Shown here in pieces: positions 1 through 64,000 of a stretch of 64,000 nt of DNA. The notes beneath the pieces were generated by a model that worked only from the letters and a program-made list of their open reading frames with translations, had not been told where the DNA came from and did no database searches. The position numbers and the translations under genes are program-made. The DNA comes from Octopus vulgaris (lineage: Eukaryota). Location: positions 52,142,001-52,206,000 of the forward strand of contig OX597829.1 in NCBI GenBank assembly GCA_951406725.2, in the 5' to 3' direction. The first letter of the stretch is position 1. Each line of letters starts with the position of its first letter.

Positions 1-2029
1 ACAAATAGCAGCTAAATTTCCCTCAGCTAACACCGCTATTATCTTGAAAAATAAAACAAAAGAATATTCTAGATAATGTGACCTGGTCAAACAAAAAACA
101 AAAAAAAAAAAACAGGACACCTTTGATTGATTAGTTATGCATGATCAAGAGTAGACGTGACATCATCATCATCATCATCAACAACATGAACAATAGCACA
201 TAACAACACACAATAGCAACAACAATGGGTTCAGGTTCAGTTCCACTGCAAGGTACCTTAGATAAATGTCTTCAACCATAGCCCTAGGCCAACCAATAGC
301 TTAGGAGGGGATTTAATTGACAGAAACTGAAGGCCTGTTGTATATACACAAGGGAGTGCTAAAAAATTCCTGGTTCTGGGCGAAAGGGAATAAACGTGGA
401 TCAGTTAATTATGATTTTATTCAAGATCCTGGCACAGCTATCTTGTATGCCAGTTCTGGTCAAGCAGTCAAATCCATATCGGCATGGACATTGGACATTA
501 AATAATGATGGTGATATACCCCTCTCAGATTCACACACTTATTGCAGTGGTCCTTCTGTCTTTCTAAACCCTGTAAAAGAACTCAGAAGGTTGCGCCTCC
601 AACCAGGCCTTTCACAATACCCTTAAAGCCAGGATCTTTTCAGCACTCCTTGTATATCCATGTGTGTGTGTTTGTTTGTTTGTGTCTCCTTCACTTGATA
701 TCACATGATGACTGGTACTCTGTCGTTTACGATGATGTGTGTTCTAATTGGTCCAATCAATGGAACAGCCTGCTTGTGAAATTAACATACAAGTGGCTGA
801 GCTCTCCACAGACACATGAATGTTTAACATAGTGCTCACAGAGACTCAGCATGACAAGGCTTGCCCTTTGAAATACAGGTACAACTCATTTTCGCCAGCT
901 GAGTGGACTGGGGCAACATGAAATAAAGTGTCTTGCTCAAGGATACAACACACTGCCAGGACTTGAACTCATGTTCTTGTGACCGTGAGTTGAGTACCCT
1001 AACTACTTAGCCACATGCTTTCCCTATCACATGATAGTTGCATTGCCTTCACAATGTGGTGTTGTTTCCAGCCTTCCATAGGAACATGTCTTGCCATGGG
1101 AAAATATTACCTTGTTTGGAAACAGATGAATGTAGGTGACAGAAAGGAGATCAGACTATAGAAAATAGCCTCAACAAATTCTGTTCAACCCATGCAAGCA
1201 TGGAAAAGTAGATGTTAAAATACCATTATCATCATTGCCATCAGCTATGTCAACAATGATGGTTGCTGTCCTTAAATGGGTAATATTTTTCAGAACACAA
1301 CATATTGCTAACCTATAGTTCTTAGATGTAAACACTGCTGTGAAACAGTGTAACCAGTGTTGTCAAATAAGCAATGTAATGCAAGAGTACCATTCATTAT
1401 TTTTTTTTCAGCCAAAATAATCAGGAAAACTGTACAAAAGAATTGCATAAAAATTAACTTACAATCTCACTTGGAAGGGTAGCTGATATTAGTTCTCAGA
1501 GAGCAATTGCAGAAAATGTAGTTTGGATTTTATATTTTTCATCATTTTGTTTAAAAAAGGCTTCCCAGTGAAAAAGAAATATTAGCATCATCATTCTTTT
1601 AACATCTGTCTTTCATGCTGACATTGACAGGACAATTCAAGAAAGTCTGACTGACCAGAAGACTGCATTGTGCTCCAATGTCTACTTTGGCAAGGTTTCT
1701 ATAGCTGGATGCTCTTCCTAATACCAAGTACTTTACAGAGTGGACTGAATGCTTTTTTTCATGACACCAACACTAGTGAAATCCCTATGTAGCTCACAAG
1801 ACAAAGATCCCTTTTGACTGAGTGCAAATACAGTAGAAAGGGAGAGAGCTTTATGTGAGGTGACATGAGATTAAAGCATGAACGAAGGAACCAGGACAGG
1901 TTTCTTGCCAAAGAGGAGATATATAGCTATGAAAAGAGTTGAGACAAATAAATTTGTCTAAAGAAGAAACAATTGAATTGGTACGTGGTGGGAATCATGA
2001 TGAAAATGTTAGTCATTAATATAATTGAA

Positions 2030-2357
2030 TAGGGGCACTCTGTTGGTTACGACGATGAGGGTCCCAGCTGATACAATCAACAGAACAGCTTGCTTGTGAA
2101 ATTAAGGTGCAAGTGGCTGAGCAATCCACAGACACGTGTACCCCTAATGTAGCTCTCAGGCAGATTCAGCATGACACAGAGTGTGACAAGGACGATCCTT
2201 TGAAATACAGGTATTACTCATTTTTGCCAGCTGAGTGGACTGGAGCAACGTGAAATAAAGTGTCTTGCTCAAGGATACAACGCATCACTAGGAATTGAAC
2301 TAATGACCTTACAATCGTGAGCCGAATGCCCTAACCACTAAGCCATGCACCTTCACA
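2030..2357 (-). mobile_element. Second tRNA-derived SINE family
   Basis: Head TGGCTTAGTGGTTAGGG...AGTTCAATTCC, core CCTTGAGCAAGACACTTTATTTCAC. Similar copies at ~715-1025 and ~33700-33855. Confidence 0.8.
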
Positions 2358-2657
2358 ATATAGTTGAATAAAATCATTGAAAATATACATTTTCACCTAT
2401 GTGTCCTGACTTTATGGTCAACCTGTATTTTGTCCAGTGTTCTAATCATACCCTCAGTCTTCCACTTACATTTACAATTATGGTCATAATTGTTGAGTAA
2501 ACACATCAACCCAAACATCCTACAAAGTAAACACTGTCCTGTAGTAGTTCTGGCTGTTTTACTTTTATTCCTTCTACTTTGTTGATCTACTTATATTTGT
2601 CACAGTAATCATGAATCAATATTGAACCATTATTTTAATTAAATAACTGATGCAGTT

Positions 2658-3125
2658 TAACCCTTTGGCATTAAGATTACTCCTATCAAATGTAATGCTT
2701 ATTCATTCACATTGTTTTGGAATTAATCCTGCATTATCTCATAGCTTCAAGATTTCATTGATGTGATTGGTTATTTTAAGAGTGACATTATAGGCAAAGT
2801 ATGAGAGACCAAATGTAGTGAGTTTCAACATAAAGCAGGCAGAATATTTGGGCCAGATATGGCAGGTTTAAATACATTTTCCTGATGGTCATTGACAGTT
2901 AAATCTGGATGAGTTGCTTTAACCCTGATTCAGATTATTTTTTTCAAATCTAATGTTTATTTATTTACAATGTTCTGAATTAATCATGCATTGTCTCATG
3001 GCTTTGAAATTTCATTGATGTGATTATTTAGTTTTAGAATGACATTGTTCAGTAGCTGAAAGAAGCCAGATCTGACTTGTTGAAACATAAAACAGGTGGA
3101 ATATTTGCACCAGATATGTTCAATT
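2658..3125 (+). mobile_element. Two diverged copies of a second TTAACCC-ended MITE family
   Basis: 2658-2870 and 2919-3125 are mutually similar. Fragments also near 40705 and 43820. Confidence 0.55.
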
Positions 3126-5421
3126 AAAATAATAAACAGTTCTTGTTATATGTCATCGTCATCATCATCACCATCATCTTCTAATGTCTGTTTTCCATGC
3201 TGGCATGGAGCAAAAAAGGTCCTTTTTATACAGATTTTTGAAATATGTTTTTAAGAAGACATTTTTTATTACAACATGTATACATGTATGACGTACGTCC
3301 ACGTGCAATGACCGTTGCAGCAGCACTAGAGAGAAACACACACTCCCATTCTGTTTATAGTCAATGGGGAACCTCAAGATATTAGTCAATTGTATTGAAA
3401 CTTGGTATGCAACTTCTTAAGGATTCTACATTTACTGTTTTACATTCAGCTATCTAGAAACATGTATTCATTACGACTTATAATCCAAAATTCAACCCAA
3501 AACAGCGATTTTTAAAATTTTCAATTGCGTTGCAGAGCCTGAAAGAGATATTTAACCACAAAGTTCTTTATACACCTTTCTTTTAACCCTAATTCGCAAC
3601 AAAATATTGATTCTTGGTTACCAATTTAGAAAGTTGCATTTTTTTATCCACTCTATTGGACAGTTTCACATGGAGCTGGCTAATCAGGGAGCTTTCCAGA
3701 TGTCAATTGTCTGTTGTGGCATGGTTTGTACAGCTGATACCCTTCCTAATGTCAATCACTTTACAGGGTGTGCTGGGTGCTTTTTACATGCCACTGGCAT
3801 GGGTGCTTTTATGCAGCACCAGCATGAGTGTGTTTATGCAGCACTGGCATGGGTGGATTTTGTGGCACCAACATCTGCAAAGAACAAGAAGAAGGCAGTG
3901 ATTTTTGCTTAGCTTGACATGCCTTTTCAAGTACAGTAAATTGACACAGCTTCCAGTCCCCTTGTCATTTCCTCATTAAAGCAAGTATAATAAATATGGT
4001 AAATGGAATTAGAACTGCACCCTTTATTTTTGCATCCAAAACTTATTACATGTTAGAACCTAGCCCTTTGCCTAACAAAAGCATTTTCATATGTTTACTT
4101 TAAACATCTATGCTTGTGGAGTACAGATTGTTTGCCAACATAACATGGCGGTCCTGGTTTAGGATGAATGTTATTGTAATTTAGCCCCAGGAGACATCGT
4201 TTCCAGCTGGCTATACAACATGATCAGTGTCCTTATATATTTTCAAACATGGGAATCTAACACCCCCACTCAGCTCAAAACAATATCTGTATATCCAAAG
4301 TACTGTTGCTGAATATCTCTCATTGTGAGATTTACAAATAGTAATTTTCTAACTTATGCTTGTTTTCAGATGTTTAGTGAGCCCTTGTTTCGTATGTTCT
4401 GAGTAACATAAAGCTTTCCTTTCTTTAAGTCCCAAGTCCCACTGGTGGTTCAAAATAATTGAATATATATCATATCTGACATGCTCTAATTGTAGAGGGA
4501 ACATGTTGAAGGGGTAGGCCCAGGAATATGTCGGATGATGTGGTGAGAAAGGATCTGCAGATGTTGAGACTCACAGAGGGGATGACAGGGGACTGGGACC
4601 CAGGCAGTTAGCTGTGCTTGAAAAGATATGTCAAGTTAAATAAAAGCATGATTGCCCTGGCATACAGGCTTGTCCCCTGCAAACCTCTCAAGCTGAGCAT
4701 CCCTAACATTACATGCTGGTGCCACGTAAAAAGTACCCATGCTAGTTATTATCTACCGATGAAACATGATGTTGCAGCTAGGACACTGTATAATGAGATC
4801 CTTCAGAATAAAACTGAATAATGGCATACATACATACAAGATGGCAGCAAATTCATGTTTGAGTATTGTCATCGCCTAATTGAAAGTCCCCCACACGTGA
4901 AGGCTACAACCAGCCATTTTTGTGATAGGTCTTACTTTTTTTCAAGCAATGCCTGTGCATGATGGTTTATATAGAGGGGAAGCAATTTGCACAGATCCAA
5001 TTCCACTCTCTGAATATGGACAACATAAACTCAGAAGGAAGAACTAGTCTACATCATCGAATATTGTCAGTGTCGCAGGTTTTCTTGCAGAGTTTCCCTC
5101 TTCCAGAGAGATGTTGTGACAACAACAGAGGAGCCCCCCCCCCCCACACTCCCAGTGGGTCAACCACACACCTGGACACCAAGTATTTCCACATTCCCCT
5201 GCATACATACATGCATACATAGACATGTACACATATTGTATGATGGCCGTTGACTACTCATGAGCTCTTCTGCCCTTTGTCAGGTCTTATTTGTCGTTGT
5301 GCAGGATGTCCAACAATCACCCTCCTCACCAAGCAACCTTGATGGGTTTGCCAGTTTACCTGACCATGCAACAGGTTGTACTGGGTTATGTGTTACCAGT
5401 AGCACCTGAAAGTGACCTGAA

Positions 5422-5796
5422 ATACATACATACATACATGCATGCATACATACATACATACACACATATACACAGAGATACATACATACATACATACATA
5501 CATACATACATACATACATACATACATACATACATACATACACACACACATACATACGTACATACATACACACGCACATACATACATACATACATACATA
5601 CATACATGCATACATACACACACACACACTTGCACACATACATACATACATACATACATACATACATACATACATACATACACACAAACACACACACATT
5701 CACATACATACATACATACATACATACATACATACATGCATACATACATACATACATACATACATACATACATACATACATACATACATACATACA

Positions 5797-5830
<34 letters not shown>

Positions 5831-5936
5831 CATACATACATACATACATACATACATACATACATACATACATACATACATACATACATACATACATACA
5901 TACATACATACATACATACATACATACATACATACA

Positions 5937-5970
<34 letters not shown>

Positions 5971-6048
5971 CATACATGCATACATACATACATACATACA
6001 TATATACATACATGCATACATACATACATACATACATATATACATATA
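5422..6048. repeat. (TACA)n microsatellite
   Basis: Direct inspection. Similar large simple tracts at 6625-6820, 7140-7455, 34400-35115, 36650-37155 and 60410-61165. Confidence 0.98.
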
Positions 6049-6663
6049 CTGGAAATTAAGACAAACACCAGTGTAAATATTTAAACATTTGGATAAGTAA
6101 ATAGTTGTTTGAAAGTCATCCTTGGATGTTCTGAGTGCGTTTGGATGCTAAACTGCAATGAATTCTTCGGAGAAACGTTATTGCATTCTGTTACATAGAT
6201 CCAATACCTGAAGTCAGACACATGGCAAGGTAATTTATAAGTATTTAGAGAGGGAAGCAGAAAGAAGACAAGCAGGTGGTAGAAAGAAAGGAGAAAAAAA
6301 AAAAAGAAGAGGATAATGATTGAACTTAGAGGAAAAAGGATGAGAAGTGAAGGTATATTAGTAAATAAATATATAAATAAATAAATAAAGACAATAGGTA
6401 AATGAATGAATTCATAAATAAATACGTAAACATATACACATACACACATATGCATGGTGGGAAGACACATATACACATATATATACATATACATGTATGT
6501 ATATACTTACACACATACACATGGTCACACACACACACGCGCACGTGTATATATAGGTATATATATATCATCATCATCATCATCATTTAGCGTCCGCTTT
6601 CCATGCTAGCATGGGTTGGACAAACCCATATATATATGTATATATATGTATGTATATATGTAT

Positions 6664-6749
<86 letters not shown>

Positions 6750-6767
6750 GTGTGTGTATGTATGCAC

Positions 6768-6823
<56 letters not shown>

Positions 6824-7192
6824 ATTTTTATGTGTACTTCCATGTGAACATATGTCTATGTGTATATTTCTTGCCTTCTGTTACAGAGAACAAATATCTG
6901 AAGTTAAACACATGGTGAGGTAATTTAGAAGTATTTAGAGAAGGAAGTCGAAAGAATGCAGCAAATGGTGAAGAGACAGGAAGAAAAGAAGAAGAACTAG
7001 AAAAAGAAAAAGAAAAAGAAAAAGAAAGAAGGGGAAAAGACAGAACAGCAAAGTAATAAACATGATGAAAAAGTATAAAAGTATACTGGCAAATATATTA
7101 ATAAATATAAAACAAAAAATAAATACATGAATAAATATATACACATACATATACACCTTCATACATATATACATATGCATACATGCATACAT

Positions 7193-7260
<68 letters not shown>

Positions 7261-7337
7261 ATACGTATACATACATATACATACATACACACATATATAT
7301 ACATATATATATAAATATATATATACATACATACATG

Positions 7338-7460
<123 letters not shown>

Positions 7461-7529
7461 TATAAGGTTAACTGGGAAGCTAGTTGTTTTTGTGTGTGGC
7501 AGATTCACCGGGGCAATAAACACTGATGA

Positions 7530-8120
7530 TGTACAGAAAACAGATTCCGTTACATGCCGGGGAGAAAAACTAGAAGTAGTTGATAGCTCCGTTACCTAGG
7601 TGACCAAGTCAGTAGTTGGGAAGGATGCTCTGAGAGAGTAGCTGCTAGAATAAGAATAATCTGGGCAAATTTCAGAGAGTTTAAATTTCAGACAGCTCCT
7701 ACCTCTGCTGGTGATAAAGGGCCTCTCGCTCAGAGTGAAAGGTTGACGTATGGTGCATGTGTGTGAACAGCCATGCTACATGGCTGAGGACATGCATAGG
7801 GTTGAAAGAAATGAAGCTAGTATGCTCCACTGGATGTGTAATGTTGAGAGAAAAGTTGAACATAAGAAGCATCAGATGTGGTGTGCAAGAGAGACGGCTG
7901 TGCTGTTATGGTCATGTGTTGCATATGGATGAGGACAGCTGTGTGAAGAAGTGACACACCGTAACAGTGGAGGGAACATGTGGAAGAGGTTGACCCAAGA
8001 AGACATGGGATTAGGTGGTGAAGCACAACCTGTGAACGTTGGGCCTCACAGAGGCAATGACAGGTGACCGAAACCTTTGAAGATATACTGTTCTTCAGAA
8101 GATCCAAGCAAGCCAAGTGA
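7530..8120 (+). mobile_element. RTE-clade LINE 3' fragment
   Basis: LEVVDS..YLGD, ERNEASMLHWMC, RRLCCYGHVLHMDED, GRG*PKKTW. Confidence 0.8.
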
Positions 8121-8466
8121 AATTGTAGCTGTGGCCAATGCTGGTGTAACATTACTGGCCCATTTAAAAGTACCCTTCAATCATCAGGCAATATGCTGTG
8201 CTTGAGAAAACCTGTTGAGCCAAGTGAAATCATTGCTGTGACTGATGTCAGTTCCGCTTGACTAGCACCCATGCTGGTGGTAATTGAAAAGTGCCATTCA
8301 AGCATGGCTGATGCCAGTATCACCTGACTGGTACTGTGCTGGTCGCATGTAAAAAGCACCCGCTACACTTTCAGAGTGGTTGGTGTTAGGAAGGCCATCC
8401 AGTTGTAGAAACCTTGGCAGATCAGTATGGAAAGCAGACATTAAATGATGATGATGATGATGATGA

Positions 8467-8581
<115 letters not shown>

Positions 8582-8622
8582 TCATATTTAGATGTGTATA
8601 TATATATATAGATATTATATTT

Positions 8623-8802
8623 GAAAACGTCTCTAAATGTGTTAACATATTGGATGTGACATTGAATTTGGATAATGGCTTACTCTACCCCTATCATAAG
8701 CCTAATAAAACTATTAAGTATATCCATGCCTTATCAAATTATCCCCATAGTGTCATTAAGGGAATAATTAAAGGCATGTTGATAAGAATATCTAACTTAT
8801 CA
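8623..8802 (+). mobile_element. Naiad-type PLE RT thumb fragment
   Basis: VNILDVTLNLDNG...PYHKPN...YIHALSNYP...RISNLS. Confidence 0.75.
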
Positions 8803-8968
8803 TAGCATAGGAGTGGCTTTGTGGTAAGTAGCTTGCTTCCCAACCACAAGGTTCTGGGTTCAGTCCCACTGCGTGGTACCTTGGGCAAGTGTCTTCTACT
8901 ATAGCCTTGGGCCGACCAAAGCCTTGTGAGAGGATTTGGTAGACGGAAACTGAAAGAAGCCCATCATA

Positions 8969-9017
<49 letters not shown>

Positions 9018-9081
9018 TAGCTTAAGGTGACCCGCTCTACGCTTGGTTAAGAGTGTGGTTGTTACTGTCTGTTGCTTCCTT

Positions 9082-9660
9082 TGTATAAAGTCTTACAGCC
9101 GTTTCAAAAAGATATAGATTGCTATATATATAAATTGAAAATGAACAACAAAGAATTCAGTATGAATTGGTCTACTATAAGGGAAGCCACACCATATAAT
9201 ACACACACAAAGAATTGCAATTTATGCACAAAGGAGGCAATCCACATAATCTTAGCCAACAAAAATAGTTTGCTCAATAAAATATCCAACATTATAATTA
9301 CCTGTAGACACAAATATCTTTCAATGTATAAATTTTTCAAAAGTAATTAAACTACGGGATTCTAATTTAGCCTTACTTCATATTATGGACTCTTCTAAAA
9401 CTTTATGTTTTATATATAGCGCGTAGTATACCTTATCGTATCGTAATACATTTTAACTTCATCTGCCCGAAGAGAATGGTCCGATCAAACATTCGATTTT
9501 TAAAATTATTTAACCCACCATTTCTTTTAAAATTTTAACCTTGTGATTCTATTAACTCTGATGAGAGAAACAGAATATTGCTATGGTTGCAGTTAGTTCA
9601 CCCATAACAACTTATATCTTTTTGAAACGGCTGTAAGACTTTATACATAGACTTTATACA
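9082..9660 (+). mobile_element. Naiad-type PLE 3' end (EN C-terminus and UTR) with 35-bp inverted ends
   Basis: NWSTI...PYN...CNLCTKE...LLNK...TCRH. 9082-9116 is the exact reverse complement of 9613-9647. Hammerhead-like CTGATGA...GAAACGGCTGTA at 9558-9635. Confidence 0.78.
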
Positions 9661-9981
9661 TGTTCCAGACTCCTTATGAATCAGTTTCCATCCGCTTCAT
9701 CATCCTTTTCATTTGGATTTCGCTAGTACATTTATATATATTTTTTATATATTTACATTTATGAATTTTTTATGCATTTGTAAATTTTTATTTGTGTATG
9801 AATTGTTATATATATATATATAAATTTTCGTGTATATGTATGTATTTATAAATTCTTAGGAATGTTTATATATCATTTAGATGAATGCATCAATGTATGC
9901 ACTTTGTATACCATGGAGAATTTTATCAATACAGATTGAATGAATATATACATCGGCCTTTGAATTTGTTTTCTCCTCTCC

Positions 9982-10060
<79 letters not shown>

Positions 10061-10689
10061 AATAAGAAAATGGAGGGGATCAATAGGTGTTTCATTAACT
10101 TTTAGACATTATATATTATGTCTATTTATTTATTTACTAAAATGACAATTACAAGAATATACATGCAGGTATAACATATGCTTTACATATAAAATATATA
10201 AAGATACCAGTAATTATTAAAATATATAACATACAGGAATAGAAATTGGGACAATATCTTACAACTGTTTCAGCCAAGGTGCAAAACTACCTCATTCTAC
10301 CTTTATCCCTCTAACATTCAGGAATATAATTGCAATGCAATAAAAAACACTTGTGTATCAATAATTGGGTATTCTACCAGCAGTATATTGGATAGATATT
10401 ATCCCTTAGTTGGTTGGATTCACAACCTCTAACTTTCTTGGAATATATATATATAAAATCCGAAGTTTGTCTGTCTGTTCTGCCCTTTGGTTTAGATGAT
10501 AAAAATTACAAATAAAATAGTCATTTCCACCTTTAAGAAAATAAAATCAAGTTTAAAATGTCAATTTGCAGTGGAACAATTCAAACAGTCATTGCAGCTG
10601 CTATTGTCTGTCCTTTCCTCTTCCCTTAATCATTCATACAACCTTCAGAGTGCTGCAAACTGTATATTGGACCATCTGGAGCAGTTGCA

Positions 10690-11065
10690 TCCATTTTAGG
10701 ATTTTCAATTCATGAAAGAACACCTGTGATAGTGAGACTGCAAGTTCACCTACAAGATGAACAAAGAATATTGCTGAGAAATAACAAGGATATGACTGTC
10801 AATGAGCAACATATGAGAGCAACATTGACAGAATTCTTTTCATTGTGCATCAATTATGATTTTGCAACAACTTGACTTTATGCTGAAGTAGCCATGTATT
10901 TCACTTGGAATAGAAGTAACAAAGAATGGCAAAGAAGAAAGTGAAGAAAAAATGCTGAAGGCCATTTGAATGCTTTCAAAGAAGAAGCACTTGGTCATAT
11001 TTACGTTGTCACACCAAAGACAGGAGAACTATTCTGTAAGAATTTTATTGCATGAAGTTTGAAAT
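10690..11065 (+). mobile_element. Helitron RepHel coding remnant
   Basis: TLTEFFSLC..FA..LYAEVAMYFTWN..KEWQRRK...ALGHIYVVTP. Confidence 0.7.
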
Positions 11066-11169
11066 AGTAATTTTTCCTTTGCTGCCATGCATCGACATTT
11101 TCAGCTTAGGGTGGTTGTGACCCAATGAGTCACAGATACATCTAGTATATATATATATAAACTTAGATA

Positions 11170-11625
11170 TGTTTTGACTAAAGATTGGTCCAGGCCATGT
11201 CTAACTTAATAGCACTGCCTAATAGGATTATCTAAATCCTTTTAAAGTCAAGTTTTGTGGTATCATGGTCCATTGAAGTAGTGAGTTCTTGTTGAATGAG
11301 TTGTATCCAGGTATGGGTGGCTTATCTGGTATTCCTTGAAGAAATTTGTCCAGACTGCGTTTAAAGGTAATGGGATCCTTTTCCTCTCTGATCAGTTTTG
11401 GGATAATGTTAAACAGAGCAGGGACTGCTGAGGAAAAGAAATTGTGTCACAGTGTACCTACGTATATGTTGTGATCCTGAGCTGGGCAGGGGACGTATGG
11501 CCTGTGGTCCCAGCCTTGGATGAACCTTGAAGCTAATGTTCAGGTCGTTTGGGCAATGCTGGTGGTATATTCTCCACGTCGTACAAATGATATACCACTC
11601 GCAGTGGTGCCGGAGAGAGTAGAGT
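11170..11625 (-). mobile_element. CR1-like LINE 3' fragment
   Basis: KLYSLRHHCEWYIIC...HPRLG...PALFNIIPKLIR...FKRSLDKFLQGIPDKP. Confidence 0.65.
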
Positions 11626-11646
11626 TTATATATATATATACACACA

Positions 11647-12894
11647 CAGACATGCAGGAAGTAAATAGACACCTTTAATTTTCAAAATTTCTGATCTAAG
11701 CATCTTAATATGTTTTCATGTAATTATCCTTTTACATTCCAGGTGCCATTATATTAAACGTTTGTGAAGAGTAATCATGCCACACACAAAAAATTCAGCA
11801 GAACGGTCAGATTTTCAAATCGTATTGTTAGGAAATCTGAGGCTGGTCTTAGCCAGTGAAAAATTGCCGAAAATCTTCAAATTCCTCTTGCTAATGTTAA
11901 TAGAATTACAGTGCAAATCAAAAGCCAAGGAAAAGAATCAACAGATTCTTGTCCCAGCCGACCTGGGCCCTTGGAAAGGAAGCTTTGCTGTTTGAAGAGA
12001 ATTGTGGAAAACGAACCACATTCAAAGGCTTCTGACATTGCAAAACAGCTAGAAGTTAGTCCAAGAATGTGTGTTACATATCTGCATAAGCTTGGGTATT
12101 ATGGACAAGCAGCTCCAGGGAAAGCCTCTCCTTCAACCAATTAATATCATAAAAGGAAAGAAATGGGCTGAGGAGATGTCAGAAAAATCCAGTTCATTTT
12201 GCGATAGAGTGATTTTCTCAGATGAATCCAGATTTGCATTATTTTCAGACAGTGAATGTGTCTGGGTCTGACTTCCCAATCAAGAATTTGATTTGAAGCG
12301 ATTCCAACCAACTGTGAAACATGGCGGTATCTCTGTAATGGTATGGGGAGCTGTCACCAGCAATGTTTTTCTGAGCTGATCGAATGTGTTGGAACCATAA
12401 TCTCTAAAAAATACATCGAAATACTGAAGCAAGGACTACTTCCGATGTACTCACATGATAACATAATGAAAAATGAGTTTTTATTCATGAAAGATGGGGT
12501 TCCATGCCACACAGTGAAAAGGAATCAACAATGGTTGACTGAAAATGGGATCAAAAAGCTTCCTTGGCCAAGCCAATCTCCTGACATGAACCCAATTGAA
12601 GGTCTTTGGAGCACACTAGATAGAGCTATACAAAAAACTTGACAGAAACCTAAATCTAAAGATGAATTGCTTTGATTGTTGCGTGAAAAGTGGGCAGAAA
12701 TTCTACAAGAGACAATCACAAAGCTCATCAGTTCAATACCCAAAAGAGTTTCTGAATTAAAAACTGCAAAGGGAATATCAACTAAATACTAAATTATGTA
12801 GTCTTACCTATCGATTACATTTCAATTGTTCGCTTTGTGTATTAAATAAAAGATTTTGAAAATTAAAGGTGTCTATTTACTTCCTGCACATCTG
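11647..12894 (+). mobile_element. Tc1-family DNA transposon (DD34E), full length, frameshifted
   Basis: 42-bp TIRs (CAGA..TGCAGGAAGTAAATAGACACCTTTAATTTTCAAAAT). Transposase motifs FSDESRF, FMKDGVPCH and WPSQSPDMNPIE, with 34 residues between D and E. Confidence 0.93.
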
Positions 12895-13015
12895 TGTGTG
12901 TATATATATATGTATATATATATATATATATAAAAAAGTTGAGTTGTGGGGTATCGCACGAGTGGGATTATATAAGAAAAAAGGTTTGAAAATGCAATTT
13001 AAACGATGTTTATTT

Positions 13016-13056
13016 ACTTAACCGGTTTCACTCTTTGGTAAAAGATTGTCAAAAGT
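13016..13056 (-). ncRNA. Minimal hammerhead motif, mirror copy in the 3' pLTR (sense to the PLE ORF)
   Basis: Exact reverse complement of 19190-19230. Confidence 0.62.
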
Positions 13057-13067
13057 TACATTTAAGG

Positions 13068-13297
13068 AAACATTGAATAATATGGGTTCAAAAAAAGTTT
13101 TTTACATAATTGTCACATTGAATATTATGCATTCAAAAAGTTTTTTACATAATTGTCACATTGGATATTATGGGTTCAAAAAAGTTTTTTACATAATTGT
13201 CACATTGAATATTATGCATTCAAAAAAGTTTTTTACATAATTGTCACATTGGATATTATGAATTCAAAAATGTTTTTCTATACATAATTGTCACATT
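13068..13297. repeat. ~41-42-bp minisatellite (~5.5 units) inside the pLTR; mirrored at ~18948-19178
   Basis: Unit TACATAATTGTCACATTG(A/G)ATATTATG(CA/GG)TTCAAAAAAGTTTTT with alternating variants. Confidence 0.9.
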
Positions 13298-14690
13298 ATT
13301 TGGGAAAATTTGGCAGAAAAGGATAAAACAAATATATTATTGGGAATTGGTTGCGTTAATTATTGGTTGTCGCAAATTGTCACATTACATGTATATATAT
13401 ACAATCTTTGGTATATATATACAGCGTTTTGACAGCAAAAATTAAAATGGATTTTTTGTCCATCTCAGAATATTTTAAGTATGTTTTTACTGACCTGTTA
13501 GTATTAGCAGAAAGGCTGAACTGAGAGAACAGAAGTAGCCAATGTGGTGTATACTTCCCCTTTATGCATGAATGATTTTGGGGTTATCAGGAGGTTAGTA
13601 TGCGGGTGTGAATAGATGTGTCCGTGCCTGCTGGTCAGACAGCGTCTGTTTGTCACACACATATATATACACACAAACACACACACACACAACAACACAC
13701 ACACACACACACATAGTATACAAACACAAACCACATACAGACAACACACACACACACAGAACACACACACCCACACACAACGCACCCACATATATCACAT
13801 ATATACACAGCACACAAATATAACATGTATCTATATATAATATACACAGATATATAACACACATACACACACACACACACAACACACGCACACATACATA
13901 CATAATATAAATATCACACAAATACACGTAGCATATATATATACACACATACAATACACACATACAGCATGTAAGTAATATACATACACAATATATGCAT
14001 GCAATATACATACGCAATACATACATACAATATATATATATATAGACAATGCATATACATATATACACATATACATATAAATAGTGTTTACATACACATA
14101 CATAGATGTACCACATATACACACAACACACATACATACAATGCATACACATACACGTACGCATACATATAATATATATATACACACACACACACATAAC
14201 ATACATACACACACAATGCATACATATATATACACGCAATGCATATACATGTATTCATGCACATATAGCACACCTACAATATACATATATACAGTGCACA
14301 CATACACACAAATATATACACTTAATTGTACACGTACATATACAATACACATACATACAATATACATATATACAATGCGCATGCAAATAATGTACATGTT
14401 TATACACACATAAACATGCAAATAAATATACACACACACACATACACACACACACATATATATACACATATATATATATATATATACACACATACATACA
14501 TACATACATGCACATACATATATTTTTTCACACACATACACACACACATATATATATAAAAAATTCACCACCCCCCACACACACAAATTACAAACCTATA
14601 GCGTACACACTCAAATATATCTCTACATGCCGCACATACACACAAACAAAGTACTAACATATACACACATACCATGCATATACACACACA

Positions 14691-14738
<48 letters not shown>

Positions 14739-14777
14739 AAAAGATACATATGTAAATACATACACACGTATACAATG

Positions 14778-14812
<35 letters not shown>

Positions 14813-15103
14813 GCACACAGTGCACACACACACACACATATATACACACGTGCACACACACAAACACATACAACGCGCGCACACACACATATACACACAC
14901 ACGCACACAGTGCACACACACACACACACATATATCACCTACATATATATAATGCATGCGTGTGCATGCCACGTATGTGTGCGGTCAATGCCCGCTAGTG
15001 TGTCCTATGCGTGCCGATGCGCGCATGTGCCCGCCCGCACGATATGCTGTGAGCGTGCGCGCGTCCCTGTGTGCTTGCTCTGGATGTGCTTCCAGGGGGT
15101 ATG

Positions 15104-15705
15104 TTAGAGTATGTTTAGTTGTGGTCTGTATTTTTGAATAAGATTACTTTCCTTATTTATTCGTGTTTGGTCTGTGGTGTTGTCCGAGCATTGGTATAGT
15201 GGGAAGACTAAGAATTTGGGGGACTTATTGTGTGCACAAAGGTCTAAGTGTCCACTTAGTGGTATCTGTCTTGTGGAGGGGTCCCTCAGTTGTTGTCGGT
15301 GAACTGTCATTCTGTCTCTGAGGGTAAGGCTCGTTTGCCCTATGTAGTCTTCGTGGCATCCTTCACACCTTATGACGTAGAGTAAATTTTTTGATGCGCA
15401 CGTGAAGTTATTTTTTATGATGAATGTGTGTCCCGAGTGGAACTTGTACGACGATCCCTCAATGAGGTGGATGCAGGTCTTACAGTTGGGGCGACCACAT
15501 TTTTTGATGGTGGGCGGTGGGTTTGTGTTGTGTAATTTTGCGTTGGTGAGGAGGTTTTTTAGGGATTTAGGTTGTCTCTTACTTTTTATTATTTTATGAG
15601 CTGCCAGTATTTTTTTCAGGCGTGGGTCTTGATTTAGTTGTGGAATGTTGTTGTATATAATAGTGTAAGCTTCTGCATTCCTTGGGTTGTGTGTTGAGAG
15701 ATAAG
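15104..15705 (-). CDS. PLE Cys linker and GIY-YIG endonuclease (continues the RT ORF after a 1-nt frameshift)
   Basis: Manual translation: PYLSTHNPRNAEAY...KCGRPNCKTC...NFTCASKNLLYVIRCEGCHEDYIGQTSLTLRDRMTVH...KESNLIQKYRPQLNIL*, with no internal stops. Confidence 0.92.
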
Positions 15706-17178
15706 GAGGCTATTGACTGTACTGTGGATGTGTTTGGGTTTTCGAAGGTCTTGAATGTTGATTGATTTGGCCCGTTCTATTCCGTTGTCTACTAGTGATG
15801 CCGGGTAATGTCTTTCGAGAAGAATTGCCCTTAGTTCCCGGAGTCTTCTATTTCGTGTTGTGTCATTTGAGACAATAGTGCAGATTCTTCTCGCTAGGTT
15901 GAAGGGGATATTTGTCTTTGTGTGTTTTGGGTGATTGGAGGTGAATAGAAGGTATTGTTTAGAGTCAGTGGGTTTGTAATGGATGTCAGTTTCAATGTTG
16001 ACGCCTTTTTTAATGATTAGGATGTCAAGAAAAGGGAGTTGGTCCTGACTATATTCCATTGTGAATTGAATGTTGTTATTTACACTGTTGATAAGGTTTT
16101 TGAAGTCTATAAGTTGGTCGAGTGTGTGGGACCATAGGATGAGGCAATCATCTAAGTAGCGTTTCCAGTTCTCCAACAGGTATTTGTGGAAAGACTGGCC
16201 GTACTTATATTTGGATTTTTCATAGATATGTGATTCCAGGTAGGCCATCACCAGGTTTGCATAGGTAGGTGCAACTTTCGTACCCATTGCAGTCCCTGAG
16301 ACCTGTCTGTAAGTGTTGTTGTGGAAATACATGAAGTTGTTTTGCAGAATAAATTTGAGGCCCTCAATTATGAATTCTTTTTTAATTCTTTCCGGGATCT
16401 CATTGGGATATTTATCCAGCCAGAATTTAATGGCTTCCAGTCCAAATTCATGTGGGATTGTGGTGTAAAGATTAATAACATCAAAAGAAACGATTAAGGT
16501 GTCTTTATCGGCATGTTTGGGGAGATGGTTTAATAGGTCCAGGTCATCTCTTACAATACTTGGAATGTGTTTCAGTATTGGCTTTAAGATGATATCTATA
16601 AAGTTGCTAAGTCTGTGTGTTTCACAACTTGGGCCTGCCACTATTGGTCTCAGTTTGAGATCAGTGGGATGTGGTATAGTGATGCAGGTTGAAGTGGACT
16701 TTTTGCAAGCTTCTGTGATAATTTGACTCTTGTGTATTTTTGGAAGGCCATAGAGTGTGCTGGTTTTGCAATTAAATTTAGTAATGTAGTCGCATTCCTT
16801 TGCTGTCAAGTCATTCCGGTGTTGGTAAATGAGTGCCTTCAGATTGGTCATTGTTTTGGATTGCTGGTAGTCGACTACTCTTTCGTAGTATGTGGTATCC
16901 TCTAAAAGGAGAGATACAGAGTTTTTATATTGCTCAGTATTCATAACAACGACCGTACTACCCTTATCAGCTTCCTTTATTGTGACGTCATGATTGTCTC
17001 GTAGTGTATGGATGATTTCCCATTCTCTTTTACTGGTGTTGGGTTTGAGTTTAGGTTGTGGGAGTTCACCATAAGGGAAGTTGGAGATGTAATCGCAGAA
17101 TTTGTCTAAGGTTTTGTTTTTGCCTTTTATGGGATTATAGTTGCTTTTGTTACAGACCATTGATTCGTCGTTATTATT
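15705..17178 (-). CDS. PLE reverse transcriptase (core and thumb), N-terminally truncated
   Basis: ORF 15634-17160 has PLE motifs ADKGSTVVVM, LYGLPKIHK, LRPIVA, SFDVINLYTTIPH, GTAMGTKVAPTYANL, WKRYLDDC, FLDILI and YKPTD..QYL...SNHPKH. The frame stays open upstream to the arm junction at 17178 (NNNDES-MVCNKS). Confidence 0.95.
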
Positions 17179-17508
17179 GGGACGCGCGCACGCTCACAGC
17201 ATATCGTGCGGGCGGGCACATGCGCGCATCGGCACGCATAGGACACACTAGCGGGCATTGACCGCACACATACGTGGCATGCACACGCATGCATTATATA
17301 TATGTAGGTGATATATGTGTGTGTGTGTGTGTGCACTGTGTGCGTGTGTGTGTATATGTGTGTGTGCGCGCGTTGTATGTGTTTGTGTGTGTGCACGTGT
17401 GTATATATGTGTGTGTGTGTGTGCACTGTGTGCGGGTGTGTGTGTATGTGTGTGTGTGTGTGTGTGTGAGCATTGTATACGTGTGTATGTATTTACATAT
17501 GTATCTAT

Positions 17509-17558
<50 letters not shown>

Positions 17559-19269
17559 TGTGTGTGTATATGCATGGTATGTGTGTATATGTTAGTACTT
17601 TGTTTGTGTGTATGTGCGGCATGTAGAGATATATTTGAGTGTGTACGCTATAGGTTTGTAATTTGTGTGTGTGGGGGGTGGTGAATTTTTTATATATATA
17701 TGTGTGTGTGTATGTGTGTGAAAAAATATATGTATGTGCATGTATGTATGTATGTATGTGTGTATATATATATATATATGTGTATATATATGTGTGTGTG
17801 TATGTGTGTGTGTGTATATTTATTTGCATGTTTATGTGTGTATAAACATGTACATTATTTGCATGCGCATTGTATATATGTATATTGTATGTATGTGTAT
17901 TGTATATGTACGTGTACAATTAAGTGTATATATTTGTGTGTATGTGTGCACTGTATATATGTATATTGTAGGTGTGCTATATGTGCATGAATACATGTAT
18001 ATGCATTGCGTGTATATATATGTATGCATTGTGTGTGTATGTATGTTATGTGTGTGTGTGTGTATATATATATTATATGTATGCGTACGTGTATGTGTAT
18101 GCATTGTATGTATGTGTGTTGTGTGTATATGTGGTACATCTATGTATGTGTATGTAAACACTATTTATATGTATATGTGTATATATGTATATGCATTGTC
18201 TATATATATATATATTGTATGTATGTATTGCGTATGTATATTGCATGCATATATTGTGTATGTATATTACTTACATGCTGTATGTGTGTATTGTATGTGT
18301 GTATATATATATGCTAGGTGTATTTGTGTGATATTTATATTATGTATGTATGTGTGCGTGTGTTGTGTGTGTGTGTGTGTATGTGTGTTATATATCTGTG
18401 TATATTATATATAGATACATGTTATATTTGTGTGCTGTGTATATATGTGATATATGTGGGTGCGTTGTGTGTGGGTGTGTGTGTTCTGTGTGTGTGTGTG
18501 TTGTCTGTATGTGGTTTGTGTTTGTATACTATGTGTGTGTGTGTGTGTGTTGTTGTGTGTGTGTGTGTTTGTGTGTATATATATGTGTGTGACAAACAGA
18601 CGCTGTCTGACCAGCAGGCACGGACACATCTATTCACACCCGCATACTAACCTCCTGATAACCCCAAAATCATTCATGCATAAAGGGGAAGTATACACCA
18701 CATTGGCTACTTCTGTTCTCTCAGTTCAGCCTTTCTGCTAATACTAACAGGTCAGTAAAAACATACTTAAAATATTCTGAGATGGACAAAAAATCCATTT
18801 TAATTTTTGCTGTCAAAACGCTGTATATATATACCAAAGATTGTATATATATACATGTAATGTGACAATTTGCGACAACCAATAATTAACGCAACCAATT
18901 CCCAATAATATATTTGTTTTATCCTTTTCTGCCAAATTTTCCCAAATAATGTGACAATTATGTATAGAAAAACATTTTTGAATTCATAATATCCAATGTG
19001 ACAATTATGTAAAAAACTTTTTTGAATGCATAATATTCAATGTGACAATTATGTAAAAAACTTTTTTTGAACCCATAATATCCAATGTGACAATTATGTA
19101 AAAAACTTTTTGAATGCATAATATTCAATGTGACAATTATGTAAAAAACTTTTTTTGAACCCATATTATTCAATGTTTCCTTAAATGTAACTTTTGACAA
19201 TCTTTTACCAAAGAGTGAAACCGGTTAAGTAAATAAACATCGTTTAAATTGCATTTTCAAACCTTTTTT

Positions 19270-19277
<8 letters not shown>
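17179..19277. repeat. Right arm of 2.1-kb inverted repeat (inverted pLTR at the 5' truncation point)
   Basis: Begins GGGACGCGCGCACGCTCACAGC, the reverse complement of 15046-15067. The ORF track shows mirrored ORFs on opposite strands. Confidence 0.97.
19190..19230 (+). ncRNA. Minimal type I hammerhead ribozyme motif, U3-A8 core variant
   Basis: ACTT-TTGACAA-TCTTT(TACC)AAAGA-GT-GAAA-CCGG-TT-AAGT: stem I ACTT/AAGT, stem II hairpin, palindromic stem III. AATAAA follows immediately. Confidence 0.62.
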
Positions 19278-19309
<32 letters not shown>

Positions 19310-19391
19310 CACACACACACAAATATGTCTACATATGTATGCACACATACATACATACATACATACATACATACATACATACATACATACA

Positions 19392-19422
<31 letters not shown>

Positions 19423-19991
19423 GTGTGTTTATATAGATACATATAAAAACAAAAAACAAGCAAAATCAGATGTGAAATTGTAATCAGCAACAATGGAACC
19501 AAGAGTTAAAATAAGTCAGTGACCTAATTGCTGGGTATGCCCTAATTACTTTAAGGACTGGAAACCTATTTTAAACAAAAAGTAGGTGGCCACATTATTT
19601 TGTGGTAAGAATATTTGGCAATCACAAACAACTATGAATTAAAACCAGGTTGCCATATTTTGACTATCAGGATTTATGAAATCGGTCAGGGACATCAGGG
19701 ATGACTGAATTAGCACAAATGCAATTCAGCCAAAAGTTGATTGCACCACTAAATAAACTAACCATCTGGTGAACAGGATATGCCCAGCTGTTGGTTTTAT
19801 ACCCACATTTTTGTTGGGGTATGAGGGTGAACAGGCAAATTATAAATAAAACTCTTTTACCACCTGCAGGCAGTGAATCATAATTGTCACACAACCATTC
19901 TTTTTCCTGCCTCCTTATTGCTAATGGCAACATTTATTTGTGAATGATAAGAATAAATATTTTTCCATTTAAAATCTCAAACAGACTGAGT

Positions 19992-20670
19992 GGGATGTCT
20001 TTAGTTTTACTCACAGATTTTTTTTAGTTATATTTTTTAAGTAAACAGTTTGAAACTTCATATACTGGTGTAATTTCTCACACTGAACACGGTTTACTTT
20101 CAGCATTTATGACAAAATTTCTGTATTTTAGAAGTCATTTCGTGTTAAAGTTGTTGTATTTTGGTAATTTTAACCAATCAACGACATGTATTCGGCTGAA
20201 GAAAGCTACTGCTATTTGTGATAGTAATTGAAGAGCAACAACTTCCGGGCCATCTCTACTAAATGTCACCACTCTGTTCTATTTTAGTTTTGTTTATTGC
20301 CTGTGTTACATATTACATGCCTTCACTTGTACAAAGAAGCAATTCAACAGCAAAGAAAAAAGAAACACAGGCAGTAAACAAAAACAAAATAGAACAGAGT
20401 GGTGACATTTAGTAGAGATGACCCAGAAGTTGTTGCACTTCAATTACTGTCACAAACAGCAGTAGCTTTCTTGAGCTGAATACACGTTGTTGATTACCCA
20501 AATACAACAACTTTAACATGAAATAACTTCTAAAATACGAAATTTTGTTTAAAATGTTGCAAGTAAACTGTGTTCAGCATGAGAAATTACACCAGTATAC
20601 CAAGTTTCAAACTGTTTAGTTAAAAAACAAAAGTAATTAAAAAATCTGTGAGCAAAACTGAAGAGATCCA
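19992..20670. mobile_element. Foldback/MITE with ~315-bp diverged inverted arms
   Basis: ~19992-20307 is an imperfect reverse complement of ~20363-20670. Confidence 0.85.
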
Positions 20671-21942
20671 CTTAGTGTTCTTTCAGTACCAAATCATAAC
20701 TTCATTGATGCATCCAGAGAAATATCCCAGTTTAGTATAAGGCTGAAAATAAAAGTGTTTTTTTTTATTAACAAGAGATAAATACGAAACCATGTAGCTG
20801 GTCCCTTCTGAATTTTTCAGAGTCAAAATCAGATGAAATCCCTTGCACCACAGAGTGCTCACAGTTTCAAAAGATTGAAATTAAAAATTCTGTCCTTCTT
20901 AGATTCCTTTTGGGATCTTTGTGGTTATTCTCACTGTCTACAATTATTGCAATTGTTTTCAAATTTGGTATATGGATTAAGTTTTGTATATTAATTATGA
21001 ATATGAAATTTATTTTTCCTATAAATTCATAATTAAAAAGTTACTAACCTTTAACATTTTCAAAATTTTTGGTATTTTAGCCAACCAGAAGTGAGTATTT
21101 TACACATCACTGTGAAGTTCTGTTAGCATAGTAAGCAAAGAAGCACCACGTTTTCCATAGCTGATTGTGAAGAATTCTGTTTCCATAGTAACCAGAGATA
21201 CTGCACATGTGCACAAGGAGTGTAACCATTGAATCGAGTGTAATCAACGAATTGAGAGCACCTGGACATCTTTAAAGCATGGAAACAAACACTGGTGTGG
21301 GACACATCATTCCACGATTGCCTCTTATCTTTGGGAATTTATGTGGAGAAGGAAATCTGAGAAAGATGATTCATTTTATATAATCCTTGAGTTTATTGTT
21401 CTTGAGTTTTTTAACTAATAAATGTCTGTTTTAAGCAATGTTTTTGACTGTTATTTCTAGCAACTCCTATGGGTTTACTCATATCTTTAAATATTTAATT
21501 TGCTTGCAAATCTTTTAACAGGAAGGATGACTTCCCTTTGCAAACACTGATAGGGCACAGAAAGTGTGTCTAAAGCCAGCTGGAGGAGGTGTCCTGGGGC
21601 TACAAACTACAGTAGCATCCACCCTTAAATGGCAAATATACGTCACGATGTGTTGCAGCTACTGTTTATAACTAGCTCTAAGATTTATTATCACTGTTTA
21701 CTGTTGCTAGTTTAATGTTTTGACAAGCCGTGCACCCCTGATGTTTTCTAATTGACTAGAAATTCTGAAAATCATCAAACTTTGAACACCTGTCACATTT
21801 TCCCAAACATTTTCTGGAATAAATGAATAACAAATTCGGATTCAGCGTCAAAAATTACATCTATACGATACATCAAAAAAATTTTTTAAGATTTCAACAA
21901 GCAGTGACAGTAACCTCAAAGAACCTCCTTTTGCACAATAAT

Positions 21943-22160
21943 TCAGATGGTTCTTTCCATCAGCGAATTTCTTCTCCAATTGCCCGGCTGACCTTTATCT
22001 TTAAACACATTTTGGTTTTTACATTGTCTGAAGTTTAGTCTCCAGTCTCTCATAAATTTTTCCAAGGCACTAAATTCTCTTGTTACACTACAGTTATTTG
22101 TCTTCTTGGTATCTTCAATAACTTTTAGTTTGAATACTGTGGTATACATATTTTTCGTCT
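21943..22160 (-). mobile_element. pogo/Tigger-like N-terminal HTH remnant
   Basis: YTTVFKLKVIE...REF...EKFMRDWR (Brinker-type DNA-binding pattern). Confidence 0.55.
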
Positions 22161-22899
22161 GTGATAGATGTACTAGTATGTACCAACCATTCAGAGATAT
22201 AGTACTCATCATGATCATACTGCTCAATGTATATAATCTGTTGAAGCATAAAAAATGATGATGGGCTGTATTTTTTAATCACCCTAATTATAATAAAGTA
22301 ATTACAGTACTTCTCTGATAATGAACCTGAGAAATCTGTAACCTAACATTTGTGTGAAAAATATATCAAAATACATTATGGGACAAAAATTAATTTTTCT
22401 ACTGTAATATTTATTATATAGGATAATCCTTCAACCAACAAATGTTGATTTATCACCTGTGAACATTAAGGCTAACTTTTACTGAAATTACAGGGAAAAT
22501 CCCACAAAATAGGACATTTTTTACATGAGATTCACATCATGGCCATGTGGTAACAAGCTTGCTTCCCAACCATCTTAGGATCAGTCTCACAGTTATTCAT
22601 CTTGGGCAAGTGTCTTCTACTATAGCTCCTGACTGTAGTATTTGGTTGATGGAAACTGAAAGATGGGAACCTGCTAGCCTGAGGCACATAACCTCTTTAC
22701 TAATGATGGTAAGACTACAATCTTTGTCAGCAAGGTTATGAAGAAACCCCTGAAATGAAATTCTTCAAAGCAAAATCCTCCTTCTGGGTGAGATAGAGTT
22801 ATCTTCCTTGATCAGTTCTGGATGTCTCTGAAACAGGTCAGTTAATGTACAATTACTGTTTACTAATCAGCAGGTGTGGAAATCCATGGCTCCAACATG

Positions 22900-23800
22900 A
22901 ATTTTCTCTCATGAGGGCAATGACTAAACTTTTCACTGTTAGAATGTAAGAGAATTTCTGGGTTCAGCGACATTTTTAGGATTCTTGCCCTCTCAACCAA
23001 GCAAAGTTTGTATCACCTGCCTCTTATGAGGAATGGTTCAGGCTGTTCCAGGAGCTTCTATTTAATCCTGTATGGTGTACCCTCTTCTTTTAAATACCAC
23101 ATATAGTTAGCTAAAGACATAATGTTGTGTCTTTCTGGGATCTTAAATGAAACCCTGTTGTTATACTGTTTCTTCTGCTATTACTGCTCTTATTGCTGGA
23201 CATGTTCCTGGGGCTGCTGCCGTTGCTGTTGTTATTGTTGCTGATACTCATGCTGCCATTGCTGCTGTTACTGCTGAATGTGCTGTTGGTGCTGCTGTTG
23301 TTGTTGTTACTGCATTTAATGGTGGACATCACTTCTGCTTTGTAGACCATGGCCTCAGAGTTGCATCAACCACTCACTGGGCATTCACTGTTAATCCTAT
23401 AGGAACATCCTGCATCTGTGCGAGGTTTAGGGACATTCACGAAAAATTTTTTTAACATTAGGTACACAGCTAAATGAGACCCTGAAGTTGTGTCTATTAA
23501 ATAATCATCCATATCTACAGGATTACGTGAAATGCTTGCCCACTAATTTAGGGAAGATCCATCACATGCAGGTCTTGATGTTGAGTGAGAATGGGGTGGG
23601 GGAAAACTAAAAGACTTTACAGCAGTAGCTTTCTTTTGTGGGTGTAAGGTCCTGGCATAAAAGAAATGTATTTCTTATAACTGCTGCCGAAGTCTCATTG
23701 TAATAGGGGGCTCCAGCTTCAAAAAATTTCTTTATTCAGGGACAGATTTGAAATCTTTTTTCTGACACCTTTCAGCAGATTCTTAAAAAGTTAACAATGG
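22900..23800 (-). mobile_element. Degenerate Naiad-type PLE thumb/EN fragment
   Basis: KISNLSLNKEIF..APYYN, LFNRHNFRVSFSCVPN, CPVSG*C..AMVYKAEV, YMWYLKE, YKLCLVE; many stops. Confidence 0.65.
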
Positions 23801-23818
23801 TAAGATTGGTCACATATG

Positions 23819-23905
<87 letters not shown>

Positions 23906-24015
23906 GTGTGTGTGTGTATGTGTGTGTGTGTGTGCTTTCTATGAGGAAGAAGTTGGTTTCTAACAAAGATACAAAGCTATCATTGGGATCTAAATAATAA
24001 AAACAATATCACATT

Positions 24016-24650
24016 TTAAAGTTGATTGAGTAAAGTCTTGTATATTTTTACTGTTCCACTTACAGATAGTATCTGTAATGTATTAATCAGTTGGTTGATT
24101 TCTCTTTCTGAGAACTTTTGCTTATTCATATTGTTGATTAGGCATTTACTCACAATTCCAAGAGCACCAATTATTATTTGTTTAAATGTGAATTTAGAAT
24201 CTGAGTATAAAAGCTGGATTTTTCCAAGTATTTGTCCACCTTTATTCTCTTTCTCTTTGATTTTCAAAGATATATTCACATCAGCAGGACAGCTGACCTC
24301 TATGATGGTACATCCTTTTTTCTTTTCTGTCCCAAATAACAATATCTGGCCTGTTATGCTTACACTTGACAGATGTTTCGATGGGAATGCTCCACCAGTA
24401 TTCCTTGTGTTGATGTTTGTGTACTTATTCAATAAGAGGGGGATTCTCTATATTTATTCCATGACAATCTTTTCTCTCTCCGGATGGCATTGCATATTGC
24501 TTCTGCAACAACATTGTGTTGCATTGGGAAGTACTTCCTTGATGACATTTTGGGACAGCTGCTAATTACATGCGTCATGTCTTTCGCAGAAATATGACAT
24601 AATCTATATTTACAGTTGCATCTTGGAACTCCTATGGCTTCACTGTCTCA
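24016..24650 (-). mobile_element. R4/Dong-like non-LTR fragment (CCHC and restriction-like endonuclease)
   Basis: THVISSCPK..HNVVA, KHNRPDIVIWD, IIEVSCPAD, KEKENK, IIIGALG. A second remnant lies at ~25880-26165. Confidence 0.75.
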
Positions 24651-26387
24651 TTCTTCTAATTATGTATGTATGTATGTATGTATGTATGTATGTATGTATG
24701 TATGTATGTATGCATGCATGCATGCATGTATGTATGTGGGTATGTATGTATGTATGTATGCATGTATGTCATTGTTCAGCTTCATTTCAACATGTCTTGC
24801 CAATAGAGAAAGAGCCGTTTTCTAACCTAGATTCAAGTCTCCTTCATTGGAATTTCAACATCAACAACATACATACATATTTTTGTATGTATGTATGGAT
24901 GTATGTATGTATGTGTGTGAATATATGTATATATATATGTGTGTATATGTATGTATGCATGTATGTGGGTATGTATGTATGTATGCATGGATGTATATAT
25001 ATATGTATATGTATATATATATGTGTGTGTGTATATGTATGTATGCATGTATGTATGTTCATATGCATGAAGATACAAAGATCCATTGTTTGAATGTAAG
25101 ATAACAAAAACAATGTCACATTTTAAACCTGAGAAAAGTCCCGCATATTTTTACTGTTCTGCTTTACAGATTGTATTTGTAATGTGTAATATCAGATGTT
25201 TGATTTCTTTTTCTGAAAACCCTAGCTTATCTAGATTGTTACTTAGGCTTTTATTTACAAAACTAAACACACTAATTTCTATTGGTATAAATGTTAAATT
25301 TATAATCTTTCTATAGAAGCTGTAAGGCATAGGTTCTCAGAGTGGGTGCTACCGCCCTTGCTGGGCGTTGAGATGGTCCAGGTGGGTGCTGGTGCCTGAA
25401 GGGATGGTGGTGAGGTAGAGAAAAAGGAGGCGTTGAGAGAAAGGCAGTAGATTGGGGGATGCTATGAATTTATAATAATATTATCATAGTATTGTATACA
25501 AATTATATAATTTTCTTTTCTACTCTAGGCACAAGGCCCAGAATTTTTGTGGAGGGGTCAGTCGATTAGATTGACGCCAGTGCACAACTGGTACTTAATT
25601 TATTGACCCTGAAAGGATGAAAGGCAAAGTCATTTCGCCCAGCATGCTAATGTTTCTGCCAGCCTTGTCTGGCACCGGTGTGGGTGGCACATAAAAAGCA
25701 CCCACTACACTCACGGAGTGGTTGGCATTAGGAAGGGCATCCAGCCGTAGAAACACTGCCAGATCAGGCTGGAGCCTGGTGCAGCCTCCTGGTTTCCCAG
25801 ACCCCAGTTGAACCGTCCAACCCATGCTAGCATGGAAAGCGGACGTTAAATGATGATGATGATGATGATGATGATTGTATTATTCTTTGAGCAATAACAT
25901 GCTGCATTGGGAGGCGGTATCTTGATATTTTGGGGTAGCTGCTGAACATGTATGTAATGTCTGCCATAGAAATATGACATAATTTGCATTTTAAGTTGCA
26001 TGTAGGGAGTCAAGGGGCTTTACTGTCTTTTTCAATTACCAGGTATTTTGAAGCGATCCCCTGTTCTTGGATTGCAAATGTGCAAATGCGTATCCTTTCA
26101 AGTGTGATGTAATCTTGTGGCCCAGGAGCAGTTGCACTTCTTGTTGGTATAACTGTCACCTTCATGTTTTAAGTACGTATGCACATATTTAAGTTGATAT
26201 GCAGGTAGATCTATATGTATGTAGCCAGGTAGATAGATAGGTAGGTAGGTAGGTAGGTAGGTAGGTAGGTAGGTAGGGGGCCAGCTGTGTAAGTAGGAAG
26301 CTAGATAAATTTGTGTTGGGACACACATGTATGTTGTTGCGTGTGTAAATATTTTAAAAGATATCATTTAAGAATGCAAACATTAAG

Positions 26388-27340
26388 CACCACGACCACG
26401 ACCACCACCACCACAACCACCACCATTACCACCACCACCACCAGCAGCAGCAGCACCAACACCACCACCACCACCACCACCACTACCAGCAGCAGCAGCA
26501 GCAGCAGCACCACCACCACCACCACCACCACCACCACCACTACTACCATCACCACAACCACCACCACCTCCACCACCACCACGACCACCACCACCACCAC
26601 CACCACCACCACCACCACCACCAGCAGCAGCAGCACCAACAGCACCACCACCACCACCACCACCACCACCAGCAGCCAGCAGCAGCAGCAGCAGCACCAC
26701 CACCACCACCACCACCACCACCACAACCACCACCACCTCCACCACCACCACCTCCACCACCACCACGACCACGACGACGACGACGACCACCACCACCACC
26801 ACCACCAGCAGCAGCAGCAGCAGCAGCAGCCACTGCTTCCTCTACCGCTGCTGCCGCTACTGCTGCTGCCACTATTGTTGCAGCAACTAATACTGTTGCT
26901 ACCACTGTTGCCACTCCTGCTGTTGCTACTGCTGCTGTTGTTACTGCTGCTGTTGCTACTGCTGCTGTTGCTACCGCTGCTGTTGCTACCGCTGCTGTTG
27001 CTACCGCTGCCACTACCCTTGCTGCTCCCACAACCACTGCTGCTCCCACTGTGGTCAGTTCTGCTGCTGCTGCTACCATTGTTGCCACTACCACTACTGC
27101 CACTGCCACAGCTTTTGTTGCTTGCACCACTACTGTAGCTGCTCCTGCCACTACGACCGTTTCATCTACTGCTGCTACTGCCTCTTTCACAGTAGATCCT
27201 GCTGCCACTGCTTTCGCTAATTTTGCCACAGCTCCCTCTGCTGCCTCCGTCACCACTGTTGTTGCAACTACTGCCATCACTTTTCCTGCTACTTCCCCTT
27301 CTGTCGTTGTCACCACTTCCACTGCCACAAATGCTGCCTG
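26388..27340. repeat. Compound trinucleotide tract (CAC/CAG, then CTG/CTA/TTG)
   Basis: Direct inspection. Confidence 0.92.
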
Positions 27341-28089
27341 ACCCAAGTGTTATTTTTAGAGGTTTTAACCCTTTCAGTATCAATCCGCAAGACACAACCC
27401 TTGATTTTATGACATAAACCTTTTGCTTTAAAGTGATTGAGATTAAAACCTTCCACCAAAATTTCAAGTTAATTTACATTTCCAACATCAGCTTAATAAT
27501 GACAAAGTCTTTTTACTGAATTCTTTATTTTCAAAATAAATTGAAACAAAAGCAGTGTATCTCAACAGAAATATAGTATTAAAAAAATGTTAAATCTCCT
27601 AATTTCTTTCAGAACAACTAGAATTAATTATCATATCAAATTTATATACAGTCTTTTTTTTTTTAACAAGATTGGTTTTAAATTATCTCTTTGCTTGTAG
27701 GGTTAAATACCAGCTTCTATTACCATACAGCTAATCTAACAGAATCCATGTGGATCAACACTGTATCATGGCTATAGAATATGTGTTAATCAGAGATCCC
27801 AAGCACTAGGACAGTGGGAACTTAGTCACCTGATGTAACTGGGATGAGTTGTTTAGGTGCAGTGCTTGAATGATGATGATTTGACATGGCTGACTAGACA
27901 TTCAGCCTGTTTTGCTGGAAGCAAACAATGTCTAGCAATTACAAGAAATATACTCATACGGACGAACGGATATTAGAATAGCTGTATGATAATAGAAGCT
28001 GGGTGGACAGATGGGTGGAAGCACAGACAGATAGACAGATGGACAGATGGATGGATGGATGGACAGACTATGCACAGACAGACAGATAA

Positions 28090-28148
<59 letters not shown>

Positions 28149-28164
28149 TAGATAGATAAATAGA

Positions 28165-28196
<32 letters not shown>

Positions 28197-28743
28197 AAGA
28201 GAGAGAGAGACATAAGTGAAAGAGAAAGGAGAGAGAGAAAGAGAGAAATAGGTGAAAGAGAGAGGAGAGAGAGAAAGAGAGAAAAAGAGTGGGAGAGAGA
28301 GAGAGAAAGAGAGTGAGAGAGAGAGACATTACAATTTATTAATTGAACATGACTCTGACCTAAACACTTTCTCTCTCGTCATAAACAGAAAAGGAAATTT
28401 GATCGCAGAGAAGGGAAGAGGGATGAGGAGAGAGAATAAGGGAGAAAAGAAAAAGAGAGAAGGAGGGAGAGAAACATTAAGAAACTTAATGTCAAAGAAG
28501 TCAGCATCAAATCAATGATTTCATATGATTGTCACTCTTCTTGATTTCGATATATGAGTGTTTGAAGGAGAAAAAGAAAGACGACTTTAAAAAGAAAAGA
28601 AGCTGCATCTACTTGCGATGGATGCATGAATGTAATTTGAATTCAGGTGTGGAATTTGATATGAAGGTGCAATGGGAACGTTGGTGATTTTGATTTTGCC
28701 TTGGATTGGACAAATGTGTCTGTTGATTGCAGGATATAATTTT

Positions 28744-29218
28744 TTAACCCTTTCGTTAATGTATTTATTTTGAGATGCTCTGTGTTTCTTTTAATTAATT
28801 TTAAATATAACAAAGAATTTAGTAAAATAATTTAGTTATCATTCAGCCAGTGTTAAGAACATAAATTGTGACTAAGGTTTGGTGGAAGATTTTAATTCAA
28901 AACTTATGAAAACAAAACATTTGTACTACAGAGTCAGAGCCGGTTTCAGCCAGGTTGGTAACGAAAGGGTTAAGAATTGTTTCTCTATTTTAACCCTTTT
29001 GTTACCATATTCCTGTTGAGATGCTCTGTGTTTCTTTCAATTATTTTAAATATAACAAAGAATTTAGTAAAATAATTTAGTTATCATTAAGCTAGTGTTA
29101 AGAACATAAATTGTGACTAAGGTTTCGTGAAAGATTTTATTTGAAACCTTAAGAAAACAAGACATTTGTACAACAGAGCCAGAGCCGGTTTCAGCCGGGT
29201 TGGTAACAAAAGGGTTAA
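28744..29218 (+). mobile_element. Tandem pair of ~230-bp piggyBac-like MITEs
   Basis: Each unit TTAA-CCCTTT(C/T)GTTA...TAAC(G/A)AAAGGG-TTAA, at 28744-28973 and 28990-29218. Confidence 0.8.
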
Positions 29219-29499
29219 GAGTTCTTTTTCTTCAACTCAAAATTGTTCAGATGCATCATGACACATTTTTATGCCATGAAGATTGATCAAGATGTTAAAT
29301 TAAGCCGTAGAGACTTTAGTGATTTCTTCAACTTATCCTTAGGTATAAAGACAAGTCTTCCTTTACCGCAGTATCCCTCTACTTGTTGGTCATACAAAAG
29401 TATTTCACACGACACCATCATATGTGTGTTTATGCAGCACAAGTGCAGTTTATGTGGCACTGGCACCTGCAAAGGACAAACCTGTATTTATGAATGACA

Positions 29500-30810
29500 G
29501 TGATTTTACTTGGCTTGATACCATAACTCCTGATCCCTTGTCATTTCCTCAGTGAGACCCAGTGTCTGTAGATTCTTTCTCAACACTTTGTCCCATGTCA
29601 ACCTGGGTCTACCCCTTCCACAGGTTCCCTCCACAGGTTCCCTCCACAGGTTCCCTCCACAATTGGTGATCAGCACTTCTTTAAGCATCTGTCCTCACCC
29701 ACACACATTACAAGACCAGACCAGCGCAGTCTTCTCTCTTGCCCACCACATCTGATGCCTCTTATATCCTATTTTCCTCATAAATAATTTACACTCTGTT
29801 GTGCATGCACACTGACATTACCCATCCAGCAGAGCATGCTAGCTTCATTTCTTTCAAGCTTTTGCAAGCCCTCTGTAGTCAAAGCCCATGTTGCTTGGTT
29901 GCCTAGGTAACAAAAGCTATCTACTACTTCTATGTATTCTCCCAACTGTTTGAGGAAGTCTGCTGTTAGTGTATTTTTAGTGCCTATTGTACTCACACAT
30001 TCACTGCACACAAAGACTATATTCTTTGTTAACCTTTCTATGATACTGCCACACCGTTTAAGCATCCAAAGCTTGAACTGGGTGCAACATATGGAGTTTC
30101 TACAAACACACTTCTTACATATTGAGCATATCTATTACCCACCCAGTGGAGCATGCTATCTTCATTTCCTTCAACTGTTTGCAAGTCCTCTGCCATCACA
30201 ACCCATGTTTCACTACCATGTAGCCTTACAAACAATAACTCTGAGCACCTTTTCAAACTCCACCCGTCTAACACCCGTGGACATATTTACAAAGTCAGAA
30301 AACAGCACAGCTCCCATGACTCCCACGCTGAGAGTTGCTGAAGCATGGAACAAACTGCCGGCATCAGTTGTTAGTTGTCGGAGCACTGCGTCCTTCAAAA
30401 CTTCCATGCTTCCTGAGATTCGCCAACACTACACCTGATTTTCTCCCCTCCATACACACACAAGCATGTATCTGACTCATACATTGTCCGCTTTCCAGAA
30501 ATTTGTACATTACTGCATATACTTTATATGCACTTTCTGACAAGTTGTGGTGCACCTGAGCACTGTATACAATAATTTTATTATTATTATAGTTGTATAT
30601 ACACAAGCATCATACAATCTGCATTTCACCCTGGAGAGGCCCTTAGTTACCAACAAACATAGAAGCTCTCTGATCTTTGCCCAGTGTGTTCTTATTCTTG
30701 CAACTAAACTTTAAGAATTTCCTCCTCCACTCCAAACTAGGTCATCTAGGTAACAAAAGCTATTTACCACTCCTAATGATCCTTTCCCTCACTGAGCATT
30801 TGAGGAAGTC
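29500..30810 (-). mobile_element. RTE-clade LINE fragments (interrupted by CR1)
   Basis: VEGTCGRGRPRLTWDKVL, EVVDSFCYLG, LHGSETW. Confidence 0.75.
30235..30590 (+). mobile_element. CR1-clade LINE 3' end with (TTA)n tail, inserted into an RTE fragment
   Basis: TRGHIYKVRKQ...RVAEAWNKLPASVV...SFK. RTE sequence on both sides. Confidence 0.75.
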
Positions 30811-31684
30811 TGTTGTCTGTGCATCCATTGATGAGTAATCTTCTGGTCCTTCAGAAATAACAGCAGCAGAGGAAAGTGGCACAAACCTGGAGTGGTAAAA
30901 CTTTATTGTTGCTCAACAGGAATAACTACAATGAATGATTTCAACAGTAAATTCTGTTGCTAATATATTAATACATTGATAATCAGCAGCTATTAGCAGC
31001 ACTAAACAACTGTTTTGTGTGAGCATATGTTAATCTCATTAACGGTAACTATACTCTTTATTATTTTACTCTTTTACTTGTTTCAGTCATGTGACTGTGG
31101 CCAGGCTGGAGCACCGCCTTTAGTCAAGCAAATCGACCCCAGGACTTATTCTTTGTAAGCCCAGAACTTATTCTATCGGTCTCTTTTGCCAAACCGCTAA
31201 GTTACGGGTATGTAAACACACCAGCATCGGCTGTCAAGTGATGTTGGGGGGACAAACACAGACACACAAACATATACACACACATACAAATATATATAGG
31301 ACAGGTTTCTTTCAGTTTTCGTCTACCAAATCCACTCACAATGTTTTGGTCGGCCCAAGGATATAGTAGAAGACACTTGCCCAAGGTACCATGCAGTGGG
31401 ACTGAACCCAGAACCATGCAGTTTGTAAGCAAGCTACTTGCCACACAGTCACTCCTATGCCTTTACTAAATTAATGCTGATAAAAACCCCCAAGGTTTTA
31501 ATTACAGACATATTAGATTATAACAATTTAAAAATATAAAATTATTTATCCCAACCACATGGTTCCAGGTTCAGTTCCATTGTGTGGCACCTTGGACAAA
31601 TGTCTTCTGCAACAGCCCAGGCTGTTGCAGAAGAGCAAAGCCTTGTGAGTGGATTTGGTAGACGGATACTGAAAGAAGCCCATC

Positions 31685-31718
<34 letters not shown>

Positions 31719-32085
31719 CTTTGTGATTATGTTTGTTCCCCACCACTGCTTGATAACTGGTGTCAGTGTGTTTATGTAACCCCTAAACTTAGTGGTTTGG
31801 CAAAAGAGACCTACAGAATAAGTATCAGGCTTAAAAAAAAAAGTACTGGGGTCGATTCATTCAACTAGAAACCCTTCAAGGCGGTGTCCCAGCATAGTTG
31901 CAGTCCAATGACTGAAACAAGTAAAAGATAAAAGATATAGGTGTATAAAAATCAGACAAATTAAATGGGTGCAGGTGTGACTAAGATGTTTTCCTCTTTA
32001 GTTCAGTTTAACTGCATGACACTTTGGGCATGCGTTTTCCATTATAACCCTAGGCTGAAATTGTCTAAAGAATTTATGGACACCT

Positions 32086-32129
<44 letters not shown>

Positions 32130-32303
32130 ATGATTTCAACAGTAAATTCTGTTGCTTCTCTCCTTGTTTTTTTCTGTGTCCCTTCTGTAGAAGAGCATAG
32201 GCTCGAAACATAAAAGACTTTTTCTATTCCTGAGCATTATACTAATACACCTGTTTGTTTTGTACACCACCTATCTTCGTCTTTTGTTTTTTTCGTAAAC
32301 TCT

Positions 32304-32404
<101 letters not shown>

Positions 32405-33009
32405 CATCATCATCATCATCGTCATCCTTTAATGTCTGCTGTCCATGCTGGCATGGGTTGGATAGTTTGACTGTGCTGGCACACTGGAAGGCTGCACCGG
32501 ACTCTGGTCTCATTTGGCATGGTTTTCTATGGTTGGATGCCCTTCTTAATGCCAACTACTCCAAGAATATAATGGGTACTTTTACATACCATTTGCATAA
32601 CATCAGAGTGTGTTTATGTACCACCAGTATATGTGCCAGTTTGCATGATGCCAGTATCTACCATGACTGTGATTTTGCTCAGCTTGATGAGTCTTCTTCT
32701 GAAGCACAACATAATGCCAAACATTGTGGTCATTGCCTCTGTGAGGCCCACCACTCAAAAGCTTAAAAGGAACTCAGCCACTTTGCCTCTGTGAGCCCTA
32801 AGATTCAAAAGATGTACTTTCCATGCCACCAGCATGGTTGCACTTGGCTTGATAAGTCCTCTTAAGCACAGCACATAAATTAGGGTACAAAATGTACCAG
32901 CTATGCTAGAAAGAAGAGTCAATATATTTCACTATAAGTAAACACGTATGGTTAATGTAGTGAATATAATAAAAATAGCCTTACCTTTGCAAAACTACAA
33001 AAAAAGTAC

Positions 33010-33066
<57 letters not shown>

Positions 33067-33199
33067 TACATGTGTATTTGTGTGTGTGTGTGTGTAAAAT
33101 GAAATTATTTGAAATAGCATAGAGCATCATTGCCTAACAGCCAGTATCAAGTTACAAACAAATTTAATTTCTGTAACATATATTAATATATTTAAAGGT

Positions 33200-33565
33200 A
33201 CAGGTGTGGCTGTGTGGTAAGAAGCTTGCTTCTCAACCACAATTGTTCTGTATTCAGTCCTGCTGTGTGGCACCTTGGGCAAGTGTCTTCTACTATAACC
33301 TCAGGCCAACCACACGCTTTTGAGTGGATTTGGTTGACAGAAACTGAAAGAAACCTTTTGTGTGTGAGTGTGTGTGTGTGTATGGTTGTTATCCCCATCT
33401 CCACTAGACAAGTTACTAGACATCCTTGTAACTTGACAGTTCAGCAAAAGAGACTGATAAAATAAATTCTAATAAGTCCTGGGATTGATTTGTTCAACTA
33501 GAAACCATCAAGGTGATGCTCCAGCATGGCCACAGTCAAATGACTGAAACAAGTAAAAGAATAAC
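33200..33565 (+). mobile_element. tRNA-derived SINE (representative of many copies)
   Basis: A/B-box-like head (GTGGCTGTGTGGTAAG...TTCAGTCC), shared core CACCTTGGGCAAGTGTCTTCTACTATA and tail GACTGAAACAAGTAAAAGA. Copies near 230, 8808, 22546, 31080(-), 31550, 41385(-), 43660(-), 45700 and 46820. Confidence 0.85.
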
Positions 33566-33859
33566 AAAAGAATATATATTGTCCATGCTTGATTTACACG
33601 TTCACCACCACAACCTCGTTTAGGCTTAGCAGCCCTTCCTGTTTGTTTTCACTGTCCTGTTTGTCTTACCAATTTCGACCCTCCGCAAAAGGCTAGCCAT
33701 TTGAATTACAGGTACAACTCCTTCTTGCCAGCTGAGTGAACTGGAGCAAAGTAAAATAAAGTGTCTTGCTCAAGGATACAATACGTTGCCAGGAATTGAA
33801 CTCGTCACCTTATGATTGTGAGCAGAATACCCTAATGACTAAGCCATGTGCCTTCAGAT

Positions 33860-34200
33860 ACTCCTTTGAGAAAACCACATGCACTAATGAAAACCTTGTG
33901 GTGTGTAAGATTAACCCTGACATTACCTGTAGAACTAGAAGTGTACTCTACAGCATAAGGTGCATAGAGAGTGCTTGTAAAGACAAGAACACAGCCTACA
34001 TTGGAGAAACATCTAGAAGTATTGCGGAGAGATTAAATAAACACTGGAGGTAATATGATGTCAAAAAACAGTCCACCACACTCAACCAACATGAAGACAC
34101 GCTTGGCTGACTTGACATGTGCATTTTATCCAAGCACCCAAAGGACCCGTCATTCAGACAAATATAGGAGTACGTCCTCATAAATGAAAATGTCTCCTGT
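33860..34200 (+). mobile_element. PLE GIY-YIG endonuclease fragment
   Basis: CRTRSVLYSIRCIESAC...AYIGETSRSIAERLNKH. Confidence 0.75.
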
Positions 34201-34293
34201 ACTATATAGGAAATACACATAGAAGGTAGTGACACTCCAATAAACACAGAATAAACATACTTAAGTACATTTGCAAGCAGCCTGTTATATAGG

Positions 34294-34331
<38 letters not shown>

Positions 34332-34909
34332 TAGCTAAATGGATATGTATGTAAACAAATAGGTAGACAGGTAAGTAGACAGATATGTACAGAGGTTACA
34401 CAGACAGACAAGTACATAAAAACACACAAACACACACACACACCCACATGCACACATACACACATACACACAAAAACACATATGGAGACACACACACATA
34501 CATACATATGTGCACACATACATATATACATACATACATGCATGCAAACATACATACATACGTGTGTATGTACACACACGCACACATACATATATGCATA
34601 CACACATGCATACATACATACATACACACACATACATACATACATACACACATACATACATACATACATGCATGCATGCATACATACACATATTCACACA
34701 CACATACATACATACACATGCACATACATACACACATACATACACACATTCACACACACATACATACATACACAAGCACATACATACACACATACATACA
34801 TACATACATACATACACACACATACATACATGCATACATACACACATACATACATACATACATACACACACACATACACACACACACATACATACACACA
34901 TACACACAC

Positions 34910-34950
<41 letters not shown>

Positions 34951-34961
34951 CATACATACAC

Positions 34962-34994
<33 letters not shown>

Positions 34995-35086
34995 TACATA
35001 CATACATACATACATACATACATACACACACACATACACACACATACATACACACATACATACACACACATACATACATACATACA

Positions 35087-35117
<31 letters not shown>

Positions 35118-35376
35118 GTGCACACAAAAGGATACATGCATGGTGGAGCACAAACAAGCACACAGACAGACAAAAAAGAATGCAGCTGCAATAACAAACA
35201 GCCAACACTCATTGACAAGATTGCAAAAGCAACGTAAATTTTGGAAAGAAAATATAAATAATAGACGAGTGGAAATCAAACTGGTGAGTGTGTTAAATAA
35301 TAAGGCATTAAGGCAGTGTGACCCTCCTCAGACACGACATAAAGAATGTTGCAAACCAGATACAAAAACAAAGTAT

Positions 35377-35415
<39 letters not shown>

Positions 35416-35467
35416 TACGCACACACACACACACACACACACATATATTTTATATATATATATATAT

Positions 35468-36646
35468 ATTGATTTGCTTTTCGCAGGAAGGAAGTTTCTT
35501 CGAAGTATACGTCTCGCTTTTATCCTTCGAAACGTAGAGTAGATGAAACCTTAGCGACTGAAGAAGGGGATTTTTCGTTGTGCTTATTGTCCTGTATCTC
35601 TTTTTTTCTTTTTTGCTTGTCCTGTTCCTTGGTTTGTGTCTATGTTTTTCGTCTCTCTATGTGTTCGACGTCTTTTTGGTGTCCTGTACACATATATGCG
35701 TGTATATGTACATGTAGAGGTAGGTACGTACATATATGTTTATATATATGCATATGTTCTATTTTATTAACATATTATACGACTAAACGCACGCACCCTA
35801 TTAAGTAAGATTGTTCTGTTTATCAAGTTAGCCTTGATATTAACTCTCACGCGACTCTGCATCTTTCTTTCTTTCTCTCCCATTCCCTTTTTCGTCCTTT
35901 CTCCCTCACTTAACTTGTCTCTTCCTCTCTCTCTCATTCTTCATTCTCTCTCTCCCCCTCACCATTCTTCATGGTCTCCTCGCACCATTCCCCTTCTTCT
36001 CTCTCTTCCTCTTGCTCCTCCTCCCCCATTCCCGTCGTCCATCTGCGACGATACTTCCGTCGTAACTGCTATCCTGTCTTTTCTCGCCCGCCTTCTAAGG
36101 CCACTGGTCGACATTCTTTCTCTCTCGTCGTCCACTATAATCCAGCGTTTGCATTACTTTTTTCGTCTGGCGTAAACAGCCCTTCTTATCTTGTTCTCCT
36201 TGTCCTGTCTCTCACTGTTATATATTTATTTTTCAACTGTTTATATATAATTTTTTTTTTTTACTGTTTATATGTTTGTACTGTCGTTACCGTCTTGCTT
36301 TTTTTACCATTTTTTACCCCTCTGCGAAAAGATCTCAGAATTTTAATTGATTTGCTTTTCACAGGAAGGAAGTTTCTTCGAAGTATACGTCTCGCTTTTA
36401 TCCTTCGAAACGTAGAGTAGATGAAACCTTAGCGACTGAAGAAGGGGATTTTTCGTTGTGCTTATTGTCCTGTATCTCTTTTTTTCTTTTTTGCTTGTCC
36501 TGTTCCTTGGTTTGTGTCTATGTTTTTCGTCTCTCTATGTGTTCGACGTCTTTTTGGTGTCCTGTACACATATATGCGTGTATATGTACATGTAGAGGTA
36601 GGTACGTACATATATGTTTATATATATGCATATGTTCTATTTTATT

Positions 36647-36653
<7 letters not shown>
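35468..36653 (+). mobile_element. Non-coding element with 308-bp direct terminal repeats (PLE pLTR or retrozyme-like), in (TA)n
   Basis: 35468-35775 and 36346-36653 differ at about one base. The 570-bp CT-rich interior has no recognisable protein. Each repeat has TCCTTC-GAAACGTA...CTGAAGA-AGGGGA. Confidence 0.75.
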
Positions 36654-36686
<33 letters not shown>

Positions 36687-36929
36687 ATATTTCGGAATGG
36701 TCATATTGCACAACAAATATTTAAACATACTATATATATATATATTTATACATACATACATATATACATACATATACATATACAACACGCACACACATAT
36801 ATATATTTATCATATATATATTATATATATATACATATATACATATACTTATACTCACTTATATATATGTATACACACACACACACACACACATATATGT
36901 ATGTATATGTATATATAGATATGAACATA

Positions 36930-36971
<42 letters not shown>

Positions 36972-37051
36972 TATATATATACACATATGTATATATATAT
37001 ATATATACACACATATGTATGTATATATATATATATACACATATGTATGTG

Positions 37052-37115
<64 letters not shown>

Positions 37116-37484
37116 TACAGACAGACATATGCACATACACACACACACACACATATTTGTTGAAATTTTAATCAGTGCAAGCTGGCAACAAAACTACCCA
37201 AAGAAATCTGTTACTGTTATTATTGTACCCGGTAACTCTTAAAGATGTTATTTTTGGCTAATATTTATTAAGAAGAAAACTAGTTACCTGTAGATTAGAG
37301 TTGAAAACATAAGCAATGATGGAATCTGTTATTGTGTTTATCGATAAAAAGAGAAGCAGAAAAAGGCATGTCTATTGCCTGTGTAGGATGTCCTAATATG
37401 TAATTGTACCGCAAGTGACAGATATATGCATCCTGTCAGAATGAGCTATTTTGAGGCTTGACAATTTGGCATGACTGACTAGAC

Positions 37485-39790
37485 CAAGGGTAGGCAACCT
37501 CTTTGAGAGTACGTGCCAAAACTGTCAAAATCACTGATACAAAATTCTTCCATGTACTGATCAAATTTTTTTGAGAACATATTAGGGCTACTTGATTTGA
37601 TATCTCTTAAGAAAGTGTATTTTCATTTTTTTCATTTTATCTAGTTTCAGCTCACGAGCTGTGGACATGCTGGGGCACCGCCATTGTATGTTAAGAAATT
37701 TTTTCATAAACGGTAAAAAATCACCACAGGGTTGTAAAACACAGTATATAATGATGGAAAATGTATTTATTCATCTTCAAAGTTATATTTAAACAACAAT
37801 GAACCTTTGCCACTTTCTAAAGAAAACATCAGTCAGATGAAATATGAGTTTGACCGAAAACTTGCTGACTCCTTTTGTTATACATGTATATACAATATTA
37901 TCAGTGGGACTTCTGCTGCTGCAGAATTTGTATTGGGTTTATATTTCGTAATTTACAGAGATATGCATGCACTACTAGATTCATCTGTCAGGTTACTCCG
38001 ATTACAAGACTTAACAAAGTTCATCACTGAGAACAAGGATTCACAGGCATATGTTGGTAAAAACATGGATATTAGTGCTGTTGCAAAGTTTTTTTGGGAC
38101 TTTCTGGAATGGCATTCCAAGTCCTTAATAATTCATCTTTCACACTTCTCTCTGGTATTCCTGTCTCTAATCGCTTTTTTTAAAAATATTTTTTAAGTCA
38201 ATAAATTTTTGCTTCCAAATTGAGCTGCTTTGAAATTCAATCAACTGCATTTCAAAATCAATCATGTTTATCCATGCAAACATTTGTAAGTTTAATCCTT
38301 CCAGCTTGATAAAATCTGGAGACTTAACAAATTTTGCTCTCTCCCAGTTCCCTTGGAAATCCTTATAAAAAAACTGCTCTACAGCTGACTCGATAATGTT
38401 TACAAACCGCTTTTGAAGACATTGGTGCTCTGCTCTGCCATCTTTTGAGAGATCATTGATATACCTCTTTAGGTTTGGGAAGTATTTAAATCTCTCATTG
38501 TCCACATCCATCTTAAAAACTTCTAGTTTCATTTCAAAAGCTTTCATGTAACCAAACATAACGTTAAGTATCTTACCAGAACCCTGTAACTTAACATTCA
38601 AGTCATTCAAATTTTCACAAAAATCTGCAAAAAACACCAGTCTACAAACCCACATGATGTCAGATAATTCTTGATAAGAAACATGTTGGTCATTCAAGAA
38701 GAGCTTCATCTCATTTAAGCATTCAACAAATCATTTCAGAACCAAACCTTGGCTAAGCCATCAAGCATTGTTGTACATTTTCGGTCCTCTATGTCATTCA
38801 GTAAAACTTGAAATTGTCTCTTATTTAAAGCCTGGGCAGAAATGTAATTAACAACCTTGGTAACAGTCTGCATCACTTCCTGAAGTTCTTTCAGGTCAGC
38901 TTTTGCACATAAAATCTCCTCATGTGTGATGCAATGAAAACTTATCGATTAACTTCTTTTGCAAACAGGTTTACAAATCCTGCCTTCTCACTAGTCATGC
39001 TGGGGGCACCATCTGTTGTGATGGATACTACTTTTGAATGTCAATGTGTTGAGAAGAGAATTTGTTCACAGCTGCTTTACATATTTCAACCCTGGTAGTA
39101 CACTCAGGCAGTGTTAGAAGAGCATCCATCTCTTCACATATTTCATCACCTTTACAAAAGTGAGGGAAAATGGCTGACCTAGCTGATGATGTAATGTCCG
39201 TACTTTCATCAATACAAAAAGAAAAAATTATCTGAAGACAAATCTTTTGTCAATTGTTCAGAAGTATTCTTCTCCAACTTAAGTATTCTATCCTTAATCA
39301 TTTTCCTACTCAAAGACAATTCTTTAATGCATTGAATAATTTTTTCCTTTTCTGAAAAATTGTCAAAAAGGGAAGGTGCACACTCTAGCCAAGCTTCTTT
39401 AATATACTCCCCATCGCTGAGTGGCTTTCCTTGTTGGGCAATAACTCAAAACCTCAAAACTAACAGCAACTAAGTTGGAACTGGACTTTACCAAGACAAA
39501 GCTTATAAAAGTATCAGCCTGTTTTTTTAGTTTTGCTGAGTTCATGAGAAATTAATTCTCTTTGTTCCTCTTCTGTTTTATTGCTTAAGTTCCTATGAAC
39601 ACTTTCAAGATGTCTTTTTACAGAAGAAGTTCTACAAACAATAGTTTCGGAACAGAAAATACATAATGCTTTATTGTCTTTCTTAATCATACCAAACTTT
39701 TCAGTCCAGTATTTTTGAAATTCTCTAATAACCTCTTCAGTTAAATGACATCGTTTCTTAGCTGGTGGCCCTGACATTCTGCACAATGTA
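37485..39790 (-). mobile_element. Degenerate hAT transposon (Buster/SPIN/GTF2IRD2-like)
   Basis: BED-finger ORF 39514-39786 (ALCIFCSE...VKRHLESVH), core ORF 38167-38709 and dimerisation motif TYACESLFSVMN. End motif CAAGGGTAGGCAACC at 37485; the other TIR was not identified. Confidence 0.85.
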
Positions 39791-40907
39791 AAAAGGGCAG
39801 AAAAGAAAAATACACGAGATAATGATATATGTAAAAAAGGAAGAAGAAGAAAAGTAAAATGTCAATAAGGGATTAATTAGTTTGGTCAAACTACTTTACT
39901 TTTTATTAGTTTTTTTTAATTAAAGTAAAATAAAAAATTAGTTTGCCATCCCCACAAAATGGTAGGATGGGTGTGGCACAAAGATCGGTAAAGACAAAGC
40001 ATGCAACAAAGCAAGAAATCTTATGGCCATGAATAATTTGATGCTTACAGCAAATCATTTCAAGAAGCGATGACAAGTGCAACAGTTCAAGATTAAGATA
40101 ACAATCCGGTGTATGCATAATTTCATATATATGCAATACATGTGGTCTATATGCACAATGTACACACAACAACTATGATGAAAACATCACCATGGTCAAC
40201 AAACTGTACCCAGACTTGCATGTGAACTGAATTTAGCAGTGTTGACCTGCGGCTCCCTAAATACGACCTAGTCACTGGAACATTGATGGACATTAAATGA
40301 TCTGTGTAATAAAAATTACAAAACAGTACTGGCTTATTTATTAGAAATTGTTGAAAAAGTCATGATATTATTGTACAGGAGAGAGACAAAATGAGAGAAA
40401 CATGAAAAAATCTGATATCAAACAAGTCAGCATTGAATCAGTGATGCCAAACAGGTGGCAGCAAAACATCTCTACCTGCATACCATGCAGTTTTATATTG
40501 TTTACATAGTGAACACAGTAGAATGGAGACTGCACAACAGTTTCAATTCAGTCTACAGTTGATGTCATTTGCACTTACTTAGCTGCTAATATCATTAGGA
40601 AGGACATGGAAATACCAATGTTTTATTAACAGTTATGCAAAATAAATTAAACCTTGTGACTGAGCCAAAGAAATTAGTGTTGTCAGTGGAACAACCACTT
40701 GAATTCTTTAGCATTCAGTTTATCCTGTCAAATGTAATGCATATTTACCTGGTTTTGAATTCATCATGCATTATCTCATTTGTGATATTTTTGCTGCTTT
40801 TTAATAAAGCATATTACTTTAACTCCTGTATTTGAGTACTATTTTTTCCACCTTATTTTGCATTTATGTGCTTACTCTGGTATATGTATGTGTATATATA
40901 TATATAT

Positions 40908-40953
<46 letters not shown>

Positions 40954-41053
40954 TATATTAGAGACAAAACGACTATTATGCAAATCAAACAAAGAAAGAC
41001 TTAAGCCAATACATAAAATAATTTATATAAATTAAAATTTAACAATTATAAAT

Positions 41054-41107
41054 AACCACTACGATCGTTTCATGTCAGCACATCTTTGAGACATTCTTCA
41101 GGTAGTT
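41054..41107 (-). ncRNA. Type I hammerhead ribozyme (inverted twin)
   Basis: Reverse complement copy. Its two substitutions keep pairing (U-G in stem I, A-U at the base of stem II). Confidence 0.8.
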
Positions 41108-41132
41108 TCAAAACCTTCTTGGCGAGTTTTGA

Positions 41133-41186
41133 AACCACCTGAAGAATGTCTCAAAGATGTGCTGACACGAAACGATCGTAGTGGTT
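41133..41186 (+). ncRNA. Type I hammerhead ribozyme with canonical core
   Basis: AACCAC-CTGAAGA-A-TGTC...GACA-C-GAAA-CGATCG-TA-GTGGTT: 6-bp stem I, CUGANGA/GAAA core, palindromic stem III, GUA cleavage triplet. Confidence 0.82.
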
Positions 41187-41836
41187 ATTATAATTGTTAA
41201 ATTTTAATTTATATAAATTATTTTATGTATTGGCTTAAGTCTTTCTTTGTTTGATTTGCATAATAGTCGTTTTGTCTCTAATATAATATAATATAATATT
41301 TTACTATAAAATCTGATTTTTCCCTGTAAATTTGGATTTATTCCCTAATATTTATTATTATATATATATATATATATATTATTTTTCATCTTTTACCTGT
41401 TTCAGCCATTAGACTGCGGCCATGCTGGGGCACTGCCTTGAAGAACTTTTAGTTGAACGTATCGACCCAAGTACTTTTTAAAGCCTGGTACTTATTCTAT
41501 CGATCTCTTTTGCTGATATATTTGATGGGCTTCGTTCAGTTTCCATCAACCAAATCCACTCACAAGGCATTGGTTGGCCTGAGGCTATAGTAGAAGACAC
41601 TTGCCCAAGGTTCCACACAGTGGGACTGAACCTAGAACCATGTGGTTTGGAAGCAAGCTTCTTACCACACAGCCATGCATATATATATATTATTTCTCAT
41701 CAGTAAATCATAAATCTGAAAGAGAAGCACATTCTAAGTTATACAGCAGTAGAGCAATTAGACAAAGATAGCCACACCATAGACTGGCCATAGCTATCTT
41801 TATCTTATATATATATATATACACATACATACATAC

Positions 41837-41907
<71 letters not shown>

Positions 41908-41959
41908 ATGTATTATAAATAGATGAGTGTATTTTTACCTTGTTAACAATTAACACGGA

Positions 41960-42950
41960 AAAAATAAATAAATAGTTACCAGGGTAGCAAAAATCTCACA
42001 AGTAAAGGTGTTGTAACTTCTTGTTTATAAAGGTAGAAACTTCGTGTTTATGTGGAATTTTTTGTATAATATATGAATAAATAAATGGAGTTTAACGCAG
42101 GTGTAAATCAAATATTTTTACTTTCGACACATGTTTCGAAAATTCCACTGATATTATTCAAAAGAATAAATGGTATAAACAATGCAATATTCTCCAAAGG
42201 AAAGTGAAAAAAGCGAAACTCGTCAATAAGACATTTTAGCAAAAAATGATGGATTTGTATAGCGATTAAGTGAACGCTATTAATATTGTTTAAAAAAACG
42301 TTATATGATATAACGTCATAAGTAGCTAACAGAAAGAGTAGGGTTATTAATAGTGAATGTTAAATATAAAGGAAATTAAAGTTTAAATTATATATAATGA
42401 TAGAGACTACTTATATGCACTAAAGGTGTATTTTTGCCAATGCTTACATCTGTATGCTCGTTCTATAACCGTGTTTCATGATTTTCATAGCCTCAATGTT
42501 GGCTTTCTTAAGTATTCTTTTATCAGCAATTTTATACTTTTTCTGAATTTCTTTTTTAAGTAATTCCAAATAATAGTCTTTATAAAGTTTGTACAGATTT
42601 CCAGTCTTATCAGATTGAACCAACATAGTATCCATAGAATTGATTTCTTTGGTGATGTTGCGAAGATACCTAAGATGTTTATTTCTTAGTGGTGATCGTT
42701 GAAATTTTACATTTCTCACAATGGACCAGAGATCATGTTCAAATTGCTTCAATCTTGGGTTAGGCGGCGGACTATTTTTAGATTTAAATAACTTGTTGAA
42801 CTCAGATGTTTTATCATTAGTGTGTTGTTGAGTGTCATTTTTGTCAAAGAAAAAGGTAAGCCATCTTATTCGGTTGATGAATGAATTTATCTTATTGACA
42901 AGTTGTTTAAGGAAAACATTCTTAGGTGGAATAGGAATGTCCTTAAGAGA
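41960..42950 (-). mobile_element. Naiad-type PLE N-terminal fragment joined to a UTR
   Basis: KDIPIPPK...INRIRWLTFFF...FKSKNSPP...LKQFEHDL...SDKTGNLY. Decayed hammerhead-like motif at 42121-42204. Confidence 0.75.
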
Positions 42951-44390
42951 TGTATATATATATATGTTATTTTACCGTTTTATCAATATATGTATATATA
43001 TATATCATCATCATCGTTTAGCGTCCGCTTTCCATGCTAGCATGGATTGGACGGTTTAACTGGGGTCTGGGAAACCAGGAGGCTGCACCAGGCTCCAGTC
43101 TGATCTGGCAGTGTTTCTACTGCTGGATGCCCTTCCTAACGCCAACCACTCCGTGAGTGTAGTGGGTGCTTTTTACATGCCACCGGCACAGGTGCCAGAC
43201 GAGGCTGGCAAACGGCCACGAACGGATGGTGCTTTTTACATGCCACCGGCACAGGTGCCAGACGAGGCTGGCAAACGGCCACGAACGGATGGTGCTTTTT
43301 ACATGCCACCAGCACGAGGCCAGTTGGGGCGGCGCTGGCAACGGCCACATTCGGATGGTTCTCTTACAGCTGCAATTTCCATTGATGTTGATCGATTTCG
43401 ATATACATATATATAAATAAAACATAAGGATAAAATCTATATAAGATTTTATTGAGTAGCCAGCGGGTGTGTAATTATTGAAGTAAGTCCCATTAAAGTG
43501 TGTAGCTTTTACGCACAGCAATATTCCTTGATATTATAATATATATATATGTATGTATGTACTAGAGTAAGCACATAAATGTGAAACAAGGTGAGAGGAA
43601 ATAGTACTCAAATACCGGAGATAGAGTAATATACTTTGATAATAAAGTATGTGTGTGTGTGATGGGCTTCTTTCAGTTTCCATCTACTCAAAGTTTTGGT
43701 TGACCCAAAGCTATAGTAGAAGGTACTTGTCCAAGGTGCCACACTGGAACTTAACCCAGAACCATGTGGTTTGGAAGCAAACTTCTTACCACAAAGCCAT
43801 TCATTTTTAGACAACATTAAATGGTAGAATGTGAGAGCTTGATCTGGCTGGTTTGAACATAAAATAAGTAGAATATTTGAAGCAGATACGGCTGATTTAA
43901 TTGCTAAAGAATTTTTTTTAAATGGCTAAACCTCTTTCCACTTAAGTGAGCTGCAACCACACATGGCTAATACCTTAGAGATGAGCACAATAAATAGAAC
44001 AACATCAATTTCCTCACTCCTAAAACTCTAGGACCTTAACCAACCACAGTAAAGAAAATCAATATATATTTTATCTATTTCACTGCTTTCTATGTTAATG
44101 ATCTTGGGATAAGTTATTAATGACACAACTATTGATTTCCTTTTTCTCTTTCTCTAAAGTCAATAAGAACAAATACCCACTGATGGATACCTCGGATCAC
44201 AAAAGACAAAGTAATTGACTCTATTTATTAAAGAGTGCTAATGTGCAAGGTTAGTAGTTGCTGACAGAGAGAGGTCACTACAAGAGAGAATGGAAAGTTG
44301 TTTTTTTTTTTATTATTCTGGCTTATTGTGTACTTTGCATGTGTTAGTATGTATGTGTTCAAACAAAGTTTAAATATACATGAACATGTT

Positions 44391-45591
44391 TTAACCCTTT
44401 TGTTACCGTATTTATTTTGAGATGCTCTGTGTTTCTTTCAATTGATTTTAAATATAACAAAGAATTTAGTAAAATAACTTAGTTATCATTAAGCTAATGT
44501 TAGGAACATAAATTGTGATTAATTCAAAACTTATGAAAACAAGACATTTATACTACAGAGTCAGAGCTAGTTTCAGGCATGTTGGTAATGAAAGGGTTAA
44601 GAATTGTTTCTCTATCATATATTTTAACCTTTTAGTTAGTTAGTTAGTTAGTTAGTTAATTTTGGCTCAAAAAGCAAAAAGCAAGGCCATGTAGGGGGAC
44701 ATGGAGTTATGTACAGGGTGGTGTTCATGTAAAGAGTTCAGGCCACTTGTGGTCAAGGGAGACTTTGAACCAAGCGGTCGTCGGCATCCTCACCATCTCG
44801 TCCGGCAGCTTATTCCACGGATCCGCAACCCAGACGGAGAAAGCCCCTCTCCTTCGATTGAGATGAAATCGTCGCAGATAGAGCTTTTTGGAATGACCCC
44901 GCAGCCGACGCTCTAGAGCAGGAGTGAAGAACAGCTCTTTCGAGAGGTTACATTCTCCGCTTATGATGTTGTGAGCAAGAATGAGATCACCACGGCGTCG
45001 GCGTTTTTCTAGAGAATAAAGGTCGAGCATCTTCAGCCTTTCTTCATAAGACAATTTCTTGAGACCAAGAACCATGCGAGTAGCCAGCTTCTGGACTCTT
45101 TCGAGATGCTGTATGTCTTTGAGGAGATAAGGAGAAGAGACTTGAATCCCGTACGCCAATATGGGTCTCACCATAGAGCGGTAGGAATATGGCTGCTGTG
45201 AGCATTCCAAATGACCATCGAATCAAGAACAGAACTCCGCGTGTTTTGTTGGCAGCATGGACGCACTGGGCTGAAGGCGAAAAGGAGGAATCCACCAAGA
45301 TACCCAGGTCCTTTACCTGATTGGTCCTCTCCAGCAGCAGACGACCCGGCTCGAAATCAAGTTGAGTTGCAGCAGGAGAGCCAACAGGTTGAGATGTTCT
45401 GTGTTTCCTTCAATTAATTTTAAATATAACAAAGAATTTAGTAAAATAAATTAGTTATCATTAAGCTAGTGTTAGGAACATAAATTGTGACTAAGGCTTG
45501 GTGGAAGATTTTAATTCAAAACTTATGAAAACAAGACATTTGTGCTCAGAGCCAGACCCGGTTTCCGCTGGGTTGGTAACGAAAGGGTTAA
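44391..45591 (+). mobile_element. Second tandem pair of the same MITE; second unit split by CR1
   Basis: Units 44391-44600 and 44624-44631 plus 45388-45591, with the same spacer GAATTGTTTCTCTAT. Confidence 0.78.
44632..45387 (-). mobile_element. CR1-clade LINE 3' fragment with (CTAA)n tail, inserted in a MITE
   Basis: LERVQKLATRMV...SYEERLKMLDLYSLEKRRRRGDLI...LRGH...WNKLP; (TTAG)n at 44632-44658. Confidence 0.88.
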
Positions 45592-46199
45592 ATAGCATTT
45601 ATTTTGGGATATTTCAGTGGGAAAGATATACTGGACAGAAGAGACTTACAGAAGATAGAATGAGTTATTAGAGAGTAAAAGTTTAAAAAAGAAAACTACT
45701 GTTTACATCCCCATAACTTAGCAGTTCAGCAAAAGAGACTGATAATATAAGTACTAGGCTTCCAAAGAATAAGTCCTGGGGTTGATTTGCTCAACTAAAG
45801 GCGGTGCTCCAGCATGGCCACATTCAAATGACTGAAACAAGTAAAAGAGTAAAATAGTACTCAAAGTGAAATCGAAGTTGATGAGTTTATGAGAAATAGA
45901 GAGTGTTCGTGTTAAATTTGACAGTTTGCATTAAAGGAAAGGAAAACACAATATCACATCCTAAAATAAAAGTATTTAAAAAAAATCAAAAAAATATTAA
46001 AAAAATATTGGGAGAGACAATTTAATCAAAGTTTTTTCTAAAAATAGACAATCACAGCATCAAAATCTTGAAGTTATGAGTAATCTGAATGCTAAACAAT
46101 TAAGTCTCCAAGAGAACACTTAATCCAAGAGGAGTAATGATTTGATGCCAGCATGTAAAAATAAAACGACAACAACAAAAAAAGTTAGTAATGATGATG

Positions 46200-46800
46200 G
46201 GAAAAACATTTGCTTGGTATCATCATATTGAAGCAGAATTCTTTGAGAGACAGGATTCTTTACTTTTCTGTTCAAATATTTCTGGCCTCATTGAAAACAT
46301 GGAGATGTTGTACAAAATGAATGGATGGAAACTCTTCATTGATTCTTCTAATAAATTTAAAGGCTGTTCTTCTGTACAACAACAACACAGCTGCATTTGT
46401 GCCAATTGGTCATAGTGTCCAAATGTCAGAAACTTATGAAAATATGAAGACACTAATAACTGCCATCTAGTACCATAATCACAATTTTCTCATTTGTGGT
46501 GATTTAAAAGTTATTGCTCTGCTACAAAGTCTTCAAGGAGAATACACCTAGTATTCCTGTTTCTTTTGTCTTTGGGATAGTAGGGTAGACAGCCAGCATT
46601 ATGAAAAAATGACTGGACACGAAGAACCAATTTCTCACCCAGAAATCACAACATGAAAGCTGTGCCTCTAGTTGACACCAAAAAAATTCTGTTTGACTAC
46701 ACCTGTGGAAATTTTAAAGTTAGTGAAAATTTTTAAATTTGGTGTATTGATGTAATTTTCCATGCTGAACCCCAACACCTAATTCACTTTTTCCAGAAAC
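46200..46800 (+). mobile_element. DNA transposase remnant (Chapaev3/Transib-like)
   Basis: WKLFIDSS..LKAVLL, ETYENMK, ICGDLKVI, YSCFFCLWDSR. Family assignment from recalled motifs. Confidence 0.6.
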
Positions 46801-48250
46801 ATTTTTAAAAAGAAAGTTTCAGAAACTGAAAGAAGCCCATCGTATATATGTATGTATATGCATGTGTGTGTATATGTTTGTGTGTTCTGTGTTTGTTCCC
46901 CCAACATTGCTTGACAACCGATGGTGGTGTGTTTGTGTCCTTATAACTTAATGGTTCAGCAAAAGAGACCGATAGAATAAGTACTAGGCTTACAAAGAAT
47001 AAGTCCTGGGATCGATTTGCTAGACTAAAGGCTGTGCTCCAGCATGACCACAGTCAAAATTACTGAAACAAGTAAAAGAGTAACTCAACAATATGTAAGA
47101 TCACATCCATGAATAAAAATGAAAGTAAAATTATTCCCAAATGCAGACCAGTGTTATTGTTTATAACACTGTGTGAAATTATCTATATCACATGCTTCTT
47201 TTTATCTGGTTTGTTATACAGACCCAAACAAAATATTGATTTGATTTGGTGCAACATCTGTAGGTGAATTGCCCTGAAGAAAAGATTACTGCACAAAAGG
47301 AGCTTCTGTTGTTGTTGTTTAGCCTAAGTCAGCCCTGAAGGAGCGAACCAAGATCAGTCAGTCTTTTTAGTGTGTCAAAGACTATATTGTGCAATGTATC
47401 CATTCTTTCTTTAAATCAGTAGGGGGTAATTTGAAGGAAATTTTCCAGTTACATTGAGCCAATTTAGAGACCAGGGGATGTGGGATGGGAGCTTTGTTTA
47501 TATGTTTAGAATAGGTAACGGTAATGTTGCTAAATACTTTTTTCTTAGAGTTATACTGAAATTGTTTGTATAATTTTTTTTTATGTGTCTTATCATTTTT
47601 TTATCTTTAGAATTTATTCTTTTAGTTTTTTTTTCCTTATCAACGGAAGTACCCCACAAGACAAGCAACATATGACAGAAGTGAAAACCCATCCAGAATA
47701 GAGAAAGCTTATCAAGTCATGCCAAAGTCATGGACAGTCATAGTCACTAAGTCTGACTGCAGATAACACTTAACAGGATAATCTGAATCTGAAGGGTCAA
47801 AGTGGTAAAGCATAGATTTTTAGCTTTAAATTTATTATTGCAAGTACCCTGATTTTGTCTCTTTGAACTTGTCACCATGAGAATTATATATACATCATCA
47901 TCGCCTTTTTTATGTCTTTCTTTTCAGTGCTTCAGAGAAGATTCGCTGAGATAGATTTTCTAAGGCTTGATGCTCTCCCAGTTACCAACACTAATTTGTT
48001 TTCATTTAAGGAAAAATTTTTTTATCTATTCTAGACCTATGTTTGCAGAAAATTGGAAATGAATGACAGCACTTGAAAGACAGTGAGTGTTAACAATTAC
48101 CTCATGATGTTCAGACAAGTGGAACAAAACTTATTCACATAATAACCTACTTAATATAAATAAATAATACATATATATATATATATATATATGAATGCAT
48201 ATATACATATGAATGCATATTTACATATTGATATGTACATACTTACATCT

Positions 48251-48283
<33 letters not shown>

Positions 48284-48942
48284 CAAATGTGGGCGCAGGG
48301 CATCACAAAACGTGTACAACAAAAAATATGAAGTACAAGTACATGGAATATGAACTATTTTTTCGAACTAGGAAAGACACAATTGGAAAACAAGACAAAC
48401 AACATAAAAAACGACCCTTCATCAGTTGTTGACTGTTTTTCTGCTCTCGTATTTTGAGCATTTAACAACAATATACGCTTTTGATAAAACAGTTGCTCCT
48501 GCAAAGCAAATTAAATAAAGTTTGGGATTTTGTGGAGGGTCAAAATTGGTAACACAAACAGGACAGTGAAAACAAACAGGAAGAGCTGCTAAGCCTAAAT
48601 GAGGTTGTGGTGGCGAATGCATAAATCAAACTTGGACAGGAGACAGACAAGAACATGTCTTCCTTGATACAGCTACAACGGAGACAAAGAAACACAAGTT
48701 AGGAGAAGAAAGATGGCCGATGGTTATGTGGGAGCCACTTGAGCAAGGGAGGAAGAGAGTAACTGTGAAGGGGAGAGGAAAAATTGGAGATAGAATAAGT
48801 GTGAAAAAAATAGGAAGGGGAGAAGGGGAGAAAGAAAGAGAGAAAAGCGAAAGAGTAAAAAGATAGTAGAGTGCACATCAGAATTATTAAGATAAATCTT
48901 ACTTGGAAGAGGATGCATGGCACTCAGTCATAAAATAATATA

Positions 48943-48978
<36 letters not shown>

Positions 48979-49149
48979 TCAGTTGTTTTCATTTAAGGAA
49001 AATTTTTTTTATCTATTCTAGACCTGTGTTTGCAGAAAATTGGAAATGCATGATAGCACTTGAAAGAGAGTGAGTGTTAACAATTACCTCATGATGTTAA
49101 GACAAATGGAACAAAACTTATTCACACACTACCCTTCTTACCTACATAT

Positions 49150-50035
49150 GTGTATATATATATATATATCATCATCATCATCAGCATCGTTTAATGTCCA
49201 CTTTCCATGCTAGCATGGGTTGGACGATTTTGACTGAGGGCTGGCAAGCCAGATGGCTGCATCAGGCTCCAATCTTAATCTGGCAGAGCTTCTACAGCTG
49301 GATGCCCTTCCTAATGCCAACCACTCCGAGAGTGTAGTGGGTGCTTTTTACATGTCACCGGCACGGGGCCCAGTCAGGTGGTACTGGCAATGACCTCACT
49401 CGAATCTTTTTACACGTGCCACCGGCATAGGTGCCAGTGAAGCGACGTTGGTAACGATCATGCTCGGATGGTGCCCTTGTACGTGCCACTGGCATGGAAG
49501 CCAGTTGGCTGCTCTGGCAATGATCATGCTTGGATGGTGCTCTTGGCACCGTACTAGCACAGGCATAAGTGCCAGTAAGGCGACGCTGGTAACGATCATA
49601 CTCGAATAGCCGCTCTGTCAACGATCACACTCGTATGGTGCTCTTTGCACCCCGCTAGCACAGATGCCATTTATCGAATTGATTTTGATTTCACTTGCCT
49701 CAACAGGTCTTCGCAAGCAGAGTTTAGTGACCAGAGAAGGAAAAGGTGCGCAAAAGCAGGCTGATTACGCTCCTGGCATAGGCCACAGGTTATGGTCTCA
49801 TTTGGCTTGCCGGGTCTTCTCGAACACCACATATTTCCAAAAGTCTTGGTCACTAGTCATTTCCTTGGTGAAGCCTAAAGTTCGAAGGTCATGCTTCACC
49901 AATTCATCCCAGGTCTTCCTGAGTCTACCTCTTCCACAGGTTCCCTCAACCGCTAGGGTCTGGCACTTTTTCACACAACTATCCTCATCCATTCTTGCCA
50001 CATGACCATACCAGCGCAGTCATCTCTCTTGCACA
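49150..50035 (-). mobile_element. RTE 3' end with repetitive UTR and (ATG)n tail
   Basis: MDEDSCVKKCQTLAVEGTCGRGRLRKTWDELVK. UTR has ~57-bp subrepeats and a (CAT)n end shared with copies near 8340-8470, 25650-25875, 32405-32880, 43005-43400 and 55900-56368. Confidence 0.8.
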
Positions 50036-50739
50036 TATTATCTGAAATGTACAGTATCATATATCCATTACAACTGATCTTAGCAATAAATTTCGTGCAA
50101 GGAGTATAGTAGAGTGTTAGATAACAATCTGATTATGTAACCTTATGCTTGTCAGAGTTACCTGATATGGAAGGGAATATGTTGGCTGCTCTCTATTGTT
50201 GGAGGTGGACTAATACAAGTGGTTTGCAGTTGTTGTGAAAAAGGTGGTGAAATGAAAAAGGGCCATGGGATTAGGTTAGGAGTTATGTCCCTTGGTTTAG
50301 TGTGCTGTGAGGGCAATAAGAGTTATCTTGAAGTGTTTGTGGGGAAAATGTGCATTATTAAGTGTGGTGCTCCTGTGGGGATGGGGTGTGTGATATGTGC
50401 AGTGGTGTCAAGTGCATAATTTTTTCCAGGTGCGTAGGTATATATAGTTGTGCCCATTGGTCTGTTTTCTTTCTGTATTAGTTAAGGTCGTTAGGGGTTT
50501 TATGTTAGCATGAGGTGTGTAATATCTGCGAGTCTGTGGAGTTTATATGTGTGTGGGGGTACAATGTGTGTGAAGGGGTGTATGTTGGGATGAGTGGCAG
50601 AGAGTCTATTTTGTGGGGTGTCCACTTATAAGGGCATGAGTATGTGTGTGTACATGGGTGCATTGGTGTGTGGTTTCGTCAAAACTCTTTGCCAGGCTTG
50701 TGGGCATTGTTGGAAGCTGAGGCCGGGGACATGTGATTG

Positions 50740-50990
50740 CAGTTATGGTGCTTCCGTTCATGTGGGCAAGGATTAAACACCTTACTCCTGCTATTCAGGT
50801 AAATACCCAGGTGTTGGGTACCCTTTAAAATTGCTCCCTTCTCAACCAGGCACAACTTATACTTCCTGCTGCTATTGAAATGCAGTTTGCATTTTTCCAT
50901 GATCTTCCACTTTATGCTGTATTCTGTGGCGCTTTCTTTCAAAGACCAAACATGATGGATATATGATATTGTACATTTTGGATAATATAC
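50740..50990 (-). mobile_element. Naiad-type PLE EN C-terminal fragment
   Basis: HVWSLKE...YSIKWKI...KLCLVEK...LNSRS...CPH. Confidence 0.7.
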
Positions 50991-51057
50991 CCACTCTATT
51001 GTCAAATAAACAATTGCATCTTCTTCTTGACATATGGACTCTTAGCTGACTCATGTG

Positions 51058-51092
<35 letters not shown>

Positions 51093-51315
51093 CGAGCTGT
51101 TTTGCCTCATGAGGCAAAACAGCTCGCTGCTAGCCAACTTACTTTTCTTTACTATGAGGCAAAACAGCTCGCTGCTAGCCAACTTATTTTTCTTTACTAT
51201 ATACTGAACCTTACAAAGGTCTTGACAATTATTTTGTCGTATTTACATACCGAAATTTACCGGTAAATAATTGTTGGTTACATGAAAAACCACAGGAAAA
51301 TTATTTACCATTTTT

Positions 51316-51355
<40 letters not shown>

Positions 51356-51552
51356 CATATATACATATATACATATATATATATATACATATATGTATAT
51401 GTATTTGTATGTATGTATGTATGTATGTATGTATGTATGTATGTATGTATATATAGTTCAAATTTACAAAAAAACAAAAGACAAATACAGGTGAAGGAAC
51501 AACAAGCAGGTGTATTAGTTTAATGCACCTGAAGAATGGAAAAGTCTTTATA

Positions 51553-52781
51553 CAGGGTCTTACAGATAAATTGAGACCAATTTTAAGCAGTTGACTTCCT
51601 GAGTTTAACATTAAATTTTGTAACAAAACCTTGCTTGCTTGAGAATCTGATCCTCCTCTTTATTCATCAGGTAAATAGTGAACTGATTCAACACCAGAAT
51701 CATTCTGCCATTGCTGTTTTGGCACGCGCTGAGCACACTGCCAATAGAATTAAGTTGATGAAACTTCCTAAAGCAACAGTTTATTGTGTGTATAAACAAT
51801 TTAAAGAAGTGGGAAAGATTAATAGAAAAGAACACAAGACTCAAAGTGATTCCAAATGCAATCCAAAGTTTCTCACTGGCCTCAAACACTTGACTGAAGC
51901 CAATCTATCCACATCCATGACAACTCTTGCAAAGGAATGTAATGTGTCCCTTTCCATGGTGTCCAGAGCTGTGAACAGAAACCTTACCATGACTAGCTAT
52001 GTTCGATGATGCTTGCACCTCCTAACAGCCAAGGCCAAAGCAATCAGAGCCGAGAAATGCCCAAATCTTCTGTCATCATCAAGCACCAAGGTGCAGGAAA
52101 AACTTGAGAAGTTCACTGTGGATGCTGAGGTGAATCACAGAAATTCTTGAATGATTGCATACAACCCTTCTGATACCCCGCTGTGTTTGAGACAAAGAAT
52201 CCTGCCTCAGTGATAGTATTTGGAGCTGTGGTAAATGATGGAAGTGTCATGGATTCACACTTCATTGAGTCTGGCTTCAAGATCAGCACAAAATAGTATC
52301 TGGACATCCTGAAGAACTCTGTTACCTTGGATTGAGAAGAAGTTTTGGCTTGACAATGTGGTACCTATCCAGGATTCTGCATCATGCCAGGTCTTCCTGA
52401 GTGAGAAGGTGTCATTTTTTTGTGAGGGTCAACATCTAGTCCAGTATTAGCCTAGATTTAAACCTTCTTGATAAATTTTTACAGGACATACTTTAAGCAA
52501 GGACCAATGCTTTACCACACTCGAGTGTCAACAGTTTGAAGACCTGCATCATGCATGCGACATGCAAAATCAAAAAGACACACGGTTGCAACAGCTGCAA
52601 AATAATTTCATTCTCGAGTGGAGGCAGTAATTGCCCAAAAGGATGGCCATATTGATTGATAAATGTTTTTGTTGTAACAAATGTTACATTAAATTTATAT
52701 TCTGTCTACTACCATTATTTTAGTATTTATAACCAGTTTTATGCATTGTAAAAATTGCTTCAATGTAAGTGCAAGACCCTG
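51553..52781 (+). mobile_element. Degenerate Tc1/mariner-superfamily transposon (maT/DD37D-like)
   Basis: TA-flanked TIRs CAGGGTCTT(A/G)CA. HTH ORF 51635-52009. Remnants PASVIVFGAVVNDG, YLDILKN and QDSA. Confidence 0.8.
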
Positions 52782-54329
52782 TATATGTATACTTCATTTT
52801 TGTATCTCATTCGCAAGATTCTTTATATGAATTTGTGTGTTGAAACAAATTTTGTTGTGTTTGGGGAGAGTCATACTGCCTTAATGCCATAAGATGTAAC
52901 ACACTTACTGGTTCAATTTTCATTCATTTATTATTTATAATTCTTTTCTTCCAAACTTTTTGTTGCTCTTTGCAACCTTGCCAAAGCATGTTGACTCTGT
53001 CCATTACTGGAGCTACGTTCCTTTTTGTCTGCGTGCATGTGTGAGCGTCAGTGTGCATGTGTATGTATGTATGTGTGTGTGTGTTTCCATCTATGTAGGT
53101 ATGCGTGTATGTATATAATCTGCATATTCATGTGGTGTGCGTGTGTGTACTTGTGTGTGTGTGTATTTGTGTGTGTACCTCTGTTCCTTGAATGTGTTTG
53201 AGTATGTCTATGTGTATGACTTTGTGTGACTATGTACTTGTATTTGTTATATGGGTGTATATCTCCATGTCTTTGTATGCGTGTATAGTCATGTATGCGT
53301 GTATGCATGTATGCGTGTATAGTCATGTTACCATCTCCCTTTGTGTGTGTGTTTGCTTGTCTGTCCGTATTGCCTATGTATCTATCTATCTTCTTACCTA
53401 TGTATCTAATTGTTTACCTACTTATCCAGTTACCTACTCATATATCAACTACATATGTGGAAATCTGTGGGTGTGTTCGTTTATGGAGTTGTTACCTAAC
53501 TCCTTCTATATCGTTTTATCGATTTTGATGAAACTTGACACGTGAGTAGAACTCATGTCTGGAAAACTAGTGACATACTTAGATTGTTGAAAAAATCGAT
53601 AATAGGGCCCCTGGAAAGGAGTCTTATATCCATTAATATATTATTTCTAAACATTCAAGGGAAATAACTCATTCGCTCCTGAAAGGGATCCTTACATATA
53701 GCCAAGGGAAATAATCCATTCATTTTCGTAAATTATTTCATATAAATCAAATTGAATATGCCTATTTCTTAGTATTTCAACTGTTTGAGTTACTTTCACA
53801 ATTTATCCAGTACAACACTTAAACAGGTAAATAGTATTTTCCTAAACAATAGATCCACTTATTTTGGTTAGTGACTTATACATGAATATACCAACACTAG
53901 CGCCGCTGAGGGTAATATTCTCTGCAAACGCAGAAAAACTTTTTCCAGAGTTATTAACTTTGAATTGTTATTATCTCATATCTGATTAGCCTGTTATTAT
54001 GTAACATACGTCACGATTTTAGTGTACATACCTTATTAGTATTTCCTCCTAAGTTCTATATACTCTGGGAATGTATTAAATCCCTTTTTGGGGCTATTTT
54101 ATTTGAATTCTTACTATTGGGTAATTAATTTCATGTTATTACATAACTGACTTTACAATTTGGGTATTCATAACTTATTGGGAATTCCTAAAAACAAGAT
54201 TCTGTGTAAGACAGATTGGTATTCTCAATAAATGCACAACAACCGTTTTAAGGGCTACATACTCTGTATTGTTGTTACTGGATTATTGAAACAATTATGA
54301 GAATGGAACCAAGGGATAAGCCCTGCTTT

Positions 54330-54557
54330 CCTGGGAATTCTTATCTGCTTCCCCTCTTGCTAGATAGACCTGTCTCCTAGCTTCCCTTTTGGCAGTCTGA
54401 TATAATTCCCTGTTACCACCATTCTTCCAGTCCTTCCAAGCCTGTCTCTTTTCTCTAATAGCCCTGTCTACAACATTGTTCCACCACCATGTTGCCTTGG
54501 GACGAGAGGGGACTTTGCACCAGCCACAGATCTGGTCAGTGGCTCTCAGCAGGTTGT

Positions 54558-54560
<3 letters not shown>
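54330..54560 (-). mobile_element. RTE-like LINE internal fragment
   Basis: ATWWWNNVVDRAIREKRQAWKDWK...YQTAKREARRQV. Confidence 0.7.
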
Positions 54561-54626
<66 letters not shown>

Positions 54627-55199
54627 AACACATACATTCAAAGACATCTATATATGTACATGTTCATATTTGTACACACACACCACACATACATAAGTAC
54701 ACATTTTGATTTTTTTTAAAAATTAATATAATTACAGATACATCTGTACGGTTAAATAAATTTGGAAAGTTTTGGTTATTTTAGCCACTACTCTTGATTT
54801 GTGTCCAAGTATTTGTACTTCAGACTGCAAAATGGAATTTTAAAAAAGCAATACACAATGCTGTCACAATTATATTTCCAAATTCATCTATTTCTGGTTG
54901 GCTGTTTTGTTTTGAATATATTTTAAAGCTCTAATCTAGAATTTTCTAAAGGAGAAACAGAGCCAAGTACAGAAGAAAGTAGCTGTTCTTATGGAATTTC
55001 AGAATCTGGAGTGTTTTGCAAGGTCCAACAAGAAAGTGGTTAAAAGTTTTTAGCAATGCTTTGAGATCATCTTTTATATATATACGGTCAAAATCATTGA
55101 ATTCTCATAGGTGGAATTTCAAAAAAATATATAGGTATGTTAATTTTTGTTGCGGACTTTTTTGTGAGGTATAGTTCTGTTATCTTTCGGAACTTTGAA

Positions 55200-55745
55200 T
55201 TTTCCTTCACATATTTTCAGACATTTGGGTCATTCCTTGTGCATTTGTAGAAGGGGAAGGTTTTGAATTTTTCTTCTCCACATATTTCTTTTTTTCTAAA
55301 GTTTAATTTTGGTGAGAACTTATGAAGTGTAGCTCCATTGTTTTTCAGAAGTTTAGGTCATTCCCTTGTGCATTTGTAGAACGGGAAGGTTTTGAATTTT
55401 CCTTCTCCACATATTTCTAAATGTTTGCTCAGTGGAATTTTCCATAGCTCCTCCTGTAGGAAGTGCTGTCTATAGATTCTTGTGTGTTGACAAAGGGAAT
55501 TATTGGTTTTTCCCAATATAATTCTCTTTGCATTTGGGGCAAGTAATGCAGTATATGAGGTTTTGTGTCTTGCAGTTCATATTTGCACTTACTTTGAATA
55601 AGAATCACTCTTAAATTTTATGTGAGTGTCCCCCGTCTATATTGTTATTATTGTTGTTGCATATTCTACATCTGCTGTCTACCTTTATGGAGAATTTTGT
55701 TTCATTTTCTGATGTGAATTTTGCTCTTGTAAGTTGTTTTTTTCT
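55200..55745 (-). mobile_element. Degenerate Neptune-like PLE linker/GIY-YIG fragment with a short tandem duplication
   Basis: LTRAKF...SRCRIC...NLIYCITCPKCKENYIG. An ~80-bp block repeats at ~55215-55290 and ~55345-55420. Confidence 0.65.
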
Positions 55746-57702
55746 TTCTTTCTTCTCCCTTGCTTGGCAAACCCCACAAATCTTTTATATATAAAAAGGC
55801 CAAGAAATCTAGCTTTAAACCACTTTTTGATAAATTTGATAATGGAAGAAAGCGCTAAAAGTCTAAATAAAATGTAGATAATATATATATATGAAATCGA
55901 AATTTGGTGACTGGCACCCGTGCCAGTGGACCGCTGACAGCTCCATCCGATCCGAACGGGATTACTGCCAGAGCAGTTGTCTAGCTTCTGTGCCGGTGGT
56001 GCATAAAAAGCACCATTTGAGCATGATCATTACAGGCGTCGCCTTACTGGCACTTGTGCTGGTGGCACGTGAACAAAACATTCTAGTGAGGTTGTCGCCA
56101 GTGCCGCTAGACTGTCTCCTGTGCAGGTGACACAAAAAAAACATCATTTGTGTGTGGCCGTTGCCAGTACCACCAGACTGGCCCTCGTGCCGGTGGCACG
56201 TAAAAGCACCCACTACACTCTTGGAGTGGTTGGCGTTAGGAAGGGCATCCAGCTGTAGAAACACTGCCAAATCAGATTGGAGCCTGCTGCAGCCATCTGG
56301 TTCGCCAGACCTCAGTCAAATCGTCCAACCGATGCTAGCATGGAAAGCGGACGTTAAACGATGATGATATATATAATCATCCAGCATTCTGACTTCCTTA
56401 TTATTTTAAATATACAATATCTGCACATCACTTCAAAAACTCTCTCTGTCTCTGTCTGTTTTCTCTCTCTCTCTCTACACACACACACTTTTTCCAACTT
56501 AATTTTCAACAAATACACTTCAGATAGTGTAGATTCTGATTCTATCTGAATTCGTTGTGAAAAAATTTGCTGTGGGAGGGAGGAGTTTCGCAAAATTCAC
56601 ACAAGTTAGTTTTGTTTTCTGATAATCTTTAGAAAAATTGGGTATATTTAATGAAATCTTCTACAAACACTTTTCAGAGTATGTAAACTACAAATATATC
56701 GTAATTTGATATGAAAAGAAAAGTAGTTAGCACACACACATACTGACATGTATTACAATTTATTTTTCGAAATTTCTACTTTCATTTTGTATATATATAT
56801 GTGACGTGTGTCAGTGTGTATGTGTATAAGCCTACCAAATTTATTTTTTCATATTAAATTCCGATTTAATCGTAATCTGCACACAGTGAAATGTATTTAT
56901 AGAAAATTTCATATAAAAGTATTCATTTTTCTGAACGTTATGAGGAAACAAATCAGACTTGTGTGGATTTTTCGAAATTCCTCACCTCACTCACCCTTGG
57001 AAAAAAAAAACAAAAAAAAAACAACTTTTTGAACACATATTCCGATAAAATGAGAATCTACACCATCTGAAGCATATTTGTAGAAAATTTCATTATAAAA
57101 TATCTATTTTTCTGTAAGTTATGAGGCAAGAATGTCACGGAGGGAGGGAGCACATATCTGTAGGAACGCCCGCATGGCCAGACTTACTTTTGTACCCGCC
57201 AAAAACACCCCTTTTATTTATTTATTTTATACACAAACCCCACGTTTTCGGGTACGGAGAATACAAATTTGCAAAAAAATTGGCATTTTGAAATTACTCC
57301 TTTAAATTCTTCATTTTAAACTTTTTTCAGAATTTTTTTTCTTTCAAAATATGGAGATTATGATATTTTGAAAATAAAATTTCCCTAAATTTTTGTAAAA
57401 TTTTTTTTTTATCAAAATATGCGGAACGCATACATACAAACACACACACACATGTGTGAGTGTGCATATATATATATGTATGTGTGTGTGTGTGTGTGCA
57501 TATATATCCTTGGGGGGGGGGGGATATAAATCCGGGGAAGCGTACTCTTAAGAAATACAGCAGTCTATATTTATTACTGGTGAAGGCCAGTTTATAGGGT
57601 TACCCTTTATGGCGAGAAAACCAAGGTAACCCTATAAATCGGTTTTCATCAGTAATATATATATATATATAGTTCCATTCTTCCGGTTAGCATAACCATA
57701 TA

Positions 57703-57735
<33 letters not shown>

Positions 57736-58002
57736 GATGTATACATATATGGTGTATGTATATATATGGTGTATATAATATACATATGGTGATGCAAACC
57801 GGTAAAATAGAACTCAAAACACGAGTGTATATTTTTATTAATATTTAGCAGAAGCAACTCAAGGGTCGAGAGTTCTGTGCGTTATCAAAGGCGATCCGTC
57901 TGAAGGCCCTCAGACGAGACGTCTTTGCAGATAAGCACCTTGTGGGTGCGAAACCGGTGGTCACTGACCGATCATAACAAAAAACCTTATTATATGTGTA
58001 TA

Positions 58003-58396
58003 CTAGCAGTATCGCCCGGCGTTGCTCGGATTTGTAAGGGAAATAACTATATAAGCATTTTTAGAGAGTTATAGCCAAAAATTAGCAAAAAAAAAATGCA
58101 TTAAAAATGGGAAAAAGAATAATGGTAATTTTTTTTTTTAAATCGTTGACTCCTCGTAGACATACTTAGAGAGTTACTTCCCTTAGCGAAAAAAATGCAT
58201 TAAAATGGAAAAAAAATGATGGTAATTTTTTTTTAATCGTACTCATCGTAGACGCACGCTAATACCCAGAAGGGTTCGATATGAATCACGACTATAAGAT
58301 ACCTGGTTTTGGTTAAACTGCACCGCAAAATGTGGGAGTAGTTAGGAATCTAAATCGTAGGAGACAGACACACAACTTGACTTTTATATATAAAGA
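58003..58396 (-). mobile_element. Non-autonomous Helitron
   Basis: The minus strand starts A|TC, has subterminal hairpin CCGAGCAACGCCGGG and ends CTAG|T. Internal ~100-bp duplication. Confidence 0.75.
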
Positions 58397-58637
58397 TTTG
58401 TGTGTGTGTTTGGTCAATTAAGCCTTTCAAAGCGTTGCTCCAGCATGACCGCAGTCCAATGCTTGAAACAAGTGAAAGACGAAAGAAATATACACATATA
58501 GATAGACACACACACCATCTATCTATCTATCTTTCTATGTAAGTATTTTGTGCAGAAGAAACAAATGGGAAAAATAGGCAGTTGCTTGCTGAAACGACAT
58601 TTAAAGTTATTTCGCTCTTTTCATCAGCTCCGATCAC

Positions 58638-58662
58638 CACCTGATCACGTGATCCGCAGCTG
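58638..58662 (+). promoter_or_regulatory. Cluster of three E-boxes, candidate BCKDK promoter
   Basis: CACCTG, palindromic GATCACGTGATC and CAGCTG within 25 bp in unique CpG-containing sequence. A CCG|GTGAGT donor lies just downstream at 58720. Confidence 0.5.
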
Positions 58663-58719
58663 ATTCCTTAATTCTCTTGCAGCAGCGAAGAAGGATAAAG
58701 AAAACAGAGAGTGTGACCG

Positions 58720-58986
58720 GTGAGTGGAGGAAAGAAGAAGAAGAAGAAGAAGAAGGAGAAGACGACGCTTGGTTCGAAAAGCGGATAAAAGTGTTGGAGA
58801 GGGGGGGATAAAAAGAACTGCTGAGAGAGTGAGGGGGGCGAGAGAGAGAGAGAGAGACAGCGTGAGAGGGAAAGACAGAGGGAGGGAGAAGGAGTGAAAA
58901 ACTGAGTGTGAGGGAATTAAAGAAAGAGAGAGAAAGAGAGAAAATCTCAAACTGCAAAAAAAGTGAAAAACTAAAATTTATACATA

Positions 58987-59022
<36 letters not shown>

Positions 59023-59358
59023 CACACATACACACACACACACACATATATATATATACACACACACGGACACACACACAACGTCCACTCACACCTATAT
59101 ATATATATATATATATACATATATATATGTAAATATACACATGTATATATGTATATACAATCACACACTAAACACTGTGCGCTGGAAACTTATTGAGTTC
59201 TGAAGTAAATCTTTAACGGGACGTATTGATATTGAGGAGGGAAAAAAAAGTACGTTTATTCGCTCCAGTGTTTTCTTAACAGAAAAGGAAAAAAAAAAAT
59301 TATAGCAAGAAAAAAGAAAAAAAGAAAAAGAAAAGAAATTTTTTTTTTTTTTTTCCAG
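58720..59358 (+). other. Putative 5'-UTR intron of BCKDK
   Basis: GTGAGT donor at 58720. Long poly-T plus CCAG acceptor ending at 59358. Confidence 0.5.
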
Positions 59359-59924
59359 AATTTGAGATTTTCAGTTTTTCTGGGTTGAAGCAAGCAACAT
59401 TTGAATTACTGCTTGTATTTGCGGGAATTCTTTTCTTTTAAATAATTCACTGTGTGTGGTGTTTATTAATAGATGTGAGTGACTACGTGCGAGTCTCTTG
59501 ATTATTTTAATCGCCATTCCATGCAAGTTAAGGAGGATTCCTTCTTTGGTCAGCTCTGAGAGAGAAGAAGAAGAAAGCCAGAAAAAAAAGGGGAAAAAAC
59601 AGAAAGGTGAAAAACAGCCCAGAGACATTACATAAGAAGGATACCAAGAAAAGGGACCAGGAGGCAAGCAGCGAATACGAAATAACGATTAGCACACCTT
59701 ACTGTCTTTTGTTTCGGAGTGTGAACTGAGTTTTATTGTTTAATTTCTGTTCTTTTATGTATACACACATATATAAAAGGCAGTTGATGTGTTGGAGCGA
59801 TCATCATACAGGAAAACCAAAGATGAATCCGTCGCGAAATAATATCCCTAGATATTGGTCATAGTACTTGGTGAGTACTTGGTGGTTTGTTGGAGGATTT
59901 TTAACGACCACTGTCCTCTGCAGC

Positions 59925-60128
59925 ATGAGGGTCATATCTCAGGGACTACCACAAAGGGACATATTGTCCAGGACTACTAGCATCGTCCTGAAAAATGTCA
60001 TCGGCACCACTCAAGGAAGGAAAGCTTTCTCGGATGAAGCCTATTACCAAGCTCCAGAAATTCGCGAAAGGTCACGATCTGTTGCACATTTCTACAACCA
60101 GAGTGCCATAGACAAGGCTGTAAATAAG
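59925..60128 (+). CDS. BCKDK: Branched-chain alpha-ketoacid dehydrogenase kinase, first coding exon (68 codons, phase-0 donor)
   Basis: Ends RERSRSVAHFYNQSAIDKAVNK, matching recalled human BCKDK RERSKTVTSFYNQSAIDAAAEK. The N-terminus is R/S/T-rich and transit-peptide-like. AAG|GTGAAT donor at 60129. Confidence 0.88.
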
Positions 60129-60782
60129 GTGAATATCCACTCTCATATCTTATCTTACTTTTATCTGTATTTCTCATTTGTTTATTTTAAATGTTTACAA
60201 TTGAAATGATTATCAAAAATAATTTGCTTTTTTTTGTGTCTTGAAATGGTTTTTTTCTTTCTGTCTCTGTCCTTACTTTCAGTGCTTCAAAGTATAAATT
60301 CATTGTTTGTTCTTCTGTAAGTTTACAGTAAAGATAGTTTATAAGACAGCTTTGCAATGATTTCAAACATTCTATTAATTTATGATACATATATGTACTA
60401 TTGTTAGTCTTATATATATATATGTGTGTTTATATATATATATATGTGTGTTTATATATATATATGTGTGTTTATATATATATATGTGTGTTTATATATA
60501 TATGTGTGTTTATATATATATGTGTGTATATATATATGTGTGTGTATATATATATGTGTGTGTGTATATATATATATGTGTGTATATATATATGTGTGTA
60601 TATATATATATGTGTGTATATATATGTATGTGTATATATATATATGTGTGTGTATATATATATATATGTATATGTATGTGTATATATATATGTGTGTGTA
60701 TATATATATATATATGTATATGTATGTGTATATATATATGTGTGTGTATATATATATATATATGTATATGTATGTGTATATA

Positions 60783-60817
<35 letters not shown>

Positions 60818-60824
60818 GTGTATA

Positions 60825-60855
<31 letters not shown>

Positions 60856-60862
60856 GTGTATA

Positions 60863-60893
<31 letters not shown>

Positions 60894-62845
60894 GTGTGTA
60901 TATATATGTGTGTATATATATATATGTGTATATATATGTGTGTATATGTGTATATGTATATATATGTGTATATGTATGTGTGTATGTATGTATGTGTATA
61001 TGTGTGTATGTGTATATGTGTATATGTGTATGTGTATATGTGTGTATGTGTATATGTGTGTATGTGTATATGTATATATATGTGTATATGTATGTGTGTA
61101 TGTATGTATGTGTATATGTGTGTATGTGTATATGTATATATATATGTATGTGTATATATATATATAGTTCATGTATAAAAGTACATATATAATTACGTTA
61201 ATAGTGCATTATTATTATATCATGTTTCAGCAATGTTCCTTTTATGATTTTTGATTCTTTGCCACATTTTTGTATTTACTTTGCTTCTGAAGTTGAAATG
61301 GTTGATATAAAAATGACCCTTAACCGTTCTTCCTTTCTTTCTCTCTCTCTCTCTCTCTTTGAAATTTGGTTTCGTTTTCACTCAAACTACTTCGATTTAA
61401 ATCTTTTCTAATAATATAAACCCAACAACTAATTTCAGTGACTGCGTATTTTATTTCAAACGAATTTTGAATAAATCTAATACAAATTGTTTTAGATGAA
61501 AACTAAGAATTAGTTGGTGCTGCTAATATATTTAAAAAAAAAAATCTATTTACATTTTTACTTAATTAGACACAACGTACACAACAGTCTGAGCCCATTG
61601 TTGAGAATAAAGGCAATGTCTATATTTATTTACAATATATTGTTTAGCATTGTCTTGTGTATGTATGTATGTATGTAATATATATGTGTGTATGTATCAA
61701 CTTGGCTGGGAAGTCTAGGCTTTTGTAACACGTGTGGGAATGAATATATTGTAATGATATGGAATTAGAAAAGAATTTTTTCCCCCTTCTTTTAGTTTCA
61801 TATTGAAAAAAATTAATGAAGTTATTTTATAAAAGTTGCTACGGTGTAAGACTAGAAGTTTCGACTTTAATGCGAAATATGACAATATCCATCATAGATC
61901 ATAATATTTTTTTTTTTATGAGACATCGAGGCAAATTTTCATGGGAGAACATGCAAAGTTAATTAAATACCCTCCCTCTCTAAACTAATTCTTAATTGGC
62001 TTCTTCTGTTCGTTTTAGATATTTACAATATTTTTGTTTTCATAAACCTCTTTACACATTTGTTTGTTTTTAATAAACTATTTTTTTTTTCTCTATATAC
62101 AACAAAAGGGAAATGAGATTGTGTGACGTTCATTCTTTTTCAAGGACAATAAACGTGACTGACGCAAAATTTGTGCAGCCGAGTATCGAAACTAACACCG
62201 TAGAATCGGCCTACTTCAATCTACCACATTTTTGTGTTTTTAATCCAAAGATGCCATTATATTATACTGAAATAAAAAATATATATATTTTCCCCTTCTC
62301 ATTTGAGTAATCTTAGAATAGCTAGAACCATGTTCATCTCTGTTTAATGCCATCCTTAGTAGAGGCCTCGTTGGGTTGTATGTATCTGGAATATTAAACC
62401 TTACAAGGCTGCACATGCTATTATAGCGATTAATTGCTGTACTAATTGTGTTGGATTAATTAAACAGGATGGCTTTGGTTTAGCTGCCGTGATTATCACA
62501 TGTTGACTTTCATGGAGAAAGCACTTTAGAAATGTCAGTAACGTTTTCATTATTTTTTTTTTCTATTGGGGGGGTTATCCGGTGAACATTTTCAATATTC
62601 TACGCAAGCCTCCGCTAAATCAGTCGTGCGTGGGTCTGCATAGACGACTAGAACAGACAAGTCAGTTCTATTTTGGGAGGGAGTTATGTAACCATCCGTC
62701 CAGTAATTGGTACTTTTCCTCCTCTACATCAGAAAATAAAAGGCGAATTAAACTTGCCAAAGAATTTGAATTCAGAACTTCAAGTCATTCATCGAAGGCT
62801 CTACTGATTTCATACATTCATACAATCGTGCACGTGTATACACGT

Positions 62846-62882
<37 letters not shown>

Positions 62883-64000
62883 GCTTGTTGCAGAAGCTTT
62901 ATTTTTTTTATTACCTTTCTTAAAGTCAGTAAAAGTTACTATTACGTAAGTTACTAAAATGAACGCACATCACTATTAAAAAAAAAATTTTAACAGGTAG
63001 TTTGATGGAGGGTATATGGTTGTCTCGTGTAGAGGTTGCCGGTTCTGTCTGACATGCAGATTGATCGGTGTGAGAATGCACACACGCATATCCAGACACA
63101 TATTCAGACACTCATGCACACGTGTACAAAAACGTGCGGACCGGCACAGATTGTGCGATGTGGGGGAGTTCACCTTTCGGCTCAGTACTATGCTCTTCAG
63201 GCTGAAAGACGATTATTCGGCGAAGAAACACGTATATAAGCGTGTGTGTGTGTGTGTGTGTGTATGGAAGTGTGGGGGATTAGTGGTTAAAGTGTTGGAC
63301 TCCTGGTCATGAGCTTATCTAGCAAGAATAGGTAATCCTGCGACGGACCGGCTTCTTGAGCAGTGGAGGTAGTATACAATCGCCAACCATACATACATAT
63401 ATGTTTGTTATTAAGATAAGCGAGCTGGCAGAATCGGTAGCACGCCGGGCGTTTCGTCCGTCCTTATGTCCGAGTTCGAATTCCGCCGGAGTCGACTTTG
63501 CCTTTCATCCTTTCAGAGTTTATAAATTAAGAGCGGAGGTAAAGAATACGTACACCACACCTTTTTGGTTTAACAAAATCCCTAAACACCGGGTGTACGT
63601 ATTCTTACACTGGGGTCGATGTAATCCTCTCCCCCCAAAATTTCACTCCTTGTGTCTTTAGTAGAAAGGATTATTATTATTATTATTATTTATACTAAAC
63701 ATACATATATATGTATGGTTTACATTTATTTGTGCAGTATTCAGTACTTATTTAATACTGAAAATGATCCTTTCTATAGACACACATTTAATGTTCAAAG
63801 ATATTTTAAAATTAGACCAGTCTATATATTTACTCCTTACAGTGTGAGGGGAAATATACGAGTTTGTTTTAAATGTGGTGTAAGTATCCACAAGCACCAT
63901 GTGGTGCAACACTCGAAATTTTTTTTTTTTTTCTTCTATTAAAAATTTAACTACAGTATTTTGGGCTGAAACGCATAAAAGAATAACCGTTAATACGTAG

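Follow-up and report, generated by a model that had tools for sequence, protein, structure and literature searches.

The closest described systems to the motif analyzed here are the minimal type I hammerheads (min-HHRs) in the pLTRs of Penelope-like elements (PLEs); statements on published work, here and below, refer to excerpts of the sources cited. PLE min-HHR monomers are inactive and dimers have low activity (PMC4209133), and the tandem/dimer model has been reviewed in PMC6765202. A G10.1–C11.1 pair with a bulge after A9 is a consensus feature present in >80% of them, the published alignment also holds helix II exceptions, and the supplement contains many U17 sites (PMC4209133); the NUH cleavage-site rule is set out in PMC3884650. 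A U3–A8 core is likewise in print. It occurs in the min-HHRs of the S. mansoni Cercyon PLE, with ~1,300 matches (PMC4209133), and among the natural variants of Perreault 2011, where U3–A8 pairs were active in vitro and U10.1·U11.1 was the best-tolerated mismatch (PMC3088659). A literature search by U3–A8 wording returned only PMC4209133, and we found no paper on octopus hammerheads of this kind; neither result shows absence from print.

Another close system is PAc, a Poseidon element of Anolis (PMC11167929). Its hammerhead lies at the pLTR–ORF boundary, two RT starts downstream bound the tail, and cutting by the hammerhead requires the presence of protein; in vitro, insertion was unaffected by ribozyme mutations, and the RNA-seq data contained no reads ending at the site. 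Canonical endonuclease-bearing (EN+) PLEs have a single ORF, and some PLE types have a frameshifted ORF1 (PMC8557442). Among the EN+ PLEs, Neptune and Nematis have an RT, a CX2-5CxxC linker and, at the C terminus, a GIY-YIG domain, form tandem and inverted pLTRs, carry a 30–40-bp tail at one end, and occupy (TA)n targets (PMC8557442).

We analyzed a 64,000-nt stretch of the Octopus vulgaris genome (contig OX597829.1, positions 52,142,001 to 52,206,000; hereafter the window), in which an initial annotation had read hammerhead letters at 19190–19237. We found all of these letters in place. The motif occupies 19190..19230 on the + strand, antisense to the ORF and inside an inverted arm. Helix I pairs ACTT (19190–19193) with AAGT (19227–19230) over 4 bp, compared with 6 in sister subfamilies. 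The core from U3 to A9 is TTGACAA (19194–19200), and a hairpin within 19201–19216 places U10.1 at 19201, U11.1 at 19216 and helix II at 19202–19206/19211–19215. GAAA follows at 19217–19220, with G12–A14 at 19217–19219; the palindrome ACCGGT (19220–19225) includes the A15.1–U16.1 pair; and U17 is T 19226, after which a cut is predicted at a GUU site. The core class is defined by Y3-U-G-A-N-R8-A, GAAA and U-H with Watson–Crick pairing of 3 and 8, next to an open helix I of 4–5 bp; all the core residues are present here (U3–A8, G5, A6, A9, G12–A14, A15.1–U16.1, and U17). The AATAAA noted after the motif is also there, at 19232–19237, 6 nt past the predicted cut in the window family, but it is not kept in all relatives: it is AGTAAA in L063 and absent in families B, C, D and R.

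The motif shares its place in the pLTR, its 4-bp helix I, its palindromic 15.2–16.2 segment and its U3–A8 core with the S. mansoni Cercyon min-HHR, the pairing of U3–A8 with a GUU site with the PLE-associated supplement row S. mansoni(4), and a 2-nt palindromic insert with D. virilis and M. japonicus (PMC4209133). Compared with the PLE min-HHR consensus in that source, it lacks G10.1–C11.1 and the bulge between 9 and 10.1 and opens helix II with U·U. Both U3–A8 covariation and a U10.1–U11.1 mismatch appear among the variants of Perreault 2011, as in the window motif, but the excerpts of that report do not show the two in one ribozyme, nor in a PLE (PMC3088659).

An identical motif lies on the − strand at 13016..13056, in ORF sense and close to the element's 3′ end, with the cut predicted between 13020 and 13019. 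It is the only one of the two in ORF sense; the 19190 motif faces outward on the other strand. The identity of this mirror stood up, but its value as a second witness did not. Counting the two motifs as independent evidence was rejected, as both lie in one 2,103-nt inverted repeat with 99.5% identity. A cis dimer formed by the pair was rejected as well, the motifs being one duplicated end on opposite strands; one transcript of the window copy therefore holds one motif and cannot dimerize both.

Judged from its sequence, the carrier is an EN+ Penelope-like element of a young family, in the window a 5′-truncated and inverted-duplicated copy. On the − strand, the 3′ non-coding end (pLTR, 12969..15067) comprises CA/TA-rich low-complexity sequence, a unique stretch, 44-bp repeats and the hammerhead, the 44-bp tandem repeat (5.1 copies, 13070..13297; mirror at ~18948–19176) being directly upstream of the hammerhead. 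The low-complexity part, 13640–15067 and its mirror, amounts to ~1.4 kb and has been copied with the element. The inverted duplicate of this end (17179..19277, +; 99.5% identical) is joined to the 5′-truncation point and stops 49 nt past the predicted cut, in (TA)n. At the other end only, a “tail” of ~37 nt (12932..12968, −) carries the element to 88 nt past the predicted cut, where it runs into (TA)n at 12901–12932. The coding part consists of a 5′-truncated reverse transcriptase frame (15634..17178, −; Pfam RVT_1, E 2.7e-08) and a CX4CxxC linker with a GIY-YIG endonuclease (15104..15709, −; Pfam E 4.7e-05), the linker C-X4-C-X2-C having been recognized by eye in the translation ahead of the endonuclease. 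RT and EN are out of frame in the window copy and in one frame in full-length copies such as L089, to which the window copy is 99.6% identical over 4.2 kb. The window copy has neither ORF1 nor the start of the RT-EN frame.

This architecture shares with Neptune and Nematis the RT, linker, C-terminal GIY-YIG domain, tandem and inverted pLTRs, one-sided tail and (TA)n targets (PMC8557442), and the element matches the description of that type by layout, tail and (TA)n flanks, a placement by description. It departs from them in its long relatives, where a separate ORF1 lies upstream and overlaps the RT-EN frame. With PAc it shares a hammerhead at the pLTR–ORF boundary and two downstream points bounding a tail. 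PAc has C3–G8 and an ORF that starts inside the ribozyme (PMC11167929), whereas in the window family the first ORF starts 120 nt past the predicted cut and the linker is CX4CxxC. That the window family is very young is seen from three things: the exact 41-nt motif has 656 genomic matches (control, 0), 40 of 40 scored copies (of 918 candidates) show 100% identity across 108 nt, and long open frames are present in many copies.

We found the motif ahead of ORF1 in 6 of 12 family loci with long ORFs; at two of the 12 the 3′ end is interrupted by repeats and lies outside the view. Four of the 12 (L089, L090, L092, and L094) have the motif at both ends of a 5,806–5,827-nt unit. In L089, the predicted cut lies 120 nt before the ORF1 start, and the insertion ends 49 and 88 nt past the cut. 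ORF1 is ~435 aa in the long copies (L089, 6587–5280, −; L094; L095; L100, 4198–5433, +) and overlaps the RT-EN frame in these four loci, giving two ORFs where canonical EN+ PLEs have one. It had no Pfam family above cut-off and no usable Atlas match, and is 45% identical over 255 aa between two families. Both ORF1 families have a heptamer of six U's followed by A at the ORF1/RT-EN junction. L100 has its RT-EN frame at −1, and counting bases gives the same for L082 and for contigs of runs X1 and X11, but eight of nine family-A genomic copies are one base shorter at the junction, a +1 relation. This is a candidate programmed frameshift in an EN+ PLE, and homopolymer errors are possible at such a run.

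To count the states of positions 3 and 8 genome-wide, we used a loose pattern with GAAACCGGT fixed 12–22 nt downstream, restricted to one palindrome class and compared with a reversed control. U3–A8 had 9,002 genomic matches against 74 in the control, C3–G8 181 against 31, C3·A8 239 against 41, and U3·G8 187 against 31. U3–A8 is the commonest state of the ACCGGT palindrome class in this genome; what appears in S. mansoni as a variant (PMC4209133) is the majority state here. From a reading of the match lists, most of the listed single-change matches look like decayed U3–A8 family members (~2% each), and 66 of the 100 C3–G8 matches listed belong to one 360-bp tandem repeat. Canonical-core searches would therefore badly undercount hammerheads in this genome, at 9,002 U3–A8 versus 181 C3–G8 within the one palindrome class. 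The initial annotation had predicted that a canonical search would miss the motif, and this held for Rfam: a scan of 10000–22000 gave no hammerhead family among 105 matches at E ≤ 10, mostly microsatellite noise. Its presentation of the U3–A8 core as a surprise fell, because the core is already published for PLE hammerheads and other natural ones; the variant is known, and finding it again matters little by itself.

Evidence for selection on the structure came from parts of the motif that the search did not impose. Forty regions were drawn from the match lists for the diversity of their helix II or for their family type, with helix I and position 17, neither of which was part of the search pattern, disregarded in the choice, and 20 further loci were picked by RT similarity; all loci together gave 63 distinct motifs, 46 of them U3–A8. 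Helix I had at least 3 contiguous pairs in 34 of these 46 (shuffle mean 9.5; best of 2,000 shuffles, 19), and at least six different helix I sequences pair. Position 17 was A in 20, C in 15, U in 10 and G in 1. We then aligned 31 motifs, picked from the 63 to span families with damaged near-copies left out. In this alignment, 87.7% of cells pair, and the covariation score was 0.71, compared with 0.19 for shuffled controls (0 of 500 reached it) and ≤0.19 for slid ones; kinship among the motifs and their selection for diverse helix II sequences mean that these shuffle counts cannot be read as probabilities. In 31 of 31 motifs both inner pairs of helix I form, with 3–4 pair types, helix II covaries at 10.2/11.2, and the 3–8 pair is U–A in 23, C–G in 4 and unpaired in 4. 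The genomic excess of 9,002 over 74, together with covariation of helices I and II in several families, indicates that the motif structure is selected. The covariation foreseen among genomic copies is seen across families and is unreadable in the window's own family, whose copies are nearly identical; the proposal that a double change C3U/G8A kept the pair under selection stands insofar as 3–8 covaries across families, but this element is not where the double change arose.

From 20 motifs of other families, with the window family and its nearest U·U family (family E) left out, we built a covariance model; it ranked the two window copies first of 7 matches in the 64 kb, at 27.5 bits and a rough E of 0.0014; the model shares the core imposed by the search pattern. 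Eight diverged PLE loci were found by RT alone (~60–83% identity), and six of them carry a hammerhead-like motif, all U3–A8 in at least one arm and two decayed with the palindrome ACTAGT; the other two, L103 and L105, had no hammerhead-like motif. The palindrome changes as a palindrome, to ACTAGT in L102 and L104 and to AGCGCT at 55.8 kb of the window.

Helix II is where the window motif differs from what had been drawn. The 5-bp stem II of the initial annotation, 19201–19205/19210–19214, can form and has a similar energy (monomer, −0.5 kcal/mol, versus −1.0 for the U10.1·U11.1 register), but it leaves two extra bases ahead of G12, and relatives favor the other register. Relatives with AAAAAG in place of AAGAG pair only as U10.1·U11.1 followed by the equivalents of 19202–19206/19211–19215; their register runs U·U and then C–G, and the window subfamily can form both. 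Among the 46 motifs, 10.1/11.1 is U·U in 18, G–C in 10, A–U in 6, A·C in 6 and G·U in 4. The consensus G10.1–C11.1 pair and bulged base after A9 are absent from the window family, which stacks three departures, U3–A8, U10.1·U11.1 and U17, on A-U-rich helices. In the monomer fold as computed (−5.4 kcal/mol), the core is paired to the cleavage site; for the dimer, the best computed fold is 7.8 kcal/mol more stable than the double hammerhead. This gap is 0–13.2 kcal/mol in 11 other motifs and 6.3 in a canonical C3–G8 one, so the folding energies do not discriminate.

We next consider where copies end. All of 30 loci, found with a query spanning the cleavage site, end at one of two points, 14 short and 16 long, with one of the long ends running into ORF1; where arms are paired, six of six have one short and one long end. 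In these 30 loci the insertion ends carry no poly(A) and lie in (TA)n, 49 or 88 nt downstream of the site. Within the first 28.5 Mb of C1, all nine matches to the core likewise continue through the cleavage site. Because copies extend 49 or 88 nt past the site, the RNA that was copied must have been uncut or re-ligated there. Four of 24 listed runs, guessed to be RNA, cover the stretch from ORF1 to the hammerhead as contigs, a form that does not reveal ends, strand or level. No position with many ends was listed for them, and a single adapter-bearing loose end 3 nt from the predicted cut belongs to one contig and carries no weight; these runs speak neither for nor against cleavage.

The repeat that supplied most of the listed C3–G8 matches offers a natural series of 3–8 states. 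This non-coding, retrozyme-like tandem repeat of 359–360 bp (L043–L046, L067–L074, L054, L058, and L062) has subfamilies with U3–A8, C3·A8 and C3–G8 cores. It carries the same hammerhead class as non-LTR retrozymes (PMC7229834; bioRxiv 10.64898/2026.07.22.740005), from which the window element differs in being a protein-coding RT-EN element with a 5.8-kb unit. We built a tree from 12 of 32 extracted units, 1–2 per locus with intact context, with positions 3 and 8 set to N. The four C3–G8 and four C3·A8 units formed sister groups (support 100/97 and 95/90) on a joint branch (97/98), with four U3–A8 units outside. This suggests a path U3–A8 → C3·A8 → C3–G8, under a midpoint root that rests on one long branch. 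The C3·A8 group is present at several loci and in tandem, and its spread makes it less likely that each mobile unit strictly requires a paired core. The three states in a related repeat are material with which the need for cleavage could be tested.

Taken together, the letters, position and covariation bear out the proposal that a Penelope-like element carries a minimal type I hammerhead in its pLTR. We read the motif as a likely slow self-cleaving RNA that needs a second copy and probably also an element protein, and we put the probability of this reading at roughly 0.68. A second copy would pair through the palindrome to form a double hammerhead, and cleavage following GUU would bring a tandem read-through transcript down to unit length or else permit circle formation. 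On uncut or re-ligated RNA, two points downstream of the ribozyme would serve as starts of reverse transcription, which would yield a short and a tailed end. The copy in the window is a truncated, inverted-duplicated product, its two motifs pointing outward on opposite strands. A very young family whose tandem donors are intact provides material with which to test the role of PLE hammerheads.

The main competitor to this reading is a hammerhead descendant kept as a binding or folding signal for the RT-EN protein near the reverse-transcription starts, with cleavage lost or irrelevant. We regard it as unlikely, yet it deserves serious weight: all examined copies contain an uncut site, the window family combines three weakening departures with a competing helix, the C3·A8 subfamily amplified, and PAc insertion does not need cleavage in vitro (PMC11167929). 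A signal of this kind does not account for the avoidance of G at H17 in 45 of 46 distinct motifs, as catalysis would demand, or for the sorting of 3–8 states into paired forms genome-wide. It also sits poorly with the recurrence of A9, G12 and A13–A14 in the RT-picked loci, where decayed copies vary at A9.

A bolder version of the slow-cleavage reading, which we hold to be doubtful, is that the PLE hammerheads of this genome are tuned down, the RNA staying uncut and being cut only when the ORF1 or RT-EN protein refolds the dimer. On this speculation, to the U3–A8 core that is dominant in the ACCGGT class the currently amplifying family would have added U10.1·U11.1, U17 and a core-hiding helix. 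The reverse transcriptase would start 49 or 88 nt downstream while the RNA is uncut, and the non-coding parasite family would have walked back from U3–A8 to C3–G8 through a mismatched C3·A8 that still spread. If true, the parasite's states would be a natural allelic series in which to test the importance of cleavage for transposition. Only the three weakening features in an amplifying family and that allelic series might come as a surprise to specialists.

Very improbable, by comparison, is an efficient monomer that relies on unseen tertiary contacts, through the 44-bp repeats or distal helix I, and makes an RNA 3′ end with AATAAA. The AATAAA does lie 6 nt past the site in the window family, and distal helix I extensions can be drawn, but AATAAA is downstream of the cut, on the released piece, and lacks conservation between families. 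A loop of 2 nt would close helix III, the palindrome has stayed palindromic, and the insertions stop in (TA)n 49 or 88 nt past the site and lack poly(A). Finally, the idea that AT-rich DNA gave the match by chance and the inverted duplication made it stand out would fit the short A-U-rich helices, the lack of an Rfam hammerhead match and a mirror that is merely a duplicate, but we rejected it on the >100-fold excess over control and the covariation of helices I and II, to which the fixed position at PLE ends can be added.

Several further observations concern relatives of the motif and the surroundings of the element. Among loci L031–L038, L047–L049, L053, L056, and L064, those of family B have directly before U3 a run rich in pyrimidines that ends in AG and resembles a 3′ splice site. 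This AG also takes part in the pairing of helix I, which is where the D. virilis Penelope intron ends (PMC4209133). In families B and C, U3 occurs together with A17, and the two could pair in the manner proposed for C3–G17. An older PLE family has the palindrome ACTAGT and a bulged helix II (L102, 6147–6194, +; L104, 6401–6448, +, and 2915–2962, −). Within the window, a DDE_3 (Tc1/mariner-type) transposase fragment lies just left of the insertion at 12292–12642 (+; Pfam E 3.5e-09). A long imperfect inverted repeat pairs 19985–20495 with 20176–20676 (84% over 516 nt) and contains a strong hairpin at 20253–20416, probably a DNA-transposon remnant. At 55819–55865 (+), we found a second, decayed U3–A8 hammerhead-like motif with a 5-bp helix I and AGCGCT as its palindrome; helix II is poor, and a short (TA)n comes after the motif.
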